A DNA stretch of 64,000 nucleotides, taken from the IMG/VR virus record IMGVR_UViG_3300045988_184219; one strand, written 5' to 3'. Below the pieces are notes generated by a model. It was not told the origin of the DNA. It was given only the letters and a program-made list of their open reading frames with translations, and did no database searches. Shown one piece after another: positions 1 through 64,000 of the stretch. Source of the stretch: a virus. Positions within the stretch are counted from its first letter, which is position 1. Each line of letters starts with the position of its first letter. Made by a program: the position numbers and the translations under genes.

Positions 1-211
1 AATAGGCATTTTCAATCCTCCTAACGACAAACAACAACGACTCATCTGATGTATCTATTATATAACTTTTACAAGACAAAATCTTAAATATTTGATCGAT
101 GGAAGAAATAACATTATCCATTTTTAACAACAAACCGTTTCTTTGGTCTATAAATAAAAAAGCGGATAGCAGTTTTTCTTTCTGCCGTCACGCTTCAAAA
201 CAGACATGGTT

Positions 212-490
212 TCAGAATGACATCACAACAGTTTGATTGACACCATTTCCTACCATATCAGAGGTGTATTGGTCAACAACGCGCCCAACAGGAGCCATCT
301 CAACGATAGCATCACGAACACGCTCTTCTTCTGGATATTGAAAGAATAGCTCAACGCGACCTTTTTCGGCGTTTCGAAACGCGTACTTAGGATGGCGGTC
401 AAGAATGTCCTTGAGCCACTTCGGAACAACTCGCGAAATTCCACAACAATCTTTAACATTGAATGTTTCCAGTGCGCTACCATTCATCAT
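212..490 (-). CDS. hypothetical protein (92 aa)
   Basis: ORF with SD GAAAGGAAAA 7 nt upstream of ATG at 490; cassette promoter box at 533-555. Confidence 0.6.
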   Translation of the reverse strand: MMNGSALETFNVKDCCGISRVVPKWLKDILDRHPKYAFRNAEKGRVELFFQYPEEERVRDAIVEMAPVGRVVDQYTSDMVGNGVNQTVVMSF

Positions 491-634
491 TTTGCTATTT
501 TCCTTTCTCTTTCCAACAACTCAACGATTCCGATAGATTCATTATATAACTTTTCAGCCATGCAATCTGAAAGAAATAGCAGGAACAGTAACTTTTTTGA
601 GTCACCATCTCCAGCCATCCTTTTTTCTTTTGGT

Positions 635-1195
635 CTACCTACTTCCATGTCCAATCGGGTTCATCTCATCGACAACAGCCCCAAGCAACTGAACGGGCGA
701 CGGAACAAATTCCACATACCCATCATCGTCCTCAGAGAGTAACGGAATTGGATTGTACTCCCACCCGTAATGCCACGACCAACGGTAGGCGTGCTCATAT
801 CCACCGAGCGCAATCCACCCACCCCAGTCTTTCTCAAAGGGAGCCTTAAACGGTTCGCCGAGAGAGGTGTATGGGGCAATAATTCCAAACACAGAACTAC
901 AATCCCCAGCGGCGATAAGGTTCGCAATCAGTTCTTCGCGAGAGAAGAAATTGAGAAGTGTTGAGCCAACACCATCCAAATCGCCATTATTGTGGCAGTA
1001 GATAGAATATGTCTTTCCCTTCTTGAGAGTCATAGGACGGCTGTTCTCATACGCCACTTTCAGAGCGTCATCCACCTTCCGACGATCCGAACGCCGACGA
1101 ATCCAGTCATGGATGCGTGCAGGGAGGAGATTTGGATCGAATTGGACTTCAATGTCAAGTGTTGGGATGTACGAAATAAGTGCGCGAGTGCCCAT
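635..1195 (-). CDS. hypothetical protein (186 aa)
   Basis: SD GAAAGGA upstream of ATG at 1195; cassette promoter 1216-1240; no recognisable motifs. Confidence 0.6.
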   Translation of the reverse strand: MGTRALISYIPTLDIEVQFDPNLLPARIHDWIRRRSDRRKVDDALKVAYENSRPMTLKKGKTYSIYCHNNGDLDGVGSTLLNFFSREELIANLIAAGDCSSVFGIIAPYTSLGEPFKAPFEKDWGGWIALGGYEHAYRWSWHYGWEYNPIPLLSEDDDGYVEFVPSPVQLLGAVVDEMNPIGHGSR

Positions 1196-1288
1196 TTACA
1201 GAATCCTTTCTACGAACAAAGCCAATTTTGTTGTATAACTTTTTAGATAAAGAATGGCGGTTTTTATTTCCACCGCCATCCACACATA

Positions 1289-1567
1289 TCAGCACATCTG
1301 CCAGATCCCAGCATCATAACGCTCAATCAGTCCAAACTCCATGTAAGCGTTGAGCGCAAGAAACCCATCACGCGCAACAAGACGACGCAGATAATCCTCA
1401 TCGATCGTCAAACCAAGCTCTTCCGAATGACCGAGAATTGTGTCAATCGCAGCCTCATAGATGTCTTCAGACTCAACGTCACTCGCATAGTCGTGGAAAA
1501 TATACGCGATAGCTTCCTCGCCGAAAACCTTGTGTTCAGAAGGGAAAATCTTAAGCAAGTAAACCAT
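1289..1567 (-). CDS. small acidic protein, paralog family A (92 aa)
   Basis: N-terminus VYLLKIFPSEHKVFGEEAIAYIF matches 19087..19464 and 49239..49514; SD GGAAACGGAGAG before ATG. Confidence 0.65.
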   Translation of the reverse strand: MVYLLKIFPSEHKVFGEEAIAYIFHDYASDVESEDIYEAAIDTILGHSEELGLTIDEDYLRRLVARDGFLALNAYMEFGLIERYDAGIWQMC

Positions 1568-1830
1568 TTTTCACTCTCCGTTTCCTTGTTTAACAACTCT
1601 TTCGATGTATTTATTATATAGCTTTTTACGTAGCGAGACTGAGAAAACCTGCGAGATGGCGGGTTTTCTTTCGTTTTTTGTGGATCGCGACGGGAGAACG
1701 TTTTCCTTTGGTCTATCAACTCCACTCAGTGAGAAAACATAAACTTCATCAAAATTTTTCCTTTGGCGCATAAAAAAGAACCACCTTCCAAGGAAGATGA
1801 TTCTTTTGAGAGAAGACGCTCGCTCAGAAA

Positions 1831-2385
1831 TCAGACCGTAATCTGAACCTCACGCGGGTCAAGGACACGAACACCATAAGAACTCATATCCATCTGAGCC
1901 CCAATTTTGTTCATATGGTCGATTACCTCCTCGGGAACGTAGCGGTACGTCCCACGCCGCATTTCGTTGCGACGCTTCACCTCCTCGATAGGGAGAAAGG
2001 TAAAATCGAGAATAACGACAATAGCACGTCCTTGCGTCTCCTCAAGGACGATACGCTTGATGTCCTTGATTGCGCGACCGTTCATAAACGTCGCGTCAAT
2101 AAAGGTTGCACCTACCGCATTACCGACCTTGCAGGAGAGGCGGGAACGCAAGCACTCATGTGTGAGTTCCCATGCACGCCGTGAGACATTCTGATTAATC
2201 TCGTAAGTAAACTCACCGTCTCTTGTCGTCTCGATAGGAGGTGACAACATAAGGCGAAATGCATCAGGAGAAATCACATAATCATCGCAATTATTGTTGC
2301 GAAGCCATGTGCTCTTTCCAGAACCCGGCAAGCCACGCATGAGGACAACCGTGGCAGAACGGAGAGAAATTGCATGCTTTTTCAT
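1831..2385 (-). CDS. P-loop NTPase, kinase-like (polynucleotide kinase / zeta-toxin-like fold)
   Basis: Walker A GLPGSGKST near N-terminus, ~180 aa single domain; SD GAAAGGATGA before ATG at 2385. Confidence 0.65.
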   Translation of the reverse strand: MKKHAISLRSATVVLMRGLPGSGKSTWLRNNNCDDYVISPDAFRLMLSPPIETTRDGEFTYEINQNVSRRAWELTHECLRSRLSCKVGNAVGATFIDATFMNGRAIKDIKRIVLEETQGRAIVVILDFTFLPIEEVKRRNEMRRGTYRYVPEEVIDHMNKIGAQMDMSSYGVRVLDPREVQITV

Positions 2386-2536
2386 AATAAATCATCCTTT
2401 CTTCGGGCAATACACCTCTTGTATTACCCACCTAAAAACCTACTAAGCCAAAGAGAAAAATTTGGCTTCCAACAATTAAATCATACACCTATTTAACGCG
2501 AAATGGAAATTCTATACACAAAACAAGCAAAAACAA

Positions 2537-2568
2537 AAGGACTACGTTTAACAGTAGTCCTTTTAATA
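2537..2568 (-). terminator. intrinsic terminator hairpin (aaaaggactacg tttaa cagtagtcctttt)
   Basis: perfect 11-bp stem flanked by A/T tracts directly 3' of CDS 2582..2935. Confidence 0.6.
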
Positions 2569-2581
2569 TCAGCCAGTTTTG

Positions 2582-2935
2582 TCACGCCATCCTCACGTTG
2601 TAAACAGGCTTTCCTTCCAGTTCGCGAATCCGCATAATGAGGATGTCCACCAGATCGTCTCTCACATGGACAACGCCGGGCGAGTAGACACCCATACCAG
2701 CGACATCTCCAGTGTAACGCGCATAGCTCCCCTCACTCTCAAGAAGATCGTCATCCATGCGGCGACTGCGACACTCCGCCTGAAAGAGTTTGATGATATG
2801 GTTTGACCTATCTTCAAGGGACGGTTCAACAAACTCAGCATAGTATTTCTGATGTGCAAGGTCACGCTCATACTCAAGGCATTCCTGCTTTGAGTCGAAC
2901 ACAGTTCCGTCAAACGCGGTGTATGTTACCTTCAT
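2582..2935 (-). CDS. paralog family B protein (117 aa)
   Basis: FDGTVFDSKQECLEYERD and VDILIMRIRELEGK motifs shared with 2948..3385 and 3582..3926. Confidence 0.65.
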   Translation of the reverse strand: MKVTYTAFDGTVFDSKQECLEYERDLAHQKYYAEFVEPSLEDRSNHIIKLFQAECRSRRMDDDLLESEGSYARYTGDVAGMGVYSPGVVHVRDDLVDILIMRIRELEGKPVYNVRMA

Positions 2936-2947
2936 GTTACTTCCTCC

Positions 2948-3385
2948 TCAACCTCTCGAACGAGTTCCACAGCGAGTCGAACCTGCACGACCTCGAACGC
3001 TCTTAGGTGTGGTGTCCTCACCGTGCATAATCTTCTGAACCTCGTCCCGATGGCGGGCATTCTCCTCCTCAAGCTCACGGATGCGCTCAATCAGGATGTC
3101 AACCACGTCATCACGGAGGTACATGATTCCTCTGGAGAAATCTCCACAGAAGATTGCCCCACCGTATCGGGTTTCACTTCCTTCGCACTCAAGAGAGTCA
3201 TCACTCATGCGGCGAGCATCACAAGCGTTCTCGAACCATTCAATCATGCGGTTTGCACGATCTTTGAGTTCGCCGCACTGGAAGTCTTTCACATATTTGT
3301 CCAGAGCAATGTCCCTCTCGTAGGTGAGACACTCCTCCTCGGTCGAGAACTCTTTTCCGTCATCTGAAAAGTAGCGTGCTTTCAT
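2948..3385 (-). CDS. paralog family B protein (145 aa)
   Basis: DDGKEFSTEEECLTYERD ... VDILIERIRELEEEN; SD AGAAAGGAAG before ATG 3385. Confidence 0.65.
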   Translation of the reverse strand: MKARYFSDDGKEFSTEEECLTYERDIALDKYVKDFQCGELKDRANRMIEWFENACDARRMSDDSLECEGSETRYGGAIFCGDFSRGIMYLRDDVVDILIERIRELEEENARHRDEVQKIMHGEDTTPKSVRGRAGSTRCGTRSRG

Positions 3386-3581
3386 TTTTTTGTTTCTTCC
3401 TTTCTGTTTAGGTGTCTTTCAAACAACTCATCTGATGTTTATATTATAGTATATTCGATAGGCCAAAGAGAAGAAATTCGTTGAAAACGTTGGTTTTTCT
3501 CTCGATGGTAGGTCACTTGGGAGGAGGAGAGGGTAGACCAAAGGGAATGAGTCATTAAGATTTTCTCTTTGGTCTATAAAC

Positions 3582-3926
3582 TTAGGCGCGAGAGTCTTTC
3601 AGCCGTTCCACCTCAGCCTCTAGGTTGCGAATCCTCTGTACAAGAACATCAACCATATCGTCGCGAAGGTAGATAATCCCGTAGGAAAAATCACCCATAA
3701 TCGGCACACCGCCATCATAACGCATAGGTTTCCCAATCTCTGCCAATGAAAGGTCGTCCATCTGCTTGCGCGAACACTTCTCATCGAACCAGTGGATAAC
3801 CTCGTTTGCACGCGCACGCATCGGTCGGTCAGACTGGGTGTTCTGATAGGTTTCGATTTCGTGCTTGAGACATTCTGCCTCGGAGGAGAATTCTTTGCCA
3901 TCGTTGGCGATAAATTTCGCAATCAT
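3582..3926 (-). CDS. paralog family B protein (114 aa; start moved to internal ATG with SD)
   Basis: NDGKEFSSEAECLKHE ... VDVLVQRIRNLEAE; SD AGAAAGAAGG 7 nt before ATG at 3926. Confidence 0.6.
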   Translation of the reverse strand: MIAKFIANDGKEFSSEAECLKHEIETYQNTQSDRPMRARANEVIHWFDEKCSRKQMDDLSLAEIGKPMRYDGGVPIMGDFSYGIIYLRDDMVDVLVQRIRNLEAEVERLKDSRA

Positions 3927-4166
3927 GTTTTGTCCTTCTTTCTGTTTGAGACAATAACTCAAGCGGCTGTTCTGATGTTTTTATTATATAACAAAATTGA
4001 GGTATGGGCGGGTGTTTTTGGTAGACGACAGGGAGAAATTAAACGGATTAACATAATTAACAGAGAAGAGTTAATTGAGTTAATTGAGTTAATTCCGTTT
4101 CCTTTGGTCTATAAAAAGAAAAGACTGTAAGCCATCGCCCACAATCTTTTCCTTTGGCACATCAGA

Positions 4167-4748
4167 TCAAACGATAAGTGCTCCATTGGCGTCAAACGAA
4201 AGATTCAGCTTCTCAATGTACTTCACAACAGAATCATCATTGTTCATATTGTCTAAGAAAACACGCTTCGTCTTCTCGGCAACCTCCGCACAAGCCGCAT
4301 CAAACCACTGAACGAGTAGCGCCTCAATTTCCTCTTTGGCATACTCCTTACCATCCGCGACAACAATCACACCTTGGTCGAGAACGACAGAAGCACTCGT
4401 TTTATGACTCTTACTCCCGCCCTTAACTTCGATAGAGAGGATAGAATCGAGTCCTTCCTCTACTTCAAAGAAAATGAGATCGAGAAGGTTGTCAATATCG
4501 TCACCATCTTCTGCAAACACATAAAAGCGAGCAATATCTATTCCGCCATCAGGAAGGAAAGTCTTCTCTAACACAGAAGAACAAATATCCTCAACGGGAG
4601 CAAAGTTATCATCATAGGGAACATTCCAATAGTAACGCTCAACAATGTCATTCACATGAGAACGGTAGAACGGTGTCTTACGGACGTTCTCGATAGCGAG
4701 TTTCTGAGCGGATTCGCTCAAATCAGAAAAAGAAAAAGTTGTAGGCAT
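4167..4748 (-). CDS. paralog family C protein (193 aa)
   Basis: N-term FSFSDLSESAQKLAIENV and C-term YIEKLNLSFDANGALIV match the ~14-member family. Confidence 0.65.
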   Translation of the reverse strand: MPTTFSFSDLSESAQKLAIENVRKTPFYRSHVNDIVERYYWNVPYDDNFAPVEDICSSVLEKTFLPDGGIDIARFYVFAEDGDDIDNLLDLIFFEVEEGLDSILSIEVKGGSKSHKTSASVVLDQGVIVVADGKEYAKEEIEALLVQWFDAACAEVAEKTKRVFLDNMNNDDSVVKYIEKLNLSFDANGALIV

Positions 4749-4863
4749 TCATATCATCCCTTCTAAAAAACCGATCTTTGATTACATTTATTATATAACA
4801 CGCGACAAAAAGCCGTTGAGAAAAAAGAAAATTTCTCAAATAAACGTTGAGAAGTTCAACATA

Positions 4864-6141
4864 TTAATCAGCACAATCCACAATCCGTTGAAGCACAAAA
4901 TCTGCACATGCTTGGCACATCCCATTCCCGAGTGCTTTATACCGCGCAGAATCGCTTCCACCTTCTGTCCATCCATCAGGGAGAGCTTGTAAACGTTCAC
5001 ACTCTAAAGGAGTAAGCCGCCTCACGATATTTCCAACCGCCTCAGAAGATAGAGAATCTACCACTAAACTCTCGCTTCCTCCACCATGATTTCCACCTGT
5101 CGCTCGAAGTGCTGCGCATTTATTCTCTGCATACTCACTGAATGACTGTGCGGCAAAAATCTTCGCTACAGCATGGCGGTCTATTGTGTTGAGTGTATAT
5201 GACTTTTCGGACATCACACCTGTACCATTCCCACCATTTTGTATCTGACGCTCTATAGTATTTCCTGCAATACAATAACTCTGAACAAGCGGTACTTGAT
5301 GACCACCTGTACCCATTCTTGCTGCCAAGGTAGGTGTAACCTTATTGCCTGAAACACGAACAACATCATTAGAATGTGCTATATCGTATATGACATCGAC
5401 TGTATCTCTAACTGACGTTTCAGAACCTCCGGAAGCACTCTCCCGCGCTCCTTTGCCCTGCGCAAGATTCCCGCACACGCTTTCGGACTCAAATAATGCT
5501 TTTGCGGCACATCTTCTGTCTTTTCCAAAATCTGCGATAAGGAAGATTCTCTTGCGTCGCTGGGGCACTCCCCAATATTGAGCATCGAGGATTCGCCACG
5601 CAATGTCACAGATTGGCAATTCCACCAATCCCGCGTCTGCCCATCGTGCATTGGGAGGTACTGGAAGCGAGGTTTCTCCGATTTCTTCGAGCACGGTGTG
5701 AAAGTCCATTCCCTTGTTGCTTGAGAAGGCGCCGGGGACGTTTTCCCACACGAAGAAACGAGGGTTTTTCCCGTTTGTCCTTCTTCTAAGTTCTCGAACA
5801 AGCTTAATTGCTTCGAGGAATAACCCACTTCGTACATCCTTTAATCCTCTCCTCTTTCCTGCGGTGGATAGTCCCTGACAAGGCGATCCTGAACACACTA
5901 TATCTACAGGTGGAAGTGTGTCTGGATCTATTTTTGTTATGTCTCCAAGTTGTGTAACATGGGGGAAGTGTTTTCGCGTAATAGACTCAGGAAATGGTTC
6001 TATTTCGCTAGACCAAAGGGGTTCTATACCCGCACGCGTTGAGGCGAGTAACCATCCACCTATTCCATCAAAAAAACTTCCTAGTGTTAAATGTTTTTTC
6101 AATTCTCTACCACCAATCTTTTCTTTTTTTGATTGTACCAT
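4864..6141 (-). CDS. DNA (cytosine-5)-methyltransferase
   Basis: Motif I FFDGIGGW, PCQ motif GSPCQG, ENV motif FVWENVPG, QRRKR, C-terminal LTPLECERLQALPDGWT. Start set at ATG 6141 (MVQSKKEK); longer ORF to 6210 runs into a terminator hairpin. Confidence 0.85.
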   Translation of the reverse strand: MVQSKKEKIGGRELKKHLTLGSFFDGIGGWLLASTRAGIEPLWSSEIEPFPESITRKHFPHVTQLGDITKIDPDTLPPVDIVCSGSPCQGLSTAGKRRGLKDVRSGLFLEAIKLVRELRRRTNGKNPRFFVWENVPGAFSSNKGMDFHTVLEEIGETSLPVPPNARWADAGLVELPICDIAWRILDAQYWGVPQRRKRIFLIADFGKDRRCAAKALFESESVCGNLAQGKGARESASGGSETSVRDTVDVIYDIAHSNDVVRVSGNKVTPTLAARMGTGGHQVPLVQSYCIAGNTIERQIQNGGNGTGVMSEKSYTLNTIDRHAVAKIFAAQSFSEYAENKCAALRATGGNHGGGSESLVVDSLSSEAVGNIVRRLTPLECERLQALPDGWTEGGSDSARYKALGNGMCQACADFVLQRIVDCAD

Positions 6142-6187
6142 TTTAGATAGACCAAAGGAAAAGACGGTAAGGAACTTTTTACCACAT

Positions 6188-6358
6188 ACGAAAAGAGCGC
6201 CCCTAGTCATCAGGACGCTCTCTCCGCGAGTTGTTAGTTGGTTTTAGAAAGGAGGATTCGCAACGGTGTTCCCCCGCCGCCCATTCTGCCACCATATCTA
6301 GCCGCTTGGCGACGGGGCACCGTTTGAGCCGTTCTGGGGTTCCGAACTCCCCTCGGCT
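6188..6358 (-). ncRNA. candidate small ncRNA cassette with 16S-3'-end-like tail (GGGGGAACACCGUUGCGAAUCCUCCUUUCUAAAACC) before terminator
   Basis: ORF-free GC-rich segment bounded by promoter-box variant TTTACTATTATAC (6361-6373) and hairpin+U-tract at 6196-6235; paralog at 32810..33005. Confidence 0.45.
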
Positions 6359-6435
6359 CATTTACTATTATACCTGTTTTGAAAATGTGTGCTGGGAGTT
6401 TTGCGCAACGGACGAGATTTTTTTGATAAACCAAA

Positions 6436-7155
6436 GGAAAAAAGAAAACGCCCCGCGACAAGCACGGGACGCTTTTTTGTCCTACTCCTCGGATGCAACT
6501 CACGCAGCACCCTTCCTGTTTCACCGACTACTTACGCGGGTTGTCCGCGACCTTCATCTCCACAGGCGCAACTTCCCCCACAGCAGGACGTACGGGGTAC
6601 AAACGGCACTCGCTCCACCTCTAGCCACAGGATGCGAGTTATTATCGGCTTCTCGGGGCTCACGCGGCGGGGTCACAGGACACCCTCACCCACCAGTTTC
6701 GCTCGCCACACCATCCGCTAATTTATTCCACCGTGGTTAGCCGTCATGAGGTCTTTGCGACGTAATATTTTCTATGTATCATCGTAGTTTATGGAGATTG
6801 CGCTCCAAATTAGTCCGTCACATCGGACGTTTGCCCGCCATCATAATTGCTTCTCCTCTCTAGGTCTTTGAAAACTTTGTTCAAAGTAGGGCTGTTTCCC
6901 GCATATCCGAATTATCGCGGAGCCATTATATCACCCGCCGCACCCCTCCATCGGAGTGCGTCTAGCACGCGGGGATTTTAACATTGTTTAGGCGGCACAG
7001 GGGATGCAGGGGTCGATTCCTGCGTCCTTGTGAGGGATTTGCTATCAGGAGGCTTATCGTTCCTCGCGTGTGCGCCGCAACATCCGCAGCGCGGGGCGAG
7101 TGTCGTGTCCTCTCTGTTCGATCCGCCCACCAACTTCTCGTCGGTGTCCCTCTCG
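6436..7155 (-). ncRNA. candidate large (~720 nt) structured ncRNA, copy 1
   Basis: No credible ORF, high GC, own promoter box TTTATTATAGCAGG at 7161-7174, intrinsic terminator (cguccc gugcuugucgc ggggcg + U-tract) at 6440-6480; ~85% identical paralog at 36500..37232. Confidence 0.5.
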
Positions 7156-7374
7156 ATGGTTTTATTATAGCAGGTTCGAACGAGGATGTGGAGAGTTTTT
7201 GTTAAACCAAAGATTTTCTTTTTGAAAAACTTTGCGGGCGGGGCGTTTGATGCGTGGGAGATGTGGAACGCGACGAAAGATTTTTACTTTTGGTTTATCG
7301 AATCCAACTGAACTGACAAAATCAACTCAGATTTCCGACTCTCCCGATTCGAATTTCTGACAAAAACGACTACT

Positions 7375-7402
7375 TGACAAGCAACTATTCCGACTACATA
7401 AT
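7375..7402 (+). promoter_or_regulatory. consensus sigma-70 promoter on + strand (TTGACA-16-CATAAT)
   Basis: TTGACA 7375-7380, CATAAT 7397-7402; related copies at 58868 and 37366. Confidence 0.55.
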
Positions 7403-7674
7403 CCACGCTATTTAAGATGCACCATTCCTTTGGTCTACCAATACAGACGCAACCAAAAACAAACATAAGTTCTAATAAACAAAAACAAAAAAACAACACA
7501 CCTGCAAAAGCAAGTGTGCCGTTTTTCTTCTCACCCAACAAGCCGCCCATCGCTCAGACACTCTGGGTTACGTCCCGCAAGGTATGTTACTACCATGCCG
7601 TCTGCAAAACACCCATTGTAAAAATCTTCTGCGCTTTGATGGATTTTCGCAAACAAGTCGAACATTTTGGTCTG

Positions 7675-7706
7675 GTTTCAATCCGCGCACCCGCGTAAGG
7701 TGCGAT
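7675..7706 (-). repeat. solitary CRISPR-like repeat unit (type I-C-like): minus strand ATCGCACCTTACGCGGGTGCGCGGATTGAAAC
   Basis: Close to the I-C repeat consensus GTCGCGCCCCGCACGGGCGCGTGGATTGAAAC, with hairpin plus GGATTGAAAC handle; no adjacent spacer or cas. Confidence 0.55.
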
Positions 7707-8044
7707 GGCAACACATAGCCAGATTCGCCAGTCCCAAGCACTCACCCATCCACTCAGTGTACAAAATCGACATTATTTTGAGAATCCGTTTCCACTTACG
7801 CATCCTTGCGTCCGTCCTCTCCGAGAGAAATGGTGCCGATTTTATGATCACTTGAGGTTCGCACTCGGACCGTTTACTTTGGCATATCTCACCGTCATTT
7901 GTGTTGCGGTTGTAAATTTTCGGTCGCCCCGCCCAACGACCTTCTTTTAGTCTATCGCGTCACCCAACCAAGCGACGGATTCGACCTTGCTAGACAATCA
8001 ATCGCCTCACCGCACCTTTCCTTTGGTCTATCAACAAAACATCA
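7707..8044 (-). other. conserved ~330-nt leader-like element abutting the CRISPR-like repeat (copy 1 of 3)
   Basis: Begins GGCAACACATAG; long near-identical blocks shared with 22093..22433 and 62271..62602. Confidence 0.5.
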
Positions 8045-8097
8045 ATTAAAAAAAAGTGTAGCACATTTTAAAAATATTTTTCTCCAAAAAACGAAAA

Positions 8098-8312
8098 CGC
8101 CTCGCCATATCTGACAGGGCATTTTCAAGGTGAAGGTGATCCAAAGATGGCTTCAGATGGTTACAGAAAAAGCGAGAAAGGTTCGCAAATGCCGAAGCAT
8201 GTCTGGAAGGGACGCTCTGGATGTTTGTCCGTTCTACTCATATTATACAACAAATCAAACATCTTCGAGACCACCTACGACGAACACACTAAAACGCCGC
8301 TGTCCCTTTAAC
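8098..8312 (-). ncRNA. candidate ncRNA cassette E1 (GGATGGTTACAGA...TTCGAGACCACCTACGAC family)
   Basis: ORF-free; promoter-box variant CAATTAAATTTTATCAC at 8313-8335; hairpin CGCCATATCTGACAGGGC at the 3' end; paralogs E3-E5. Confidence 0.4.
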
Positions 8313-8361
8313 AATTAAATTTTATCACAAAAAACAAATTTTGCAACAGCCATCATCTAAA

Positions 8362-8915
8362 ACGAAAACACCCCGCCATTGCTGACGGGGAGTCTTCGCT
8401 ATATGGAGATAGTCCTTCGGATGGTTACGGTGGGTTAAGTAGAGTCATGCACCCCACGACTAAAGCCGGGGTTTGTCCCAGCCGACACGCTTCCGAGCGA
8501 TGCGAGGTTCAGACGGTTGAGAGGGAAAGACCCTCCCGACCTCCCTTCGGTGGGCGGAACATAAGTGGCATGACAGCGCCCCGTGCAACGCAGGTCATGC
8601 CTACGTTGCCACATTTTTCAACGAGTGCCTTTGCGCTAAATTCTGCGCCTACAACGGTTCTCTCGTTGCTTAAATTGTACCGTTTTTCAAGGAGATTTTC
8701 AACAACTTTTAAGAAAACATCCTCGAAAAGTAAAGTTTGACCGCGCCGATTCCTCCACATGCCTGAAGGAAGGGGCTTCCTCGGCGATTGAGGTGAGTTT
8801 GGTAAGTCATCTTCTTCAAGGAGTGTGCCACTATGACGAAATGGGCAAAACCGACCGAGAAGGACGCTCTGTGTACAAGACACAAGAGACCACCCGCGAC
8901 TCAATGGAAAGCCAC
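8362..8915 (-). ncRNA. candidate ncRNA cassette E2 (contains the 77-nt block shared with 46456..46532)
   Basis: GC-rich; terminator CCCCGCCATTGCTGACGGGG + T-tract at 8365-8395; the overlapping ORF 8509..8943 has no SD. Confidence 0.35.
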
Positions 8916-8997
8916 TGTCCCTCTTATACTTTGAGTATAACATAAACGATTATATTTTTCAACATATTTTTCCTCTTGAACAATTAACAAAAGAAAA

Positions 8998-9192
8998 AGA
9001 AACCACCCTAGCCAAATAGACTAAGGTGGTTTTCGAAGGAGAAAACATTTTTTGGATGGTTGCAGAGCGGAAAGTAACGGTCTGGAAGAGATGCTCTTGA
9101 TGTTTTTTTGATGCAATCATGATCTTTGTTTTTTAACATCTTCGAGACCACCAACGACGTATATGGTTAGCAAAACGCCGTTATCTCTTTAA
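8998..9192 (-). ncRNA. candidate ncRNA cassette E3
   Basis: GGATGGTTGCAGAGCGG ... CTTCGAGACCACCAACGAC; promoter-box variant at 9193-9215; hairpin AAACCACC..GGTGGTTTT at 9000-9035. Confidence 0.4.
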
Positions 9193-9237
9193 CAATTAAA
9201 TTTTATCACAAAAAAGGTTGTTTTACAATACATCAAT

Positions 9238-9470
9238 TAACCAAAACAAAAGCGCCCCACCATTTCTGGCAGGACGCGGACGGAGTAGTCCTTTCGGGAT
9301 GGTTGCAGAGAGGGTTATCAATCCGACAAAAGAAGACCTGTCTGGAGGGAACGCTCTGAGCACCTGCTAGGCACAACACGCAGTCACGCCATGATGCTTT
9401 CGAGACCACCCACGACGAATTATGTCAGTCGCCGCTGTTCCCATGACATATAAAGTATATCAAAAACCAC
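9238..9470 (-). ncRNA. candidate ncRNA cassette E4
   Basis: CGCCCCACCATTTCTGGCAGG ... GGATGGTTGCAGAGAGG ... TTTCGAGACCACCCACGAC; ORF-free. Confidence 0.4.
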
Positions 9471-9598
9471 TTTTGTTTTCAACAATTTCTTGTTCTCGCA
9501 AAAAAACAAAATTATCTCTCACAAAAATCTAAAATCACCTTTCCATCCTTGTCAAGATGCCAAATTTTTCCATAGATAAAATTCAAATAGTTCTCCTC

Positions 9599-10189
9599 TT
9601 AATGCGCTTTTTCCCACGTATGTGTCATACGAACGACACACCTGTGGAAAATATCTGCCAGAAGCTTAAGTAACATCTGTTCAAACTCTTTGTAAAATAA
9701 AAGGTCTACAACAGGAACACATTCCTTTGGTATATCCCAATCAATAGCATCCTTAACATCAGAAAAACCTGTGCTCACAGAAGCAGAAAATTCTATACAA
9801 TGACAAGATGGAGCGTATTTGGAAACAAGCTCTACATCGTCATAAACCATATTAAACAATTTTTTAACTTGTCGATCATTTTTTGATTTAAAAGAAGCCT
9901 TAATAAACATTTGTTCATCATCATCATAACGATATTCTACAGAAATTTTACGGCAAAGAGACTCCCCGAACATATCCGCAAGATACCTTTGTGCCGCTCC
10001 AAATGTTTCTCCCCAACAGTGTCTCTTCCACTCTTTTGTACACCTAAAATCACGCAAAATACGTTCTTTATCGATGTCTGGGAGTTGCTTGAATCTACGA
10101 ATCGGTTCCTCTAGTGGAAACTCTTCGGGGAGTTGAAATTGAGGTGTGTATGGGTGTTTGTGTGTTTGGGATGTGTTTTGTGTTGACAT
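9599..10189 (-). CDS. hypothetical protein (196 aa)
   Basis: Long ORF; promoter with TATAAT at 10275-10295; SD GAAAGGA. Confidence 0.55.
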   Translation of the reverse strand: MSTQNTSQTHKHPYTPQFQLPEEFPLEEPIRRFKQLPDIDKERILRDFRCTKEWKRHCWGETFGAAQRYLADMFGESLCRKISVEYRYDDDEQMFIKASFKSKNDRQVKKLFNMVYDDVELVSKYAPSCHCIEFSASVSTGFSDVKDAIDWDIPKECVPVVDLLFYKEFEQMLLKLLADIFHRCVVRMTHTWEKAH

Positions 10190-10329
10190 GGCGGGAGAAG
10201 TCCTTTCAGAGTTGTTGTTTGTGGTATGGGTAGGGGAGGATGAGCCAAAGGGAAAGGTTGACGAAATTTTATTGTTTCGATTATACTAAAATGGTTCTTA
10301 ATTTGTAACGAACTTTTGGAAATTAAAAA

Positions 10330-10698
10330 AACACCCGCCATTTCTGGTAGGTGTTTTTACATCGCCTAGGGGATTACCCCTTTGATTTCACCGCATAGTC
10401 AGCGATTCGTTTTAACGACTTTTTTTTGTCGGCGGGAGATGTAGCGCAATATTCTCGACCCACCCACCTATTAGGAGGAGGGGAGACAGCAGGATTAGGC
10501 GGTTACGGAGGGTGTGGTAAGTTACTTGCATGCCATAAAGGAGTTCCTGCGCTATGGACGGACGCAGGATTTTGTTCGCCGTCCGAGAGAAATGCTCAAT
10601 CGGGCTATGCCGCTGTGCGCCGCCTAGTTAGCCGCGCTGATGCCACTTGTCCGATGTTTGAGACCGCCTACGACCGTCTGGATGGTCGGTGTTTCTCT
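10330..10698 (-). ncRNA. candidate ncRNA cassette E5
   Basis: Hairpin AAAACACCCGCCATTTCTGGTAGGTGTTTTT at 10330-10365; TTTGAGACCGCCTACGAC core; promoter-box variant TATTTATAACTATAAC at 10700-10720; ORF 10426..10728 judged spurious. Confidence 0.35.
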
Positions 10699-10818
10699 TA
10701 TATTTATAACTATAACAAAAATAAATGATTTTGCAAGAGATTTTTACTTTTTAGATAATATTTTTAAAACAAAAGAAAGAAGGTAAGACCACAAACAGTC
10801 AAACCTTCTTCCTTTTGA

Positions 10819-11166
10819 TCAAGCAGCGCCAACCTCATCTGGGTAAACACCCGTCAGAGATTCAACGAACCGACAGAGGAGATCATTCACAATCTCCGCA
10901 TCGCACGCAAGGTAATTGCGCGAGATGCGGTTGAATGACTCGACAAGCTCACGTCTCGGAACGACCGTTCCAAATGGTTCTCCCATTACAACGATGGCGG
11001 TATCAGGTGTAATCTGATACACGTCACCGAGGATGGAGTCCTCATCAACAACAGAACCGAAAGGAATCAAATTACGGAAAAGAGAATCCGCAACATGATT
11101 TTCGACCCCAATGACATTAGCGTACCTATTAAGTACGCCTTCTTTGGAAAGCCACCAAGTTGACAT
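10819..11166 (-). CDS. paralog family D protein (115 aa; start at MSTWW)
   Basis: Strong SD AAAGGAGGAG 5 nt before ATG at 11166; EPFGTVVP motif shared with 11421..11762. Confidence 0.6.
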   Translation of the reverse strand: MSTWWLSKEGVLNRYANVIGVENHVADSLFRNLIPFGSVVDEDSILGDVYQITPDTAIVVMGEPFGTVVPRRELVESFNRISRNYLACDAEIVNDLLCRFVESLTGVYPDEVGAA

Positions 11167-11420
11167 ATTTACTCCTCCTTTTCGCGTCCATAGAGAACGC
11201 CTACATATCAACTAATTAAATTATATAACAGTTTATAGAGGAATAGAAGGAATTAACGACTGGTTTTCTATTGGATTTTAGAGAGATATGCCAAAGGAAA
11301 AGGTAGCAAGGTAGGTGTTCGACAAGACGAAAGTCTTTGTTAAATAGCTAGAATTAAAAGAAAACAAAAGAAAAAAGAAGGAGAGAACAGATGAGTTCAA
11401 ACCTTCTTTTTTTTTGAAAC

Positions 11421-11762
11421 CTAGGCGACGGAATGCGCGTTGATGAGCGGCTCACCCGTCACCAACTCCACAAAGCGACGGAAGTACGCCTTGTGCGCAT
11501 CGCGGGTCTCATATGTGCAGAGATCCCGCGCAATACGCTCTGCATTGGCGACCACACCAGACTTTGGGACGATCGTGCCGAAAGGGTGTTCCGCAATAAC
11601 GATCGCGACAGACGGAGACGCCTCATAGAGCGCCCCGAACTCGCGACCATTACGGGTCGTGCCGACCGCATCCGCCGCCCAGACCAAATGATCAGCGCGA
11701 CGAATTCCGATGACATGCTTGTAGCCAGCCATCACTTCGGACTTATCCTTCATGTTCCACAT
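11421..11762 (-). CDS. paralog family D protein (113 aa)
   Basis: EHPFGTIVPKSGVV similar to the previous gene; SD GGAGG before ATG. Confidence 0.6.
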   Translation of the reverse strand: MWNMKDKSEVMAGYKHVIGIRRADHLVWAADAVGTTRNGREFGALYEASPSVAIVIAEHPFGTIVPKSGVVANAERIARDLCTYETRDAHKAYFRRFVELVTGEPLINAHSVA

Positions 11763-11956
11763 AATAAACCTCCATTTCTGCGGGCTTCCTATAACCCGCC
11801 TACAAAATTAACTAATAATAGTATACATTTCCTACAATCTAAACGCAAAATAAAGCCCCCGACATAAAGCGAGGACTTTATCGTTAGAACAAAAAATTAA
11901 GTTCCAATCATTTTCCTTTGGTCTATCAACAAACATTCAAATCACGCCACTCAAGT

Positions 11957-12664
11957 CTACTTAACGGAATCACACCTACTCTCCACATCCACTTCATATA
12001 AATCCATCTCCTCGCCATCATCGTCATAGTCCACATAACGGTCAGCACCGATGTAAACCACACCATCAGGATTGACATAGAACTCCTGCGCCGCCATGTA
12101 GTCCTCAATCACGGTGTCGGGGTAAGCCTTCACTCGCGACCACTCGTTCTCAAGCCACTCAACAGCGTTTTCAAAGAACGGGCGGAATTGACGGGTGATG
12201 TACTCTTTTACCTCATCCTCGGGAAAACCGTCCACAAAGATGGTTTCTCCTTTTTCTTTTGCTTCCCATACAACAATGATGTCCTCTCCTTCAGGCATAC
12301 CACTTGTAGCGAGGATGGAGATGTAGCCAACTTTTTCATAGTTGATGGGAGAGGTGGAGCGTCGGTCTCCGTAAGTGTAGTCGAGGAGGCGCTTGATTTC
12401 TTCAGGTGCTTCAAATGCGAGATTGAAACCTAGTGTAACCTCGTTGTGTCGGATGAGGTCTACTTCATAGACCAAATAAAAAGGTGTGTTGGGGAACTCC
12501 TCGGGGACGATAGTGTCACCGAAGAACCAACTTAGATATTCCTGCTGCCCGAGAGGGTAGGCGAGGCGTTTCTCAAAATAGGAGCGCACCTTATGTTTCT
12601 GCGTATAGGAGAGCGCGTCAAAAGTCTTTTTTGTGAGAGGTTTTGTCTTAGTCAAGATAATCAT
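11957..12664 (-). CDS. hypothetical protein (235 aa), second gene of a two-gene operon
   Basis: Overlaps the upstream gene by 17 nt with no cassette between them; acidic C-terminus. Confidence 0.6.
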   Translation of the reverse strand: MIILTKTKPLTKKTFDALSYTQKHKVRSYFEKRLAYPLGQQEYLSWFFGDTIVPEEFPNTPFYLVYEVDLIRHNEVTLGFNLAFEAPEEIKRLLDYTYGDRRSTSPINYEKVGYISILATSGMPEGEDIIVVWEAKEKGETIFVDGFPEDEVKEYITRQFRPFFENAVEWLENEWSRVKAYPDTVIEDYMAAQEFYVNPDGVVYIGADRYVDYDDDGEEMDLYEVDVESRCDSVK

Positions 12665-13268
12665 TCCTTTCTGTTTCTTTTTCCTTTGGGATGGCAGGAA
12701 GGAGAACGAGGTCTCCTGTCACAACGAAACTATCCTCCTTAATACGGTCAACAATGACAGATTCGATGTCTGCGTTGATACGTTCGAGGGCGAGCGTGAG
12801 CTCATCGAGGATGTTCCTATAAAACTGCCCAAAGACGCGTGCAATATCCTCTGTCACCTCTGCGCTGAGGAATCGGTCGGCAAAGATGGTTACGCCATCT
12901 TTCGGACAAGGTGTGACGAAAGGATCATCTTCCAAAAGGCTTATCCAAAGACTCTTAAGATTTTTAACGGGGAGGTTTCCTCTTTGATTCGGTGAAATGT
13001 CGGGGTAGACCAAACGGAAAAGCTCTTTAAGTGCCTTCTTGTTGTTCGCCGAGACCGTAACGTAGAGATTGATTTTTCCGTTCTTATCATAAACCTCATA
13101 GGTCATATTAAGGGAAGATTCCTTGCCGAAGAAGTTTCCAACAAGCTCGTCAAAAAGCCAATGGAAGTATCGCCGTCGCCCATCAAAAGAGGTGAGTTCT
13201 TTTCGATAGAAGTCAAGGACTTCATTTTGCTGAAACGGAGTGAGGTCGGCGTAGGATGCGGTGGGCAT
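12648..13268 (-). CDS. hypothetical protein (206 aa)
   Basis: SD AGAAAGGAA 8 nt before ATG 13268; cassette promoter 13305-13325. Confidence 0.6.
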   Translation of the reverse strand: MPTASYADLTPFQQNEVLDFYRKELTSFDGRRRYFHWLFDELVGNFFGKESSLNMTYEVYDKNGKINLYVTVSANNKKALKELFRLVYPDISPNQRGNLPVKNLKSLWISLLEDDPFVTPCPKDGVTIFADRFLSAEVTEDIARVFGQFYRNILDELTLALERINADIESVIVDRIKEDSFVVTGDLVLLPAIPKEKETERNDYLD

Positions 13269-13404
13269 ATGGAAGATTCCTTTCTATGTGATGATTTGGT
13301 GTTTTGATATTTTAATTATATAACTTTTTATTAGACAATGTAGGCATTTTTGAAAGCCAAGTACGGAAATAGACCAAAGGAAGAAGCCACGAGAGATACC
13401 ACAA

Positions 13405-14016
13405 TCAGTGTTCAAGACATAGCTTCAATTCTCCACGCTCATCCAACTCCCATACCTGCGACTCCGCATATTCCGCTAGAGATTCGGAGCCACGAGCTTT
13501 TGTATGTGCGAGGAGAAGCCTGTACACCACATATTTTATGAACCTTTTGTAACCCGCCAGCATCATCTTTTTGAACACATCTGGATCATCTGGGCGACCA
13601 CGTAAAATATGTCCCCAGCAGAGACTAGGACGAATCTCGTAGTCGATAGACACGTTTTTTGGACTCGCAATCACCTTAATAGAGTCAAATGCCCAAACAT
13701 CCCCGCCATAATCATCACCTTTACCAAGAAAGCCAAGGTCAATGAGCATATTCATGGATTCGACATTATCCGCATATAGGGTTAAAGAAAAGTCCATTTT
13801 GTACCCATTATGACGGTTTCCTAGAACATCAAACTTATAATTTAACCCAAACCCGAGCTTGTCACCAAAAGTCTCTTTCAGGATATTCTCAAGCTCGGTT
13901 TCAACACAACGATCACAAAACGAACGCCACGACTTAGAAAGCTCAATTTCGTAGTAAAGAGCGCTTTTTTCTCTTTTAGTCAAATCACTTGTCCCCGTAC
14001 CACACCTTGTCTGCAT
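13405..14016 (-). CDS. hypothetical protein (203 aa)
   Basis: Long ORF; only a short hairpin (no promoter box) separates it from the upstream gene, so likely co-transcribed. Confidence 0.6.
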   Translation of the reverse strand: MQTRCGTGTSDLTKREKSALYYEIELSKSWRSFCDRCVETELENILKETFGDKLGFGLNYKFDVLGNRHNGYKMDFSLTLYADNVESMNMLIDLGFLGKGDDYGGDVWAFDSIKVIASPKNVSIDYEIRPSLCWGHILRGRPDDPDVFKKMMLAGYKRFIKYVVYRLLLAHTKARGSESLAEYAESQVWELDERGELKLCLEH

Positions 14017-14076
14017 AACAACAATCCCTTCTTAGAGAAAATGACGGGAATATCCCGCCATCCACATATTCAACCG

Positions 14077-14568
14077 TTAGTCCATTACGGGACCAAACGC
14101 CTCGCGCTCAAAGGCATCCTCCATTTCATCAAGAACAGCTCGGGCGTAGAGGTCGCTCACTTTATCCCAAAACATCTTGCGACTTCCACTAACATCTTTT
14201 GTGTCAAACACAACATCCTGTGCACCAAACGCATAATCAAGTGCATAATCGAGCGCATAATCGTTTTCAACAACACCGTCCTGCTCAAAGAGGAAGCCAA
14301 TGCGGTTCTCCTCAACGAAATAGAACATCATGATGAGGAGGTCGGGCGAGAAACCGTGAATCAGTTTTGCCTCACCAATCAAACCACCTGTACGCGTCCA
14401 CGCACCAACACCTGTACCATGCGTAATATGTCGAACGATGTCATCCACAGTCGCGTCTGTGATGTAGTTCGCGCCATTCTCATTGCTGTTCTGGAGGGAG
14501 ACGCGCTCCTTGCGAAGAAAGCTCGCCTTGATGTCATCGAATGTGTCGCCAACCTTGAAGTTACCCAT
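14077..14568 (-). CDS. hypothetical protein (163 aa)
   Basis: SD AGAAAGGAAAG before ATG; conserved cassette block 14590-14620. Confidence 0.6.
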   Translation of the reverse strand: MGNFKVGDTFDDIKASFLRKERVSLQNSNENGANYITDATVDDIVRHITHGTGVGAWTRTGGLIGEAKLIHGFSPDLLIMMFYFVEENRIGFLFEQDGVVENDYALDYALDYAFGAQDVVFDTKDVSGSRKMFWDKVSDLYARAVLDEMEDAFEREAFGPVMD

Positions 14569-14589
14569 TTTTTTCTTTCCTTTCTGTTC

Positions 14590-14620
14590 AACAACTCTTG
14601 ATGGATTTATTATATAATAA
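14590..14620 (-). promoter_or_regulatory. representative cassette promoter / 5'-UTR block (CAACAACTCTTGATGGATTTATTATATAATAA on +)
   Basis: Block recurs with minor variation upstream of >40 minus-strand genes; contains TATAAT on the minus strand. Confidence 0.6.
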
Positions 14621-14628
14621 ATCGAATA

Positions 14629-15108
14629 TCAGTGCAGGAAAAACTCGAAAACCTTGTTGCTTGTTTTCGGGAAAGCTCCGTCAACCGATGTACGAATGAA
14701 CGCCTCAACTTTCTCACACACCACGCCAACCGTAGCAGTTGCCGAAAAGATACTGTCTCCCTTGTAGAAACACGCAACGTCCACAACATCTTGGCTTAGA
14801 AGGCGAAACGTCATAAGAGCGTCGCCACACCCGACCGAGTAGACAGGAGAGGGGGCGAAGACCTGCCCACGGAAGACAACATCATGTCCTTTGACAGTCT
14901 CTCGAATTGTCCAGTCCATGTAGTTCGCCGACATCACCTCTGTAATCTTAAGTCCAATCCAGTCGATGATTGCGACGGGGATAGAGTTCTCAAAATCGAG
15001 GTCGAGAATCTTTTTGTTTGGTTTATTCATCTCACCGACCTCAACCTCAAGGTGGGAGGTGTGGAGGAGGGAGACTTTCGAGTGGAGGGCCTGAAGAAGA
15101 GTGTGCAT
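14629..15108 (-). CDS. paralog family E protein (159 aa)
   Basis: Tandem family member; shares (N/H)GxxhxhRxFxFxxxxxxYxVxxxG pattern with 15178-18850 genes. Confidence 0.6.
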   Translation of the reverse strand: MHTLLQALHSKVSLLHTSHLEVEVGEMNKPNKKILDLDFENSIPVAIIDWIGLKITEVMSANYMDWTIRETVKGHDVVFRGQVFAPSPVYSVGCGDALMTFRLLSQDVVDVACFYKGDSIFSATATVGVVCEKVEAFIRTSVDGAFPKTSNKVFEFFLH

Positions 15109-15177
15109 TTTGTGTTCCTTTCTTTTGTTAAACCAGTTAACTCGTTCCGATAGATTTATTATATAACAAATTTTGTT

Positions 15178-15663
15178 CTACGATGCGAAAAACTCCTCGA
15201 TGGAGCCATATTTCACATAAAGTGAACCATCCACAAGAGCGTCAATAAACCGTTCCGCCCACTCACAAGCCGTCTCAACAGAAACCGTTCTCTCAAAAAC
15301 AGGCGAATCCATGCCTTTGAATGCGGAAAAGCGTAACATTCCATCATCTACAACACCTAATCCAACCGCTACGTCATAATCATCAGCGACAAGAAAAGAA
15401 ACAGCACCATCGGGAAACACAAACCCACGAACGATGAGATTCTGCCCGGTAATAACCTCCTTAACAACCCAGTCTTCCGAAACAGAGTGTGTTGCCTTGA
15501 GGAGGAAGTCTTTTTCCTTTGGCATATCAGAGACAGGAGTCTTCTCGATGTTTGTATTAATGAGTTCATCATATAGTTGTTGGTTGCCTCCATATGCGAT
15601 TTCGATGTGGTCTGTAGGGAGGTTGAGGAGTTTCTTTTGGAGGAGAGAGAGAATTTGAGACAT
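15178..15663 (-). CDS. paralog family E protein (161 aa)
   Basis: NLIVRGFVFPDGAVSFLV ... similar to neighbours. Confidence 0.6.
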   Translation of the reverse strand: MSQILSLLQKKLLNLPTDHIEIAYGGNQQLYDELINTNIEKTPVSDMPKEKDFLLKATHSVSEDWVVKEVITGQNLIVRGFVFPDGAVSFLVADDYDVAVGLGVVDDGMLRFSAFKGMDSPVFERTVSVETACEWAERFIDALVDGSLYVKYGSIEEFFAS

Positions 15664-15770
15664 TTTGTTTATGTCCTTTCTTCAATGTCGATTGCTAATA
15701 CTTAATGGTTTAATTATAAGCCAAAAGAAGCGGTCAGAGAGGATGTTTCCACTCCAACCGCCCATTTTTT

Positions 15771-16286
15771 TCACATAAAGTCAAGTCGGCGCAACAGACC
15801 TTCTTTTCGGTTGTTTTCGTCACCCGCAATCGGCGAATTTCCCATCGCGAGGACGGCGCGAGCGAACCGATTGATGTACATAGGAGCACTCTCCTCCGTC
15901 ACGGTGTCTGAGAACTTCGTCTCTGAGCCGCACATCATCTTAACCTGCGCAGTACCGTCTCCAAATACCTTTGCGCTCATCATCGAGCCACCTAGGAAGA
16001 CCGCATAGGTGACAGGATTGTCGAACTGGAATACACGGAGCGTGAGTGAGATACCATTGACCTCAAGATGGACGAGAACATCCGAAATCGCATTTTTGAG
16101 TGTTTGAACAGCAAGCGTCCGCACATCGTCGAGATTGTCACCATTCTCCGTGTTACCCAACTGTGTATAACAGAAGTTTCGCGCCGCAGCACTCAACTCC
16201 ATACTCTCAGCAGGGAGAGTTTCGAGGAGCTTAATAAAAGCGTTGCGTACCGCATCGAGGGTGTTTGTGGAGGTGTTTTCTGTCAT
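15771..16286 (-). CDS. paralog family E protein (171 aa; start at MTENTST with SD)
   Basis: SD AGAAAGGACAC 9 nt before ATG 16286; VNGISLTLRVFQFDNPVTYAVFLGG. Confidence 0.6.
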   Translation of the reverse strand: MTENTSTNTLDAVRNAFIKLLETLPAESMELSAAARNFCYTQLGNTENGDNLDDVRTLAVQTLKNAISDVLVHLEVNGISLTLRVFQFDNPVTYAVFLGGSMMSAKVFGDGTAQVKMMCGSETKFSDTVTEESAPMYINRFARAVLAMGNSPIAGDENNRKEGLLRRLDFM

Positions 16287-16465
16287 TGTGGGTGTGTCCT
16301 TTCTGTTTCTACGCCTACATTTTTTGAACAATTAAATTATATAACTTTTTATCTAACAATGTAGGTGTTTTTATGTTGAAATGGTTTTTATCGACCAAAA
16401 GAAAACGGATGGGAGCGACTTTTTCTCCTTCGTCACAACACATATTAACAGATGCGCCCATTGGT

Positions 16466-16891
16466 CTATTTAAACACATTTATAGACAAAAAACGAGAAA
16501 TGCAAACAGAAGCATCACACAACGGAATAACTCGCAACCAAACAGATTTCAACCCCTTCGACACCTCAACTGCAACATCATCACTATCGAAAACACGAAG
16601 CGAAAGAAGGCTATCGTCAACCTCAACACTGTAAGTCAAAACGTCTCCAACAACAGGAAAGGTGCGAAAACGAATATTTTTTCCACCAACCAAAACGTTA
16701 ACTACACACTCAGTAAGCTCATCAGAGATAGCGACAATAGTTTTTTGAACCGCAGAGGAAACGGATTCTTTATCACATTCTGCTCTTGCAATTTCAACAT
16801 AATTCCCTCCTGTTCGGCAACCGCAAGAAACGATTTTTTCAATAGAAAGTCCTTTGAGTTGATTGATGATTTCATTTTTGATTATATCCAT
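16466..16891 (-). CDS. paralog family E protein (141 aa; start at MDIIKNE with SD)
   Basis: SD AGAAAGAAGG before ATG 16891; GGKNIRFRTFPVVGDVLTYSVEV. Confidence 0.6.
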   Translation of the reverse strand: MDIIKNEIINQLKGLSIEKIVSCGCRTGGNYVEIARAECDKESVSSAVQKTIVAISDELTECVVNVLVGGKNIRFRTFPVVGDVLTYSVEVDDSLLSLRVFDSDDVAVEVSKGLKSVWLRVIPLCDASVCISRFLSINVFK

Positions 16892-17129
16892 TATTTTCAA
16901 CCTTCTTTCTAAGCAACAATACATTTAATCAATCCTCACAACAAAATGCCGAGGAATCCCCGTCCTTTAGACGTGGGGTATGTGACCAAAGCCATCTTTT
17001 CTTAGCTCAACCAACTGACAATTAAATTATATAACTTTTAGCAACAACACGAGCCATTTTCCACCACAAAACAAAACAATCGGTTTCAAATATCACTGTT
17101 TTGAAACCGATTGTTTTCATTTGGCTTAT

Positions 17130-17639
17130 TCAGCACTTCACAGCACCGACCACACGATTTCGTACAACACCATCGCTCTCGCCACCGTCAAGAGAAATAA
17201 TCGAATTAACGAAACGGTCAATCATTGCAATCGCATCTCGCACAGGAATCTTCTTCGAGAAGGATCGTCGCCCAAGACAATCCATCTCCACAAGTACATT
17301 CCCGTCCTTCACGATTCGAGCACTTACACCAACACCACCTGCAACGAAACGGTAGGACTGAAGATTGTCTTCAAGAGAGGTACGAAACGTAATCACGCGC
17401 CCATTGACAACAAAAGCGGCGATTGCCTCGTAAGAAGCGTCCTCAAAAACACCTAACACGGTCTGGATTGCAGATTGAACGTCGCCATCATGATCGTCGT
17501 CAACAAGGCAGATGTTTTTCTCGCCCTTGCGCCCAGCATAAGCCGTCAAATCACTACAAGGGATATTCTCGATTTGAGAACAGATTGCTTCACGAATTGC
17601 GTCCATTGTTTTCCTCCATTCTTCCATTGAACAACTCAA
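17130..17639 (-). CDS. paralog family E protein (169 aa)
   Basis: VNGRVITFRTSLEDNLQSYRFVAGG. Confidence 0.6.
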   Translation of the reverse strand: MSCSMEEWRKTMDAIREAICSQIENIPCSDLTAYAGRKGEKNICLVDDDHDGDVQSAIQTVLGVFEDASYEAIAAFVVNGRVITFRTSLEDNLQSYRFVAGGVGVSARIVKDGNVLVEMDCLGRRSFSKKIPVRDAIAMIDRFVNSIISLDGGESDGVVRNRVVGAVKC

Positions 17640-17782
17640 CCGATGTGTTTATTATACAGCTTTTTATGGGATGATGAACATATTTTCACTACAAACGCAA
17701 AAGAAAATAAGCGGTACAACCATGTGTATTGAGTGCACCTCTGCTCGCTATTCTTTCCATTTGGTCTATCAAAACACTTAAA

Positions 17783-18256
17783 TCATTTAAAAACCCCTTT
17801 GATGCTATCAATATCCATATAAAACACACGAACAACCATGTCCTCCACAAAAGCCTTTATCCACCTAGCAACTTTTTCTGCTGGCACATTGGAACCAGCA
17901 AAAAATACATCTGTGTCTTTTGCGACATCAACATTTGCGACATCATTACCCTGTGGTTGAATGGACATGTGGATTCCTTTACAGGAAACCGTATACGTTT
18001 CAGACACATTAAAAACAAACCGTCGAAGCGTTACAGATCGCCCATTGACATCAAGAGTTACCATCCACTCAAAACCATCGTCAGAGAGGATTTCTGTCGC
18101 CTTTTCAAGATAGTCAGAAAGAGAGACATTTTCGTTTCGTGTGTTGATGATAGGAGTCATCATCTTATCCCTCCGCGCCGCAAAGATAGACGCAGAATTA
18201 AATGGGAGATGTGTGGCTTGAGCAAGGATCATGTTATGGATAGCGTTTTTGTACAT
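17783..18256 (-). CDS. paralog family E protein (157 aa)
   Basis: VNGRSVTLRRFVFNVSETYTVSCKG. Confidence 0.6.
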   Translation of the reverse strand: MYKNAIHNMILAQATHLPFNSASIFAARRDKMMTPIINTRNENVSLSDYLEKATEILSDDGFEWMVTLDVNGRSVTLRRFVFNVSETYTVSCKGIHMSIQPQGNDVANVDVAKDTDVFFAGSNVPAEKVARWIKAFVEDMVVRVFYMDIDSIKGVFK

Positions 18257-18349
18257 AGGAGAATCATCCTTTCTATAACTCCTCTTTAATTATAACGAAA
18301 AGCACAAGAAAAGGTGGTACATTTCTGCACCACCCAAAATAAAATATAT

Positions 18350-18850
18350 TTAATCGAAAAGTTTAGCAATCGCTTCAATGTCTTTGAAATCGCCACTTTG
18401 ACGTATTTCTTGAAGAAAACTACTCAGCAGTACACTTGCGTATTGCTCTGGCATGATGGCGGTACGAAGAGGGTCAATATTGTCGATAATATCCTTAATT
18501 TCGATAACACCCTCTTTGTTAAACAAAGAAACAAGTGCTTTACCATCGTCGTGAGGTTGAATAAGGAGATAAATAGACTTGCACGAGATCAAGAAAGATT
18601 CAGGTACGCGGAAGTGAAGATGTTGGAAAGAAACAGTGTTTTTATTATCTGTGATTGCAACAAGCCACTCAAGATCTTTGTTTGAGACTGTTTTTAAAAC
18701 TTTCTCGATAAATTCTGTCGCTTTAAGAGATTCAGGATAACCAGTAACAACGGGCTCAATCATTCCATCAATAGGACAAGAAAAGACGGCGAGGAGGTCA
18801 AAGGGAGACTGAGAGATGATGTTGTAGGTGGTCTGGTAGATAGGAGACAT
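18350..18850 (-). CDS. paralog family E protein (166 aa)
   Basis: DNKNTVSFQHLHFRVPESFLISCKS. Confidence 0.6.
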   Translation of the reverse strand: MSPIYQTTYNIISQSPFDLLAVFSCPIDGMIEPVVTGYPESLKATEFIEKVLKTVSNKDLEWLVAITDNKNTVSFQHLHFRVPESFLISCKSIYLLIQPHDDGKALVSLFNKEGVIEIKDIIDNIDPLRTAIMPEQYASVLLSSFLQEIRQSGDFKDIEAIAKLFD

Positions 18851-18968
18851 GGTTGTAATTCCTTTCTTTTATAGTTTTTTTTAATTATAACACAGTGTTG
18901 GAAACGAGTCGATAATTTGACCAAAAGAAAAACGACTCAGGTTTGTGTGTCGCCTTTTAATTGAACTA

Positions 18969-19004
18969 CCCACGACTGAAGTCACGGGAGTGCGCGGGGA
19001 TTTT
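18969..19004. repeat. GC-rich 35-nt element CCACGACTGAAGTCACGGGAGTGCGCGGGGATTTT (copy 1)
   Basis: Near-identical copy at 24726..24760 in the TnpB 5' leader; GCGCGGGGATTTT core also in the large ncRNAs (6965, 37065, 46430). Confidence 0.5.
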
Positions 19005-19086
19005 ATTCAACGCAAGGTGAGCAAGGCGTTTTCCATTACAACATAAAACGAAGTTCAAGTTAAGAACTTCGTTCCTAAAAATAATG

Positions 19087-19464
19087 TTATTCTTTATTTT
19101 TCAACTTTCGCATCGCATTTACATATTTTTCCCATGAAGCCCCACTAAACACACGATCAGGGTGTTCAATCCACCCACCATTAGTGGAGTAACATTCGAT
19201 CACAGCCTTATCCATGTGATAATTAAGCTCGTAAAACCCTTCGTTCTTCCGAATTTCAAGAGCCTCCTCCTTCGAACAAGTAAACCCGACCTCATCATTA
19301 TGAGCAAAGAGATCACTAATTGCGTCGTTCTCAAACCACTCTTGATCATCATCCTCCGCCCACTCAGGATCTTCACGTTGGGGAGAAAATACATAAGCAA
19401 TTCGCTCAGTACCAAGAATCTTCTCACTTGTAGGAAAAACCTTTATAACATAAATCTTCGCCAT
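19087..19464 (-). CDS. paralog family A protein (125 aa)
   Basis: IYVIKVFPTSEKILGTERIAYVF matches 1289..1567 and 49239..49514. Confidence 0.6.
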   Translation of the reverse strand: MAKIYVIKVFPTSEKILGTERIAYVFSPQREDPEWAEDDDQEWFENDAISDLFAHNDEVGFTCSKEEALEIRKNEGFYELNYHMDKAVIECYSTNGGWIEHPDRVFSGASWEKYVNAMRKLKNKE

Positions 19465-19759
19465 TGTGAACCGACCTTTCTAACCACGTAAAACAACCAA
19501 CCACCAATTACGGGAAATCAACCTTTTGTAGTTTTATTATATAACTTTATTTAGACATAGGGGGAGTTTTCTCTGGAAAAGCAAAATTATTTTTTCGAAA
19601 AGAAGAAACGCTTTAACATTTTCCTTTTGGCACATCAACATCTTAAACGCCACACGCATGAAATCTATTGTCTCAAAGAAGGGGTTGTTAATAAATTGTT
19701 TCTACAACACAAACAAAAAAGACCTGTCACAAAGCAACAGGTCTTGAAAACGAATCAAC

Positions 19760-20656
19760 TTAGCTCTGAGAATAAGGAATCGTCTCATCACTGACAACAA
19801 ACGTCAGTTCATCTCCATCCGCATAAGTGCGGTTGATAACATAGCCGTTCAAAATTCTTCCTGAACTACCATCTGTGTGGTTCACAAAAGAGATCTCGTT
19901 GGGAGCTTTGTCATCATACGAGAACGAAAGGTTTGTAAAATCGGTTGGTGACTTAGCCCCACACATACGCGCTACCCACGCATTGTTAACCGCATCAGGG
20001 ACAAGTTCACCATAGTAGTCCTCACGAAGATCAGGGTACGGCTCAAGCTCAGGGCGAACCTTTCCGCCGACATAACTCATCTCATCGCGCATAGCATACG
20101 GGGACGGGTACTTGAATACCTTAGAGCCGTCCGCAGACACATAACTCTCAATCCCAGTCACACACTTAGCGACCGTGCCACCGTTCTCATCCTCACTCAC
20201 GTCGAGATCAAAGTTGCAAATCTCTCGCGGATCAGTCACAACAAGGTTGTCATGAGAGGCAAGATCGAGATGAAGGTCAAACTTGCAGAACGACTCCTTA
20301 TTGCCAGCGGCGAGACACTTGGAGGTAGTTTCCGCAACATTGGAGCACTTTCCATTCTCGCATACTTTCACATCGCCGAATGCAACGACTTCCATGTCTG
20401 CATCAGCCTTCTTCATCTTGTCCTTGTAACTCTGGCTAATGCGGTCAGCGGAATACTCACACGTTCCATCACAAACGTAAGGCTTTGCGTTCTTCGCGGG
20501 GCGCTTGTACTTTCCGTTGATATGATGTTCAACCTCAAGTTCAGCCGCCTTTTCAAAAGCGGTATCTGTGGATGTGCCAGAGGAGGCAAAGCTCACACTT
20601 GTTCCACCAATAACGATAAGACTTGCTACGGCGAAAGACTTCATAATGTTTTTCAT
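19760..20656 (-). CDS. secreted cysteine-rich protein (299 aa, signal peptide)
   Basis: N-term MKNIMKSFAVASLIVIGGTSVSFASSG after SD AAAGAAAGGAAG; multiple Cys pairs; hairpin terminator 19720-19755. Confidence 0.6.
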   Translation of the reverse strand: MKNIMKSFAVASLIVIGGTSVSFASSGTSTDTAFEKAAELEVEHHINGKYKRPAKNAKPYVCDGTCEYSADRISQSYKDKMKKADADMEVVAFGDVKVCENGKCSNVAETTSKCLAAGNKESFCKFDLHLDLASHDNLVVTDPREICNFDLDVSEDENGGTVAKCVTGIESYVSADGSKVFKYPSPYAMRDEMSYVGGKVRPELEPYPDLREDYYGELVPDAVNNAWVARMCGAKSPTDFTNLSFSYDDKAPNEISFVNHTDGSSGRILNGYVINRTYADGDELTFVVSDETIPYSQS

Positions 20657-20731
20657 CTTGAGCATCTTCCTTTCTTTTAACAGCTCGTTCAACATGATAA
20701 GTATAGCACTTTTTAGAGAAACGTGTTTGAT

Positions 20732-21187
20732 TTAAGCATCTGTCAGCATATTTTTAAGAGCGTTACGAAACAAAATGACGTTTTCAGGCTTCATAATGTT
20801 AATACGTGTTGATGATGTTCCACAAAACACATGCATCTCACAAAATGAATCAGAATAAACCAAGACAATCCTTTGGCTTATTCCTAGGGATACGATCATC
20901 TCTCGTTTTTCAGTAGAACCGTCAACAGAAAGATCTTGAACGGCCAAACGATTTTTTCCAAACAGACCTTTAGGAAGATATGGAATCGTAAGTGTTAATT
21001 TGAAATCACAATCATACCGCTGGACAAGCTCTTTCAACAGAGCTATGTGTTTTTCGAGAATGTCATCACAACGATTATTTTTCTCGACAAAACTAGACTT
21101 TATACCACCACCACAAAAAGAATATCCAGAGAAAGCAATCCCCAAAACAACATCCAAAAGGAATGTTCGCATGATCTGTTTTTCCAT
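20732..21187 (-). CDS. hypothetical protein with N-terminal hydrophobic segment (151 aa)
   Basis: LLDVVLGIAFSGYSFCGGG possible signal/lipobox-like region. Confidence 0.5.
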   Translation of the reverse strand: MEKQIMRTFLLDVVLGIAFSGYSFCGGGIKSSFVEKNNRCDDILEKHIALLKELVQRYDCDFKLTLTIPYLPKGLFGKNRLAVQDLSVDGSTEKREMIVSLGISQRIVLVYSDSFCEMHVFCGTSSTRINIMKPENVILFRNALKNMLTDA

Positions 21188-21190
21188 AGA

Positions 21191-21670
21191 TTAAACTCCT
21201 CCCTTCAAATCTTGAATCATAATCGTAATCGCATTTCGGAACGGAACAAGATGTTCCACGCCATTCATTTCAAGTGCTTTATATTCATCATTCGTATAAC
21301 GCACAATCATATCGGCGTCGGTGTCTGTATAACGCAACGTGATTTTACGGTTAATACTTGCCGCATAGATGGTTAGTTTTCTTGCATTTATGCCAAGAAT
21401 CGCCTCATCATGCAGATGTACTTCATTGGTATAAAGTGCATCATTATGTCTTCCAGCAATAGTCCACAGCATTTGAAAAGAAGATGTATTATGTCTTATC
21501 GCATATTCAAGACGCTCAAAACGCTTTGCTCGCTCCACACCACGTAGAGCCTCATCATTTCGAAAATGTGACTCTCTGCCACCACCTGAGTATTCCCACG
21601 TTGCAAAATCGGCTGAGAGCAAAATATCATTGATGTGATCGCGGATGGTTTTGTTAGTTTTATTATCCAT
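21191..21670 (-). CDS. hypothetical protein (159 aa)
   Basis: 4 nt from the downstream gene, so an operon; promoter-box variant at 21675-21700. Confidence 0.55.
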   Translation of the reverse strand: MDNKTNKTIRDHINDILLSADFATWEYSGGGRESHFRNDEALRGVERAKRFERLEYAIRHNTSSFQMLWTIAGRHNDALYTNEVHLHDEAILGINARKLTIYAASINRKITLRYTDTDADMIVRYTNDEYKALEMNGVEHLVPFRNAITIMIQDLKGGV

Positions 21671-21719
21671 AATCTAGTCTTTCTTTCTAAACCAAGATTT
21701 TATATAAGCTAAAGGAAAA

Positions 21720-22076
21720 TTACTTGCGATGGGAATGAGAGATTACCTCATCCAACATAATTACAAGCCAGTCAGGTTTGTTCGTCAGCCTATTGGTCAA
21801 GTGTTCAAGAGAGGCCACTTGTTGCGGGGAGGAAAGTGTGTGATGTTTAACAATCAGAGTTAGCCCACGAACGAGAGCTGTGAGACGTTCGTGGGGAGGC
21901 TTATGCGATTGGACGTTATTGATAAGTGTATCAATTTGCTCGTTGACAAGTTTTTGTTGTTCAACCTGCCAAGTCGCAACCTCTCGTTGAGCGTCAGCAA
22001 GATGACGGCTTTTGGATATGTTTGGGGTTTTCAAAGAGAACACCTTCTTTTTGGCGATGGGTTTCAATCCGCGCAC
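21720..22076 (-). CDS. doubtful ORF (118 aa, no ATG start, no SD), runs into the CRISPR-like repeat
   Basis: Only a GTG start inside the repeat; no cassette. Confidence 0.2.
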   Translation of the reverse strand: MRGLKPIAKKKVFSLKTPNISKSRHLADAQREVATWQVEQQKLVNEQIDTLINNVQSHKPPHERLTALVRGLTLIVKHHTLSSPQQVASLEHLTNRLTNKPDWLVIMLDEVISHSHRK

Positions 22077-22092
22077 CTACAATAGGTACGAT
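22061..22092 (-). repeat. solitary CRISPR-like repeat unit (type I-C-like): minus strand ATCGTACCTATTGTAGGTGCGCGGATTGAAAC
   Basis: Same GCGGATTGAAAC handle and a compensated hairpin as at 7675 and 62075-62270. Confidence 0.5.
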
Positions 22093-22433
22093 GGCAACAC
22101 ATAGAAAGATTCGCCCGTTCCGAGTGCCTTCCACTCCACACAGATCACAAAATCGACGTATTTTAGGGAATCTATTCCCACTATCGCATCCTTGCGACCC
22201 TTCTCGATGAGAGGAAACGAGTCGATTTTATGTTCACTTGAGGTTCACACTCAGACGTTTTCTTTGGCATATCCAACGATTATTTGTGTCGCGGTTGTAA
22301 ATTTTCGGTCGTCCGCGCAAAACGACCTTCTTTTGACCAAATTCACGTCACCCAACCAAACGCCGGGTTCGACCTTACCACACAATCAATCCTCTCACCA
22401 CACCTTTCCTTTAGGCTATCAACAAGACTTCAT
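22093..22433 (-). other. conserved ~330-nt leader-like element (copy 2 of 3)
   Basis: GGCAACACATAG ... CGCATCCTTGCGACC ... GCGGTTGTAAATTTTCGGTCG ... shared with 7707..8044 and 62271..62602. Confidence 0.5.
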
Positions 22434-22529
22434 TTACAGAAAGTGTAACACATATTAAAAATTATTGTTCTGCAAAAAGAAAAACACCTGTCAAGCAAGT
22501 GTTTTTCAAGGAAGAGATTTGAGAAAGAA

Positions 22530-22994
22530 TTAAGCCTTTGCAATCAAGCTGAAAAATTCCCCCCAAACCTCATCCTGTGTCAATGCTGCAACCCAACCAA
22601 AGTCGAGCGCACCACCTCCATAGAGGAGATGCCCCTTAAGATCGTAACCGAAACGGTACGACCGCCGTCCCCTTACGTTACGACCAAGGAGAGAGAAAAT
22701 GAACTCTCCGATGTTATCATCATCGACATCACGACGATACGAAACACTAAGAGACGAGTCTTCACCACTGGAAAGAACAAGCGTCCAGTGATGTTCTGTG
22801 TCACTCATCGCCACAAGCAACACACGACTCAAAAGTTCACGCGGCAGGAGAGGATTCCCCTCATCATCAGCAGCGAGCTCGAAATCAATGCTCGCATCCC
22901 ACTTCTTGAAGTGAGCCGACGAAAATTCAACAGCATCAAGCAACATTTCCACAATGTGCTTGTGTGTCTCCTCAAAAAGATTAGCCGTTTTCAT
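22530..22994 (-). CDS. hypothetical protein (154 aa; start at MKTANLF with SD)
   Basis: SD AAGAAAGGGTGG before ATG 22994; terminator hairpin 22460-22490. Confidence 0.55.
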   Translation of the reverse strand: MKTANLFEETHKHIVEMLLDAVEFSSAHFKKWDASIDFELAADDEGNPLLPRELLSRVLLVAMSDTEHHWTLVLSSGEDSSLSVSYRRDVDDDNIGEFIFSLLGRNVRGRRSYRFGYDLKGHLLYGGGALDFGWVAALTQDEVWGEFFSLIAKA

Positions 22995-23099
22995 AAAACC
23001 ACCCTTTCTTAAAAACACGTTGAATACGTGTTTTATAAAAAACCAACAATACCTTAACAACTTAATTATAATTTCTTTCTATTAAAAAGACAAAAGAAA

Positions 23100-23520
23100 A
23101 CCCACTCATTATTATAAAGGTGAGCTATCTTTCCGTTTCATTAATCAAGCTGTTTTATATCAACCAACCATCCTTTTCGTCTTTCCAAGTTCATCATACT
23201 GCTCCACCCAATTCTTCAAATGAGCATCCGCAACAGAGAGAGACACGGACGGATAGCGACGAATACAGTTGCCATTCTTATAATATCGCACTTGAACTCC
23301 CCACGACTCTCATCGCGGGATTCTCGGGTCGTTCGCAACTTAGACACCTTCTCACCGCAAATGAGACGTTGATCCAGTGCCCAGAGGTCGCGAAAAATTA
23401 CCGAGCTATCCCCGTCGTCCCAACGGTTCGGTAAGGCGAAAAGTTCGTTGATAAGCCAAAGGATTAGGCGGATTTGTCGCGAAACTTTTCATCGAGTTCT
23501 ACGAGGAGCCGAAGCCCTTC
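23100..23520 (-). ncRNA. candidate TnpB guide RNA (omega/reRNA) region: 3' end of tnpB plus downstream right end
   Basis: ~400 nt ORF-poor segment downstream of tnpB where IS605-family elements encode their guide RNA; not verified structurally. Confidence 0.3.
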
Positions 23521-24621
23521 GCAGAGAATATTCTGTGCCGCGTTGAGGTCGCGGTCGTGATGATGCCCACACTTCGGGCAGATCCACTCACGCACGCTGA
23601 GTTCCTTGACGGCGGGGTTTTTGAAGCCGCAATTTCCGCAGGTCTGCGAGGAGGCGTAGAACCTGTCCACAGTGAGGAGAACGCGTCCGCGCCAGAGAGA
23701 CTTGTATTCGAGCTGTCGTCTAAGTTCACCCCACGAGGAATCCGCGATGTGACGGGCGAGACAGTGATTCTTTATCATCCCGCTCACGTTGAGGTCTTCA
23801 ATGAAGATAACCCCGTACTTTTTTGTGACAAAGTTCGTTAATTTATGAAGGTAGTCCTCTCGTTGTGCCGCAATTTTTGCGTTCAGCCGTGCCACCTTGA
23901 CCCGAGCCTTCTCGCGACGCGCACTCGACTTTGATTTTCGGTCGAACGAGCGTTGCAGAAATTTCAGGCGATTTAAGGAGGTATTGAGCGGCTTGAGCGC
24001 GTCAAACTGCGTGCCATCGGAGAGGATTGCGAGGTCTTTGATGCCAAGGTCGATGCCGACAGGATCTTCATTGTGCTCCAACACAGGCGCAGGAACGTCG
24101 GTTGCGCAGATCGAAATGTAGTACCGCCCGTCTGGTTCGATACGCACGGTCGCACTGAGGATTCTGCCCTCTGGAATGAGGTTCTTCCCTCCGCGAATCC
24201 GCACCCTGCCGAGCTTCGGAAGCTTGATATGCGTCCCCTCAAACGCGATGTTGTTATTCGTGAAATTCGTCCGATAACTCTGATAGTTGTCGCGTTTGGA
24301 CTTGAAGCGTGGATAACCAAACTTCCTCTTGCGCGACGAGTTGACCGTTCCAAAGAAATTATCATAGGCTTTATCGAGATCGCGAAGGGCGTTCTGTAAC
24401 GCACATTTATCGGGTTCGAGGAGGAACGGGAGTTCACGTTTGAGGTCGGTCAGCCGTTTGCTACACGCGTTGTAACCGAGCGTTTTCTTCGTTTCCGCGT
24501 ATGTGTCGATTCGGAGTCGAAGAAAATAATTGTAAATAAATCGTTTACACCCGAACGTCTTTTTAATCAAGTCACGTTGCTTTGCGTTCGGGTAGGCACG
24601 GTACACGTACCCCTTTTCCAT
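23464..24621 (-). CDS. tnpB: IS200/IS605-family TnpB (RNA-guided RuvC nuclease, OrfB)
   Basis: RuvC-I GIDLGIKD, RuvC-II IFIEDLN, zinc finger CGNCG...CPKCG, RuvC-III RDLNAAQNI; 385 aa; no tnpA. Confidence 0.85.
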   Translation of the reverse strand: MEKGYVYRAYPNAKQRDLIKKTFGCKRFIYNYFLRLRIDTYAETKKTLGYNACSKRLTDLKRELPFLLEPDKCALQNALRDLDKAYDNFFGTVNSSRKRKFGYPRFKSKRDNYQSYRTNFTNNNIAFEGTHIKLPKLGRVRIRGGKNLIPEGRILSATVRIEPDGRYYISICATDVPAPVLEHNEDPVGIDLGIKDLAILSDGTQFDALKPLNTSLNRLKFLQRSFDRKSKSSARREKARVKVARLNAKIAAQREDYLHKLTNFVTKKYGVIFIEDLNVSGMIKNHCLARHIADSSWGELRRQLEYKSLWRGRVLLTVDRFYASSQTCGNCGFKNPAVKELSVREWICPKCGHHHDRDLNAAQNILCEGLRLLVELDEKFRDKSA

Positions 24622-24725
24622 TTGGTCAATCCACCTCCTTTTATCTCAAAACTTCATTGTTATTATAACATTTTCTCTATCGAAAATCTACCGATTTTCG
24701 AAGACTTTCCTTTTTACCCGCTATC

Positions 24726-24760
24726 CAACGACTGAGGTCACGGGTGTGCGCGGGGGATTT
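24726..24760. repeat. GC-rich 35-nt element (copy 2) in the tnpB 5' leader
   Basis: CAACGACTGAGGTCACGGGTGTGCGCGGGGGATTT, near-identical to 18969..19004. Confidence 0.5.
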
Positions 24761-24810
24761 AATCAAAGGTATACAGCTTACTTGTGTGTTTATTATATAG
24801 CTTTTTAAGT

Positions 24811-24896
24811 GAGCCAAAGAGAAAATCGGAGGTAACGGTAGTTTTCCTTTCTGTCGTCACACTCCGACTACTCGACACCTTTTCTTTGGTCTACTC
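24811..24896 (-). terminator. cassette terminator with both inverted arms (GAGCCAAAGAGAAAA ... hairpin ... TTTTCTTTGGTCTAC)
   Basis: Representative of the inverted CCAAAGG/CCTTTGG arms flanking a GC hairpin. Confidence 0.5.
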
Positions 24897-25328
24897 AACC
24901 ACACCAAAACAAGCAAGGAAGTCGTATTTTAATTTATTGCAAACTGTTTTGATAGGGAGGAGAATTCTTTTTGTTTTCTTCCCATTCTCATAACCTTCAA
25001 CCTCACACCACTTACTCGTAGTTGGACGAATAAGAATAGAGTTAGTGCGGTTATTCGTCACTTTACGAAGTGAAACAAAAACGGAATCATCGCTTGCAAA
25101 ACGCTCAATCATTAGTTTGTCACCAGAACAAAAGAGTTCGATGGTGCTCTCTAAGTCCCATTTAGAAATGGAACTTAAAAGAATCTCTCGCGACTCCTCA
25201 TCCACATAGCCGCCACAAAACGATTTTTCGAGAACCAACTCACAATTCAAGTAAATTGTTGCTTGGTTAAACGAAACGTTTTTGCACCAGTCATAGATAA
25301 TTTGTTGAATCTTATCCAACAGAATCAC
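24891..25328 (-). CDS. paralog family F protein (145 aa)
   Basis: ILLDKIQQIIYDW ... WDLESTIELFCSGDKLMIERF shared with next two genes. Confidence 0.55.
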   Translation of the reverse strand: MILLDKIQQIIYDWCKNVSFNQATIYLNCELVLEKSFCGGYVDEESREILLSSISKWDLESTIELFCSGDKLMIERFASDDSVFVSLRKVTNNRTNSILIRPTTSKWCEVEGYENGKKTKRILLPIKTVCNKLKYDFLACFGVVE

Positions 25329-25385
25329 ACCTTCCTCAAATCACAAAAACTACAAAAAATCACAAAAACTACAAACTTGCATCCA

Positions 25386-25826
25386 TTACGTTCCAAAATT
25401 CGACAAGACACAATTTTCAAGTTCTGCACAAGCAACTCGTATATTTGACAATAAGAGGTCAATAGTCGCACCGTTGGAAAGGTGTCTAACGATACAATCA
25501 TGAGATCTTCTACGAACCATAATACCAGTGCTATGTTCACACATAGACTTTTCAAGGATAAGAATGAAAGAATTATCATAAACCAATCTTTCTATCATGA
25601 TTTTGTCGCCAGCTCGAAAAAGCTCAACAATCCAATCAACATCTTCGCGAGCAACAACACTTAAAATATAATTTCTCGACACATCATCAATATCATTATT
25701 TAAGAATTCCTGTTCAAAAACAGTTTTATAATTAAGCTGAACTATTGCGCGATCAACGGGGGAATCCGCAACAAAATCATAGATTGCTTTTTGAATTTTG
25801 TTCAAAATAAAACCTCCAAATCTCAA
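25386..25826 (-). CDS. paralog family F protein (~140 aa; true start probably the TTG after SD GGAGG)
   Basis: ILNKIQKAIYDF ... VDWIVELFRAGDKIMIERL. Confidence 0.55.
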   Translation of the reverse strand: MRFGGFILNKIQKAIYDFVADSPVDRAIVQLNYKTVFEQEFLNNDIDDVSRNYILSVVAREDVDWIVELFRAGDKIMIERLVYDNSFILILEKSMCEHSTGIMVRRRSHDCIVRHLSNGATIDLLLSNIRVACAELENCVLSNFGT

Positions 25827-26257
25827 AACTCAGCATATAAAAGACGTTTGATAGTTGCCATTGCCGACCGAATCGCACAAAACCGCTCCTCTATCAAGTC
25901 CGCGCCCTCATAACGCTCCAACCTGCACCCATTCTTTAGGTACTCAACAAAATAGGAATCGTTACGCTTGTTTTGCTCATCCCGCACAACCGAAACAAGA
26001 TAACCCTTTCCATCGCTATCGGTTTCTGCATAGTATTTGGCAACGAGCATCTTTCCACTGCCAATAGCTTCAACCCACCAATCCTTATCACAGCTTGCAA
26101 TCATGTCAAGCACTTTGTTTTGAGCCACAATATTGGGACGAAGGTCAAGACAGCGCATATCTTCGGCAACAACAAGTTTTCCGTTTTTGCGAGCCGTGAT
26201 AAACCCAAAGTCGATGTTGCGGAGAGCGTAGTAGATTGTCGATTGAATTATATCCAT
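25823..26257 (-). CDS. paralog family F protein (144 aa; start at MDIIQSTIYY)
   Basis: SD AAGAAAGAGAG before ATG 26257; DWWVEAIGSGKMLVAKY. Confidence 0.55.
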   Translation of the reverse strand: MDIIQSTIYYALRNIDFGFITARKNGKLVVAEDMRCLDLRPNIVAQNKVLDMIASCDKDWWVEAIGSGKMLVAKYYAETDSDGKGYLVSVVRDEQNKRNDSYFVEYLKNGCRLERYEGADLIEERFCAIRSAMATIKRLLYAEF

Positions 26258-26424
26258 AGTTACTCTCTTTCTTGTTTGTTTTGATGGTTTTATTATATAA
26301 CAAAATGTAAGTTGAAAAAGCATTTTTTCGTTGTAAGAGATGGTTAATAGACCAAAGAAAAGACAGGGTTGGAAAACAGTTTTTTGCATCCACTCTGCCT
26401 ATTTTTTGGCCTATAAAATTGATC

Positions 26425-26934
26425 TCAAAACCGCTTGATTACCTTATGGGTGCAACCAATCGCGGCAATCATAGATCTCAAGTGTTTACGAACAAGAGTG
26501 TTTGTCATCTCTGCTCCGCACACCTTGTGGTGTTCATCAACAAAAGGTGCATTGACATCCCACCTATCGCCGTAGAACCCACCATTATTATTTTTTACCG
26601 CGCTAACTCGCAGAACAAGTGGTTTAGGATTGGATGCTAAGGAGAAAACAATGCAGAAAGACTGAGTTCCTTTGCGCCAATCGACTCGAACATTCTCATT
26701 CTTTCTTCCGACGAGCTCAAAAGACCAATCTCGATCAAGCGAACCTGCGGGAGAATGTTTGAGGAATGCTCCAAAATCCTTAATTGGATTGTCTTTTGGG
26801 GAGAATGCGAGCGCTCCAACATGTTCCGCATAAGCATCAGCGTCAGCCCCGATAAACGAGCCACTGAACTTATCTGGCATGAGGGATGGAACAGCAAGGA
26901 GATTGTAGATCGTTTTCTGGAATTTTCTCATCAA
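26425..26934 (-). CDS. hypothetical protein (169 aa)
   Basis: ORF overlapping the upstream gene by 4 nt (operon). Confidence 0.55.
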   Translation of the reverse strand: MMRKFQKTIYNLLAVPSLMPDKFSGSFIGADADAYAEHVGALAFSPKDNPIKDFGAFLKHSPAGSLDRDWSFELVGRKNENVRVDWRKGTQSFCIVFSLASNPKPLVLRVSAVKNNNGGFYGDRWDVNAPFVDEHHKVCGAEMTNTLVRKHLRSMIAAIGCTHKVIKRF

Positions 26935-27422
26935 ATACCAACCTTTCTATCTTCCATAAGCTGAACATTTTCCGAAACAAAGTTCCGAAAATATTCGATG
27001 GCGTTATCTCCATCCCGGAAAGAGAATGTACGCTTATCGCCAAAACTCTTCGTGACATCAACCCAATCTTTATGGACGACAAGACGAATTTTCCGCTCCG
27101 TACTCGGACATTCAACAGCAACGTCGTAGTAACCCAAAAAGTTGGGATGGATTGCGATCTGGACAGCCTTTGCGTACTTTGCATGACCTTCATTTGAAAA
27201 GAAAATTGTCACACCAAAGTGTTTGTTATTAAATGCAGCCATAAGCTGTCCGCGCAATTTGTGGAACTTCTCGCTCACATCCTCGCCACGCTCGATCTCA
27301 GCAAAACTAACATTAAGTGCTGTATCACTACCGTGGACGCGGAACGCAGGGAAGTCGAGCTCCATAATCGCGTCAATGATGTAAGGTGCGATGCGAGAAG
27401 GATGGATGTGTTCTTTGTTCAT
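26931..27422 (-). CDS. hypothetical protein (163 aa)
   Basis: SD AGAAAGGAAAACAT before ATG; cassette block 27455-27495. Confidence 0.55.
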   Translation of the reverse strand: MNKEHIHPSRIAPYIIDAIMELDFPAFRVHGSDTALNVSFAEIERGEDVSEKFHKLRGQLMAAFNNKHFGVTIFFSNEGHAKYAKAVQIAIHPNFLGYYDVAVECPSTERKIRLVVHKDWVDVTKSFGDKRTFSFRDGDNAIEYFRNFVSENVQLMEDRKVGI

Positions 27423-27680
27423 GATATGTTTTCCTTTCTGTTTTTGTCTTGATGTTGACGATCAACAACTTTTGATGGATTTATTATATAATAAAATGTA
27501 GAGCAGGGATAGAGTTTTTTGGTTGGTCGAGTTTGTTTGTTGAGTTGTTGTTGGTGTTGGACGGCGGTTTTCTTGATAGATCAAAGGAAAAATGTCGTTG
27601 GATTGAGGGGTTCTAATTCCAAACGGCACATATTTTTTCCTTTTGGCTAATTGTCAGAAAACGAATCTACGCATCGTAGG

Positions 27681-27709
27681 TTGATATTTTCTAGTAAAAT
27701 CAATATGAT
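27681..27709 (+). promoter_or_regulatory. sigma-70 promoter for the + strand module (TTGATA-17-TATGAT)
   Basis: Ideal spacing, 27 nt upstream of SD AAAGGAGGA / ATG 27736. Confidence 0.6.
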
Positions 27710-27735
27710 TTTTGTAAAGGAGGATAAATATTAAA

Positions 27736-28359
27736 ATGGAAGATGGCACAAACAAAACAACAGTTTTAACAAAAGAAGAATGTATAAAACTTAGAAAAGA
27801 ATTGCTAGGGGAAGAAGAAATAAATTTTCAAACATTTATTAAAAGCCGTTTAACCGAATTAAACCTACAACAAAAACACCTAGCAGATATGTGCAACGTA
27901 AGCGATAAGACAATTTCTAAGTGGTGTTCTGGAAGGGGGCTTCCCGACATAATGATGATTCCTGTTTTGGCAGAGACATTAGATGTTTCAATACATGCGA
28001 TTACAAACTCCATTTTTGGAATTCGAGATTATTATACGGTTGATGATTTAACTTCGAGAGCTATTTTAGATGGAGTGATAAAAGAAAAGAACGAATTTCC
28101 TGATGCAGATTGTATAGCGGGAGCTTTTATTGGAAAAAGTGAATATAACCTATATTTACTCTTAAAACACATATATAAAACAAATGGTGTAGAATATACG
28201 ATTAACGATTTTCTCAAAAGTGATGAGTTTCGTCGGATTTGTTCAATTAAGCGTATAGCAGTATTGCAAAAGGTGTTCATGTGGTTCCAGAACGTCAAGA
28301 TCTATAATTGGGATAAAGAAAGAGATTTTGAGTTTAGAAAAGAGGTTAAAGTAAAATGA
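27736..28359 (+). CDS. XRE-family helix-turn-helix transcriptional regulator (207 aa)
   Basis: HTH LTELNLQQKHLADMCNVSDKTISKWCSG; low-GC codon usage unlike its neighbours; opposite strand. Confidence 0.7.
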   Translation: MEDGTNKTTVLTKEECIKLRKELLGEEEINFQTFIKSRLTELNLQQKHLADMCNVSDKTISKWCSGRGLPDIMMIPVLAETLDVSIHAITNSIFGIRDYYTVDDLTSRAILDGVIKEKNEFPDADCIAGAFIGKSEYNLYLLLKHIYKTNGVEYTINDFLKSDEFRRICSIKRIAVLQKVFMWFQNVKIYNWDKERDFEFRKEVKVK

Positions 28360-28667
28360 AGTTAGTAGGAAATGAACAAGACGTTCTTTTTTTACAAGAC
28401 GTACATCAGTTATTGTTATCAAAACATAAAGACGATATAGAAAAATTATTATTTATAAGTGGCTGGAAAGAAACACAGATAAAAGTATTTCTTTATTTGT
28501 TAAAGTCTATTTGTTTCGAGATAAATGAAAAAGAGTTGTCTTTACTATTTGGTGTATATGATAGAAGATCAGGGGGAGCACTATCCTTTCGAGGTGACAA
28601 CGGGGGGTATCATTGGGATGTCATGTCTCAAGAAAATGTAAAAAGTTGTTTAACTAAATTGATGTGA
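28356..28667 (+). CDS. hypothetical protein (103 aa), co-transcribed with the XRE regulator
   Basis: 4-nt overlap with upstream stop; same low-GC composition. Confidence 0.55.
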   Translation: MKLVGNEQDVLFLQDVHQLLLSKHKDDIEKLLFISGWKETQIKVFLYLLKSICFEINEKELSLLFGVYDRRSGGALSFRGDNGGYHWDVMSQENVKSCLTKLM

Positions 28668-28668
28668 T

Positions 28669-28698
28669 AAAAACCACCTAATATATTAGGTGGTTTTT
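28669..28698. terminator. bidirectional intrinsic terminator AAAAACCACCTAATATATTAGGTGGTTTTT
   Basis: Perfect 9-bp stem with A/T tracts on both sides, between convergent genes. Confidence 0.7.
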
Positions 28699-28716
28699 AC
28701 TGACACTACAAAATTT

Positions 28717-29136
28717 TTAACTAAGCATATCAAACACCTCTCTCATCTCCTTAGTCATCGGAGGAAACGGTGGCAACTCATATCCACTATTCCGCTCCTT
28801 CACATCGTTGTAAATCATTCGATAGCACAAATCCGCCCACACATAAATCTTCGCATAGTATTCCTTCTCCTCCGTAGAAATCTCACAACATCTAGAAATC
28901 TCATTCGACAACTTCCTCAATAAGTACCAGTGTTCAAAAGCTCCACGAGACACATCGTTTGGGTCAGGAAGATTGACCAAAAGACGGTGTATAATCATCT
29001 CGTTTTCTACAAGTACATAGCACTTATCTGAAGGAATCATTTCCTTCTTTTTGTAATAATAGTTTCGGTTTATATTGTACTCGCTACTACGATGAGCAGA
29101 CTTCTTGTTTCTGTTTTTGTTGCGATTGTTAGCCAT
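28717..29136 (-). CDS. hypothetical basic protein (139 aa; start at MANNRNKNRNKK)
   Basis: SD AAGAAAGGAAAATC before ATG 29136. Confidence 0.55.
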   Translation of the reverse strand: MANNRNKNRNKKSAHRSSEYNINRNYYYKKKEMIPSDKCYVLVENEMIIHRLLVNLPDPNDVSRGAFEHWYLLRKLSNEISRCCEISTEEKEYYAKIYVWADLCYRMIYNDVKERNSGYELPPFPPMTKEMREVFDMLS

Positions 29137-29302
29137 GATGATTTTCCTTTCTTGAAAAACATTATAAAAATTTTTCAACTCCTTCCATACACGGGAAGCA
29201 GTTTTCAAAGCACCACTTCCCGCATCAGGAAGGTTGAGAGAGGAGAGAATTAGAAAAATGGAATTAAACTAATTGGTTGTCTTATGTTTTGGGAAAGTAA
29301 GA

Positions 29303-29644
29303 TTATAGATATGGGAACATATCCAAATCTTCCTCGGAATACCCACAAGTTTTAAGAGACGTGTAGATGTCATAATAGAGCCAAGACTCCTCAGCATAAA
29401 TCTTCAAAAGTTGAAGCCGTTTCAGTTCAGAAAACCCTTCATACCGATAAAGGGAACCAGCCTCGTTTCGCATTTGCAGGTGATGGAGAAGAGAGTCGAT
29501 TGAGTAAAGCTCTTGCGGAGCTTCTTTTAATTTCTTATCCAATTCTGCGGCGCGATTGTAATGTTCAAGATTATTTTCACGCTCAGACTTGTGAATAATT
29601 TTAACTTCTTGACCGTTCTCATAGATTGTTGTTTCGTTTGTCAT
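29303..29644 (-). CDS. hypothetical protein (113 aa)
   Basis: SD AAAAGAAAGGCAAAGG before ATG 29644. Confidence 0.55.
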   Translation of the reverse strand: MTNETTIYENGQEVKIIHKSERENNLEHYNRAAELDKKLKEAPQELYSIDSLLHHLQMRNEAGSLYRYEGFSELKRLQLLKIYAEESWLYYDIYTSLKTCGYSEEDLDMFPYL

Positions 29645-29689
29645 AGTTGTACCTTTGCCTTTCTTTTGCAGAAAAATTTTCTCGGAGAT

Positions 29690-30160
29690 AATCTCTCCCT
29701 CTCAATAGAGAGCGGACACAAAACCGCGTTTTGGTCACTCTTTTTAAATTAGAAGTTAATTAAGATTTTTCTCGTCATTAACACCTTCTTTTTGATACCA
29801 AACTTTAACTGATTAGTTTCTATCCCCCTTTCAATAGAGTGCAGATAGATAAGTCGGTTTTGGTCACTCTTTTTTGATGAAAGTTCGATTAGGTTTTTGA
29901 ATGACCACGTTTTTAATAACTTTTTCCTCCTTTCAATAGATGTAGACATTAACAAGCGTTTTGGTCACTCCATTTCAAAAAAATTTTTTAAAAGTTCTTT
30001 TGATAGACCAAAGGGAAATCTGTAAGTGGATTCTCCTTCCTATAATAAAGAGGACATTGATAGGTGGTTTGGACACCTGTTTTTGAAAATTTTTCTATAA
30101 AAATTTCCCCTCTACTATTGAAAGGACAGAAATCATCAATCTTAGCGGATTTTTTGCAAT
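29690..30160. repeat. tandem array of 4-5 imperfect ~110-bp direct repeats (CTTTCAATAGAG...GTTTTGGTCACTC + T-tract)
   Basis: Units starting ~29697, 29825, 29928, 30036, plus an inverted-looking unit ~30105; each contains 2-3 small hairpins; no ORF. Confidence 0.55.
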
Positions 30161-30222
30161 TTATTTTTGGAAACAAAAAAAGAAGCCCTAAACAGGACTT
30201 CTTTTTCTTTTGTATCATCCGA

Positions 30223-30699
30223 TTAGTAGAGACACATCTGTTCCGCAGACTCCACCTTCTCAGACTCAACCGCCACCTTGTCAGGGTTCTCCCCACGTAG
30301 CTCGGCACGAACACGCATGAGGATCTTCCCCAACATATTCTTTCCGTAACCTTTGTAGACCCCCCAGTAGATGTCACCCCAATCGTTTCCCTCAACGAGC
30401 TCCTCATCGCCTGTAGCGAGAAGTTTCTGAGCGAGGTCGGGGTGTTGATCAAATTTTGCTCGCACAACATCAAGCATCACTTGATCTTTAACCTGCTCCC
30501 AGTCAGAACGCAACCGCACTCGCCGACCGAGCCTCTTTGCCTCAGATGGGTTCAATTTCGTGAACTCACCTGAGCGGACGGGGCACTTCTCGGAGTGGAA
30601 GGCCGCCTCTGTGTTTGTGAATGTGAGAAACCCGTGCTTGACAGGTACGGAATAGAAGTTGGAAAGGAAATAATACTTTCCTCGAAATTCGTTGATCAT
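30223..30699 (-). CDS. NADAR (YbiA/DUF1768) family protein
   Basis: Hallmarks YYFLSNFY, EAAFHSEKC, DWGDIYWGV, GKNMLGKILMRVRAEL; 158 aa. Confidence 0.75.
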   Translation of the reverse strand: MINEFRGKYYFLSNFYSVPVKHGFLTFTNTEAAFHSEKCPVRSGEFTKLNPSEAKRLGRRVRLRSDWEQVKDQVMLDVVRAKFDQHPDLAQKLLATGDEELVEGNDWGDIYWGVYKGYGKNMLGKILMRVRAELRGENPDKVAVESEKVESAEQMCLY

Positions 30700-31384
30700 A
30701 AAACCATCCTTTCTGAATCAAGAAAACGAACTCGATATATTTATTATATAACAAGGATGGATAGAAAGAAAGATAAACGCCTAGAGGAAGCGAGAAGAAA
30801 AGGGAGGAAGAGAGGAAAAACAGATGTTAAAGAAAACAAAAACTGCGCACCGTTATTTATCGGTACGCAGTTTTCGCGAGTTGGTTTATGTTCCTCGTCA
30901 TTTGACAAGGTAGAAAGGAGGCTTATTTATGCGGAGGGGTCGCTAACAGAAAGGATACGAAACCGTAACAACCAGTTCTCCGCCTGTACCATCGTGCCAT
31001 TACGACCACATGCGCAACTGCTCGGTACAGTTTCTATTATAATCATTGAAAGAGAAGGTATTTGGAGTTTTAATTTTAGATGTGTTTTTTGTTTTCAAAA
31101 CGAAAAAACGCCCCGTGACCATTCGGGACGTTTTTTCTGAGTTGTGTCAACCTATTGCCCACTATGAGCAAGCAGAAAGGAGGATCGAGAAGAGCGGCCA
31201 TTGCCCATCTCGATACACATATATTCTACCACAAACAAAAAAGTTTGTGGAGATATTTTCACAAGACAAGCAAAATTTTCTTTTATATCCGACAAAAACG
31301 ACACCAAACGAGAAAGCCTCAACCTCACGCTAGATGCCGCCGTTTCCTTTGGTTTATCAAATAAGATTAATTCATAAAAGAAAC

Positions 31385-32338
31385 TTACTTAATCAAATCA
31401 GCTCCAACGATAATCCCATTACCACCAACAATCTTAGGAAGCTCACCATTCCACTTTTCAATTCGTCTCTGCTCAATAACGCTCTGTGTCAAAGACTGTT
31501 GTAGCTTATAGTTCGCGGCCGACTGACCGTCAGCCTGAATGATAAGCGCATCCGACTCACCTTTTGCCTTAATCCGCGCAGTCTCAGCTTCAACTTCTGC
31601 CCGCTCCTTCTCGATCTTCGAGCGTTCAAGTTCATTTTGTGCGTTGACAACATTTTGAATTGCCTGAGCCGTCGCCTCGTCAGGGACAACATCCGAGAGG
31701 TTGAACGTCTCAATCACGATTCCGTAAGGCAATAAACTATCACGAAATTTTTCAAAGATTTTTGTATTAACATCAGGACGCTTATCTCCAACAAGTTCCA
31801 TAAGAGAATATTGAGATGTCACGTTGTTGACAGCCTCATACATTGAGTTTTTCATATACCCCGATTCAATCAACTCTATTTTCTGTCCTCGGAACTTCTC
31901 AAACACACGCGGGAGTGTTTCTACATCCATGTGATACGAGTAAGTGATAGAGACGTTGACCTGCTTACCATCTTTGGTGTTGACGTTAATCGAGCGATCT
32001 GTTTTCTCTGTCTCATTCCCCTTGGTATAGTAGACGGTCTCTGTCGAAATCGGATAGGAGGTTACGTGCTTCCAAGGCGCAACAAGGTGAAATCCCTGCG
32101 CCAAAGTTTCTCCCTCAATCCCTCCATCCATGTTGTACACAACTCCTGCGTAACCGGGGTTGATACGACACGTACAAGTGAACAAGACTATTACACCTAG
32201 GAGTAGGGCGACAGTCACACCTATGATTCCTGCCGCACGAGACTTCAACGCTACGATTTCAGTAGAGAGATGTTCTTTAGAGTTTGATGGAGTGAAATTA
32301 GAGTTATTTTTGTTACCGAATATCATCTTGAATATCAT
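31385..32338 (-). CDS. SPFH/band-7 (prohibitin/HflK-like) membrane protein (318 aa; start at MIFKMIFG)
   Basis: N-terminal TM IIGVTVALLLGVIVLF, SPFH core, Ala/Glu-rich coiled coil ERAEVEAETARIKAKGESDALIIQADGQSAANYK. Confidence 0.7.
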   Translation of the reverse strand: MIFKMIFGNKNNSNFTPSNSKEHLSTEIVALKSRAAGIIGVTVALLLGVIVLFTCTCRINPGYAGVVYNMDGGIEGETLAQGFHLVAPWKHVTSYPISTETVYYTKGNETEKTDRSINVNTKDGKQVNVSITYSYHMDVETLPRVFEKFRGQKIELIESGYMKNSMYEAVNNVTSQYSLMELVGDKRPDVNTKIFEKFRDSLLPYGIVIETFNLSDVVPDEATAQAIQNVVNAQNELERSKIEKERAEVEAETARIKAKGESDALIIQADGQSAANYKLQQSLTQSVIEQRRIEKWNGELPKIVGGNGIIVGADLIK

Positions 32339-32461
32339 TCCTTCCAATGAATTTGTTAAACGTTTTTTGAATGAAAAGTGTTGCGGATTTTCCATAGCGA
32401 ATACATAAGTAGACCCATAAGACAAACAATGTAACAACGAGGATGATAGCAAAGCCTCGCA
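32312..32461 (-). CDS. possible small membrane peptide (49 aa, MRGFAIILVVTLFVLWVYLCIRYGK...) upstream of the SPFH gene
   Basis: ATG 32461 preceded by strong SD AGAAAGGAAG; one TM helix; below the ORF-track size cutoff. Confidence 0.35.
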
Positions 32462-32809
32462 TAGTGCAATCTTCCTTTCTTTGAGAGATTTTTTATTTTG
32501 AAAGATATTTCTATGATAGCACTTTTTAGTGTGATTTTGGAGGTAAAAATTGTAGGCATTTGTTAGATGCAAAAAGAACGCCCAATTAAGGACGCTCCGT
32601 TTGCAGATTGTTTTTTAGAAAGGAGGCGATGCTTTCAATCACCCTAAACCAACAAGAATTTTACGTGTCAGCTTGGTCAAGCATCGTAGGGTGTTTCCTG
32701 ACTTCTTTGACAGTATAACTGATAGTTAAGTTCCACGATGAAGTTTTTGTTTTTACGTGGATTTTTTTTGATAAGCCAAAGAAAAGGTTGCAAGGAACGT
32801 TTCGGTGCA

Positions 32810-33005
32810 TACGAAAAGAGCGCCCTTAGCCATCAGGACGCTCTCTCCGCGAGTTGTTAGTTGGTTAGTTGCTATCTTTCGATAGCCAGTCAGAAAGGAG
32901 GATTCGTAACGGTGTCCCCCGCGGCCCATTCTGCCGCATATCTAGCCGCTTGGCGACGGGGCACCGTTTGAGCCGTTCTGGGGGCTACGCTCGCTCCCTC
33001 GGCTC
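32810..33005 (-). ncRNA. candidate small ncRNA cassette with 16S-3'-end-like tail (paralog of 6188..6358)
   Basis: Near-identical promoter-proximal 150 nt to 6210-6365, with an extra GCTATCTTTCGATAGC hairpin inserted; ORF 32869..33342 shares only the nt-identical part. Confidence 0.45.
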
Positions 33006-33214
33006 ATTTACTATTATACCTATTTTGAAAATGTGTGCTGGGAGTTTTGCGCAATGGACGATTTTTCTTTTTCTATTTTCTTTTTTCCACCCTCACACAC
33101 AAAAAACCGACAACAATAAAACAAACACTTATTCCCGCAAAGAAACACAAAAGAAAAGACCATTGGAAGATGAAAGAGTTTCTTCCTTTGATCTATGTCC
33201 TTTCGACAAAACGG

Positions 33215-33559
33215 TTATGTGGTCTGAGCTAACTTCGCCATTTCAAGATACGATAACACAGTCGTCATCACCTGTTTTGAGGAATCCTCGGCGACCGAGA
33301 ACGGCGACCCTGCCCAATAATCCTCGTTTAAGGCTTGATTAAGGGCGAAATGCGCAAGCTTCTTTCCATGACGGAGCTTTCGGAAGTCCGAGATTCTCCA
33401 TACATAGACGATCAACCCAGCCCGGATGCGCTCTAACTTCTTTTTGTAGAGTCCGCGCATTTGCTCGTTGTCGTAATTGTTGATGTACTTACGCTTTTCT
33501 GAGTGGTAGCGCGTCAACCACATATCGAACTCCTCAAAACTATCAATCAAAACATCCAT
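33215..33559 (-). CDS. paralog family G protein (114 aa)
   Basis: KKKLERIRAGLIVYVWRISDF matches KKLARIRAEIVIYVWRVLGF in 45210..45567. Confidence 0.6.
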   Translation of the reverse strand: MDVLIDSFEEFDMWLTRYHSEKRKYINNYDNEQMRGLYKKKLERIRAGLIVYVWRISDFRKLRHGKKLAHFALNQALNEDYWAGSPFSVAEDSSKQVMTTVLSYLEMAKLAQTT

Positions 33560-33683
33560 CTCAAAACCTCCATTTCGAAAACAAAAATTATAAACTCGAT
33601 AGCTTTATTATATAGCTTTCCTCCAACACAAACCACAAAAAGCGACACACCTACCAAATAAGTGTGTCGCCACATTGTTTTTG

Positions 33684-34013
33684 TTAAACCTTACCTTTTT
33701 TAGATACCATCGCATTCTTGATACACAACGCCACAAAATCCTCCCACGCATCCTTGTCTTCGACCTCACCAATACGACCCATAATCACGATCTCGCACAG
33801 AGCGTCGGTAACGCCATCACGAAGAACATCAACCTCACCGCCGTGAAATTTGAAGTCAGGGTGTTCATCTAAATAGGCAACAACAGTGTCAAGAGTATGC
33901 TTATAAGAAATAAGTTCCTCCACATCTCCAGAACCACACAGCATTGCTTCGTTCCAAAACTCCTCAAAAGCATCACGAGCAGGGAACTCATCGTTTTTCC
34001 ACATAGCCGTCAT
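33684..34013 (-). CDS. paralog family H protein (109 aa)
   Basis: Similar size and acidic/aromatic pattern to 34070..34429 and 34446..34757. Confidence 0.5.
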   Translation of the reverse strand: MTAMWKNDEFPARDAFEEFWNEAMLCGSGDVEELISYKHTLDTVVAYLDEHPDFKFHGGEVDVLRDGVTDALCEIVIMGRIGEVEDKDAWEDFVALCIKNAMVSKKGKV

Positions 34014-34069
34014 CTTCTCACCGCACCGTTCTTTTGGTCAACTTACCACACAATAAATAACCCAAACAA

Positions 34070-34429
34070 CTACTCCTCGCCATAGAACTCCGCCTCCGTC
34101 CTCCAAAATAACGGGAGATTGCGAAGGTTGTTTGCCTGAACAAGAACAATTCTAGAAAACGCATCAAACGAACCATCTCCTGAAAAACGAGGAACAGCCA
34201 TAATCGCAAGGGCAGTCTTAACGATCACGCAAATTAACTCTCTATCGCCGTTAAGGAACGCGAAGTCAGAATCCTGTTCGATGTAATCTGCAAGAATACC
34301 ACGATAGCGACCAATATCATAGATTCGCGACATTGCATTGTCATGATCCCAATCACCTGAGTTATGGATTTTCTTCCAACGCTCAAATGCGTCGCGAGCA
34401 TCTTTTTCGACCTTAGTTATTTTAGCCAA
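34070..34429 (-). CDS. paralog family H protein (119 aa)
   Basis: ORF with SD; tandem position. Confidence 0.5.
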   Translation of the reverse strand: MAKITKVEKDARDAFERWKKIHNSGDWDHDNAMSRIYDIGRYRGILADYIEQDSDFAFLNGDRELICVIVKTALAIMAVPRFSGDGSFDAFSRIVLVQANNLRNLPLFWRTEAEFYGEE

Positions 34430-34445
34430 AATGTAGACCTTCTTC

Positions 34446-34757
34446 CTATTTATACGTCAACACATCCTCTGGAACAATCAGCGACATATACTTAGCCGTT
34501 TCAACCATAAACCGCTCAGGTGTAGTCTTATTAGAATCTCCGACCTTCACAAAGGTATCGAGAGCGTTCTTGGTTGCAATCTGGAGGATTTCATCCTTAC
34601 CACTGAAATGGAAGTGTCGATAGTTCCACTGAACATAGCGCAGAATCCCGTCAAACAGAAAGTTCCCGTCAAACTCCATTTCACCCGTCTTTCGAGCAAG
34701 CGCGAGGAAACCACTTAGATCAATCTTGAAATCATCGAATCGAACCATAGTTTTCAA
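34446..34757 (-). CDS. paralog family H protein (103 aa)
   Basis: ORF, 4-nt overlap with the upstream gene. Confidence 0.5.
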   Translation of the reverse strand: MKTMVRFDDFKIDLSGFLALARKTGEMEFDGNFLFDGILRYVQWNYRHFHFSGKDEILQIATKNALDTFVKVGDSNKTTPERFMVETAKYMSLIVPEDVLTYK

Positions 34758-35194
34758 TACCCCCTCCGCGTATTTCGATCAAGCTCCGTCATTCCATCGT
34801 TTTTGTAAAGGTCAACGAGAAAACGGCTCAAAGCAACAAACAGTCCATTAGACTCTTTCCCGCTATTGTGTTGATAGAGGAGAACAAACTCTCGCGACGA
34901 GAATGGAACCACCATCTTAACCGTCTCTCCGTCAAAGAAAGTCGCCTCAATTACATCATCCCGCTCACCGAGGATTGCAGAGCGAGGGGAAAACACAAGG
35001 TTGACACGAGAAATTCCTTCAGGACTATCAGGGAACGGAATTATGCCAAGGGAAAACCGTCCACTCCCAATCGGCTCAAATCCATGTTCCTCTTTGAGGG
35101 GAGTCTCCCAGTAAAGGAATCCACAAAGCTTCTTGAACATAAAAGGAGAGAGTCTTTTCGAATTGGAGATGATTTCTGCGATTGTGCGTGCCAT
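34754..35194 (-). CDS. hypothetical protein (146 aa; start at MARTIAEII)
   Basis: SD GGAGGAAAATCAAT before ATG 35194. Confidence 0.55.
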   Translation of the reverse strand: MARTIAEIISNSKRLSPFMFKKLCGFLYWETPLKEEHGFEPIGSGRFSLGIIPFPDSPEGISRVNLVFSPRSAILGERDDVIEATFFDGETVKMVVPFSSREFVLLYQHNSGKESNGLFVALSRFLVDLYKNDGMTELDRNTRRGY

Positions 35195-35207
35195 ATTGAT
35201 TTTCCTC

Positions 35208-35438
35208 CTACCCGACGACCTTAAACGAGTCCACACTGGGAATCAGGCTTAATGTTGAACCTGTCTCCCAACGCATCATTAACTGACCTGAATCATCCAC
35301 AGCAATAACCGTTCCGATTGTACCCGGAGGAGGGTTCTTTTCCTCATCCATTTCAATTAACTCGATTTTTGTTCCTTCAGGGTATCGCTCTCTGAGGGCT
35401 GCGACCTGTTCTCTGCTTGGAAATCTCATGTTAGGCAT
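35208..35438 (-). CDS. hypothetical small protein (76 aa)
   Basis: SD AAGAAAGGATC before ATG; cassette block 35455-35480. Confidence 0.5.
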   Translation of the reverse strand: MPNMRFPSREQVAALRERYPEGTKIELIEMDEEKNPPPGTIGTVIAVDDSGQLMMRWETGSTLSLIPSVDSFKVVG

Positions 35439-35580
35439 TTTAGATCCTTTCTTTTTTCTTCCAACAACTTTTGTATCTTTATTATATAACTTTTCGCTAG
35501 ACCAAAAGAGAAAAACGGCACAACCGTGAGTTTTCTTTCTCGACGGGATGTGTCGTTTTTGAGTTAAGTGTCCCTTTAGG

Positions 35581-35910
35581 TTATTTCAATTTGGCAAACG
35601 AGAGGTAGAAATCCTCATAGTCATCAACGAGGTCAATCATCGCCACAGAATCCAAATCACCATCATGTGCATGAAGGCAACAATGTTCATAAGCAAGCTT
35701 GAATGCTCGTTCAAGAACCTCAACGTTCTGCGTTTTGGAGTCCAAAAGGAGAAGGTCGATGATTCTATTTAGTCTTTCACGGCGAGCATGTTCGTACCGA
35801 CTAACTTCATCAGGATAGTTCGGACGCACCCCCCAACGGAGCACATCACTATAGCAACGAAGGCAGTGGTCGAATTTGCGGGCATTTTCTTCTTGCTCAA
35901 TCTTTCTCAC
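35581..35910 (-). CDS. hypothetical protein (109 aa)
   Basis: ORF with SD AAGAAGGTTTC. Confidence 0.5.
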   Translation of the reverse strand: MRKIEQEENARKFDHCLRCYSDVLRWGVRPNYPDEVSRYEHARRERLNRIIDLLLLDSKTQNVEVLERAFKLAYEHCCLHAHDGDLDSVAMIDLVDDYEDFYLSFAKLK

Positions 35911-35942
35911 AATGAAACCTTCTTTCTTTGTCCGCGCACAAA

Positions 35943-36293
35943 TTAGTCAAGTCCCGCCGCCATCCGAGCGACATCGAGGTAGGACTCAGCCTCAGAGCAA
36001 AAACGACGATAGATTTCAAGCATAGAATCATCCACGTCATCATCAAGAGAAACCTCACGGTTCTCATTACACTCAACAGCTTCCCAAACGCGGTCAAAGA
36101 TGCGACGACCATTCGGGAGTTCAGCAAACGCAGAATTTCCGAACACATTGTCACGCGCACAAGCCATTTCGTAGCACTGACGATCAGTCATCTCGCGCAG
36201 AGAGATTCCACTACGACGGATTTCCTCAACCTTCTCATCGACGAAAATCATAATATCTTCCACATCGCGAACCATAACATTCTTCTTGCTCAT
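35943..36293 (-). CDS. hypothetical protein (116 aa)
   Basis: SD AAGAAAGCGGAGGAA before ATG 36293. Confidence 0.55.
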   Translation of the reverse strand: MSKKNVMVRDVEDIMIFVDEKVEEIRRSGISLREMTDRQCYEMACARDNVFGNSAFAELPNGRRIFDRVWEAVECNENREVSLDDDVDDSMLEIYRRFCSEAESYLDVARMAAGLD

Positions 36294-36399
36294 TTTTAAT
36301 TCCTCCGCTTTCTTTCGTAGATCAACAAATCATTTCGATAGTTTTATTATATAACAAAATTGATGGATGAGCTGAGGTTTTTCGTTGGGAAAGAGGATT

Positions 36400-36480
36400 T
36401 AATTGGATTAACTCAATTAACAGAGTCTTGTTAATTGAGTTAATCGAGTCAACAAGGTCAACAAGGTCAACAAGGTCAAC
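36400..36480. repeat. AT-rich 17-bp-arm palindrome (GATTAACTCAATTAACA..TGTTAATTGAGTTAATC) followed by GTCAACAAG x4
   Basis: Occupies the position normally taken by the GC hairpin terminator; related TTAATTGAG tandem at 4040-4095. Confidence 0.5.
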
Positions 36481-36499
36481 AATCTTCCCCTTTGGGCTA

Positions 36500-37232
36500 T
36501 AAAAAATGAAAACGCCCTGCGACAAGCACAGGACGTTCTCTCGAACACTTTCCACACAATAAGTCACGGGATCATCCCCCTCGGGATTCAACGGCAACTC
36601 ATTGTACTGCAACCACCGATGTTCACACGGCTGGTATCATCATCCTCGCGCCCCACAACGAGGAAACCACAAGATTTTGGGGCAATATTTGACGGCACTC
36701 GCACCACCTCTAGCCACGCGTGATTTGCAGTTACGAGCGACTTGTCGGGACGTATCTTCGCGGCGGGGTCAACGGGTGTTATGCCCTCTCCCACCATCCA
36801 GTCCACCATCCACTCCTCTTGTGCGTGGTTAGCCGTCATGAGGTCTTTGCGACGTAATGTATGTTATCAGCCGTAGTTTAGGGAGATTGCACTCCGAATC
36901 AGTCTATCACATCGGACGTTTACCCGCCATCATGGTTGCTTCTCCTCTCTAGGTCTTTCAAGCTCTTTTTTCAAAGTAGGGCTGTTTCCCGCTTATCCGA
37001 ATTCTCGCGAAGCCCTTATATCACCCGCCGCACCCCACCATCGGAGTACGTCTAGCACGCGGGGATTTTAACATTGTTTAGGCGGTCGAGGTTGCTCGCG
37101 GAGGTCGATTTCCACGTCCTCGGGAGAGACTCTCAACAGGTGTCTAGCGTTCCTCATGTGCGCCGCTTTAGCTGCGCGGAGTTGCGTCAACCTGCCTGAG
37201 CCGCCTACCAACTTTTCGTCGGTGTCCCTCTC
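36500..37232 (-). ncRNA. candidate large (~730 nt) structured ncRNA, copy 2
   Basis: Paralog of 6436..7155: shared blocks GGTTAGCCGTCATGAGGTCTTTGCGACGTAAT and GTCTAGCACGCGGGGATTTTAACATTGTTTAGGCGG; promoter box 37238-37250; terminator 36510-36545. Confidence 0.5.
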
Positions 37233-37365
37233 GATGGTTTTATTATAGCAGGTTCAAACGAGAATGTGGAGAATTTTTGTTGAGTCGAAGGTTTTTCTTT
37301 TTCGAGAGAGGTGGGAGGTGTCGGGAACCAGTTTCTTTGGCTTATCCTATCCGACTTAACCGACT

Positions 37366-37394
37366 ATGACGGGCGACTTTCCAGACTACATAAT
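37366..37394 (+). promoter_or_regulatory. sigma-70-like promoter on + strand (TATGAC-18-CATAAT)
   Basis: Related to 7375 and 58868; downstream ~85 nt conserved with the 58897 region. Confidence 0.45.
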
Positions 37395-37825
37395 CCACAC
37401 CATCTCAGACAAACCTTTCCCTTGGTCTATCCACAAAAAAACGGCGCACCTGCCACATAACGAGCACGCCGAAATAGTTTCAAAACCCATACACAAATGT
37501 GACAAGGTTAAGTTTGCAGAGCACCGAACGCTTGACTGAGGAGCGCCCGAAGGTTCTCCACGCGTTCACGAACGGGTCATACTGGCGCAACTACGACGCC
37601 CCTACACGCGCACTTTCTTACGTTTCTGCACGCTTACTTTTGCGAGTTTTTATACTCCGACTTTTCTCGTTTGTCGCGCATACCGTCCCATCCTTCTTTT
37701 CGACAAGGCGAACTCGCTTGCGTTTAGTATAACAAAACTTTGCTCGTTTGTCAATAAAAATTTACGTTTGTTTAATGGTTAAGTGAAGTTTTACAATACG
37801 CCTAACAACAAACAATCCCCTTGGT

Positions 37826-38419
37826 TTATCCATTCCGCTCATCCACTTCGTAAATCATTCGTCCATCTTCCGTATAGTCCATGTCCAACTCCTCAAGGTG
37901 CGCCCGAATAGATTCGTCCGAGAAATATTCTTTTGCCTTCTCCTTTACATATCCTTCTGCAAAGTGACCAATAAGGCTCATAATACCCGACACAACATCT
38001 TCCAGTGCGACCAAATCAATCTCTTTCATAGTAAGAGAACATTCGATTCGTCCAGAAGAAAAACCATCCATGTAGATAGCGTCTAAACCAAGAACGTCTC
38101 TCTCATCAAAACTGAACTGCACACGATCCTTGAGTTGCGAGCGAACAAAGTCCTTGAGATCATCTTCGTCTGTACTCTGCAACCGAACCATGACGGAAGG
38201 AATCGGATAATCGTCTTCAATCGACCAGCGGAACGCACTGAACATAGGTTCGATACGAAGAACACTGTATAAGAGTCGGAATCGCTCACATATCGCATCC
38301 TTCACATCAAGACTGATCTTATCAAGTACAGTATCAAGATACCAAACGGAGCGAAACGCTTCCATAATCGCCGTTTTCTGGGCGTCAGGAGAAAGATTTG
38401 TAAAGCTGATTTTCTGCAT
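37826..38419 (-). CDS. paralog family C protein (197 aa; start at MQKISFTNLS)
   Basis: SD GAAAGGAAGGAAAATC; N-term FTNLSPDAQKTAIMEAF; C-term HLEELDMDYTEDGRMIYEV. Confidence 0.65.
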   Translation of the reverse strand: MQKISFTNLSPDAQKTAIMEAFRSVWYLDTVLDKISLDVKDAICERFRLLYSVLRIEPMFSAFRWSIEDDYPIPSVMVRLQSTDEDDLKDFVRSQLKDRVQFSFDERDVLGLDAIYMDGFSSGRIECSLTMKEIDLVALEDVVSGIMSLIGHFAEGYVKEKAKEYFSDESIRAHLEELDMDYTEDGRMIYEVDERNG

Positions 38420-38481
38420 GATTTTCCTTCCTTTCAAAGAGAAAACGGCATATTTTCTTCTATATGCCGTTTCTCATAACC

Positions 38482-39054
38482 TCAAATTTCTTCTTCCGCA
38501 ATCATCCCATCTTCGTAGCACTCAAGATCATTGTTCGCAAGCCAACGTCCGACCTCATAATCAGAGAAATAGTGGTTGATTGCCCCCTGCGCCGCCCTCT
38601 GTGCGTGCTCGCCGATGCGTTTTATAATATGCACAAGTTCTGTTTCCATACGCTCAATAGTTGTGTCCGAGAGACCAGCATAAGCCGTAACCTCAACACC
38701 AACAACCCCGTCGATGTAGCGTATTTTGAGGCGTTGAACGAGCTTGAGTTCGGTCTCCGTAGGAACACCAAAGGAGTCCTTACGAAGTGAAACACCGAGC
38801 CACTGTGCGACGTTCGAGGAGTCGATAGTGACGTTTGCAATAACAAGCGGGTTGCCTTCTGCATCATAACCATCGAACATAGGGCGAACCGAGCTTGAAC
38901 CTTCAGGGAGGCAGAAGGTTTCGTCGATGTCGAGCTCTGCGTCTTGCCGTGCGCTGTCGAGACTCATATTAAGATACTCTGTGCGGTTGCGGAGAGAGTT
39001 CCATGCGATGATGCGCTCATTTGCGCCGAGTTCGCTGTAATTTACTACTTCCAT
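38482..39054 (-). CDS. paralog family C protein (190 aa)
   Basis: C-term WLANNDLECYEDGMIAEEEI. Confidence 0.65.
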   Translation of the reverse strand: MEVVNYSELGANERIIAWNSLRNRTEYLNMSLDSARQDAELDIDETFCLPEGSSSVRPMFDGYDAEGNPLVIANVTIDSSNVAQWLGVSLRKDSFGVPTETELKLVQRLKIRYIDGVVGVEVTAYAGLSDTTIERMETELVHIIKRIGEHAQRAAQGAINHYFSDYEVGRWLANNDLECYEDGMIAEEEI

Positions 39055-39259
39055 TTTTTGTGTCCTTTCTGTTTGTCATTTGCTTAACCAACTCTTGATG
39101 GGTTTATTATATAACTTTTGAAACGATAGTGTATGTGTTTTTGTGTGGAGTGCGTAGAATATGCCAAAGGAAAAAATGGCGGTTGTCGATAGGTTTTGTT
39201 CCTGCCGAAGTGTACCGCCATCCGTTTTGTTCCTTTGGTTTATCTATTCGCTCAACAAA

Positions 39260-39838
39260 TTAAAGGACAATATTGCCATTCTTATCAAACTTTACACCAA
39301 CATGTAAGATGTAGTTCACAACCTCTTTATATGACATCAACTTTGCGTTCAGTTGAGCACTCTCGACATAGATTCGCGACACAACGGCAAGCATCCAATG
39401 CTTAATCATTCCCGCCAGTACCCCAAACGACACATCTCCAGCATCCTCGATTGCCAATTCTGCATAAAGATCACAATATACACCTTTTTTGTTGTAACCA
39501 AACGAGATTTTGTCGATAGCACCCGCATCAATAACGCAAGTGACACCTGTCAGAGCTGTAAGGCACTCAAGAAACTTTTCGATGTCATCATAATCCTCCA
39601 AAATGCCGTCAATAGATTGTGCGAAATATCCCCCCGTCATCTCCTCGCGGTCAAAAAACGCCTCAACAAGAGCAACATCTAAACCACGGAGAGATTTCTC
39701 ATATAGAACCTCGTCCACATAATCGCGAACCTTGTCACGCACAATCGCCTGATAGAAAGGTGTCTCTCTGACGTTCTTGACAGCGACTCCTTGAATGTCT
39801 GCTCGAAGGTCATTAAAATTAAAGACTTCTTTTTCCAT
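39260..39838 (-). CDS. paralog family C protein (192 aa)
   Basis: N-term FNFNDLRADIQGVAVKNV, C-term YILHVGVKFDKNGNIVL. Confidence 0.65.
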   Translation of the reverse strand: MEKEVFNFNDLRADIQGVAVKNVRETPFYQAIVRDKVRDYVDEVLYEKSLRGLDVALVEAFFDREEMTGGYFAQSIDGILEDYDDIEKFLECLTALTGVTCVIDAGAIDKISFGYNKKGVYCDLYAELAIEDAGDVSFGVLAGMIKHWMLAVVSRIYVESAQLNAKLMSYKEVVNYILHVGVKFDKNGNIVL

Positions 39839-39847
39839 TCTTATACC

Positions 39848-40393
39848 TCACTCAAATTCTTTCTTATCGAAAATTCGCCCTCGTCGCGTAAACACAATAT
39901 CGTGTTTTTTACAAAATCCAGAAACGCCTTCTTCACTACGCTCAAACTGAACAACTTTCAAAAGTCGAGCGCGAATACGGTCAATAACCTTGCTCAACCA
40001 AGTGCTAACATGTTCATGGAAACGCTCATTTTCATTCGTCGCGCCAAAAATTCCTTGTTCGCTATAACGCAACTCAATGGGAACAGAGGAAAACGAATCT
40101 TCTTCTCCATACTCAGAAATCTGTCTTAGAGCTGCAAGTTTCGACGGGTTTTTTGTACGGAAGATGCAAACGATAACAGGAATGTTCCATTCGTCTATAT
40201 CAGCACACAAACTCGCACAATTTGCAAGATCTTCTCCAACTTCTTCAGCGAACAGCCTCTCAAACAACTCGCCAAGATTTTCACTGACTTCTCGCTTCCA
40301 AAGATCATATCTCGCCACACTTTCTACCGCACAAGCACGCGGCAACTCGTCTAATTCCTCAAACAAGAAAACTCTAACGACAACTTCTCGCAT
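39848..40393 (-). CDS. paralog family C protein (181 aa)
   Basis: C-term FCKKHDIVFTRRGRIFD; 9-nt gap to the upstream gene. Confidence 0.6.
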   Translation of the reverse strand: MREVVVRVFLFEELDELPRACAVESVARYDLWKREVSENLGELFERLFAEEVGEDLANCASLCADIDEWNIPVIVCIFRTKNPSKLAALRQISEYGEEDSFSSVPIELRYSEQGIFGATNENERFHEHVSTWLSKVIDRIRARLLKVVQFERSEEGVSGFCKKHDIVFTRRGRIFDKKEFE

Positions 40394-40546
40394 TTCTTAA
40401 CCTTCTTTCCGAACAAAGATATATTTATATTATATAACTTTTTCACAAACACAAAACACAAAAAAACGAAGCGCGACAGCACTTTCTTCTATGCCACAAC
40501 GCTCCGTCTTAAACGACCTTTCCATTGGTCTATCTATTATTCCGAC

Positions 40547-41086
40547 TTATCCACATAAGCCAGAAATCATTTTTCCATTATTATTAAATCCAATATCATT
40601 CAAATAACAATATGATTCGATTTGTGAATCCTCCAACCTCCAAACAAAATCTCTCATAACTCGTGCTCGAATCAAATTCGCGGCATCGAGCAACCAATCA
40701 CCGACATATTCCCCGAACCTACTATTAGACAAAAGTTGCTCTGCGACAGGATCGGTACTTACAGAGATGGAAAGGTGGGTATTGGGTTCGACATATCCGC
40801 CATATCCAGTTATGCGACGAAGTTCTTTAATGTCGTTTTCTGTCTTTGCGTCCAAGATGAACGAAACGGCGATGTTGTTCAAATGAATTCGTTGAATATG
40901 TAGAGAAAGGAACGTTAGAGAATGACATCCTGTAACCTGTTCAAAAGCAATTTTCTCCAAAGAAGAAAGAGACTTGTCGAGAGAATCGAGGAAACTATGT
41001 GTTCCGAGAATTGTCTGACGTGCCTTTGCGCGTGCATATTCTGAGAGTTCGGAGAATGTGTAGAGCGTGGTTAAAACGGTTTGCAT
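40547..41086 (-). CDS. paralog family C protein (179 aa)
   Basis: N-term YTFSELSEYARAKARQTI, C-term YCYLNDIGFNNNGKMI. Confidence 0.65.
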   Translation of the reverse strand: MQTVLTTLYTFSELSEYARAKARQTILGTHSFLDSLDKSLSSLEKIAFEQVTGCHSLTFLSLHIQRIHLNNIAVSFILDAKTENDIKELRRITGYGGYVEPNTHLSISVSTDPVAEQLLSNSRFGEYVGDWLLDAANLIRARVMRDFVWRLEDSQIESYCYLNDIGFNNNGKMISGLCG

Positions 41087-41279
41087 GATTGTACTTCCTT
41101 TCTTTTTAATTAAGAACGAACAAGATTAAACGAGTTAATTATACGATAAAAAGAAATTATTTGCATTAGAAAAATAAAAAATAATTCAAAAGGAAGATTA
41201 TTTTACTCTGGAAAAACTTTGAACAAAAAAGACAACACACATTAAGTGTATTGTCTTTTTCTTGGAGCGTCAGGAAATA

Positions 41280-41813
41280 TCACAGATTCTTCCGCATCAT
41301 CCCGTCAGTTTCAAACTCAATGTCGTGAGTTAAGCAATAATCTGCCAACCCATCATCCGACAGATAACGTTCGAGATCCTCAACAACCCTATCTTTCACA
41401 GACCACGCAACATTGTCGAGATAGCGAGCGATCTGGGTCGAGCACTCGTCATCTGGAAACAAATGTGGGAGCATCGAGTCTGTAGCGACACGGATGTCAA
41501 TATCGCCAAAAAGCTCAACATTTTTGCCCCATCCAGAGACTTCTGCAAAACGCTGAAGCAGTGTCTTTGTGCCGATATGAGCGCGAAGATCAACCGATAC
41601 GCAGTCTCCTCCATAATAGAGACTCTGTACAGTCATCGCCTCCACGATCTCAGTAGGAACGACCCTACGGAGATGTGACTCCACTCTAACGTCAACAAAA
41701 CTGTTGGTGTTGATGACAAAATCTCTGTCATCAAGGATAGCCCTACGCGCTCGCGAACGATGCTTGTCGTCGAGCTCGTTGAACCGAAATAGAGAAATCG
41801 AAATAACACGCAT
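41280..41813 (-). CDS. paralog family C protein (177 aa; start at MRVISISLF)
   Basis: SD GGAAAGGAGAAAATACT; C-term YCLTHDIEFETDGMM. Confidence 0.65.
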   Translation of the reverse strand: MRVISISLFRFNELDDKHRSRARRAILDDRDFVINTNSFVDVRVESHLRRVVPTEIVEAMTVQSLYYGGDCVSVDLRAHIGTKTLLQRFAEVSGWGKNVELFGDIDIRVATDSMLPHLFPDDECSTQIARYLDNVAWSVKDRVVEDLERYLSDDGLADYCLTHDIEFETDGMMRKNL

Positions 41814-41947
41814 AGTATTTTCTCCTTTCCAATGAGAAAACCAATTAAAAAACTCTAGTAAAAGAATAACACATTTCACAAACCAACAAAAGAAAAAGAC
41901 GGTCAATCAACCGCCTTTTCTTAAACACTAACCTCTATTTCAATATG

Positions 41948-42622
41948 TCACATAGAGCACGACAACCAATCCTTAATCATCATCCGACAATTCTTGTCAT
42001 CTACTTGCGGGAGAATATTAGAGCGAAGGCGCATAACACCCGCGAGCATCTCATAGACAACATCATCGTCATCAGAGGTCAAAACTCCCTTTGAAAGTCG
42101 CTGTTCGATTTCCTCACTCAGCGAACGAATATGCCCGAGTATGTCCACATTTTCCTCGCGGTGTGTCTCAAAATCAAACGAACACTCCTCCTTACCAGTA
42201 AGGAACTCGTTTTCAGTGATCTCACCGTCAAGAATCATACGAACAATCGTGTGCTCAAACTCATTAAGAATGTCATACACAATCTTGTCACGAAGCTCCT
42301 CTGTAGTCAGACCAGACGTTGTAAGAAGCGCCTCAACACCATTATCCAAAATTGACTTGGCGATTTTATTCGTGTAAGTGAAGAATCCAAGTTCAAGCGT
42401 CTTGTTATGGAGGAGGAAAACTTCGACACGACGACGCTGAACACCATTTCGGAGCTTTGTGTAGTCCTCAAGTGTAATATCGCCGATGTAGACCTTTGCC
42501 GCTGCGTCTACTTTGTCGATAGGTGGCGGGGCGGTGAGAGCGTCACGGAGTCCAGAAATTGTAAATGTGGATTCCGCCGAAATGTCTGCATTCCAAAGGG
42601 CTGTGTGGATGGATTGGATCAT
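41948..42622 (-). CDS. hypothetical protein related to family I (224 aa)
   Basis: RMILDGEITENEFLTGKE resembles EAMLDGYLTEDEFF in 58987/59744 genes. Confidence 0.55.
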   Translation of the reverse strand: MIQSIHTALWNADISAESTFTISGLRDALTAPPPIDKVDAAAKVYIGDITLEDYTKLRNGVQRRRVEVFLLHNKTLELGFFTYTNKIAKSILDNGVEALLTTSGLTTEELRDKIVYDILNEFEHTIVRMILDGEITENEFLTGKEECSFDFETHREENVDILGHIRSLSEEIEQRLSKGVLTSDDDDVVYEMLAGVMRLRSNILPQVDDKNCRMMIKDWLSCSM

Positions 42623-42764
42623 GTTGACTGTCCTTTCTTTGATAGGTGTTTAACATTTTTAATAGAATAACATAGTTTTTAATGTTTTGCAGAGTGTTTT
42701 GATAAACCAAAGAAAAAGATGTGTCGATAGGACTTCTTACCTATCGACACACTCACTTACCCCA

Positions 42765-43409
42765 TCATCTCGTAGCCTTTCCCCACGAGTGACGCAAAGC
42801 CGTAATGACCATGTTCTCGTAATAACTGTACCATGACGAAAACTCCTCAAAGTCCCAGTGGTTGCACATCACATTGTCAACACTCTCAACCACATGATCG
42901 TGCAACTTCTTTCCATAGGAGATTTCCGTGAAACGTGAGTTGTTGTAAAGCATCGAAAGAAACTTCTTGGCGTTCTCAACCTTACTCCATCCTTCTTCGC
43001 ACTCACTGAACTCAGCGATAACGTGGTAGGGGATGTTCATAGTGTAAGTGCCAATGTCATCTGGAAAGCCCTTCCCAGCAGAAATTCCAAGCGCGACCGA
43101 AACAAGATCTTCAAACTCGCAGAACCACTCATACACATCGATCCAACTGCACATATCGCCAGCTTCGTCGATAGCGCACGAGAATACATTTTCGAAAATC
43201 TCGCGCCCATGCTCCTCATAACGGAAGTCAGAGTTCTCAAAGATAAGATCCTTCACCTCGTCTTGAATCGCATCCAGCTTATTGAGGTATTCCTTCAATG
43301 CCGACTCACGCTCAGGCGAGCCAAATGGGAAATCTTCGGAGATGAACTGAACTTCGTCTTCGCGGGCATCAAATGTGCGGAGAATGTCATTTGAAATAGG
43401 ATTATGCAT
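42765..43409 (-). CDS. hypothetical acidic protein (214 aa)
   Basis: SD AGAAAGGAAAATGTAGC before ATG 43409. Confidence 0.55.
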   Translation of the reverse strand: MHNPISNDILRTFDAREDEVQFISEDFPFGSPERESALKEYLNKLDAIQDEVKDLIFENSDFRYEEHGREIFENVFSCAIDEAGDMCSWIDVYEWFCEFEDLVSVALGISAGKGFPDDIGTYTMNIPYHVIAEFSECEEGWSKVENAKKFLSMLYNNSRFTEISYGKKLHDHVVESVDNVMCNHWDFEEFSSWYSYYENMVITALRHSWGKATR

Positions 43410-43476
43410 GCTACATTTTCCTTTCTAATTCATAAAATCATTAAAGATTTTAATAAAAAACGGTAAATTTCATTAT

Positions 43477-44823
43477 TCACGCGGACTCCCGACGAGGCGA
43501 GTCTGTTGGACGAGCAGCCAAACCAGCACAGGCGATCCTTGTCGGCGCTACCATAATCGGGCGTAGCACAACGCCCTCTATCCCGTCGGCAAACGCGTTC
43601 GGGACTACTTTTTTCACGATCTGCAACGCTCCGTTTACGTCCGCATTCACGCGTGTTCCGTCGTTTGAACGGAATAATCCTCGATGAATACGACGCTTTT
43701 TGTTGTAAAATTCGCGTGTCGGGGGCTCTCCGTCCAGAAATGATGTACCGCTCGTATAGCTTTCTTCTGTTACGACAACAGCTATACCATGTTCATACGC
43801 TTTGTACTCGATCATTTCTATCAATCGGGCGAACGGGAGTCCTACAAAATGCTGGTTCTCCTTCGCCGTGAACGGGGTGCGCTCCTTCCAGTCGCGGTTT
43901 AGACCAATGATAAGTGTCGGAATATTCTGTGCGACGAGGCGATCTACGATGAGGCGCGAGGTCTTGTGCAGGTAATCCTTGAGTTTTGCGTTCCTTTTGT
44001 CAATCAGGCGTTGGATTCTCCGCGTCACTTTCCTCCCATTGAGGTGCTCCGACATCTCACGGAGAGACGCCAAACGCTTGTTGTAGAACTGGTTGATCGA
44101 CTTCGGGATGCGACCGTTTACGATGATCGGAGCGTCCCCCGTGGAGAACGCCATCGTAACGAAGTTGTTTACGCCGAGGTCAATTCCTGCGTATCTCCCG
44201 TTGGGCTTTCTCTGAGGAACTTCCTTGATTCTGTAAACGATTTCAAGGGTGATGAACCCTCCGTGCGGGACAAATCGAACCTGTTGAAACGACTTTATTT
44301 CACGAGGGCTGTTAGTGTCCTCGCGGATGAACTGCGGCTCAACCGTGAACCCCTTGAAAACTTTTGGAAACACGATTTTTCCATCCCGAATTTTACACTC
44401 TTGACTCGTTAAAGTTAGAACGTGCTTTCCATCCTTCTTTAGAAAATGAGGCGGTTTCGGACGACCCTTATACTTTTCAGGGTGCTTTTTCCAATCTTTA
44501 AGTTCTTCCCAAAAACTTTTCCAGTCTGTCACGAGCAAGCGTAAATTCTGCTGTGCGCTCTGTGCCGTCGGCATGTTCCGATAGTCGGGAAAGTCCGTTT
44601 TCGACTTCAGGATTTTGTCAAGTTGTTCATAACTCGACTGTTTCTCGTGCGCGAAAAACTGTTGCCGAAGTAGATAATTCCCTTGATTATAAAGGTTTTT
44701 TGACATGTGACAAAACTCCGCGAGCATTTCATACGCGGGGTGAGTCTCCTTGATGATGTGTTGCTCCACGCGAACAAAGGGATCTTTCTTTTTCTTCGTT
44801 TTTGGCTTTTCTTCCGTTTTCAC
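43477..44823 (-). CDS. TnpB-derived protein lacking zinc finger and RuvC-II Glu (possible nuclease-dead, TldR-like)
   Basis: RuvC-I GIDLGVNN present, DYLHK block aligns with the intact TnpB, RuvC-II position reads IIGLN (no Glu), YTSGTSFLDG replaces the CxxC zinc finger, NADVNGALQI retained; ~200 aa N-terminal extension; standard cassette promoter at 44878-44900; only 67 nt to the next gene. Confidence 0.6.
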   Translation of the reverse strand: MKTEEKPKTKKKKDPFVRVEQHIIKETHPAYEMLAEFCHMSKNLYNQGNYLLRQQFFAHEKQSSYEQLDKILKSKTDFPDYRNMPTAQSAQQNLRLLVTDWKSFWEELKDWKKHPEKYKGRPKPPHFLKKDGKHVLTLTSQECKIRDGKIVFPKVFKGFTVEPQFIREDTNSPREIKSFQQVRFVPHGGFITLEIVYRIKEVPQRKPNGRYAGIDLGVNNFVTMAFSTGDAPIIVNGRIPKSINQFYNKRLASLREMSEHLNGRKVTRRIQRLIDKRNAKLKDYLHKTSRLIVDRLVAQNIPTLIIGLNRDWKERTPFTAKENQHFVGLPFARLIEMIEYKAYEHGIAVVVTEESYTSGTSFLDGEPPTREFYNKKRRIHRGLFRSNDGTRVNADVNGALQIVKKVVPNAFADGIEGVVLRPIMVAPTRIACAGLAARPTDSPRRESA

Positions 44824-45209
44824 TGGGACGTTCCTCCTTTCCAGTGTTCTCTTTGGTCTATTTAAGACGCAATCTCGATGTATTTATTATATAACTTTTC
44901 GACAGACCAAAAGGAGAAATCGGCACGTATCGCAAGTTTTCTTTTTTAACAATACATGCCAACTTCGACCGATTCCTCCACACGCCTAAAGACGGGGGCT
45001 TTCTCGGCGTTTGTGGTGATGTTTTCGGTAGGGTAGCGCATAATCGGCATTATTCTTCCTCCTTGTAGAAGACAATGTTTTCGACAGGATGTCGTTTGAT
45101 GTGTTTATTATATAGCTTTATAGATGAAGATGTGCGGGTTTTATGTTTTTTGGAATAAGAAAAATAGACCAAGAGGATTAGTTACAACATTTCCTTTGGT
45201 CTATTTTTA

Positions 45210-45567
45210 TCAGGCAGCCTTCTCAGCGAACGCCGCATCCTGCGCCATCACCATAAGTCGCTCTATGGTAATGACACGCTTCAAAAACTCTTCCGCACCA
45301 ATCTCATCGCCATCATAATTCACCCCGAATAAGAAATACTTGCTAAGAACGGAGCCAACCGCCTTATAAGCCAAAAACTTCCCTCTCGCGAGAGAGTGAA
45401 ATCCAAGAACTCGCCAGACATAAATGACTATCTCTGCACGAATACGGGCGAGCTTCTTCTCATAGATAGCCACAACCGAATTATCGGTGATATGGTTAAT
45501 CAACTCTCTCTGGTTTATCCAGTAGGAGGAAAGAGCCGACTGAAGATCCTCATAGTTACCAATCATA
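45210..45567 (-). CDS. paralog family G protein (119 aa; start at MIGNYEDLQ)
   Basis: SD AAGGAAAGGATGG before ATG 45567. Confidence 0.6.
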
Positions 45568-45697
45568 GAAAACCATCCTTTCCTTAGAAACAAACAACTC
45601 AATTTATGTATTTATTATATAACATTTTCGATAACTAGAAAGAGAAAACGAGTGTTGCAACAGTTTTTCTTTTTGCTCCCAAACTTATTCAAAACGC

Positions 45698-46189
45698 TTA
45701 AACTTTTCCGTAGTTGTTGACGATCTTCTCCACCTTATTTTGAATCTGCACCATCATCTTGAGCAATCCACAGTAGATGTAGTCATGCGCCTTCACCAAG
45801 TCTGTATCATCAACATCCGCCTCAACCTCTACCATCACGCTCCCGTTCGAGTAGATGGCAAAAACATCCTTTACGTTCTCTAACACATAAACAGGAAGAG
45901 GAATGTTCGTGTACTTGCGGACACCATAAAGAACCGAACGAGCACATTCCTCCTCAAACTCCGTGTTGATATGAATTGCGAGGCTGATGTTATCCATCGA
46001 ATTCCAAAGACCATCCAAACTCTGCCACTTAAGGCTGTTCTTCCACCCGAGGTGAACCTCTATCTCGTCTTCGGTGAGAGAAGGGAAAACTCCCGCAAGA
46101 ACCTTCTCGATGTACTTGTGCCCCTCACAAAGCGCCGCCTCAAGCTGCGTGCAATCACGGAATTCACCATAATTTTCCATTTTGTACAA
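45698..46189 (-). CDS. hypothetical protein (163 aa)
   Basis: SD AAAAGAAAGG before ATG; cassette block 46215-46240. Confidence 0.55.
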   Translation of the reverse strand: MYKMENYGEFRDCTQLEAALCEGHKYIEKVLAGVFPSLTEDEIEVHLGWKNSLKWQSLDGLWNSMDNISLAIHINTEFEEECARSVLYGVRKYTNIPLPVYVLENVKDVFAIYSNGSVMVEVEADVDDTDLVKAHDYIYCGLLKMMVQIQNKVEKIVNNYGKV

Positions 46190-46274
46190 ACCTTTCTTTT
46201 AAAACCGACTAAACTCCATTGATATATTTATTATATAACTTTTGCATACGAAGATAAGAAAAACGAGCAGACTC

Positions 46275-46690
46275 AGCGCTTTCTTTACGCTGTTTTTGCT
46301 CGTTTTCCTTTGGCTTACAACGCCGATTTTGTAACTCCCAAGTCCATTATGGCAAGGGAGATAGCACCTCGCGCTTCCGAATTGTCGCGAGAGCCGATTA
46401 TTTCCACCCGCCCGCACCTTTCGGCACGATCTAGCGCGCGGGGGATTTACTTAGTCATGCACCCCACGACTAAAGCTAGGGGCTTGTCCCAGCCGACACG
46501 CTTCCGAGCGATGCGAGGTTCAGACGGTTGAGAAGGAGAACGGGGCTCAATTTGCGAGTTGGTTTAGAAAGGAGGCTTTTCCCCGCACACAGTAAAAGCG
46601 GGAATTCATGGAAACCGAGGCTGTGCCCCGCCGAGCCGACATGCCGACGGAAGCCACCCCTAGCTGACAGCCGCATTCTTCGCAGCTACT
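46275..46690 (-). ncRNA. candidate mosaic ncRNA cassette (shares 77-nt block with 8447-8523, GCGCGGGGGATTT module and CCUCCUUUCUAAACC tail)
   Basis: ORF-free GC-rich; promoter-box variant CACATTATAGCGCAAC ~46715; hairpin + T-tract terminator 46270-46305. Confidence 0.4.
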
Positions 46691-46849
46691 TGAGCACCAT
46701 CGTCCGTGCCATCAGCTATGTTCACATTATAGCGCAACAGGAAGGTGCGTGGGGAGAAAAAGAGAAAACGGTAGAAAAGTTTTTTGATTTTCAACAAAAG
46801 CCCCTTCCCAATAACGGAAGTCTTTTCCTTTGGCATATTTTACAAAAGA

Positions 46850-48121
46850 TTAAACAGGTAGCAATCTTCTTCCTCCATACGCTTTTAACTGTGGATAGAC
46901 AGGCTTAGACAAGAAACAATTTTTCAAACGCCACTCAGACTCGCCGTCTTTGAGTACCAAACGGGTTCGACCAGATAAAAACGTCTCAGAATTATATCCC
47001 TCTACAGAAGGGAGCCCCTCAATAAATAACTCAAAATCGGAACCTTTAAACTTCTTATCCCGAACCAAGGAACAAAACAAAAGTTCAGCCTCCACATAAT
47101 AGTGCGTAGAAAGAAGATCCTTATTACGTTCAAAAAACTCAGCAGAGAATGCACGCCACCCATCACAATTCCGCAAACGGTGAACCGTTGCTTGACTGCA
47201 TAAAGTTCCGTAACTCAACCCAAAATCTTTTGCAAAGACAGGGAGCTCCATTACGGGAATTTTACGACCATCCTCATGTATCAACACCCAACGGCAAGAA
47301 CGCTCTTTTTTCTTCTTTGTAATGCGTTTAACAAAGTGACAAGATTCAAGCCCCCACTCAGAGCCTTTTTCTTTCAAGGAAAGTTTAATCTTTTTACGGA
47401 AGAAGGAGTCATCATATCCTTCGATTTTACGAAAATCACGAATAAAAGCACCAACCTGCGACCATTCGGGAGAACGATTTTTCATCCTGCGCCATAAAGC
47501 GTAAACAGTAGAATAAAGGTATCGGCGCAAACGACCATTTTTCCAAGCCTTAAAGTCTTCTGGATATTCTTTATTTTGATAGATAGAATCATCAAGACCA
47601 ATTTCCCCAAAATCTTCGTAAAGCTCATAAAGCCTGTAAACGAAATCCATACCGACATTCAGTGGATTTTTCATTCGCGTATATATCAAGTTACTGTCAA
47701 TATAATCCATAACGATTGCAAGACGTTCTTCTTTTGTCGTTTCTATCGCATCTCTCGCCTGTTTGCGTGGAAAATCTTGAAAACTACTTCGCTTCATATA
47801 ACGAACCCATGCACGAAGGGTTTCTACACGAGAAATATGATGTTTTTTGCACACATCACTCAAACTCATGCCAGAAAGGACATCCTCTACCGCACACTTT
47901 TTCTCATCAAAAGAAAATCGGGCGCGTGAAGGATAGAGAAATTCCTCATCGCTCTCACACAACTCATAAATCTTAATCCAAGACTGAATTTGTTGATAAC
48001 GAATTCCATGTTCTTGAGCAAAAGAAGATAAAGATTGTTTTCTTTTCTTTGCTTCGAGGATAATTTTTAACTTGTACTCATTAGAAACGCGCATCCTCTT
48101 TTTTTGAACTTTATCAGACAT
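46850..48121 (-). CDS. HTH-domain protein with transposase-OrfA-like N-terminus and large unknown C-terminal region (423 aa)
   Basis: Two HTH-like segments (LSSFAQEHGIRYQQIQSWIK; LSDVCKKHHISRVETLRAWVR); SD AGAGGTG before ATG 48121. Confidence 0.5.
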   Translation of the reverse strand: MSDKVQKKRMRVSNEYKLKIILEAKKRKQSLSSFAQEHGIRYQQIQSWIKIYELCESDEEFLYPSRARFSFDEKKCAVEDVLSGMSLSDVCKKHHISRVETLRAWVRYMKRSSFQDFPRKQARDAIETTKEERLAIVMDYIDSNLIYTRMKNPLNVGMDFVYRLYELYEDFGEIGLDDSIYQNKEYPEDFKAWKNGRLRRYLYSTVYALWRRMKNRSPEWSQVGAFIRDFRKIEGYDDSFFRKKIKLSLKEKGSEWGLESCHFVKRITKKKKERSCRWVLIHEDGRKIPVMELPVFAKDFGLSYGTLCSQATVHRLRNCDGWRAFSAEFFERNKDLLSTHYYVEAELLFCSLVRDKKFKGSDFELFIEGLPSVEGYNSETFLSGRTRLVLKDGESEWRLKNCFLSKPVYPQLKAYGGRRLLPV

Positions 48122-48141
48122 AATCAATACACCTCTGAACC

Positions 48142-48402
48142 CTACCGCCGCCACCCACTGACGACAATAGCACCATCCTCCACATCCACAATATACCCAT
48201 GCGCCAAGAGCGTCTTTCGGATAGTCGGAATGTTTTTTGACGCAACACCGACTCGCACAGAGTCTTTGGGTGTACTTAGAATCAGACCCGCTATCTGGTT
48301 GAGGATTTTCTGCCGTTTGTCTTGTGTCTGCACCTGCTTAATATGCGGAAAATAGGGTTTCTGCGAGGTGTTGCTTTTGTTTGCTTTTCCAGATTCAGTC
48401 AT
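48142..48402 (-). CDS. hypothetical small protein (86 aa), upstream partner of 46850..48121
   Basis: SD AGGAAGGAAAAC before ATG; 20-nt gap to the downstream gene. Confidence 0.5.
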   Translation of the reverse strand: MTESGKANKSNTSQKPYFPHIKQVQTQDKRQKILNQIAGLILSTPKDSVRVGVASKNIPTIRKTLLAHGYIVDVEDGAIVVSGWRR

Positions 48403-48424
48403 GACATGTTTTCCTTCCTATTTC

Positions 48425-49045
48425 TCAATCATCAACAATCTCTCCATCCTCGCAACACATAACGTTGCGCTCAACAAGGTACGCGTGTATGGTAGCACGG
48501 TAGTACGAATCGAGCACAAAATCCTCAGAAACCTTCTGTGCGATGACATCAATCTTTCTAGCATATCCCGTCAGGATATTCTGTATCTCTGCGATTGTTT
48601 CGTCCTCCAACCCAGCACATGCTTCAACCTTAGCGATACACACACCACCGATTGCGCGGATTGTAACAGACCGAATGAGTTTGAGTTCGAATTCGTTGCG
48701 AACTCCCAAAAAGCGAAACTGCGAAAGAAAGTTCACAATCGCATCCTCTTGGTCTATTGAGATTGCGAGGGAAGAAATGACATGCGGGATATTATATCGG
48801 TCAAACTCCTCAAAAAGCACCTTAGATCGCACGAAAGACTCATTGATGGAACAACGAGAAACGATTGCGTTTGCGACGCATTCAGCCGCATTTTTGAGTT
48901 GTTCTTGTAGGTAGTCCAGACTCTCGCGCAAATTGTACTGCGCCATAATTTGTGCATCCTCCGATAGTTGTGTGTAGGGCACGATAACATCGTCCTCGGG
49001 CATCCAGTTTTCGTCGTCTGTGTATTTGTCTGTCATACCTATCAT
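48425..49045 (-). CDS. paralog family C protein (206 aa)
   Basis: N-term YTQLSEDAQIMAQYNL, C-term YLVERNVMCCEDGEIVDD. Confidence 0.65.
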   Translation of the reverse strand: MIGMTDKYTDDENWMPEDDVIVPYTQLSEDAQIMAQYNLRESLDYLQEQLKNAAECVANAIVSRCSINESFVRSKVLFEEFDRYNIPHVISSLAISIDQEDAIVNFLSQFRFLGVRNEFELKLIRSVTIRAIGGVCIAKVEACAGLEDETIAEIQNILTGYARKIDVIAQKVSEDFVLDSYYRATIHAYLVERNVMCCEDGEIVDD

Positions 49046-49116
49046 CCTTTCTTGTTATAGCAAAGAGATTGTTTGCTTTATTGTATAACATTTTGGCAGT
49101 AGAAACTTGCTTTTTA

Positions 49117-49180
49117 GATAGACCAAAGGAAAAACGGCACAAATCGTGAGGTTTTCTCCTCAACGATATGTGCCGTTCTT
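49117..49180 (-). terminator. representative cassette terminator: GATAGACCAAAGGAAAA + hairpin AACGGCAC(A)...GTGCCGTT + T-tract
   Basis: 8-bp outer stem with an inner CGTGAGG/CCTCA(A)CG stem; on the minus transcript the hairpin is followed by UUUUUCCUUUGGUCUAUC. Confidence 0.55.
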
Positions 49181-49238
49181 GTGTTGTGTGGTTGGATTGG
49201 ACGGGATGTTGGGGCAGGTGGTTTGTTTTTCGTGATCT

Positions 49239-49514
49239 TCAGTCTTTGTACCAAACATCGTCATATAGCATCTCGATGTTTGCATAGTCCATATATCTAT
49301 TGAGGGCGCAAATACCGCGACTCCGCACAACCTCACGAGCGTAATCATCGTCCACAAGCAGACCGACCCGATCTCTGTGATCGAGAATCTGACAAAGAGC
49401 ATCGTCAAAAACATCGCCAGAATCGTCTGCGCGTACGTCCGAGAAAGCGTATGCGATGCGCTCCTCACCGTGGATTTTGTGTTCCAATGGGAAGATTTTT
49501 ACAAGATAAATCAT
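49239..49514 (-). CDS. paralog family A protein (91 aa; start at MIYLVKIFPLEH)
   Basis: SD AAAAGGAAAGG before ATG 49514. Confidence 0.6.
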   Translation of the reverse strand: MIYLVKIFPLEHKIHGEERIAYAFSDVRADDSGDVFDDALCQILDHRDRVGLLVDDDYAREVVRSRGICALNRYMDYANIEMLYDDVWYKD

Positions 49515-49659
49515 TTTTCTCAACCTTTCCTTTTCTGCGTTAATCAACTCACTTGATATGTTTATTATATAACACTTTCGCCCATAATAAAGAGAAAATC
49601 GGCACATATCGTAAGTTTTTTCCTTTAACAATACGTGCCAACCTAGACCGTTTCCTTGG

Positions 49660-50028
49660 TCAACGCTCCATAATCTTTATTGATGTTGTCAGAATTTCTT
49701 CGAGAAATGCAAACTCGTTGTATGCGTCCACAAATGTTCCTACGACACCAATATCGACCTCATCCTCTGCTCGCGACCAAAGGAAGTTGAATAAATCTCG
49801 ACCATTCGGCACATCCGTCAAAGAGGAAGCCAAAAAGACGGCGTTCTGAACCTCCTCGTTCAACGCGTCTGCCGCCTCTTGAAATCGCGCCTCAGCAACA
49901 TCGAACTTATGCCCATTCAAATCATAATAATCGCGACCTTCATTGAGAGCGGTCATTCGCTTTTCGCAAGACTCAAGAAAATCCACATCAACAACTCCAC
50001 GCATTTGTAATCCAACCTTTCTTAACAA
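49660..50028 (-). CDS. hypothetical acidic protein (122 aa)
   Basis: SD AAGAAAGGTTGG before ATG. Confidence 0.55.
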   Translation of the reverse strand: MLRKVGLQMRGVVDVDFLESCEKRMTALNEGRDYYDLNGHKFDVAEARFQEAADALNEEVQNAVFLASSLTDVPNGRDLFNFLWSRAEDEVDIGVVGTFVDAYNEFAFLEEILTTSIKIMER

Positions 50029-50183
50029 CCATTAACAATAAATCTTACCAGATTTATTATATAACTTTTTATCAACGCAAGAGAGAAAAACGGCACGCAC
50101 AGCAAGTTTTCTTTTTCGACAATGTGTGCCTCCACCCGTGCTTTTTCTTTGGTCTATTCAACAGACATGCCAACGAAACCAGC

Positions 50184-50276
50184 CCTTCAGAACGCCTTGT
50201 CGCAAACATCGACATCATATTTGTCGAGGATGTCGCAGTAGCGGCGCTCATAATTGCAAAGGATGTCATATTTCAT
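50184..50276 (-). CDS. possible small Cys-rich peptide (30 aa, MKYDILCNYERRYCDILDKYDVDVCDKAF)
   Basis: Strong SD GGAGGAAAGACT before ATG 50276; 4 Cys; below ORF-track cutoff. Confidence 0.3.
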
Positions 50277-50299
50277 AGTCTTTCCTCCCTCTACGAGCC

Positions 50300-50680
50300 T
50301 TAATAGTTCTCCACCACCAACCTTAACACGGATGACGGGATGTCCTTCGTGTAGATGAACGAGTAAATATCTTCGCTACCATCAAAAACAATATTTGGAT
50401 CAGCTTGAAGAATACTTTTGTCAATAGCATCCACATCCACCTCAAACACACAGATTCCACTCTCAAGCACACACTCGTCCACAAGATCAGCACACTCCGC
50501 AAACGAACCCGCTACGTCAACATCATCAGCGAGATAGATAACGCCACAACAATCCATCCCATTCCAATTCGGATTTCTACCAGTTTTCAGACCTTCCGAA
50601 AGGATGGAGTTTTTGTATACATCGTAGGAGGCGTGATAGAGCTTTTTGATGTGGGAAGGGAGGAAGGACTTTATAGACAT
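50300..50680 (-). CDS. hypothetical protein (126 aa), N-terminus weakly reminiscent of DarT/ART-like LYH[AF][ST]..N..SIL..GL
   Basis: KLYHASYDVYKNSILSEGLKTG; SD AAGAAGGGAATAATCC. Confidence 0.5.
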   Translation of the reverse strand: MSIKSFLPSHIKKLYHASYDVYKNSILSEGLKTGRNPNWNGMDCCGVIYLADDVDVAGSFAECADLVDECVLESGICVFEVDVDAIDKSILQADPNIVFDGSEDIYSFIYTKDIPSSVLRLVVENY

Positions 50681-50974
50681 TGGATTATTCCCTTCTTATG
50701 GGTGGTGGAGTATTTCGATAGATTTATTATATAACTTTTTAGAATCGCAGGTGGGTAATTCAGATTTAATTGGCGCAGATTTCCTCTGAAAGTCATTGTT
50801 TTCCTTTGGGCTATAAAAAGCAAAAGCGACACGCCGTCGTCCAAAAGCGTGTCGCCCGAAAGGAGTGTGCAAAACTAGAGTTAGTTCAGCGCAAATCAAT
50901 TATAACAAATTTTAAGAGCAGAAAACTCAAAAAGAGAAGATGGAAAATCCACCTTCTCCTTTTTTTAGACGAGA

Positions 50975-51352
50975 TTAACTCAAATGGAATCCGTTCTTCT
51001 CGTCATCCTTATAGAGCGAAAGAAGAATCGCCGCATCACGCGACTGGCGCTTAATAAGGCTCTTAATGTACGACGCGTCTTTGTACTCGTAGTCAAAGAA
51101 CTCATCGAAACACGCCCAACACGCACCCCTAAGACCAACAGACTCAATCCAAGCGTTGATTCCAAGCTCAACCATCTCGGGGATAGAATCCATTCCCTCA
51201 TCCAGACGGTCGGCTTCAATCGCCTCAGCCGCCATCCCGCGCACCACATCCAAAAGGGAGTAGCCGTGGGACATCAACCAGTCGAGCTGATAGAGCTCAT
51301 AGATTCGCTGACGAACCTGTTCGATTGTTTTGTAATGCGCTTTACTGTTCAT
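50975..51352 (-). CDS. hypothetical protein (125 aa; start at MNSKAHYK)
   Basis: SD AGGAGAAAAATAAAA before ATG 51352. Confidence 0.55.
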   Translation of the reverse strand: MNSKAHYKTIEQVRQRIYELYQLDWLMSHGYSLLDVVRGMAAEAIEADRLDEGMDSIPEMVELGINAWIESVGLRGACWACFDEFFDYEYKDASYIKSLIKRQSRDAAILLSLYKDDEKNGFHLS

Positions 51353-51369
51353 TTTTATTTTTCTCCTAA

Positions 51370-51792
51370 TCAAATATCATAGAATGCAAACTCACGCCGC
51401 ACATACGGAGCGGCTTCGTAGGGGAGCATATTGTCAAGCTCGCCGATTCCTCCATAGTCTACACGATTCTCGAAAGTTTCCTGATCTTCTATGTCATCCA
51501 ATCCAAGAACTGTAATTTTGTAGGGGCGCAGACCATCGTCGTATTCGTTCTCTTTGTCGCCGTTCAGGAAGCGCATCAGAATGCCAGCCCACGCATCTTC
51601 GGATTCAGGACGCCAATAACATTCGTCGCGAAATAGAGTAACAGTCTTAACCCCTCGAACATCCGATGGCGACTCAGAATCGAAATTGAACTCCCCCTGC
51701 GTGTATTCGTCCTTGATGGTTTTCACGAATTCGCGAAGCTCATCCAAGTCTTTCTGTAACATAGTGATAGCGACATTACAACGATAACCCAT
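51370..51792 (-). CDS. hypothetical protein (140 aa; start at MGYRCNVAI)
   Basis: SD AAAGAAAGGTTGG before ATG 51792; operon with 50975..51352. Confidence 0.55.
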   Translation of the reverse strand: MGYRCNVAITMLQKDLDELREFVKTIKDEYTQGEFNFDSESPSDVRGVKTVTLFRDECYWRPESEDAWAGILMRFLNGDKENEYDDGLRPYKITVLGLDDIEDQETFENRVDYGGIGELDNMLPYEAAPYVRREFAFYDI

Positions 51793-51970
51793 TTTACAAC
51801 CAACCTTTCTTTTTAACAAATTTTTATTGGTCAACCCTGACCGTATTTTTATTATATAACTTTTTATTGTAACGGCAGGGAATTTTCGGGATAGACCAAA
51901 GAAAAAATAAACGGCATATCTGATAGTTTTTATACTATCAGACACGCCGTTGTTTTCCTATTGGAGAATC

Positions 51971-52297
51971 TTAAGCCAGACAAGCCTCGTTAATAAATCT
52001 TGAGAGAATATTCCATCGAGTAAAGCTATCACGAGGATAACCATTATCGACAGCATCTTTCGCCTCACGCTCATATTTATCTACGAGTTCTCGTGGCACA
52101 CTCTTCCCAAAAGGACGAACGCCACAAACGATAGCCACACCATCCATAGAATAAACGTGAGCATTTACACCATAGACTCCTTCTGTGTGAGCCCACTCAT
52201 CCAAACAGGAAAGCAAATTTGCTCCCTGCCCAGAAAGCAACCGAAGGGTTGCTCCATGTGTAGACATAACCGCTTTCTTTGTCATTTTAACCGACAT
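51971..52297 (-). CDS. hypothetical protein (108 aa; start at MSVKMTKK)
   Basis: SD AGGAGGATTTCAA before ATG 52297. Confidence 0.55.
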   Translation of the reverse strand: MSVKMTKKAVMSTHGATLRLLSGQGANLLSCLDEWAHTEGVYGVNAHVYSMDGVAIVCGVRPFGKSVPRELVDKYEREAKDAVDNGYPRDSFTRWNILSRFINEACLA

Positions 52298-52459
52298 TTG
52301 AAATCCTCCTGTTCTCAAAAACAACAAAACTCTTTTTCTATTATAAGTATTTTCTCTTTCTCCATCAACACAAACCAACAACCATCCACACACTTTCTCA
52401 AAAAAAAAGAAAAGACCATTAAAAGCAATAACTTCCTTTGGTCTATCAACAATTTCAAC

Positions 52460-54193
52460 TCAAAACAACACATTGTTGTCAGAAACGAAATCTTCTTTCT
52501 TCTTCCCACCATTCCCTTTCTTCTTCGTTCTCACAGCCCCCAACGCAGGAGAAAGGAACTCTACCATCTTATCCAGAATCTTATCGCCTTGCTCCACATC
52601 AACACCTTCAATCGCCTCTTTGGTCGCTCCCGATTTAATATCAATCAACGCGGCAATCTCAACATCAATCGTATCTTTTGCGAGTAAGTACCACACATTA
52701 ACCGCATTACGTTGTCCAATACGGTATACACGATCTTCTGCCTGTTGCATATCAGCGGGGGTCCAGCCAAGCTCCAAAAACGCCACATTAGATGCCGCCG
52801 TAAGCGTAATTCCAGTAGAAGCAGCCTTTAGACCAAGAACCGCAAGCCTTACGTTCTCATCGTTTTGGAACTTCTCAACCACTCGTTGACGCTCCTCAGC
52901 GGAGGTTTCACCGGTGATGGACACAGCATCAGGGAACGCTTCGCAAAGCGATTCAATGACCTCAAGATGTGTCGCAAAGACAACGAGTTTTTCTCCACTT
53001 TCGAGAAACGTCGAAACCCACTCTTTCGCATCATCGAGCTTCTGCTTCGCGACGAGATTTTTTAAGACCTCAATCCGTACAAGCATCTCAGCCTTCATCG
53101 ACTTCTTAATCTCACGCTCGTCCTTTTGGAGATTCTCGCGGAGATAATCTTCAAGCTGTTTCTTTGCCTTCTCGTATTCTTTCATTTGAGGTTTTGTGAG
53201 TTCAAAGAACACCTGCGAGCGTGTTTTGTCAGGAAGGTCTTGAAGGACGGCTTTCTTGTCATGACGGATGTAACATAGCTCACGAAGCCGCGTGTTGAGT
53301 TCTTTGAGGTTCGCACTTCCAGAGATGTCCCATCCCCACGGCTTACGCTTTTTCGCACAATAACGATCGGTAAACCGATTCCACCCACCAAACTCATCGA
53401 ATCGAGAGATAACACGAAGCTGTTCAATGAGTTCTGCGGGACGGGAAAGGAGGGGTGTGCCTGAGAGGAGGAGAACGTAGTCGATTTCTTTGGCAAACGC
53501 CTTAACAATTTTAGTGCGTTTAGCGGTTCCGTTTTTGACATAGTGCGATTCGTCCAAAATCATAAAGCGGAACTTGATTTCGACAAGGTTCTTCGAGAGC
53601 TTCGTAAAAAGATCGTATGTAAGGACGACAACATCTGCGTTCACCGCATCGTTGACACTCTTTGCGTCCTTAATCACAACCACACGCACATCGTTCGGAA
53701 GCCACCTTTCCGCCTCTACCGCCCAATTATACTTAACAACCGCAGGGCAGATAATAATGGCAGGATAGTGCTGTGTCGCGTGGAGTGTTGCAAGAGCCTG
53801 TACCGTTTTACCGAGTCCCATCTCGTCGGCGAAAAAGAGGTGCTTCTTTTCGAGCGCATACGCAACAGACTCTCTCTGGAAGGGCATAAGTGTGCCATTG
53901 AGTGTGTCAAGGCGTTCCATCATTTTATTGATAGACGCGTTAGAGATTTTTGCTCGTTTTTCGGGTTTATCGAGCGTACGGGATTTGTTTATGTATTTCG
54001 AGAGTCCGAACTGTTTGTATGCGGTAGGAAAGACTTTTTTAATATTTTCTAGGACGGTGAGGGAGAACTCGTACTGCCAGCACTTGAGGTCGGGATTCCA
54101 ACGGCGTGTCGGGATGGACTTACAAGCGTCTTTATCAACATACTCCCCGTAGATACGGATTCCGAGTTTTGTAACTTCGATGTTTTTTATCAT
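52460..54193 (-). CDS. SNF2-family DNA/RNA helicase (577 aa)
   Basis: Motif I DEMGLGKT, motif II DESHYVKN, LLSGTP, helicase-C block GITLTAASNVAFLELGWTPADMQQAEDRVYRIGQ. Confidence 0.85.
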   Translation of the reverse strand: MIKNIEVTKLGIRIYGEYVDKDACKSIPTRRWNPDLKCWQYEFSLTVLENIKKVFPTAYKQFGLSKYINKSRTLDKPEKRAKISNASINKMMERLDTLNGTLMPFQRESVAYALEKKHLFFADEMGLGKTVQALATLHATQHYPAIIICPAVVKYNWAVEAERWLPNDVRVVVIKDAKSVNDAVNADVVVLTYDLFTKLSKNLVEIKFRFMILDESHYVKNGTAKRTKIVKAFAKEIDYVLLLSGTPLLSRPAELIEQLRVISRFDEFGGWNRFTDRYCAKKRKPWGWDISGSANLKELNTRLRELCYIRHDKKAVLQDLPDKTRSQVFFELTKPQMKEYEKAKKQLEDYLRENLQKDEREIKKSMKAEMLVRIEVLKNLVAKQKLDDAKEWVSTFLESGEKLVVFATHLEVIESLCEAFPDAVSITGETSAEERQRVVEKFQNDENVRLAVLGLKAASTGITLTAASNVAFLELGWTPADMQQAEDRVYRIGQRNAVNVWYLLAKDTIDVEIAALIDIKSGATKEAIEGVDVEQGDKILDKMVEFLSPALGAVRTKKKGNGGKKKEDFVSDNNVLF

Positions 54194-54452
54194 GTGGAGA
54201 ACGGGTCCCCTTTCTATTTTAATTGATGTATTTATTATATAACTTTTTTCGTCGTTTCGTTAAAATTTCTTGATATGCCAAAGAAAAAGGTTGGCGAGGA
54301 GGCGTTCTGTTTCAAGAGTGATTGGATGGCGGTGAGGAAGATTTTCCTTTGGTCTATCAAAAAACAAAAAAGAAAATGCGCCAAGTTGTCCCAAGCGCAC
54401 AATTTTGTCCAATACTCTGTCCTATTTATCCTAGGAAAGAACTATATATGTC

Positions 54453-55064
54453 CTACACACCCATCCCTACGTTTCGTTTCAGTTCGTCCACATTCGACAA
54501 CAGTTTTCCAAACCGCTTTTCAGCACTCTCATCATCATTCATAGCGAGATCGAGAGATAAGTCGCAAGCGTAGACTTTAACACCTTGCAGAAGTTCAAAA
54601 TTCTCATCATACTTTTGTCCGAATGACAACGGTTTCGATCTCCACAAAAACTCATCTTCTTTGAGTTCCCCATAATGGATAGCAAGGGCGACAACTTTGC
54701 AAAAACGGTCAACAACCCGTGAGAGAAACACATTATATTGAGCTTCGAGAGTCTTTCGTTTTAGCCCCATCAGATCAAAGCGAGAAAAATGATTGATGCA
54801 ATTCCCTCGAAGCTTTTTGGAATCGTGCACAAAAGAAAGCTCTACATGATTATCCCTTTTACAATGGAAAACCTCAACAGAGCGGTCTTTAGAACAATTT
54901 CCGACAAGAATGATTTTTCCATAAGATTTAAGTTGATTTCCGACGTAACCGTCATATGTAATAACGCTATTTTCAATAAGCTCATTGAGTTTATTAGGCG
55001 TAAACGTACTTTCAAGAGAGACTTTTTGTCCCATAAGTGAGCCAGCAATTTCTTTTGTTCGCAT
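54453..55064 (-). CDS. hypothetical protein (203 aa)
   Basis: SD GGAGGAACTTGTAA before ATG 55064. Confidence 0.55.
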   Translation of the reverse strand: MRTKEIAGSLMGQKVSLESTFTPNKLNELIENSVITYDGYVGNQLKSYGKIILVGNCSKDRSVEVFHCKRDNHVELSFVHDSKKLRGNCINHFSRFDLMGLKRKTLEAQYNVFLSRVVDRFCKVVALAIHYGELKEDEFLWRSKPLSFGQKYDENFELLQGVKVYACDLSLDLAMNDDESAEKRFGKLLSNVDELKRNVGMGV

Positions 55065-55215
55065 TTACAAGTTCCTCCATTTTCGCGCTGACAGAATATT
55101 TGAAAAGGCGTGTGTTTTTAACACAAAGATATTGTAAAAGAAGGAGGAGCGAAAGGTCAAACTTAACCAAAAAGAAAAAGCCAACGAAAATCGTTGACTT
55201 TGTTAATGTGTCGAT

Positions 55216-55638
55216 TTAATATGTCGCTCCAAACTCCTCAGCCAATATCTCAACCAAAGAAGTATCCTTTCGTGGCTTTCCGCTAAGTTGTCCTACAACC
55301 AAAACAGATTCATACCGCGCACCACGCTTACCACGAAACTCCTGCTCAACCTTACCGTGAGAACGCGAATCAGACCACACCTTGTCACCGTACCAGCACC
55401 CACGTAGAGCTCGATAACAGGCGGGATAAGCCTGAGAGTCCCAAAGGACAGTGGCGAGCCAGATTGTGCCAGACGAGTAAACAATGACAACCGAGCCAGA
55501 TAAGATCGGATTACCACGCATATCTGTGTAGCCCGTGTCTACGCCGAGCTCACTCTCACGACGATCACGAGCCACATACTTTTCCTTCCGTACGCGTAGG
55601 TTACGGTACTTTTTGTTATCTGTACGACGCATCAACAA
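55216..55638 (-). CDS. hypothetical protein (140 aa)
   Basis: SD GAAAGGAAG before ATG; terminator AAGCCAACGAAAATCGTTGACTTT at 55185-55208. Confidence 0.55.
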   Translation of the reverse strand: MLMRRTDNKKYRNLRVRKEKYVARDRRESELGVDTGYTDMRGNPILSGSVVIVYSSGTIWLATVLWDSQAYPACYRALRGCWYGDKVWSDSRSHGKVEQEFRGKRGARYESVLVVGQLSGKPRKDTSLVEILAEEFGATY

Positions 55639-55896
55639 AACTTCCTTTCACATCAAGATGTTGGATGTATTTATTATATAATTTTTTCGAGAACTGGTTT
55701 TAAAAAAAAGAAAAAAACAATGAAAACCGTTGATCTTTTTGCAAATTTTTGTTCTAACCAACACTCATTTCGCTTTCAAGGTTTCAATCCGCACCCTCCA
55801 AATAAAGAGCGATAACAACATTCAGACTTGTCAAACATAAAACTAACAGAACTTAAAACAAAAGCGACAACCTAGAAAGGTCGCCGCCAATGTAAC

Positions 55897-56433
55897 TTAA
55901 CCGACAATAGATCCGTTTTCAGTGAAAACCGTATCGAACTCTTGGAAGTAGTCGATCACACATTCATCAGAGTACAACTCCTCAAACCACTTAGGCAAGA
56001 GCTCTGTGTTAAGTTTGTTGATGAAACTCTCAAAAACCGCAAAAACCCGTCTTTCGATTTCCTTTGTGTCGCCATTGTCACAACGCACAGAAATCTCTAC
56101 GCGCCCGTTCTCACGAAACTCGAACTCAATATCCCGAACATTAAGGCTCTTTCGCCAGTCACCGCCAACGAGATCATAAATCTCGCGGTAGTCACTTATA
56201 GACGTTGCACTCCCCTTGAGATGTCGAACGTGAACACGAGGAACACCACCAACAAACTCTGGTTCAGAGAGAGCGAAATCGAATAGACGACGTGAGATTG
56301 GAGACTCCTCAAACACTCGTTCACGTACCATATCGCGAGAGCGTCGGTAGTAGAAGCCACCAGCCTTCATATTGTCAAGAACACGACGTTGAATATCGGG
56401 TGAGAGTCCCGAAAACGAAACAAGATTTTCCAT
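55897..56433 (-). CDS. paralog family C protein (178 aa; start at MENLVSFSGLS)
   Basis: SD GGAGGATGTTTT before ATG 56433; C-term FQEFDTVFTENGSIVG. Confidence 0.65.
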   Translation of the reverse strand: MENLVSFSGLSPDIQRRVLDNMKAGGFYYRRSRDMVRERVFEESPISRRLFDFALSEPEFVGGVPRVHVRHLKGSATSISDYREIYDLVGGDWRKSLNVRDIEFEFRENGRVEISVRCDNGDTKEIERRVFAVFESFINKLNTELLPKWFEELYSDECVIDYFQEFDTVFTENGSIVG

Positions 56434-56548
56434 AAAACATCCTCCATTCAAAACCAAGAAAACAAATCTCTACAACGATTATACAACAAACCAACACATA
56501 GAAAAACAAAAACGGCGACTTTCCAATGCCGCCGTAATCGTTCACAAC

Positions 56549-57148
56549 TCAGATTTTGCAAACCCCACAAAATCCGTCCAACTCGGGCAAAACGAAGCAC
56601 ATCGGATTCCGCTCTGAAAGATAGGAGTCAACCTCACTATCATAGAACATCTTTCCTAAATACTCACGTCCTCGAAACGCCACATCCGAAAACATCTTCT
56701 GCGCAGGATCGGTCATCCAGTGGATAACGTCCTCAATATCCTCGTCGTCCAATCTCCACTCCCCACCACACTTAAACAGAATCTCCGTCATGGCATAGGA
56801 GAGATCAAAATCACCCATCAGGTCACGAGTGTCATCAGGAATCTTGTCCTCATCAGGCACAAGGGCATCCACAACCTGACGTGCCGCCACTTTGTTACCA
56901 ATCGTCACAACACGAAAATCAATAGAGATGTCGTGCGACACCCGACCATCTGCGAGAGTTGTCATATTGCGCCATGTGACATAGGCGTTCGTGCCGTTGC
57001 GTGGCATTCCCATCTTGCAGAGTTGTCGCTCGCAGTATTCGCGAGTCTTTTCAAGAGCGTAAGCGAGATAATTGGCGTTTCGCTTTGTGGCAGAGATGAC
57101 TTTCTGGCGAGAGATCATGCCAAGTTCGTTGTAGTTGTAGGTTTCCAT
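56549..57148 (-). CDS. paralog family C protein (199 aa)
   Basis: N-term YNYNELGMISRQKVISATK, C-term YLSERNPMCFVLPELDG. Confidence 0.6.
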   Translation of the reverse strand: METYNYNELGMISRQKVISATKRNANYLAYALEKTREYCERQLCKMGMPRNGTNAYVTWRNMTTLADGRVSHDISIDFRVVTIGNKVAARQVVDALVPDEDKIPDDTRDLMGDFDLSYAMTEILFKCGGEWRLDDEDIEDVIHWMTDPAQKMFSDVAFRGREYLGKMFYDSEVDSYLSERNPMCFVLPELDGFCGVCKI

Positions 57149-57324
57149 TTGAGTCCTTCCTTTCTGTGCGGGGAGAGTGCTTCGTTCAACTCATCTTGCA
57201 TATTTATTATATAACTTTTTAGATGAGCCCAAATGGAAAACGGAGCGGACGGGAGATTTTCTTTTTGCCGTCACGCCCCCGATCTCTCAGGACATCTCCT
57301 TTGGTTTATTCTCTTAACAACTCA

Positions 57325-57945
57325 CTAATTCCGCGCAGGAAGATCGTAGACAAGAGAACCATCCGCATCAAACAGATACCCCAATCCATCCTCGATCCAA
57401 GACATAATCGCACCATCCGTGTAGTATTCATCAATCATCTCAGATAGAGCCACATTTTCAGAGCGAACATACTTCTGCAACTCAACGAGAATATCCGTCT
57501 CAATTCGCCCGACCTCAATCTCGTCACCACCAAGAGCAACGACAGCGACCATTTCGCGGTTGTAATCCTGACCAACAACACCGACAATACTCGTCACATT
57601 GAGGTAATCATAGACAACATCCAAACCGAGCTCCTTTAGGAGATCCCACACAGAGTCGGGAGTATGTGCGGAAACAACCATTCTCTCAATGCGATAATTC
57701 GGAGTTCCATCGGGAGCATAACGATCAACCGATTCATCCATCGTACCGAGGCAGAGTGAGAAATCAACACCACAATCGGCAACAAGAAAGCCTTCTTTGA
57801 GGCGACGAACGAGATCGGGGTAGACGTAACCGTGGTAGAGGTACTTGTTCTTTCCACTGCGGAACGATTCAATGACCTCCCGCCGCACAGCGGGAGAGAG
57901 TACGCCGAACTTGATAGGGTTGGAGATGCGTTTGATTTCTGTCAT
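57325..57945 (-). CDS. paralog family C-like protein (206 aa; start at MTEIKRISN)
   Basis: SD AGAAAGGAAAATCAAC before ATG 57945; C-term WIEDGLGYLFDADGSLVYDL. Confidence 0.6.
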   Translation of the reverse strand: MTEIKRISNPIKFGVLSPAVRREVIESFRSGKNKYLYHGYVYPDLVRRLKEGFLVADCGVDFSLCLGTMDESVDRYAPDGTPNYRIERMVVSAHTPDSVWDLLKELGLDVVYDYLNVTSIVGVVGQDYNREMVAVVALGGDEIEVGRIETDILVELQKYVRSENVALSEMIDEYYTDGAIMSWIEDGLGYLFDADGSLVYDLPARN

Positions 57946-58073
57946 GTTGATTTTCCTTTCTGATGTCATTAACTAACTTTGTGTATTTATTATATAACTT
58001 TATTATGTTTTGTGTGGAGTGTTTTCGATAGACCAAAGGAAAAGCGCACCCAATTTGAGTGCGCCATTTTTCC

Positions 58074-58652
58074 TTAGTCGATGTCCTGCCCGTCCGACCA
58101 ATATAGGTCGTTCTTCCCAACCAGATAAGCGTCCACGGTGATGTCCCAGTACGCTTCCGAAAGAAGTTGGAGGACGTTGAGTCGAACCTTGGAACAGAGA
58201 ACATAGAGCGCGTCCCTTGCCCACATACCAGCTTTAAAGAAATCATCGTTTCCGATCTTTGCGTCCGTGTCAACATCACTGAAAACTCTGTCGTTGACGC
58301 AAACCGCGTTGATTTCCGCGAGTGTTTCGATAACACCGTCACAAATCGGATAGGTGGAGAGATTGCGAATTTTCCCGACGAACTTCTGAGTCGCCTCTTT
58401 ATTGTAGATTCCAAAATCCACACTCACAACCGCGCCGTACGGACGACCCTCCTTGTCCAGATCACCCTCCCAACCGACGTGGATCTCAACGTCGTTCTTA
58501 GTGAGTCCGAACTCATTGTAGAGCGTACTCTCTGCGTTCAGTCGCGCCGCTTCGATTGCGTGGGCGAGATAGGCGAGGCTTGCCTTTGTACGCGCCATAA
58601 CACGATCTTTTGCGACTGGGTGGAGGTCAACGTAGCACTCTTTTGTTTCCAT
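58074..58652 (-). CDS. paralog family C protein (192 aa)
   Basis: C-term YLVGKNDLYWSDGQDID; cassette block 58671-58707. Confidence 0.6.
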   Translation of the reverse strand: METKECYVDLHPVAKDRVMARTKASLAYLAHAIEAARLNAESTLYNEFGLTKNDVEIHVGWEGDLDKEGRPYGAVVSVDFGIYNKEATQKFVGKIRNLSTYPICDGVIETLAEINAVCVNDRVFSDVDTDAKIGNDDFFKAGMWARDALYVLCSKVRLNVLQLLSEAYWDITVDAYLVGKNDLYWSDGQDID

Positions 58653-58867
58653 AATTTTTCTTCCTTTCTTTTCAACAACTCTTGATGTATTTATTATATA
58701 ACTTTTCTTAGAAGGATGAGCGTATTTTCAGTAGGGAAAGTTTTTTTTGAAAAGAAATGTTGTCTGAGATGTGTCCTTTAGTCTATTCGCTCAAACCTTT
58801 CCGACAAAAGCGACTAATCCGACTCAGATTTCCGACTCATCCGACTTTCTCGACAAAACCGACTACT

Positions 58868-58896
58868 TGACGGGCAACCTTCCAGACTACATAATC
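58868..58896 (+). promoter_or_regulatory. sigma-70 promoter on + strand (TTGACG-17-CATAAT), antisense to gene 58987..59592
   Basis: Third copy of the CGACTACTTGAC...GACTACATAATCCAC module; conserved ~85-nt downstream region shared with 37395-37480. Confidence 0.5.
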
Positions 58897-58986
58897 CACA
58901 CACTCTCAGTCACACTTTTCCCTTGGTCTATCCACACAAAAACAGCGCACCCGCCACATAACGAGTACGCCGAATATCGCTCTAAA

Positions 58987-59592
58987 TCACTTTTCAGACG
59001 AAACAAGGATGTTTTTCTTGATTCCACTAATCGCTTCAAACAAGCGATCAAACGCTGCCTCTGTATCACCATCTAACCGATCTGTATGTCGAACCGAATA
59101 ATCGTCCAAAAGCACATTAGCGGCATCCAGAGCGACACAAAGAAAGTGTTCCGTCTCTCCACGATTGTTGTGCAACTGGTAGCGCGGAGCATAACTGTGG
59201 AACTCTGCCTCGGTCAGAATACCATCCAGAATCGCCTCGATAATTGCACGCTCAACGATGTCCTTGACATATTCGACCAAAGCACATCTCAGTTCCTCCT
59301 GACGGCATTTTCGTAGAGAGTCGAGTTGTGCCGAGAAAAGGTGGTACGGATCGTTTTCGCTCGTCAGAAGCTTTCCGTTGTGGGCAACATGAACTTCAAC
59401 AACATTGTCTTTGTCGTCTTTTACGAGGCGTGCGACGGTGGGGTTGTGGTTGTCCCCATAAAAAGTAATTGTGCCACATTCAAAACTGTGTTCCGAGACA
59501 GGCGAGCCAACGAGCATATTGATGATGTCGCCCTCAGAAATTCCTTTAGTATTTTGTGCGTCAAGAACGGTACGGATACTTTCAATAATCAT
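58987..59592 (-). CDS. paralog family I protein (201 aa)
   Basis: IIESIRTVLDAQ ... IEAILDGILTEAEF matches 59744..60361. Confidence 0.6.
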   Translation of the reverse strand: MIIESIRTVLDAQNTKGISEGDIINMLVGSPVSEHSFECGTITFYGDNHNPTVARLVKDDKDNVVEVHVAHNGKLLTSENDPYHLFSAQLDSLRKCRQEELRCALVEYVKDIVERAIIEAILDGILTEAEFHSYAPRYQLHNNRGETEHFLCVALDAANVLLDDYSVRHTDRLDGDTEAAFDRLFEAISGIKKNILVSSEK

Positions 59593-59743
59593 GTTGTTTT
59601 TCCTTTCTGATTGTTCAACAACTCAACCGATGGTTTTATTATATAACTTTTTTAGATAAGCCAAAGGGAGAAAATGACGGGAGAGTGGTTTTTCTTTCCA
59701 CCGACACATCCCGCCATCCGTTTGTTTCCTTTGGGCTATCAGC

Positions 59744-60361
59744 TTAATATCCTCTATCCGTGTGCTCCTTCAGAGCCTCCACAGACGCAACAACCTCGTC
59801 CATCCAGATCTCCATGTTCCGTTTATTCGCTCCGCCGTTCTCCATCGCCTCTTTCAGACTGGTTGAAACAGCGCAGAGGGTGCGGAGCGTACCGATGATG
59901 CTTTCGTTTTTAGACGCAAAGTCATACTTGACGGGAGGGGCAAAAAACTCATCCTCTGTCAGATAACCGTCAAGCATCGCCTCAACGACAGCTCGCTCCA
60001 TCAGTTCGACAACCTTGCCGATAAATGCGCCCCAACGGTCTGCGTCATTCAACTTCTGAAAGAAACGGAAGTCACCCTCATTGATAATGTGATGGCGGTC
60101 TCCTCTCTGAATGAGTGCGCCATTGACAACGAAGATGAGGTCGAGGTGGCGGGCGTGGCGGTCATAAATAAACTTAACCATGCGGTCAGAATGTCCATTT
60201 CCGTGAAACAGCAGATTCCCTATGTTATCACGAGCGTATTCAGCCGACTCATAGAGAATATTGCCCATCACCTGATTCAGTTTCTCGCGGTCGAACTTGA
60301 CCTCGCCAAAGCCGTCAACGCGCTGTGCGGAGATTGATTCGTTGATTTCCTTGATAATCAT
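59744..60361 (-). CDS. paralog family I protein (205 aa)
   Basis: IIKEINESISAQ ... VEAMLDGYLTEDEF. Confidence 0.6.
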   Translation of the reverse strand: MIIKEINESISAQRVDGFGEVKFDREKLNQVMGNILYESAEYARDNIGNLLFHGNGHSDRMVKFIYDRHARHLDLIFVVNGALIQRGDRHHIINEGDFRFFQKLNDADRWGAFIGKVVELMERAVVEAMLDGYLTEDEFFAPPVKYDFASKNESIIGTLRTLCAVSTSLKEAMENGGANKRNMEIWMDEVVASVEALKEHTDRGY

Positions 60362-60513
60362 TTGTTTTCTTCCTTTCTTCTAACAACCATTTCTTATTTT
60401 CATTATATAACTTTTTGCACACACAAAAACAAAAAATGACACTAACGGCAGTTTTCTTTCTACCGCCTGAGCCGCAATATTTCGCTTAATAGTTCCTTTG
60501 GTTCACTACTTTT

Positions 60514-60984
60514 CTACTTATACCCCTCCATTGTTTGTACAGCCTCCATAATAGCCAACTCGTCGCGCTCAAAACGACTTAAAACTTCAAAAAGCGTCCC
60601 CGCAATCCCATGCACGCTTTCAGACTTAATCCAACCACTAATCGACCGTTCATAGACACCATCAAACACCTTATTCCCATTCGCCAAACTAGGAAGTTCA
60701 GAATTGAAATAGAAAGCGTCCCGCAGGTCAGACTCCTCAACGATTTTTACGCGCTTACTAAAATAACGCTCTTTCAGGTAATCAGCATAATCTTCATCTG
60801 CCTTTTCCTTTACAGCCGCGACCTCAGCACACAATTCAGTATAAGTACCAACCACACCCTTTCCCACCCACTCTGCGACACACCATTCAGCATAGGTATT
60901 GCGGTCAAGAACAGGAACGGCGGCAAGTTTCTTATTGATGAGATTGATCTCTGCCTCGATTGCTTCGCGATTTTCTTTTGTCAT
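60514..60984 (-). CDS. hypothetical protein (156 aa; start at MTKENREAIE)
   Basis: SD AGAAAGGAAAACAAA before ATG 60984; first gene of a three-gene operon. Confidence 0.55.
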   Translation of the reverse strand: MTKENREAIEAEINLINKKLAAVPVLDRNTYAEWCVAEWVGKGVVGTYTELCAEVAAVKEKADEDYADYLKERYFSKRVKIVEESDLRDAFYFNSELPSLANGNKVFDGVYERSISGWIKSESVHGIAGTLFEVLSRFERDELAIMEAVQTMEGYK

Positions 60985-61013
60985 TTTGTTTTCCTTTCTG
61001 TTTAATCCACAAA

Positions 61014-61481
61014 TTAAGCCACTAATGCGACACTCGCGCACTGTACGCAAGCGCGAAGAAAACGGTCAGCCTCAACGAGTCCCATACTCTCCTGAGAGAT
61101 GATAAATCCATTGAGAGCAAAGACAACTTCAACTCGTTTCCCCGTAACGTGCAACAGCACATCACTCACATCAACCATCTCTGTGGTAGAACGGTCGATT
61201 CGGACGGAGTAAGAGGGATAGGGCTTAGTTTGAGCAGAAGGATAGTGTTCGACGATCTGAATAAAATTCTGGTAGACCGACGTGACACTCCACTCATTCT
61301 TCTCATCCGCAACGACCTCAGAGATGGTTTTGTAGACAGTATGATTTTGAAGAGTTCCGCCGATGTCGCCATTATAGAAAGGCTTATGTGTCTTATTGTC
61401 AGGCGTTCCGTGCCAACCGTAGATGTGGGTTGCGCCGTTGGTCTTAGCGAGTGTGCCGAGGGTTTTCTGGATGATGTTCAT
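61014..61481 (-). CDS. hypothetical protein (155 aa; start at MNIIQKTLG)
   Basis: SD GAAAGGAGAAAAACA before ATG 61481. Confidence 0.55.
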   Translation of the reverse strand: MNIIQKTLGTLAKTNGATHIYGWHGTPDNKTHKPFYNGDIGGTLQNHTVYKTISEVVADEKNEWSVTSVYQNFIQIVEHYPSAQTKPYPSYSVRIDRSTTEMVDVSDVLLHVTGKRVEVVFALNGFIISQESMGLVEADRFLRACVQCASVALVA

Positions 61482-61494
61482 TGTTTTTCTCCTT

Positions 61495-61947
61495 TCAAGC
61501 AAGCGCGATAATACAGAATCGCTGGAACAACTCAATAGCTTTATCTTCTTTGACAACATTTAAATCGTCAGAGATAAGAAAACCTTCTGTCCGAACCTCG
61601 ATTTCTTCCGAACCTGCGATGGGGGTGAGTTCTATAACCTCAAGACTAGGGCGGTTAATATCAGGAGAGATCTCAACACGGAATCCGTGCTCGAAAACAC
61701 TGTATTGGACACGAACAATTCCTTTGAGTGTTTTAATGCCGATACGCCAAGAGTAGCGTTCCTCCTTGATCGCACGAAGGAATGAAGCGAGAGAAGGTGT
61801 GCCGTTGAGTATTTCTCCGCGAGGAGCCTCATCTTCGAGTACGCCACGCTCATAATCGGGCTGGTGAGGTAGGCGGTGGTCGTAGATGTACTTAATGATG
61901 TCCAAAGAGGAGATGAATGAGTGGATGGCGGAGTGAAGTTTTGTCAT
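61495..61947 (-). CDS. hypothetical protein (150 aa)
   Basis: SD AGAAAGGATAG before ATG 61947; cassette block 61975-62005. Confidence 0.55.
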   Translation of the reverse strand: MTKLHSAIHSFISSLDIIKYIYDHRLPHQPDYERGVLEDEAPRGEILNGTPSLASFLRAIKEERYSWRIGIKTLKGIVRVQYSVFEHGFRVEISPDINRPSLEVIELTPIAGSEEIEVRTEGFLISDDLNVVKEDKAIELFQRFCIIALA

Positions 61948-62074
61948 TTTTTTCTATCCTTTCTGTGAGAGATCTTTTAACAACTCTTGATAGATTTATT
62001 ATATAGCTTTTTACTAGACCAAAAGAGAAAAACGACACGCGAACAAGATTTTGTTTCTTGTAGGTGTGTCGTTT

Positions 62075-62270
62075 GTTTCAATCCGCGCACTCCATACAGA
62101 GTGCGATTTTGCGCTCAATGGCTTTATTGTCTCTCAGGTTTCAATCCGCGCACCCACGAAGGGTGCGATGGGCATAATTTCAACCCACACTACCTATACG
62201 GGTAGTGTTCTCTTTACACTGAGCACAATAGAATCGGGTTTCAATCCGCACGCCCTATACGGGGCGTGAT
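62075..62270 (-). CRISPR. mini CRISPR-like array, type I-C-like repeats: R1 62075-62107, spacer 62108-62137 (30 nt), R2 62138-62169, degenerate repeat ~62178-62207, spacer ~62208-62237, R3 62238-62270 (leader-proximal)
   Basis: Minus-strand repeats ATCGCACTCTGTATGGAGTGCGCGGATTGAAAC / ATCGCACCCTTCGTGGGTGCGCGGATTGAAAC / ATCACGCCCCGTATAGGGCGTGCGGATTGAAAC; constant GCGGATTGAAAC handle, hairpin stems kept by compensatory changes; no cas genes in the window. Confidence 0.55.
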
Positions 62271-62602
62271 GGCAACACATAGCAAAATTAACCAAATCCG
62301 CGCACTCACTACTCCACTCACCCATCAAAATCGACGTAATTTAGGAAATCCATTCCCGATCACGCATCCTTGCGTCGATCCTCTCCGAGAGAAACGTGTC
62401 GATTTTATGTTCGTTTAGGATTCGCACTAAAACTGTCCTTTGGCTAATCCAACCGTCATTTTTGTGTTGCGGTTGCAAGATTTCGGTCGCCACCGCCAAA
62501 CGACCTTCTTTTGGTCAAATTCACGTCGCCCAACCAAGCGACGGGTTCGACCTTGCTAGACAATCAACGGTCTCACCGAACCTTTCCCATTGGTCTATTA
62601 AC
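62271..62602 (-). other. conserved ~330-nt leader-like element (copy 3 of 3) adjacent to the mini-array
   Basis: GGCAACACATAG ... CGCATCCTTGCGTCGATCCTCTCCGAGAGAAA ... GCGGTTGCAAGATTTCGGTCGCC ... shared with copies at 7707 and 22093. Confidence 0.5.
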
Positions 62603-62702
62603 AAAACATCATTTACAGAGAGTGTAGCACAGATTCAAAAGAGTTTCCTGCAAAAAAGAAAAACCAACACATGATTTTTAAAATATGTGTTGGTTCTCGA
62701 CA

Positions 62703-63032
62703 TCAATCCGAAAGAGCAATCTTGAGGACGGAAACTGTCAGGGTCTCAAGGCTGATGAAGTGGTTGTATACCTCGTGGTATCCAGCATCATGCCCAGACT
62801 CCCACGCTTCGGCGAAAACTTCGTCGAAGATGGCGCGACCTCTCTCCATGCCAGCGAACTCGGAGTTCTTAAACACCAATGTCTTAAACTCCTCGTAGAC
62901 CTCACCAAGCCTACGGTTGTAGTCCCGATGAACGCCCGTAATCCCTTCGGTTGGAATGAGGCTTTTGTCCATATGGATAGTCCCAGCCTTAACCTCAAGC
63001 ACTCTCACCTCATCATAGATGTCTTTCTTCAT
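62703..63032 (-). CDS. hypothetical protein (109 aa)
   Basis: SD GAAAGGAGCG before ATG 63032. Confidence 0.55.
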   Translation of the reverse strand: MKKDIYDEVRVLEVKAGTIHMDKSLIPTEGITGVHRDYNRRLGEVYEEFKTLVFKNSEFAGMERGRAIFDEVFAEAWESGHDAGYHEVYNHFISLETLTVSVLKIALSD

Positions 63033-63106
63033 TTGTGAACGCTCCTTTCAAAATCAAAAACCAAACATCTTCTTAAATTATAACACTACAGCACACTCCA
63101 AACAAA

Positions 63107-63481
63107 TCAAACAAACGAATAATCCTTCGCTAGAGAAACATATCGCTCCAATTCCCCGCCAATCTCACGGAGAGCGGCGACAACATCATCACGCACCAGA
63201 AAATCGATCCCATTTTCCTCGATCCACTCACGGACATCGCTCGTGTTATCCTCATAATCCACGCGAACATCAATGGGATTCGCGACCTCGAACGAGACAC
63301 AAAAGTTGGCGTACTTCTTGTTCCCCAACTTATTATAACCAGTGTAGAGCGTATACGCCCGAACACGATGATGGTCCACAAGAACCGTCCAATCATCATA
63401 ACTATCTCCCGTCGGGAGCGCCTTTTCAACAAGATATTCCACTTTGTCTTGCTCTTTAAGATCCAGCGCAACTCGCATCAT
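63107..63481 (-). CDS. hypothetical protein (124 aa)
   Basis: Long ORF; cassette block 63525-63550. Confidence 0.55.
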   Translation of the reverse strand: MMRVALDLKEQDKVEYLVEKALPTGDSYDDWTVLVDHHRVRAYTLYTGYNKLGNKKYANFCVSFEVANPIDVRVDYEDNTSDVREWIEENGIDFLVRDDVVAALREIGGELERYVSLAKDYSFV

Positions 63482-63663
63482 ATTTTATCAAACTCGCTTT
63501 CCAAATCAACATTCAACAATTTAACTTACATTTTTATTATATAACTTTATTAAGCGACAAACACGCAAAAACACGGTAGGGCGCAAACTTTCTTTTTGTC
63601 AGCGCACCACCGCTAACCGTTCCGTTCCTTTGGTCTATCTAAAATAACAATCCAACCAAAGCC

Positions 63664-63981
63664 TTACTTGATTTCGATAATCATGCCCTTACTGTCTAGA
63701 ACAACACTTTCCCCTCTCAAAAACTCCAACAAAAACGCCTCATCATAATATCCATTAAACGCAACAAGAGATACCCGATGCACATTTTTCCCAACATCGG
63801 AAAGCCACTCCCGCACAGCCTTCTCTACCTGTAAAATTAACGACTCTGATTCCCTCAAATCCCCACTAACCTTAACACCACACCCGTTGAGGGAGTATAC
63901 GCCTGTAATCCTCAGTTTCTCGGGATAAGACAGCGGAAGATCCTCCACATTCGAGAACGAGAGAATCTGCTCAATTTCCAA
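63664..63981 (-). CDS. hypothetical protein (105 aa), close to the window edge
   Basis: ORF to 63981; upstream region truncated by the window. Confidence 0.45.
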   Translation of the reverse strand: MEIEQILSFSNVEDLPLSYPEKLRITGVYSLNGCGVKVSGDLRESESLILQVEKAVREWLSDVGKNVHRVSLVAFNGYYDEAFLLEFLRGESVVLDSKGMIIEIK

Positions 63982-64000
63982 GAGCGTGTTGGTTTTTAAT

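What the first reader, a model, noticed from the sequence alone, without database searches (positions are those of the whole stretch)
62075..62602. Cas-less mini CRISPR-like array with type I-C-like repeats and a conserved leader-like element
Three full repeats and one degenerate repeat share the invariant 3' handle GCGGATTGAAAC and a hairpin (minus strand ATCGCAC..GTGCG). They closely resemble the type I-C consensus GTCGCGCCCCGCACGGGCGCGTGGATTGAAAC. They are separated by ~30-nt and ~28-nt spacer-like segments and abut a ~330-nt conserved element on the leader side. There are no cas genes within 64 kb. The repeats differ in their loops while the stems compensate, which is unusual for a working chromosomal array. 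This fits virus- or MGE-borne mini-arrays that exploit a host type I-C system, for example to target competing elements, or an array in decay.
Basis: partly seen in the sequence, partly recalled or inferred. Interest (0 to 1): 0.9.

Follow-up and report, generated by a model that had tools for sequence, protein, structure and literature searches.

The report
Cas-less type I-C mini-CRISPR array
A giant phage-like element from the human mouth carries small CRISPR arrays and lone repeats with their own leader but no cas genes nearby. The spacers of this element family match each other's genes, so it is most likely a bacterial example of mobile elements borrowing the host's CRISPR machinery to fight close relatives.

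Summary
On the minus strand, 62075-62631 is one transcription unit. It runs from a conserved extended -10 box through a ~340-nt leader, repeat Ra, a 28-nt spacer, degenerate repeat Rb, a 7-nt linker, repeat Rc, a 30-nt spacer and repeat Rd to a hairpin terminator.

The repeats are type I-C-like. Metagenomic arrays with 32-nt repeats ending in the same 12 bases sit beside cas5d, csd1, cas7, cas4 and cas1. The closest of these repeats is 30/32 identical to a relative's solitary repeat. The leader carries the motif GCGAACCYCAAG found about 170 nt upstream of genuine arrays with this repeat ending.

The window holds two more leader-plus-single-repeat copies and one leaderless repeat. None of its 89 ORFs is a Cas protein.

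Relatives were found on human-microbiome contigs of up to 406 kb, at least one from saliva. They carry zero to three spacers at the same locus. Seven of 24 unique spacers match related elements, flanked by TTC or CTC. Three relatives' spacers hit this window. The window's 30-nt spacer matches the neighbouring gene in relatives at 26-28/30, and its own copy at 26/30.

This is a new member of a known kind: element-borne mini-arrays used in conflicts between elements. Host use and RNA processing are inferred, not shown.

The parts
62621..62631 (-). Putative extended -10 promoter box (TGTGCTACACT) of the leader-array transcript
   Evidence: It is conserved with small variations at the 5' end of the leader copies aligned. 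It lies just downstream of the terminator hairpin of the upstream gene (I7). The consensus sigma-70 scan did not call it, so promoter activity is inferred.
62271..62620 (-). Leader: a ~340-nt non-coding element, homologous to type I-C CRISPR leaders
   Evidence: There are three copies in the window and 12 copies in all with relatives, about 80% identical. No ORF is conserved, and indels are not multiples of three. Local hairpins are conserved but covariation is weak.
62415..62425 (-). Leader motif GCGAATCCTAA, a variant of GCGAACCYCAAG
   Evidence: The motif lies at -155 to -159 from the first repeat in three of the four element leaders tested by pattern (two in the window, one in L003). The fourth (22237-22248) has the variant GTGAACCTCAAG. 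It lies at -158 to -184 in 13 of 48 unrelated metagenomic leaders, including arrays beside I-C cas genes.
62238..62270 (-). Repeat Ra (ATCACGCCCCGTATAGGGCGTGCGGATTGAAAC), leader-proximal
   Evidence: It folds as a 7-bp stem with an 11-nt 3' tail, -12.8 kcal/mol.
62210..62237 (-). Spacer A (CCGATTCTATTGTGCTCAGTGTAAAGAG, 28 nt)
   Evidence: It has no match in the window, in relatives or in IMG/VR. Its target is unknown.
62177..62209 (-). Degenerate repeat Rb (AACACTACCCGTATAGGTAGTGTGGGTTGAAAT)
   Evidence: The stem is kept through compensatory changes relative to Ra (ACGCCC/GGGCGT to ACTACC/GGTAGT). The handle carries three substitutions.
62170..62176 (-). 7-nt linker (TATGCCC) between Rb and Rc, probably the remnant of a lost spacer
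   Evidence: Read directly from the sequence. The origin is inferred.
62138..62169 (-). Repeat Rc (ATCGCACCCTTCGTGGGTGCGCGGATTGAAAC)
   Evidence: It is identical to a repeat in relative L229. It folds at -13.6 kcal/mol.
62108..62137 (-). Spacer B (CTGAGAGACAATAAAGCCATTGAGCGCAAA, 30 nt)
   Evidence: It matches the 155-aa gene of relatives at 28/30 (L003), 27/30 (L219) and 26/30 (L229). It matches the window's own copy at 26/30. The 5' flank is always CTC.
62075..62107 (-). Terminal repeat Rd (ATCGCACTCTGTATGGAGTGCGCGGATTGAAAC)
   Evidence: Its 3' flank is the same as that of the solitary repeat in relative L003, so the window's array is an expansion of the same locus.
62012..62079 (-). Hairpin terminator directly after the array
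   Evidence: Inverted repeat I2. The RNA folds at -19 kcal/mol, z = -4.2, and is followed by a U-rich run. The same hairpin follows the array in most relatives (L003, L220, L221, L225, L227, L229-L233); L219 lacks it.
61092..61121 (+). The window's own protospacer-like site for spacer B, inside gene 61014-61481(-)
   Evidence: 26/30 match, with mismatches at spacer positions 9, 10, 16 and 25. Positions 1-8 are intact and the flank is CTC.
7675..8065 (-). Second copy: promoter box, leader and one solitary repeat (7675-7706)
   Evidence: (D15, D16).
22061..22460 (-). Third copy: leader and one solitary repeat (22061-22092)
55781..55813 (-). Leaderless solitary repeat (ATCGCTCTTTATTTGGAGGGTGCGGATTGAAAC)
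   Evidence: It is conserved at the orthologous place in L219. Its hairpin is weaker, -6.6 kcal/mol.
57321..57355 (-). Site in the window matched by a spacer of relative L225 (34/35, flank TTC)
   Evidence: The same spacer matches L003 at 35/35. L225's own orthologous site matches only 24/35, with seed mismatches.
62870..62904 (+). Site in the window matched by a spacer of relative L220 (30/35; TTC lies 1 nt from the match)
   Evidence: It lies in gene 62703-63032(-), immediately upstream of the array.
54031..54058 (-). Site in the window matched by a 28-nt spacer of relative L229 (27/28, flank CTC)
   Evidence: It lies inside the SNF2 helicase gene 52460-54193(-).

Best explanation
The locus is a Cas-less, leader-bearing type I-C mini-CRISPR array on a very large phage-like mobile element from a human-associated, probably oral, microbiome. 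Its relatives sit on contigs of up to 406 kb. The proposed mechanism has three steps. First, the leader promoter drives one transcript that ends at the hairpin terminator. Second, the host's type I-C Cas5c cuts at the base of each repeat hairpin. This gives two crRNAs, each with an 11-nt 5' handle, a 28- or 30-nt spacer and a 3' hairpin. Third, these crRNAs load into the host's Cascade (Cas5c, Cas8c, Cas7) and direct it, with Cas3, against closely related elements that enter the same cell. New spacers are written into the element's own leader-repeat junctions by the host's Cas1-Cas2-Cas4. The three extra solitary repeats, two of them with leaders, are either empty arrays ready for acquisition or repeat decoys. 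Shown here: the anatomy, the repeat and leader homology, the spacer turnover, the spacer-target matches and their TTC/CTC flanks. Inferred: transcription, processing, loading into host Cas proteins and interference.
For: Repeat class. Arrays with 32-33-nt repeats ending GCGGATTGAAAC and a period of 65-68 nt lie next to Cas5d, Csd1/Cas8c, Cas7, Cas4 and Cas1 (L214) or Cas5d, Csd1 and Cas7 (L121). The repeat of L150, which follows cas1, is 30/32 identical to the solitary repeat of relative L003.

Leader. The motif GCGAACCYCAAG sits at -155 to -159 in the element's leaders and at -158 to -184 in 13 of 48 unrelated metagenomic leaders.

Hairpin under selection. 96.9% of cells pair, 5 of 7 pairs change on both sides, and 0 of 500 shuffles reach the covariation score. 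In Rb only the hairpin is kept, and the hairpin is the part needed as the 3' end of the first crRNA.

Discrete RNA gene. A conserved promoter box and a terminator hairpin bound the unit.

Turnover. The orthologous locus holds 0 spacers (L003), 1 (L227, L219), 2 (window, L220, L221, L225) or 3 (L229). Some leader-proximal repeats are identical, as expected after recent acquisition. Other arrays in relatives have at least 7 identical repeats.

Targets. 7 of 24 unique spacers match related elements within only about 230 kb of available relative sequence. Among them are 35/35 and 33/34 matches flanked by TTC and two flanked by CTC. In the clearest case the carrier's own orthologous site has diverged to 24/35. 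Three relatives' spacers hit this window.

No Cas protein was found among the 89 window ORFs or among the called genes of the relatives' loci.
Against: Spacer A matches nothing available.

Spacer B has no perfect target. It also matches the window's own gene at 26/30, with positions 1-8 intact and the same CTC flank, so avoidance of self-targeting is not obvious.

The window's spacers are 28 and 30 nt, while the family's usual length is 33-35 nt. The four repeats are not identical and one is degenerate. A simple recently active array would not look like this.

One relative's spacer matches its own contig over 34 nt.

The host and its I-C system are unidentified. None of the sampled metagenomic arrays targets these elements.

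Only part of each ~400-kb genome was seen, so an element-encoded cas operon elsewhere is not excluded.
Confidence: 0.72

Rival explanations
1. RNA anti-CRISPR (Racr-type). The solitary repeats, and perhaps the mini-array, are repeat mimics. Their transcripts bind host Cas5c and Cas7 and tie them up in non-functional complexes, protecting the element from the host's I-C immunity.
For: Three solitary repeats in 64 kb have conserved hairpins and handles, and two of them have their own promoter. A type I-C Racr (RacrIC1) has been validated experimentally (PMC10651486). This reading can hold alongside the main explanation.
Against: Racrs are described as short units directly downstream of a promoter. 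Here about 340 nt of leader carrying a CRISPR-leader motif lies in between. The same leader-repeat units are filled with spacers of normal length, flanked by TTC, in relatives. That fits empty arrays better than dedicated decoys. No known acr gene was recognised next to them.
Confidence: 0.3
2. Regulatory crRNA-like RNAs (Cracr/CreR-type). The short spacers guide host Cascade to bind without cutting. The target would be a host cas or toxin promoter, silencing immunity, or the element's own neighbouring gene.
For: The spacers are about 6 nt shorter than the family norm, at 28 and 30 nt against 33-35. One repeat is degenerate and the layout is two stacked repeat-spacer-repeat units. Spacer B is partly complementary (26/30) to the element's own adjacent gene. 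Viral two-spacer I-C 'Cracr arrays' and short spacers are described in preprint 10.1101/2024.10.29.618823.
Against: No host cas promoter is available to test against spacer A. Spacer B matches a coding region 80-110 nt from a gene's 3' end, not a promoter. It matches relatives better than self. Another 28-nt spacer in a relative matches the window at 27/28, which looks like ordinary targeting.
Confidence: 0.15
3. Decaying relic. An array captured from a host or once active is now eroding and has no function.
For: Rb has a degenerate handle, one spacer is reduced to 7 nt, the spacers are short, the repeats are not identical, and neither spacer has a perfect target.
Against: Decay does not preserve stems through compensatory double changes. 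It does not keep a promoter box, leader and terminator at about 80% identity across 12 copies. The locus is evidently live in relatives.
Confidence: 0.12
4. Sink for host spacer acquisition. The many leader-repeat units on a multicopy replicating element draw the host's Cas1-Cas2-Cas4 integration events away from the host array. The spacers seen would then be scars of such events.
For: There are several leader-plus-one-repeat units per genome, and the leader motif shared with genuine arrays is retained. One relative's spacer is identical over 34 nt to its own contig and lies next to a TTC, as expected if it was taken from the element's own DNA. Two extra 5' bases would disarm it.
Against: Most matched spacers hit relatives. 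In the clearest case the carrier's own site has diverged. Hairpin conservation and the terminator argue that the RNA product matters. The idea has no experimental precedent that I found.
Confidence: 0.08

Closest known systems
Virus-borne mini-CRISPR arrays of Sulfolobales viruses SPV1 and SPV2 (Medvedeva et al. 2019, PMC6858448)
   Same: These arrays hold 1-2 spacers and have no cas genes. A promoter-containing leader similar to host leaders precedes them. They sit at the same genomic position in related viruses but carry different spacers. The spacers hit close relatives, often near the array. The carrier's own site is mutated. Stand-alone repeats occur as well. Each of these points was seen here.
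   Different: Those are ~20-kb archaeal viruses with type I-A/III-type hosts. This is a bacterial element of about 400 kb with type I-C repeats. Here the solitary repeats do have leaders, whereas in SPV they do not. The window's repeats are not identical, and its own site for spacer B has diverged only weakly.
Mini-arrays and solitary repeat units in bacteriophages and prophages (the comparative genomic survey cited in PMC6858448, which I take to be Faure et al. 2019)
   Same: They are Cas-less repeat-spacer-repeat units on bacterial viruses. Some spacers hit adjacent genes of closely related viruses but not the carrier.
   Different: Those phage mini-arrays were reported to lack leader regions, and recombination with host arrays was proposed as their origin (PMC6858448). 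Here a conserved leader with a host-type motif is present, and the spacers have TTC flanks. That points to canonical acquisition.
RNA anti-CRISPRs (Racrs), including RacrIC1 (Camara-Wilpert et al. 2023, PMC10651486)
   Same: They are solitary CRISPR-repeat mimics on viruses, with a conserved hairpin and a promoter. The type I-C case was validated.
   Different: Racrs carry no spacer or leader and act by sequestering Cas proteins. Here the same units are spacer-bearing arrays in relatives.
Viral Cracr arrays (Liu et al., bioRxiv 10.1101/2024.10.29.618823)
   Same: They are stacked crRNA-like units on phages, with degenerate repeats and shortened spacers. Two-spacer type I-C examples exist.
   Different: Cracr spacers match host cas or creT promoters. 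No such target could be tested here, and spacer B matches a gene of related elements.
CRISPR arrays of huge phages (Al-Shayeb et al. 2020; recalled from memory, not read here)
   Same: Very large phage genomes carry arrays, some without adaptation genes, with spacers against competing phages.
   Different: Many of those phages encode their own Cas effectors. None was found in the parts of these elements that I could read.

Membership tests
Type I-C CRISPR repeat | A 32-33-nt repeat with a 6-8-bp GC-rich stem-loop followed by an 11-nt 3' tail ending ATTGAAAC, which is the Cas5c substrate | tested here: met
   All window repeats fold this way. The family-wide structure count gives 96.9% pairing.
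Type I-C CRISPR repeat | Near-identity to repeats of arrays that lie beside type I-C signature genes (cas8c/csd1, cas5d, cas7/csd2) | tested here: met
   L214 and L121 arrays have the same handle, stem layout and period, and sit beside Csd1, Cas5d and Cas7 (L214 also Cas4 and Cas1). L150's repeat is 30/32 identical to L003's.
Type I-C CRISPR repeat | A match to a curated repeat family model | tested here: inconclusive
   Rfam gives only sub-threshold hits, to CRISPR-DR9 (19.9 bits against a cut-off of 45) and DR7, on the correct strand. CRISPRmap was not available.
Functional CRISPR array | Spacers of the subtype's usual length (33-36 nt) between identical repeats | tested here: not met
   The window's spacers are 28 and 30 nt, with a 7-nt remnant, and all four repeats differ. 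Several relatives' arrays do meet this feature.
Functional CRISPR array | A leader with conserved motifs upstream of the first repeat | tested here: met
   The motif GCGAACCYCAAG lies at a distance comparable to that in genuine arrays. The leader occurs in 12 copies.
Functional CRISPR array | Protospacers flanked by the subtype's PAM (TTC for I-C; the PAM identity is recalled from the literature) | tested here: met
   Of six independent spacer-target pairs, two have TTC adjacent, two have TTC displaced by 1-2 nt and two have CTC. The window's own spacer B has CTC, not TTC.
Functional CRISPR array | Processed crRNAs and interference | not testable with these tools
   This needs small-RNA sequencing and interference assays.
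Element-borne mini-array for conflicts between elements (Medvedeva 2019 type) | No cas genes on the element | tested here: inconclusive
   No Cas protein was found in the 64-kb window, in the ten longest of 126 ORFs listed from relatives, or among the called genes of loci L219-L233. The rest of the ~400-kb genomes was not seen.
Element-borne mini-array for conflicts between elements (Medvedeva 2019 type) | Spacers match close relatives, and the carrier's own site is mutated or absent | tested here: met
   This is met for the family. For the window it is only weakly met: spacer B matches relatives at 26-28/30 and self at 26/30.
Element-borne mini-array for conflicts between elements (Medvedeva 2019 type) | Same locus, different spacers in related elements (turnover) | tested here: met
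   The orthologous locus holds 0-3 different spacers across L003, L219, L220, L221, L225, L227, L229 and the window.
Racr (RNA anti-CRISPR) | A solitary repeat directly behind a promoter, with no spacer, often beside acr genes | tested here: inconclusive
   Solitary repeats are present at 7675, 22061 and 55781. Two of them lie behind a 340-nt leader rather than directly behind a promoter. Neighbouring proteins have no recognisable family or solved relative.
Cracr / CreR-like regulatory RNA | [quoted passage not shown] | not testable with these tools
   The host genome is unknown, and no scan of the genome collection remained.

The most novel reading that the evidence does not exclude
The most novel reading not excluded concerns the short-spacer units of this family: 28-30 nt, flanked by CTC, with non-identical repeats. 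Under this reading they are not interference guides. They would be regulatory guides that build a Cascade one Cas7 subunit shorter, which binds without recruiting Cas3. They would silence a gene shared by relatives and by the element itself, or a host defence promoter. The leader-plus-single-repeat units would double as sinks for the host's spacer-acquisition machinery. Together this would be a Cas-less 'CRISPR toolkit' on a giant bacterial element that writes, reads and jams the host's type I-C system.
Probability: 0.12. Interest if true: 0.8.

Novelty: new member of a known kind. Interest (0 to 1): 0.55.

Why it matters
Cas-less mini-arrays with leaders, used by viruses against their own relatives, are documented in detail mainly for small archaeal viruses. 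The bacterial phage examples surveyed earlier were reported to lack leaders.

This locus, with its relatives, would be a bacterial counterpart in a human-associated, probably oral, microbiome. It is a family of elements of about 400 kb with several leader-bearing type I-C arrays per genome. The arrays show visible spacer turnover, PAM-flanked hits on each other and apparently empty 'landing pads'.

It offers a natural system for asking whether mobile elements can recruit a host's adaptation machinery to write memory into their own genomes. It also offers a set of divergent but functional-looking I-C repeats, which could be useful for building recombination-resistant arrays.

The identity and anatomy of this family of giant elements is itself little described. 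Nearly all its genes are ORFans, and each is preceded by the same 13-nt promoter motif.

Tried and rejected
Searches that gave nothing useful:
- Nucleotide searches of GenBank phages and PLSDB plasmids gave nothing.
- tblastn with the SNF2 helicase found only distant phage and plasmid helicases. The best was a 484-kb uncultured phage at 40% identity, which shares nothing else with the window.
- My first scan of the genome collection used a mis-specified pattern. The second found one unrelated rumen contig.
- The exact-protein look-up of the helicase found nothing.
- An attempt to detect an element-encoded I-C Cas7 found only a Parabacteroides-type locus and a saturated hit list. It was uninformative.
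- None of the 120 sampled metagenomic arrays carries a spacer against these elements, so no host was identified.
- Neither window spacer has an exact target in IMG/VR, even when every sixth base is freed.
- The neighbouring proteins have no solved relatives.

Ideas rejected:
- Integron attC sites or a cassette array: the repeats are CRISPR-type and the genes have their own promoters.
- Inocle elements: those have 24-32% GC against 44% here.
- A protein-coding leader: the long antisense open stretches are not kept in frame among copies.
- A TnpB guide RNA: the leader copies are not adjacent to the TnpB genes.
Full report
**Observation**

Read on the minus strand, the same strand as almost all genes in the window, the locus runs as follows:
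- a conserved box TGTGCTACACT (62621-62631);
- a non-coding stretch of about 340 nt (62271-62620);
- repeat Ra (62238-62270);
- a 28-nt spacer A (62210-62237);
- repeat Rb (62177-62209), with an intact stem but a degenerate tail (GTGGGTTGAAAT);
- a 7-nt linker (62170-62176);
- repeat Rc (62138-62169);
- a 30-nt spacer B (62108-62137);
- repeat Rd (62075-62107);
- a long hairpin followed by a U-rich run (62012-62079; -19 kcal/mol, z = -4.2).

Each repeat folds into a 7-8-bp stem with an 11-nt single-stranded tail. The repeat motif is enriched in the window: 7 matches against 1.1 expected, with no shuffle reaching 7. Three of the extra copies are solitary repeats at 7675, 22061 and 55781. The first two are preceded by the same ~370-nt element, so leader plus first repeat occurs three times at 72-83% identity.

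**The surroundings**

The window is unusual. About 90 short genes lie on one strand. Nearly all lack any Pfam family. About 30 intergenic regions carry the same motif (minus strand GTTATATAATAAA).

The recognisable proteins are an SNF2 helicase, a C5 DNA methyltransferase, an SPFH protein, an IS-type transposase and two TnpB-like proteins. No Cas protein is present. There are no tRNAs and no Rfam hits above threshold.

A 145-kb IMG/VR contig from a Human Microbiome Project sample is 77-93% identical to many parts of the window. It encodes a tRNA cluster. Homologues of the 155-aa protein next to the array lie on contigs of 317, 396 and 406 kb. The 406-kb contig comes from a human saliva long-read assembly. 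The source is therefore a very large phage-like element from a human-associated, probably oral, microbiome. It is not an Inocle, because those have 24-32% GC against 44% here. Whether it is a true phage was not settled.

**Is the repeat type I-C?**

A metagenome scan for two copies of GCGGATTGAAAC at array spacing returned 120 real arrays. Those with 32-33-nt repeats and a 65-68-nt period have the same stem-tail layout. L214 lies beside Cas5d, Csd1/Cas8c, Cas7, Cas4 and Cas1. L121 lies beside Cas5d, Csd1 and Cas7. The repeat of L150 follows cas1 and a probable cas2. It is GTCGCACCCCGCACGGGTGCGCGGATTGAAAC, 30/32 identical to the solitary repeat of relative L003. Rfam's CRISPR-DR models give only sub-threshold hits on the correct strand.

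**Is the flank a leader?**

Thirteen of 48 metagenomic leaders, from unrelated contigs, carry GCGAACCYCAAG at -158 to -184 from the first repeat. These include arrays next to I-C cas genes. Three of the four element leaders tested by pattern carry the same motif at -155 to -159, and the fourth has the variant GTGAACCTCAAG.

The further host motifs (GGTTCGCG at about -140 and -65) are not clearly kept. The leader has no conserved reading frame. Its copies differ by indels that are not multiples of three, and the long antisense open stretches fall in different frames. Several local hairpins are conserved, but covariation support is weak.

**Selection on the repeats**

Twenty-eight distinct repeats from the window and its relatives align without difficulty. 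For the 7-bp stem, 96.9% of cells pair, and five of seven pairs show changes on both sides in 20 cells. No shuffle reaches the observed covariation score, and sliding the partner destroys the signal.

In Rb the stem differs from Ra at two positions on each side and still pairs, while its tail has decayed. This fits selection on Rb only as the 3' hairpin of the first crRNA.

**Comparison of the same locus in relatives**

The locus is bounded by the same leader and, in most relatives, the same terminator hairpin. Its content varies:
- L003: one repeat and no spacer.
- L227: one spacer.
- L220, L221 and L225: two spacers. The two leader-proximal repeats of L220 and all three repeats of L221 are identical.
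- L229: three spacers.
- L219: a leaderless version with a promoter, a bare handle, a 34-nt spacer and a repeat directly before the next gene's ribosome-binding site.

Relatives also carry other arrays, one with at least seven identical repeats. Most spacers are 33-35 nt. The locus is therefore live in this family, and the window's version is an expansion of the single-repeat state.

**What the spacers match**

Of 24 unique spacers, seven match related elements within the roughly 230 kb of relative sequence I could fetch.

| Spacer | Match | 5' flank |
|---|---|---|
| L225, 35 nt | 35/35 to L003; 34/35 to window 57321-57355 | TTC |
| L229, 34 nt | 33/34 to L219 | TTC |
| L220, 35 nt | 30/35 to window 62870-62904, in the gene just upstream of the window's array | TTC, one base away |
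| L229, 28 nt | 27/28 to window 54031-54058 | CTC |
| Window spacer B, 30 nt | 28/30 (L003), 27/30 (L219), 26/30 (L229) in the 155-aa gene; 26/30 to the window's own copy (61092-61121) | CTC |

L225's own orthologous site matches its spacer at only 24/35, with mismatches in the first eight positions. In the window's own copy, positions 1-8 match spacer B. TTC is the type I-C PAM as I recall it from the literature. YTC directly adjacent in four of six independent pairs is far more than chance would give.

Targets lie close to the arrays. Medvedeva et al. noted the same for their archaeal viruses.

One case does not fit. A 36-nt spacer of the IMG/VR relative matches its own contig perfectly over 34 nt next to a TTC. 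Two extra bases at the 5' end of the spacer would put the PAM and the seed out of register.

**Interpretation**

This is an element-borne, Cas-less type I-C mini-array whose RNAs use the host's Cas5c, Cascade and Cas3 against related elements. Spacers are written by the host's adaptation proteins at the element's own leader-repeat junctions. The solitary leader-repeat units then look like empty arrays. The anatomy, homology, turnover, matches and flanks are shown here. Transcription, processing, loading and interference are inferred.

The window's own array is an atypical member: short spacers, non-identical repeats, a 7-nt remnant, no perfect target and only weak divergence of its own site. 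Three rivals keep some weight:
- repeat decoys of the Racr type, which could coexist with the main reading (PMC10651486);
- regulatory crRNA-like guides of the Cracr type, which are described with short spacers and stacked I-C units (preprint 10.1101/2024.10.29.618823);
- partial decay.

A sink for host spacer acquisition is a more speculative possibility.

**Comparison with what is known, and novelty**

The closest match is the SPV1/SPV2 mini-array system of Sulfolobales viruses (PMC6858448). It shares the leader, the 1-2 spacers, the same locus with different spacers, targeting of close relatives near the array, and self-avoidance by mutation.

The differences are the domain of life, the CRISPR subtype, the size of the element, leaders on the solitary repeats, and repeat divergence. 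That paper states that the bacteriophage mini-arrays known at the time lacked leaders. A leader-bearing bacterial case with PAM-flanked hits between relatives is therefore a useful addition, but not a new principle. I class it as a new member of a known kind, of moderate interest.

**Limits**

The host was not identified. Only parts of the ~400-kb genomes were read, so 'Cas-less' holds for the window and the fetched loci only. Spacer A has no known target. The PAM identity and the tolerance for short spacers rest on recalled literature, not on tests made here.

Noticed in passing
window, about 30 sites, e.g. 61985-62007, 58680-58702, 49551-49573: A highly conserved promoter-like motif (minus strand GTTATATAATAAA, followed a few bases later by ATCAAGAGTTGTT) precedes about 30 of the roughly 90 short genes, always in the same orientation. 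It has no clear -35 element. This suggests a dedicated early-gene promoter class or an element-specific sigma factor or RNA polymerase.
   Followed up: partly
window, e.g. 62584-62602, 8017-8035, 58026-58041, 62014-62030: The motif GATAGACCAAAGGAAA and its reverse complement occur about 23 times in both orientations (10-mer core TAGACCAAAG counted). In the cases looked at they flank gene cassettes as inverted repeats, upstream of the promoter motif and after the stop codon. The motif also opens each leader. Its function is unknown; an operator or a recombination site are possibilities.
   Followed up: no
L023:4170-4310, L063:2010-2146, L063:4870-5003, L088:3790-3929, L231:4694: Relatives carry at least five copies of a different ~130-nt element. 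It has its own TGTTATACT box and ends in CTCGTCTCTATYAAWTGTCRTTGACGCGGATTGAAAC. That is the I-C handle preceded by only a 3-bp mini-hairpin. It is absent from the window. It may be a second kind of repeat mimic.
   Followed up: partly
L088:9388-9423 versus L023:8570-8603 (same IMG/VR contig): A spacer matches its own contig perfectly over 34 nt, next to a TTC. The spacer has two extra 5' bases (CG) that shift the PAM and the seed out of register. It could be a disarmed self-derived spacer or a chimeric assembly.
   Followed up: partly
L219:5880-6000: In one relative the leader is deleted. A promoter, a bare handle (GCGAATTGAAAT), a 34-nt spacer and a repeat sit directly in the 5' untranslated region of the 155-aa gene, with the ATG 22 nt after the repeat. 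Cas5c cleavage would therefore cut that mRNA's leader.
   Followed up: no
window 23464-24621(-), 43477-44823(-); L003:360-1574; L063:7240-8409; L223; L225: TnpB-like genes (OrfB_IS605 plus the Cas12f1-like TNB domain) are frequent in this element family, with two in the window. There is also an IS-type transposase at 46850-48154(-).
   Followed up: no
window 6875-6995 and 36965-37085; 7136-7173 and 37214-37251: A 121-nt stretch is duplicated at 94% identity 30 kb apart (D20), with further similarity alongside it. It looks like a recent internal duplication or a small mobile sequence.
   Followed up: no
L229:4346-4373 (also L230-L233): One 28-nt 'spacer' (GCAAGAAAAAATGTTACACTTATTTTGA) contains the leader's promoter-box sequence (TGTTACACT). 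It may be an internal promoter rather than an acquired spacer.
   Followed up: no
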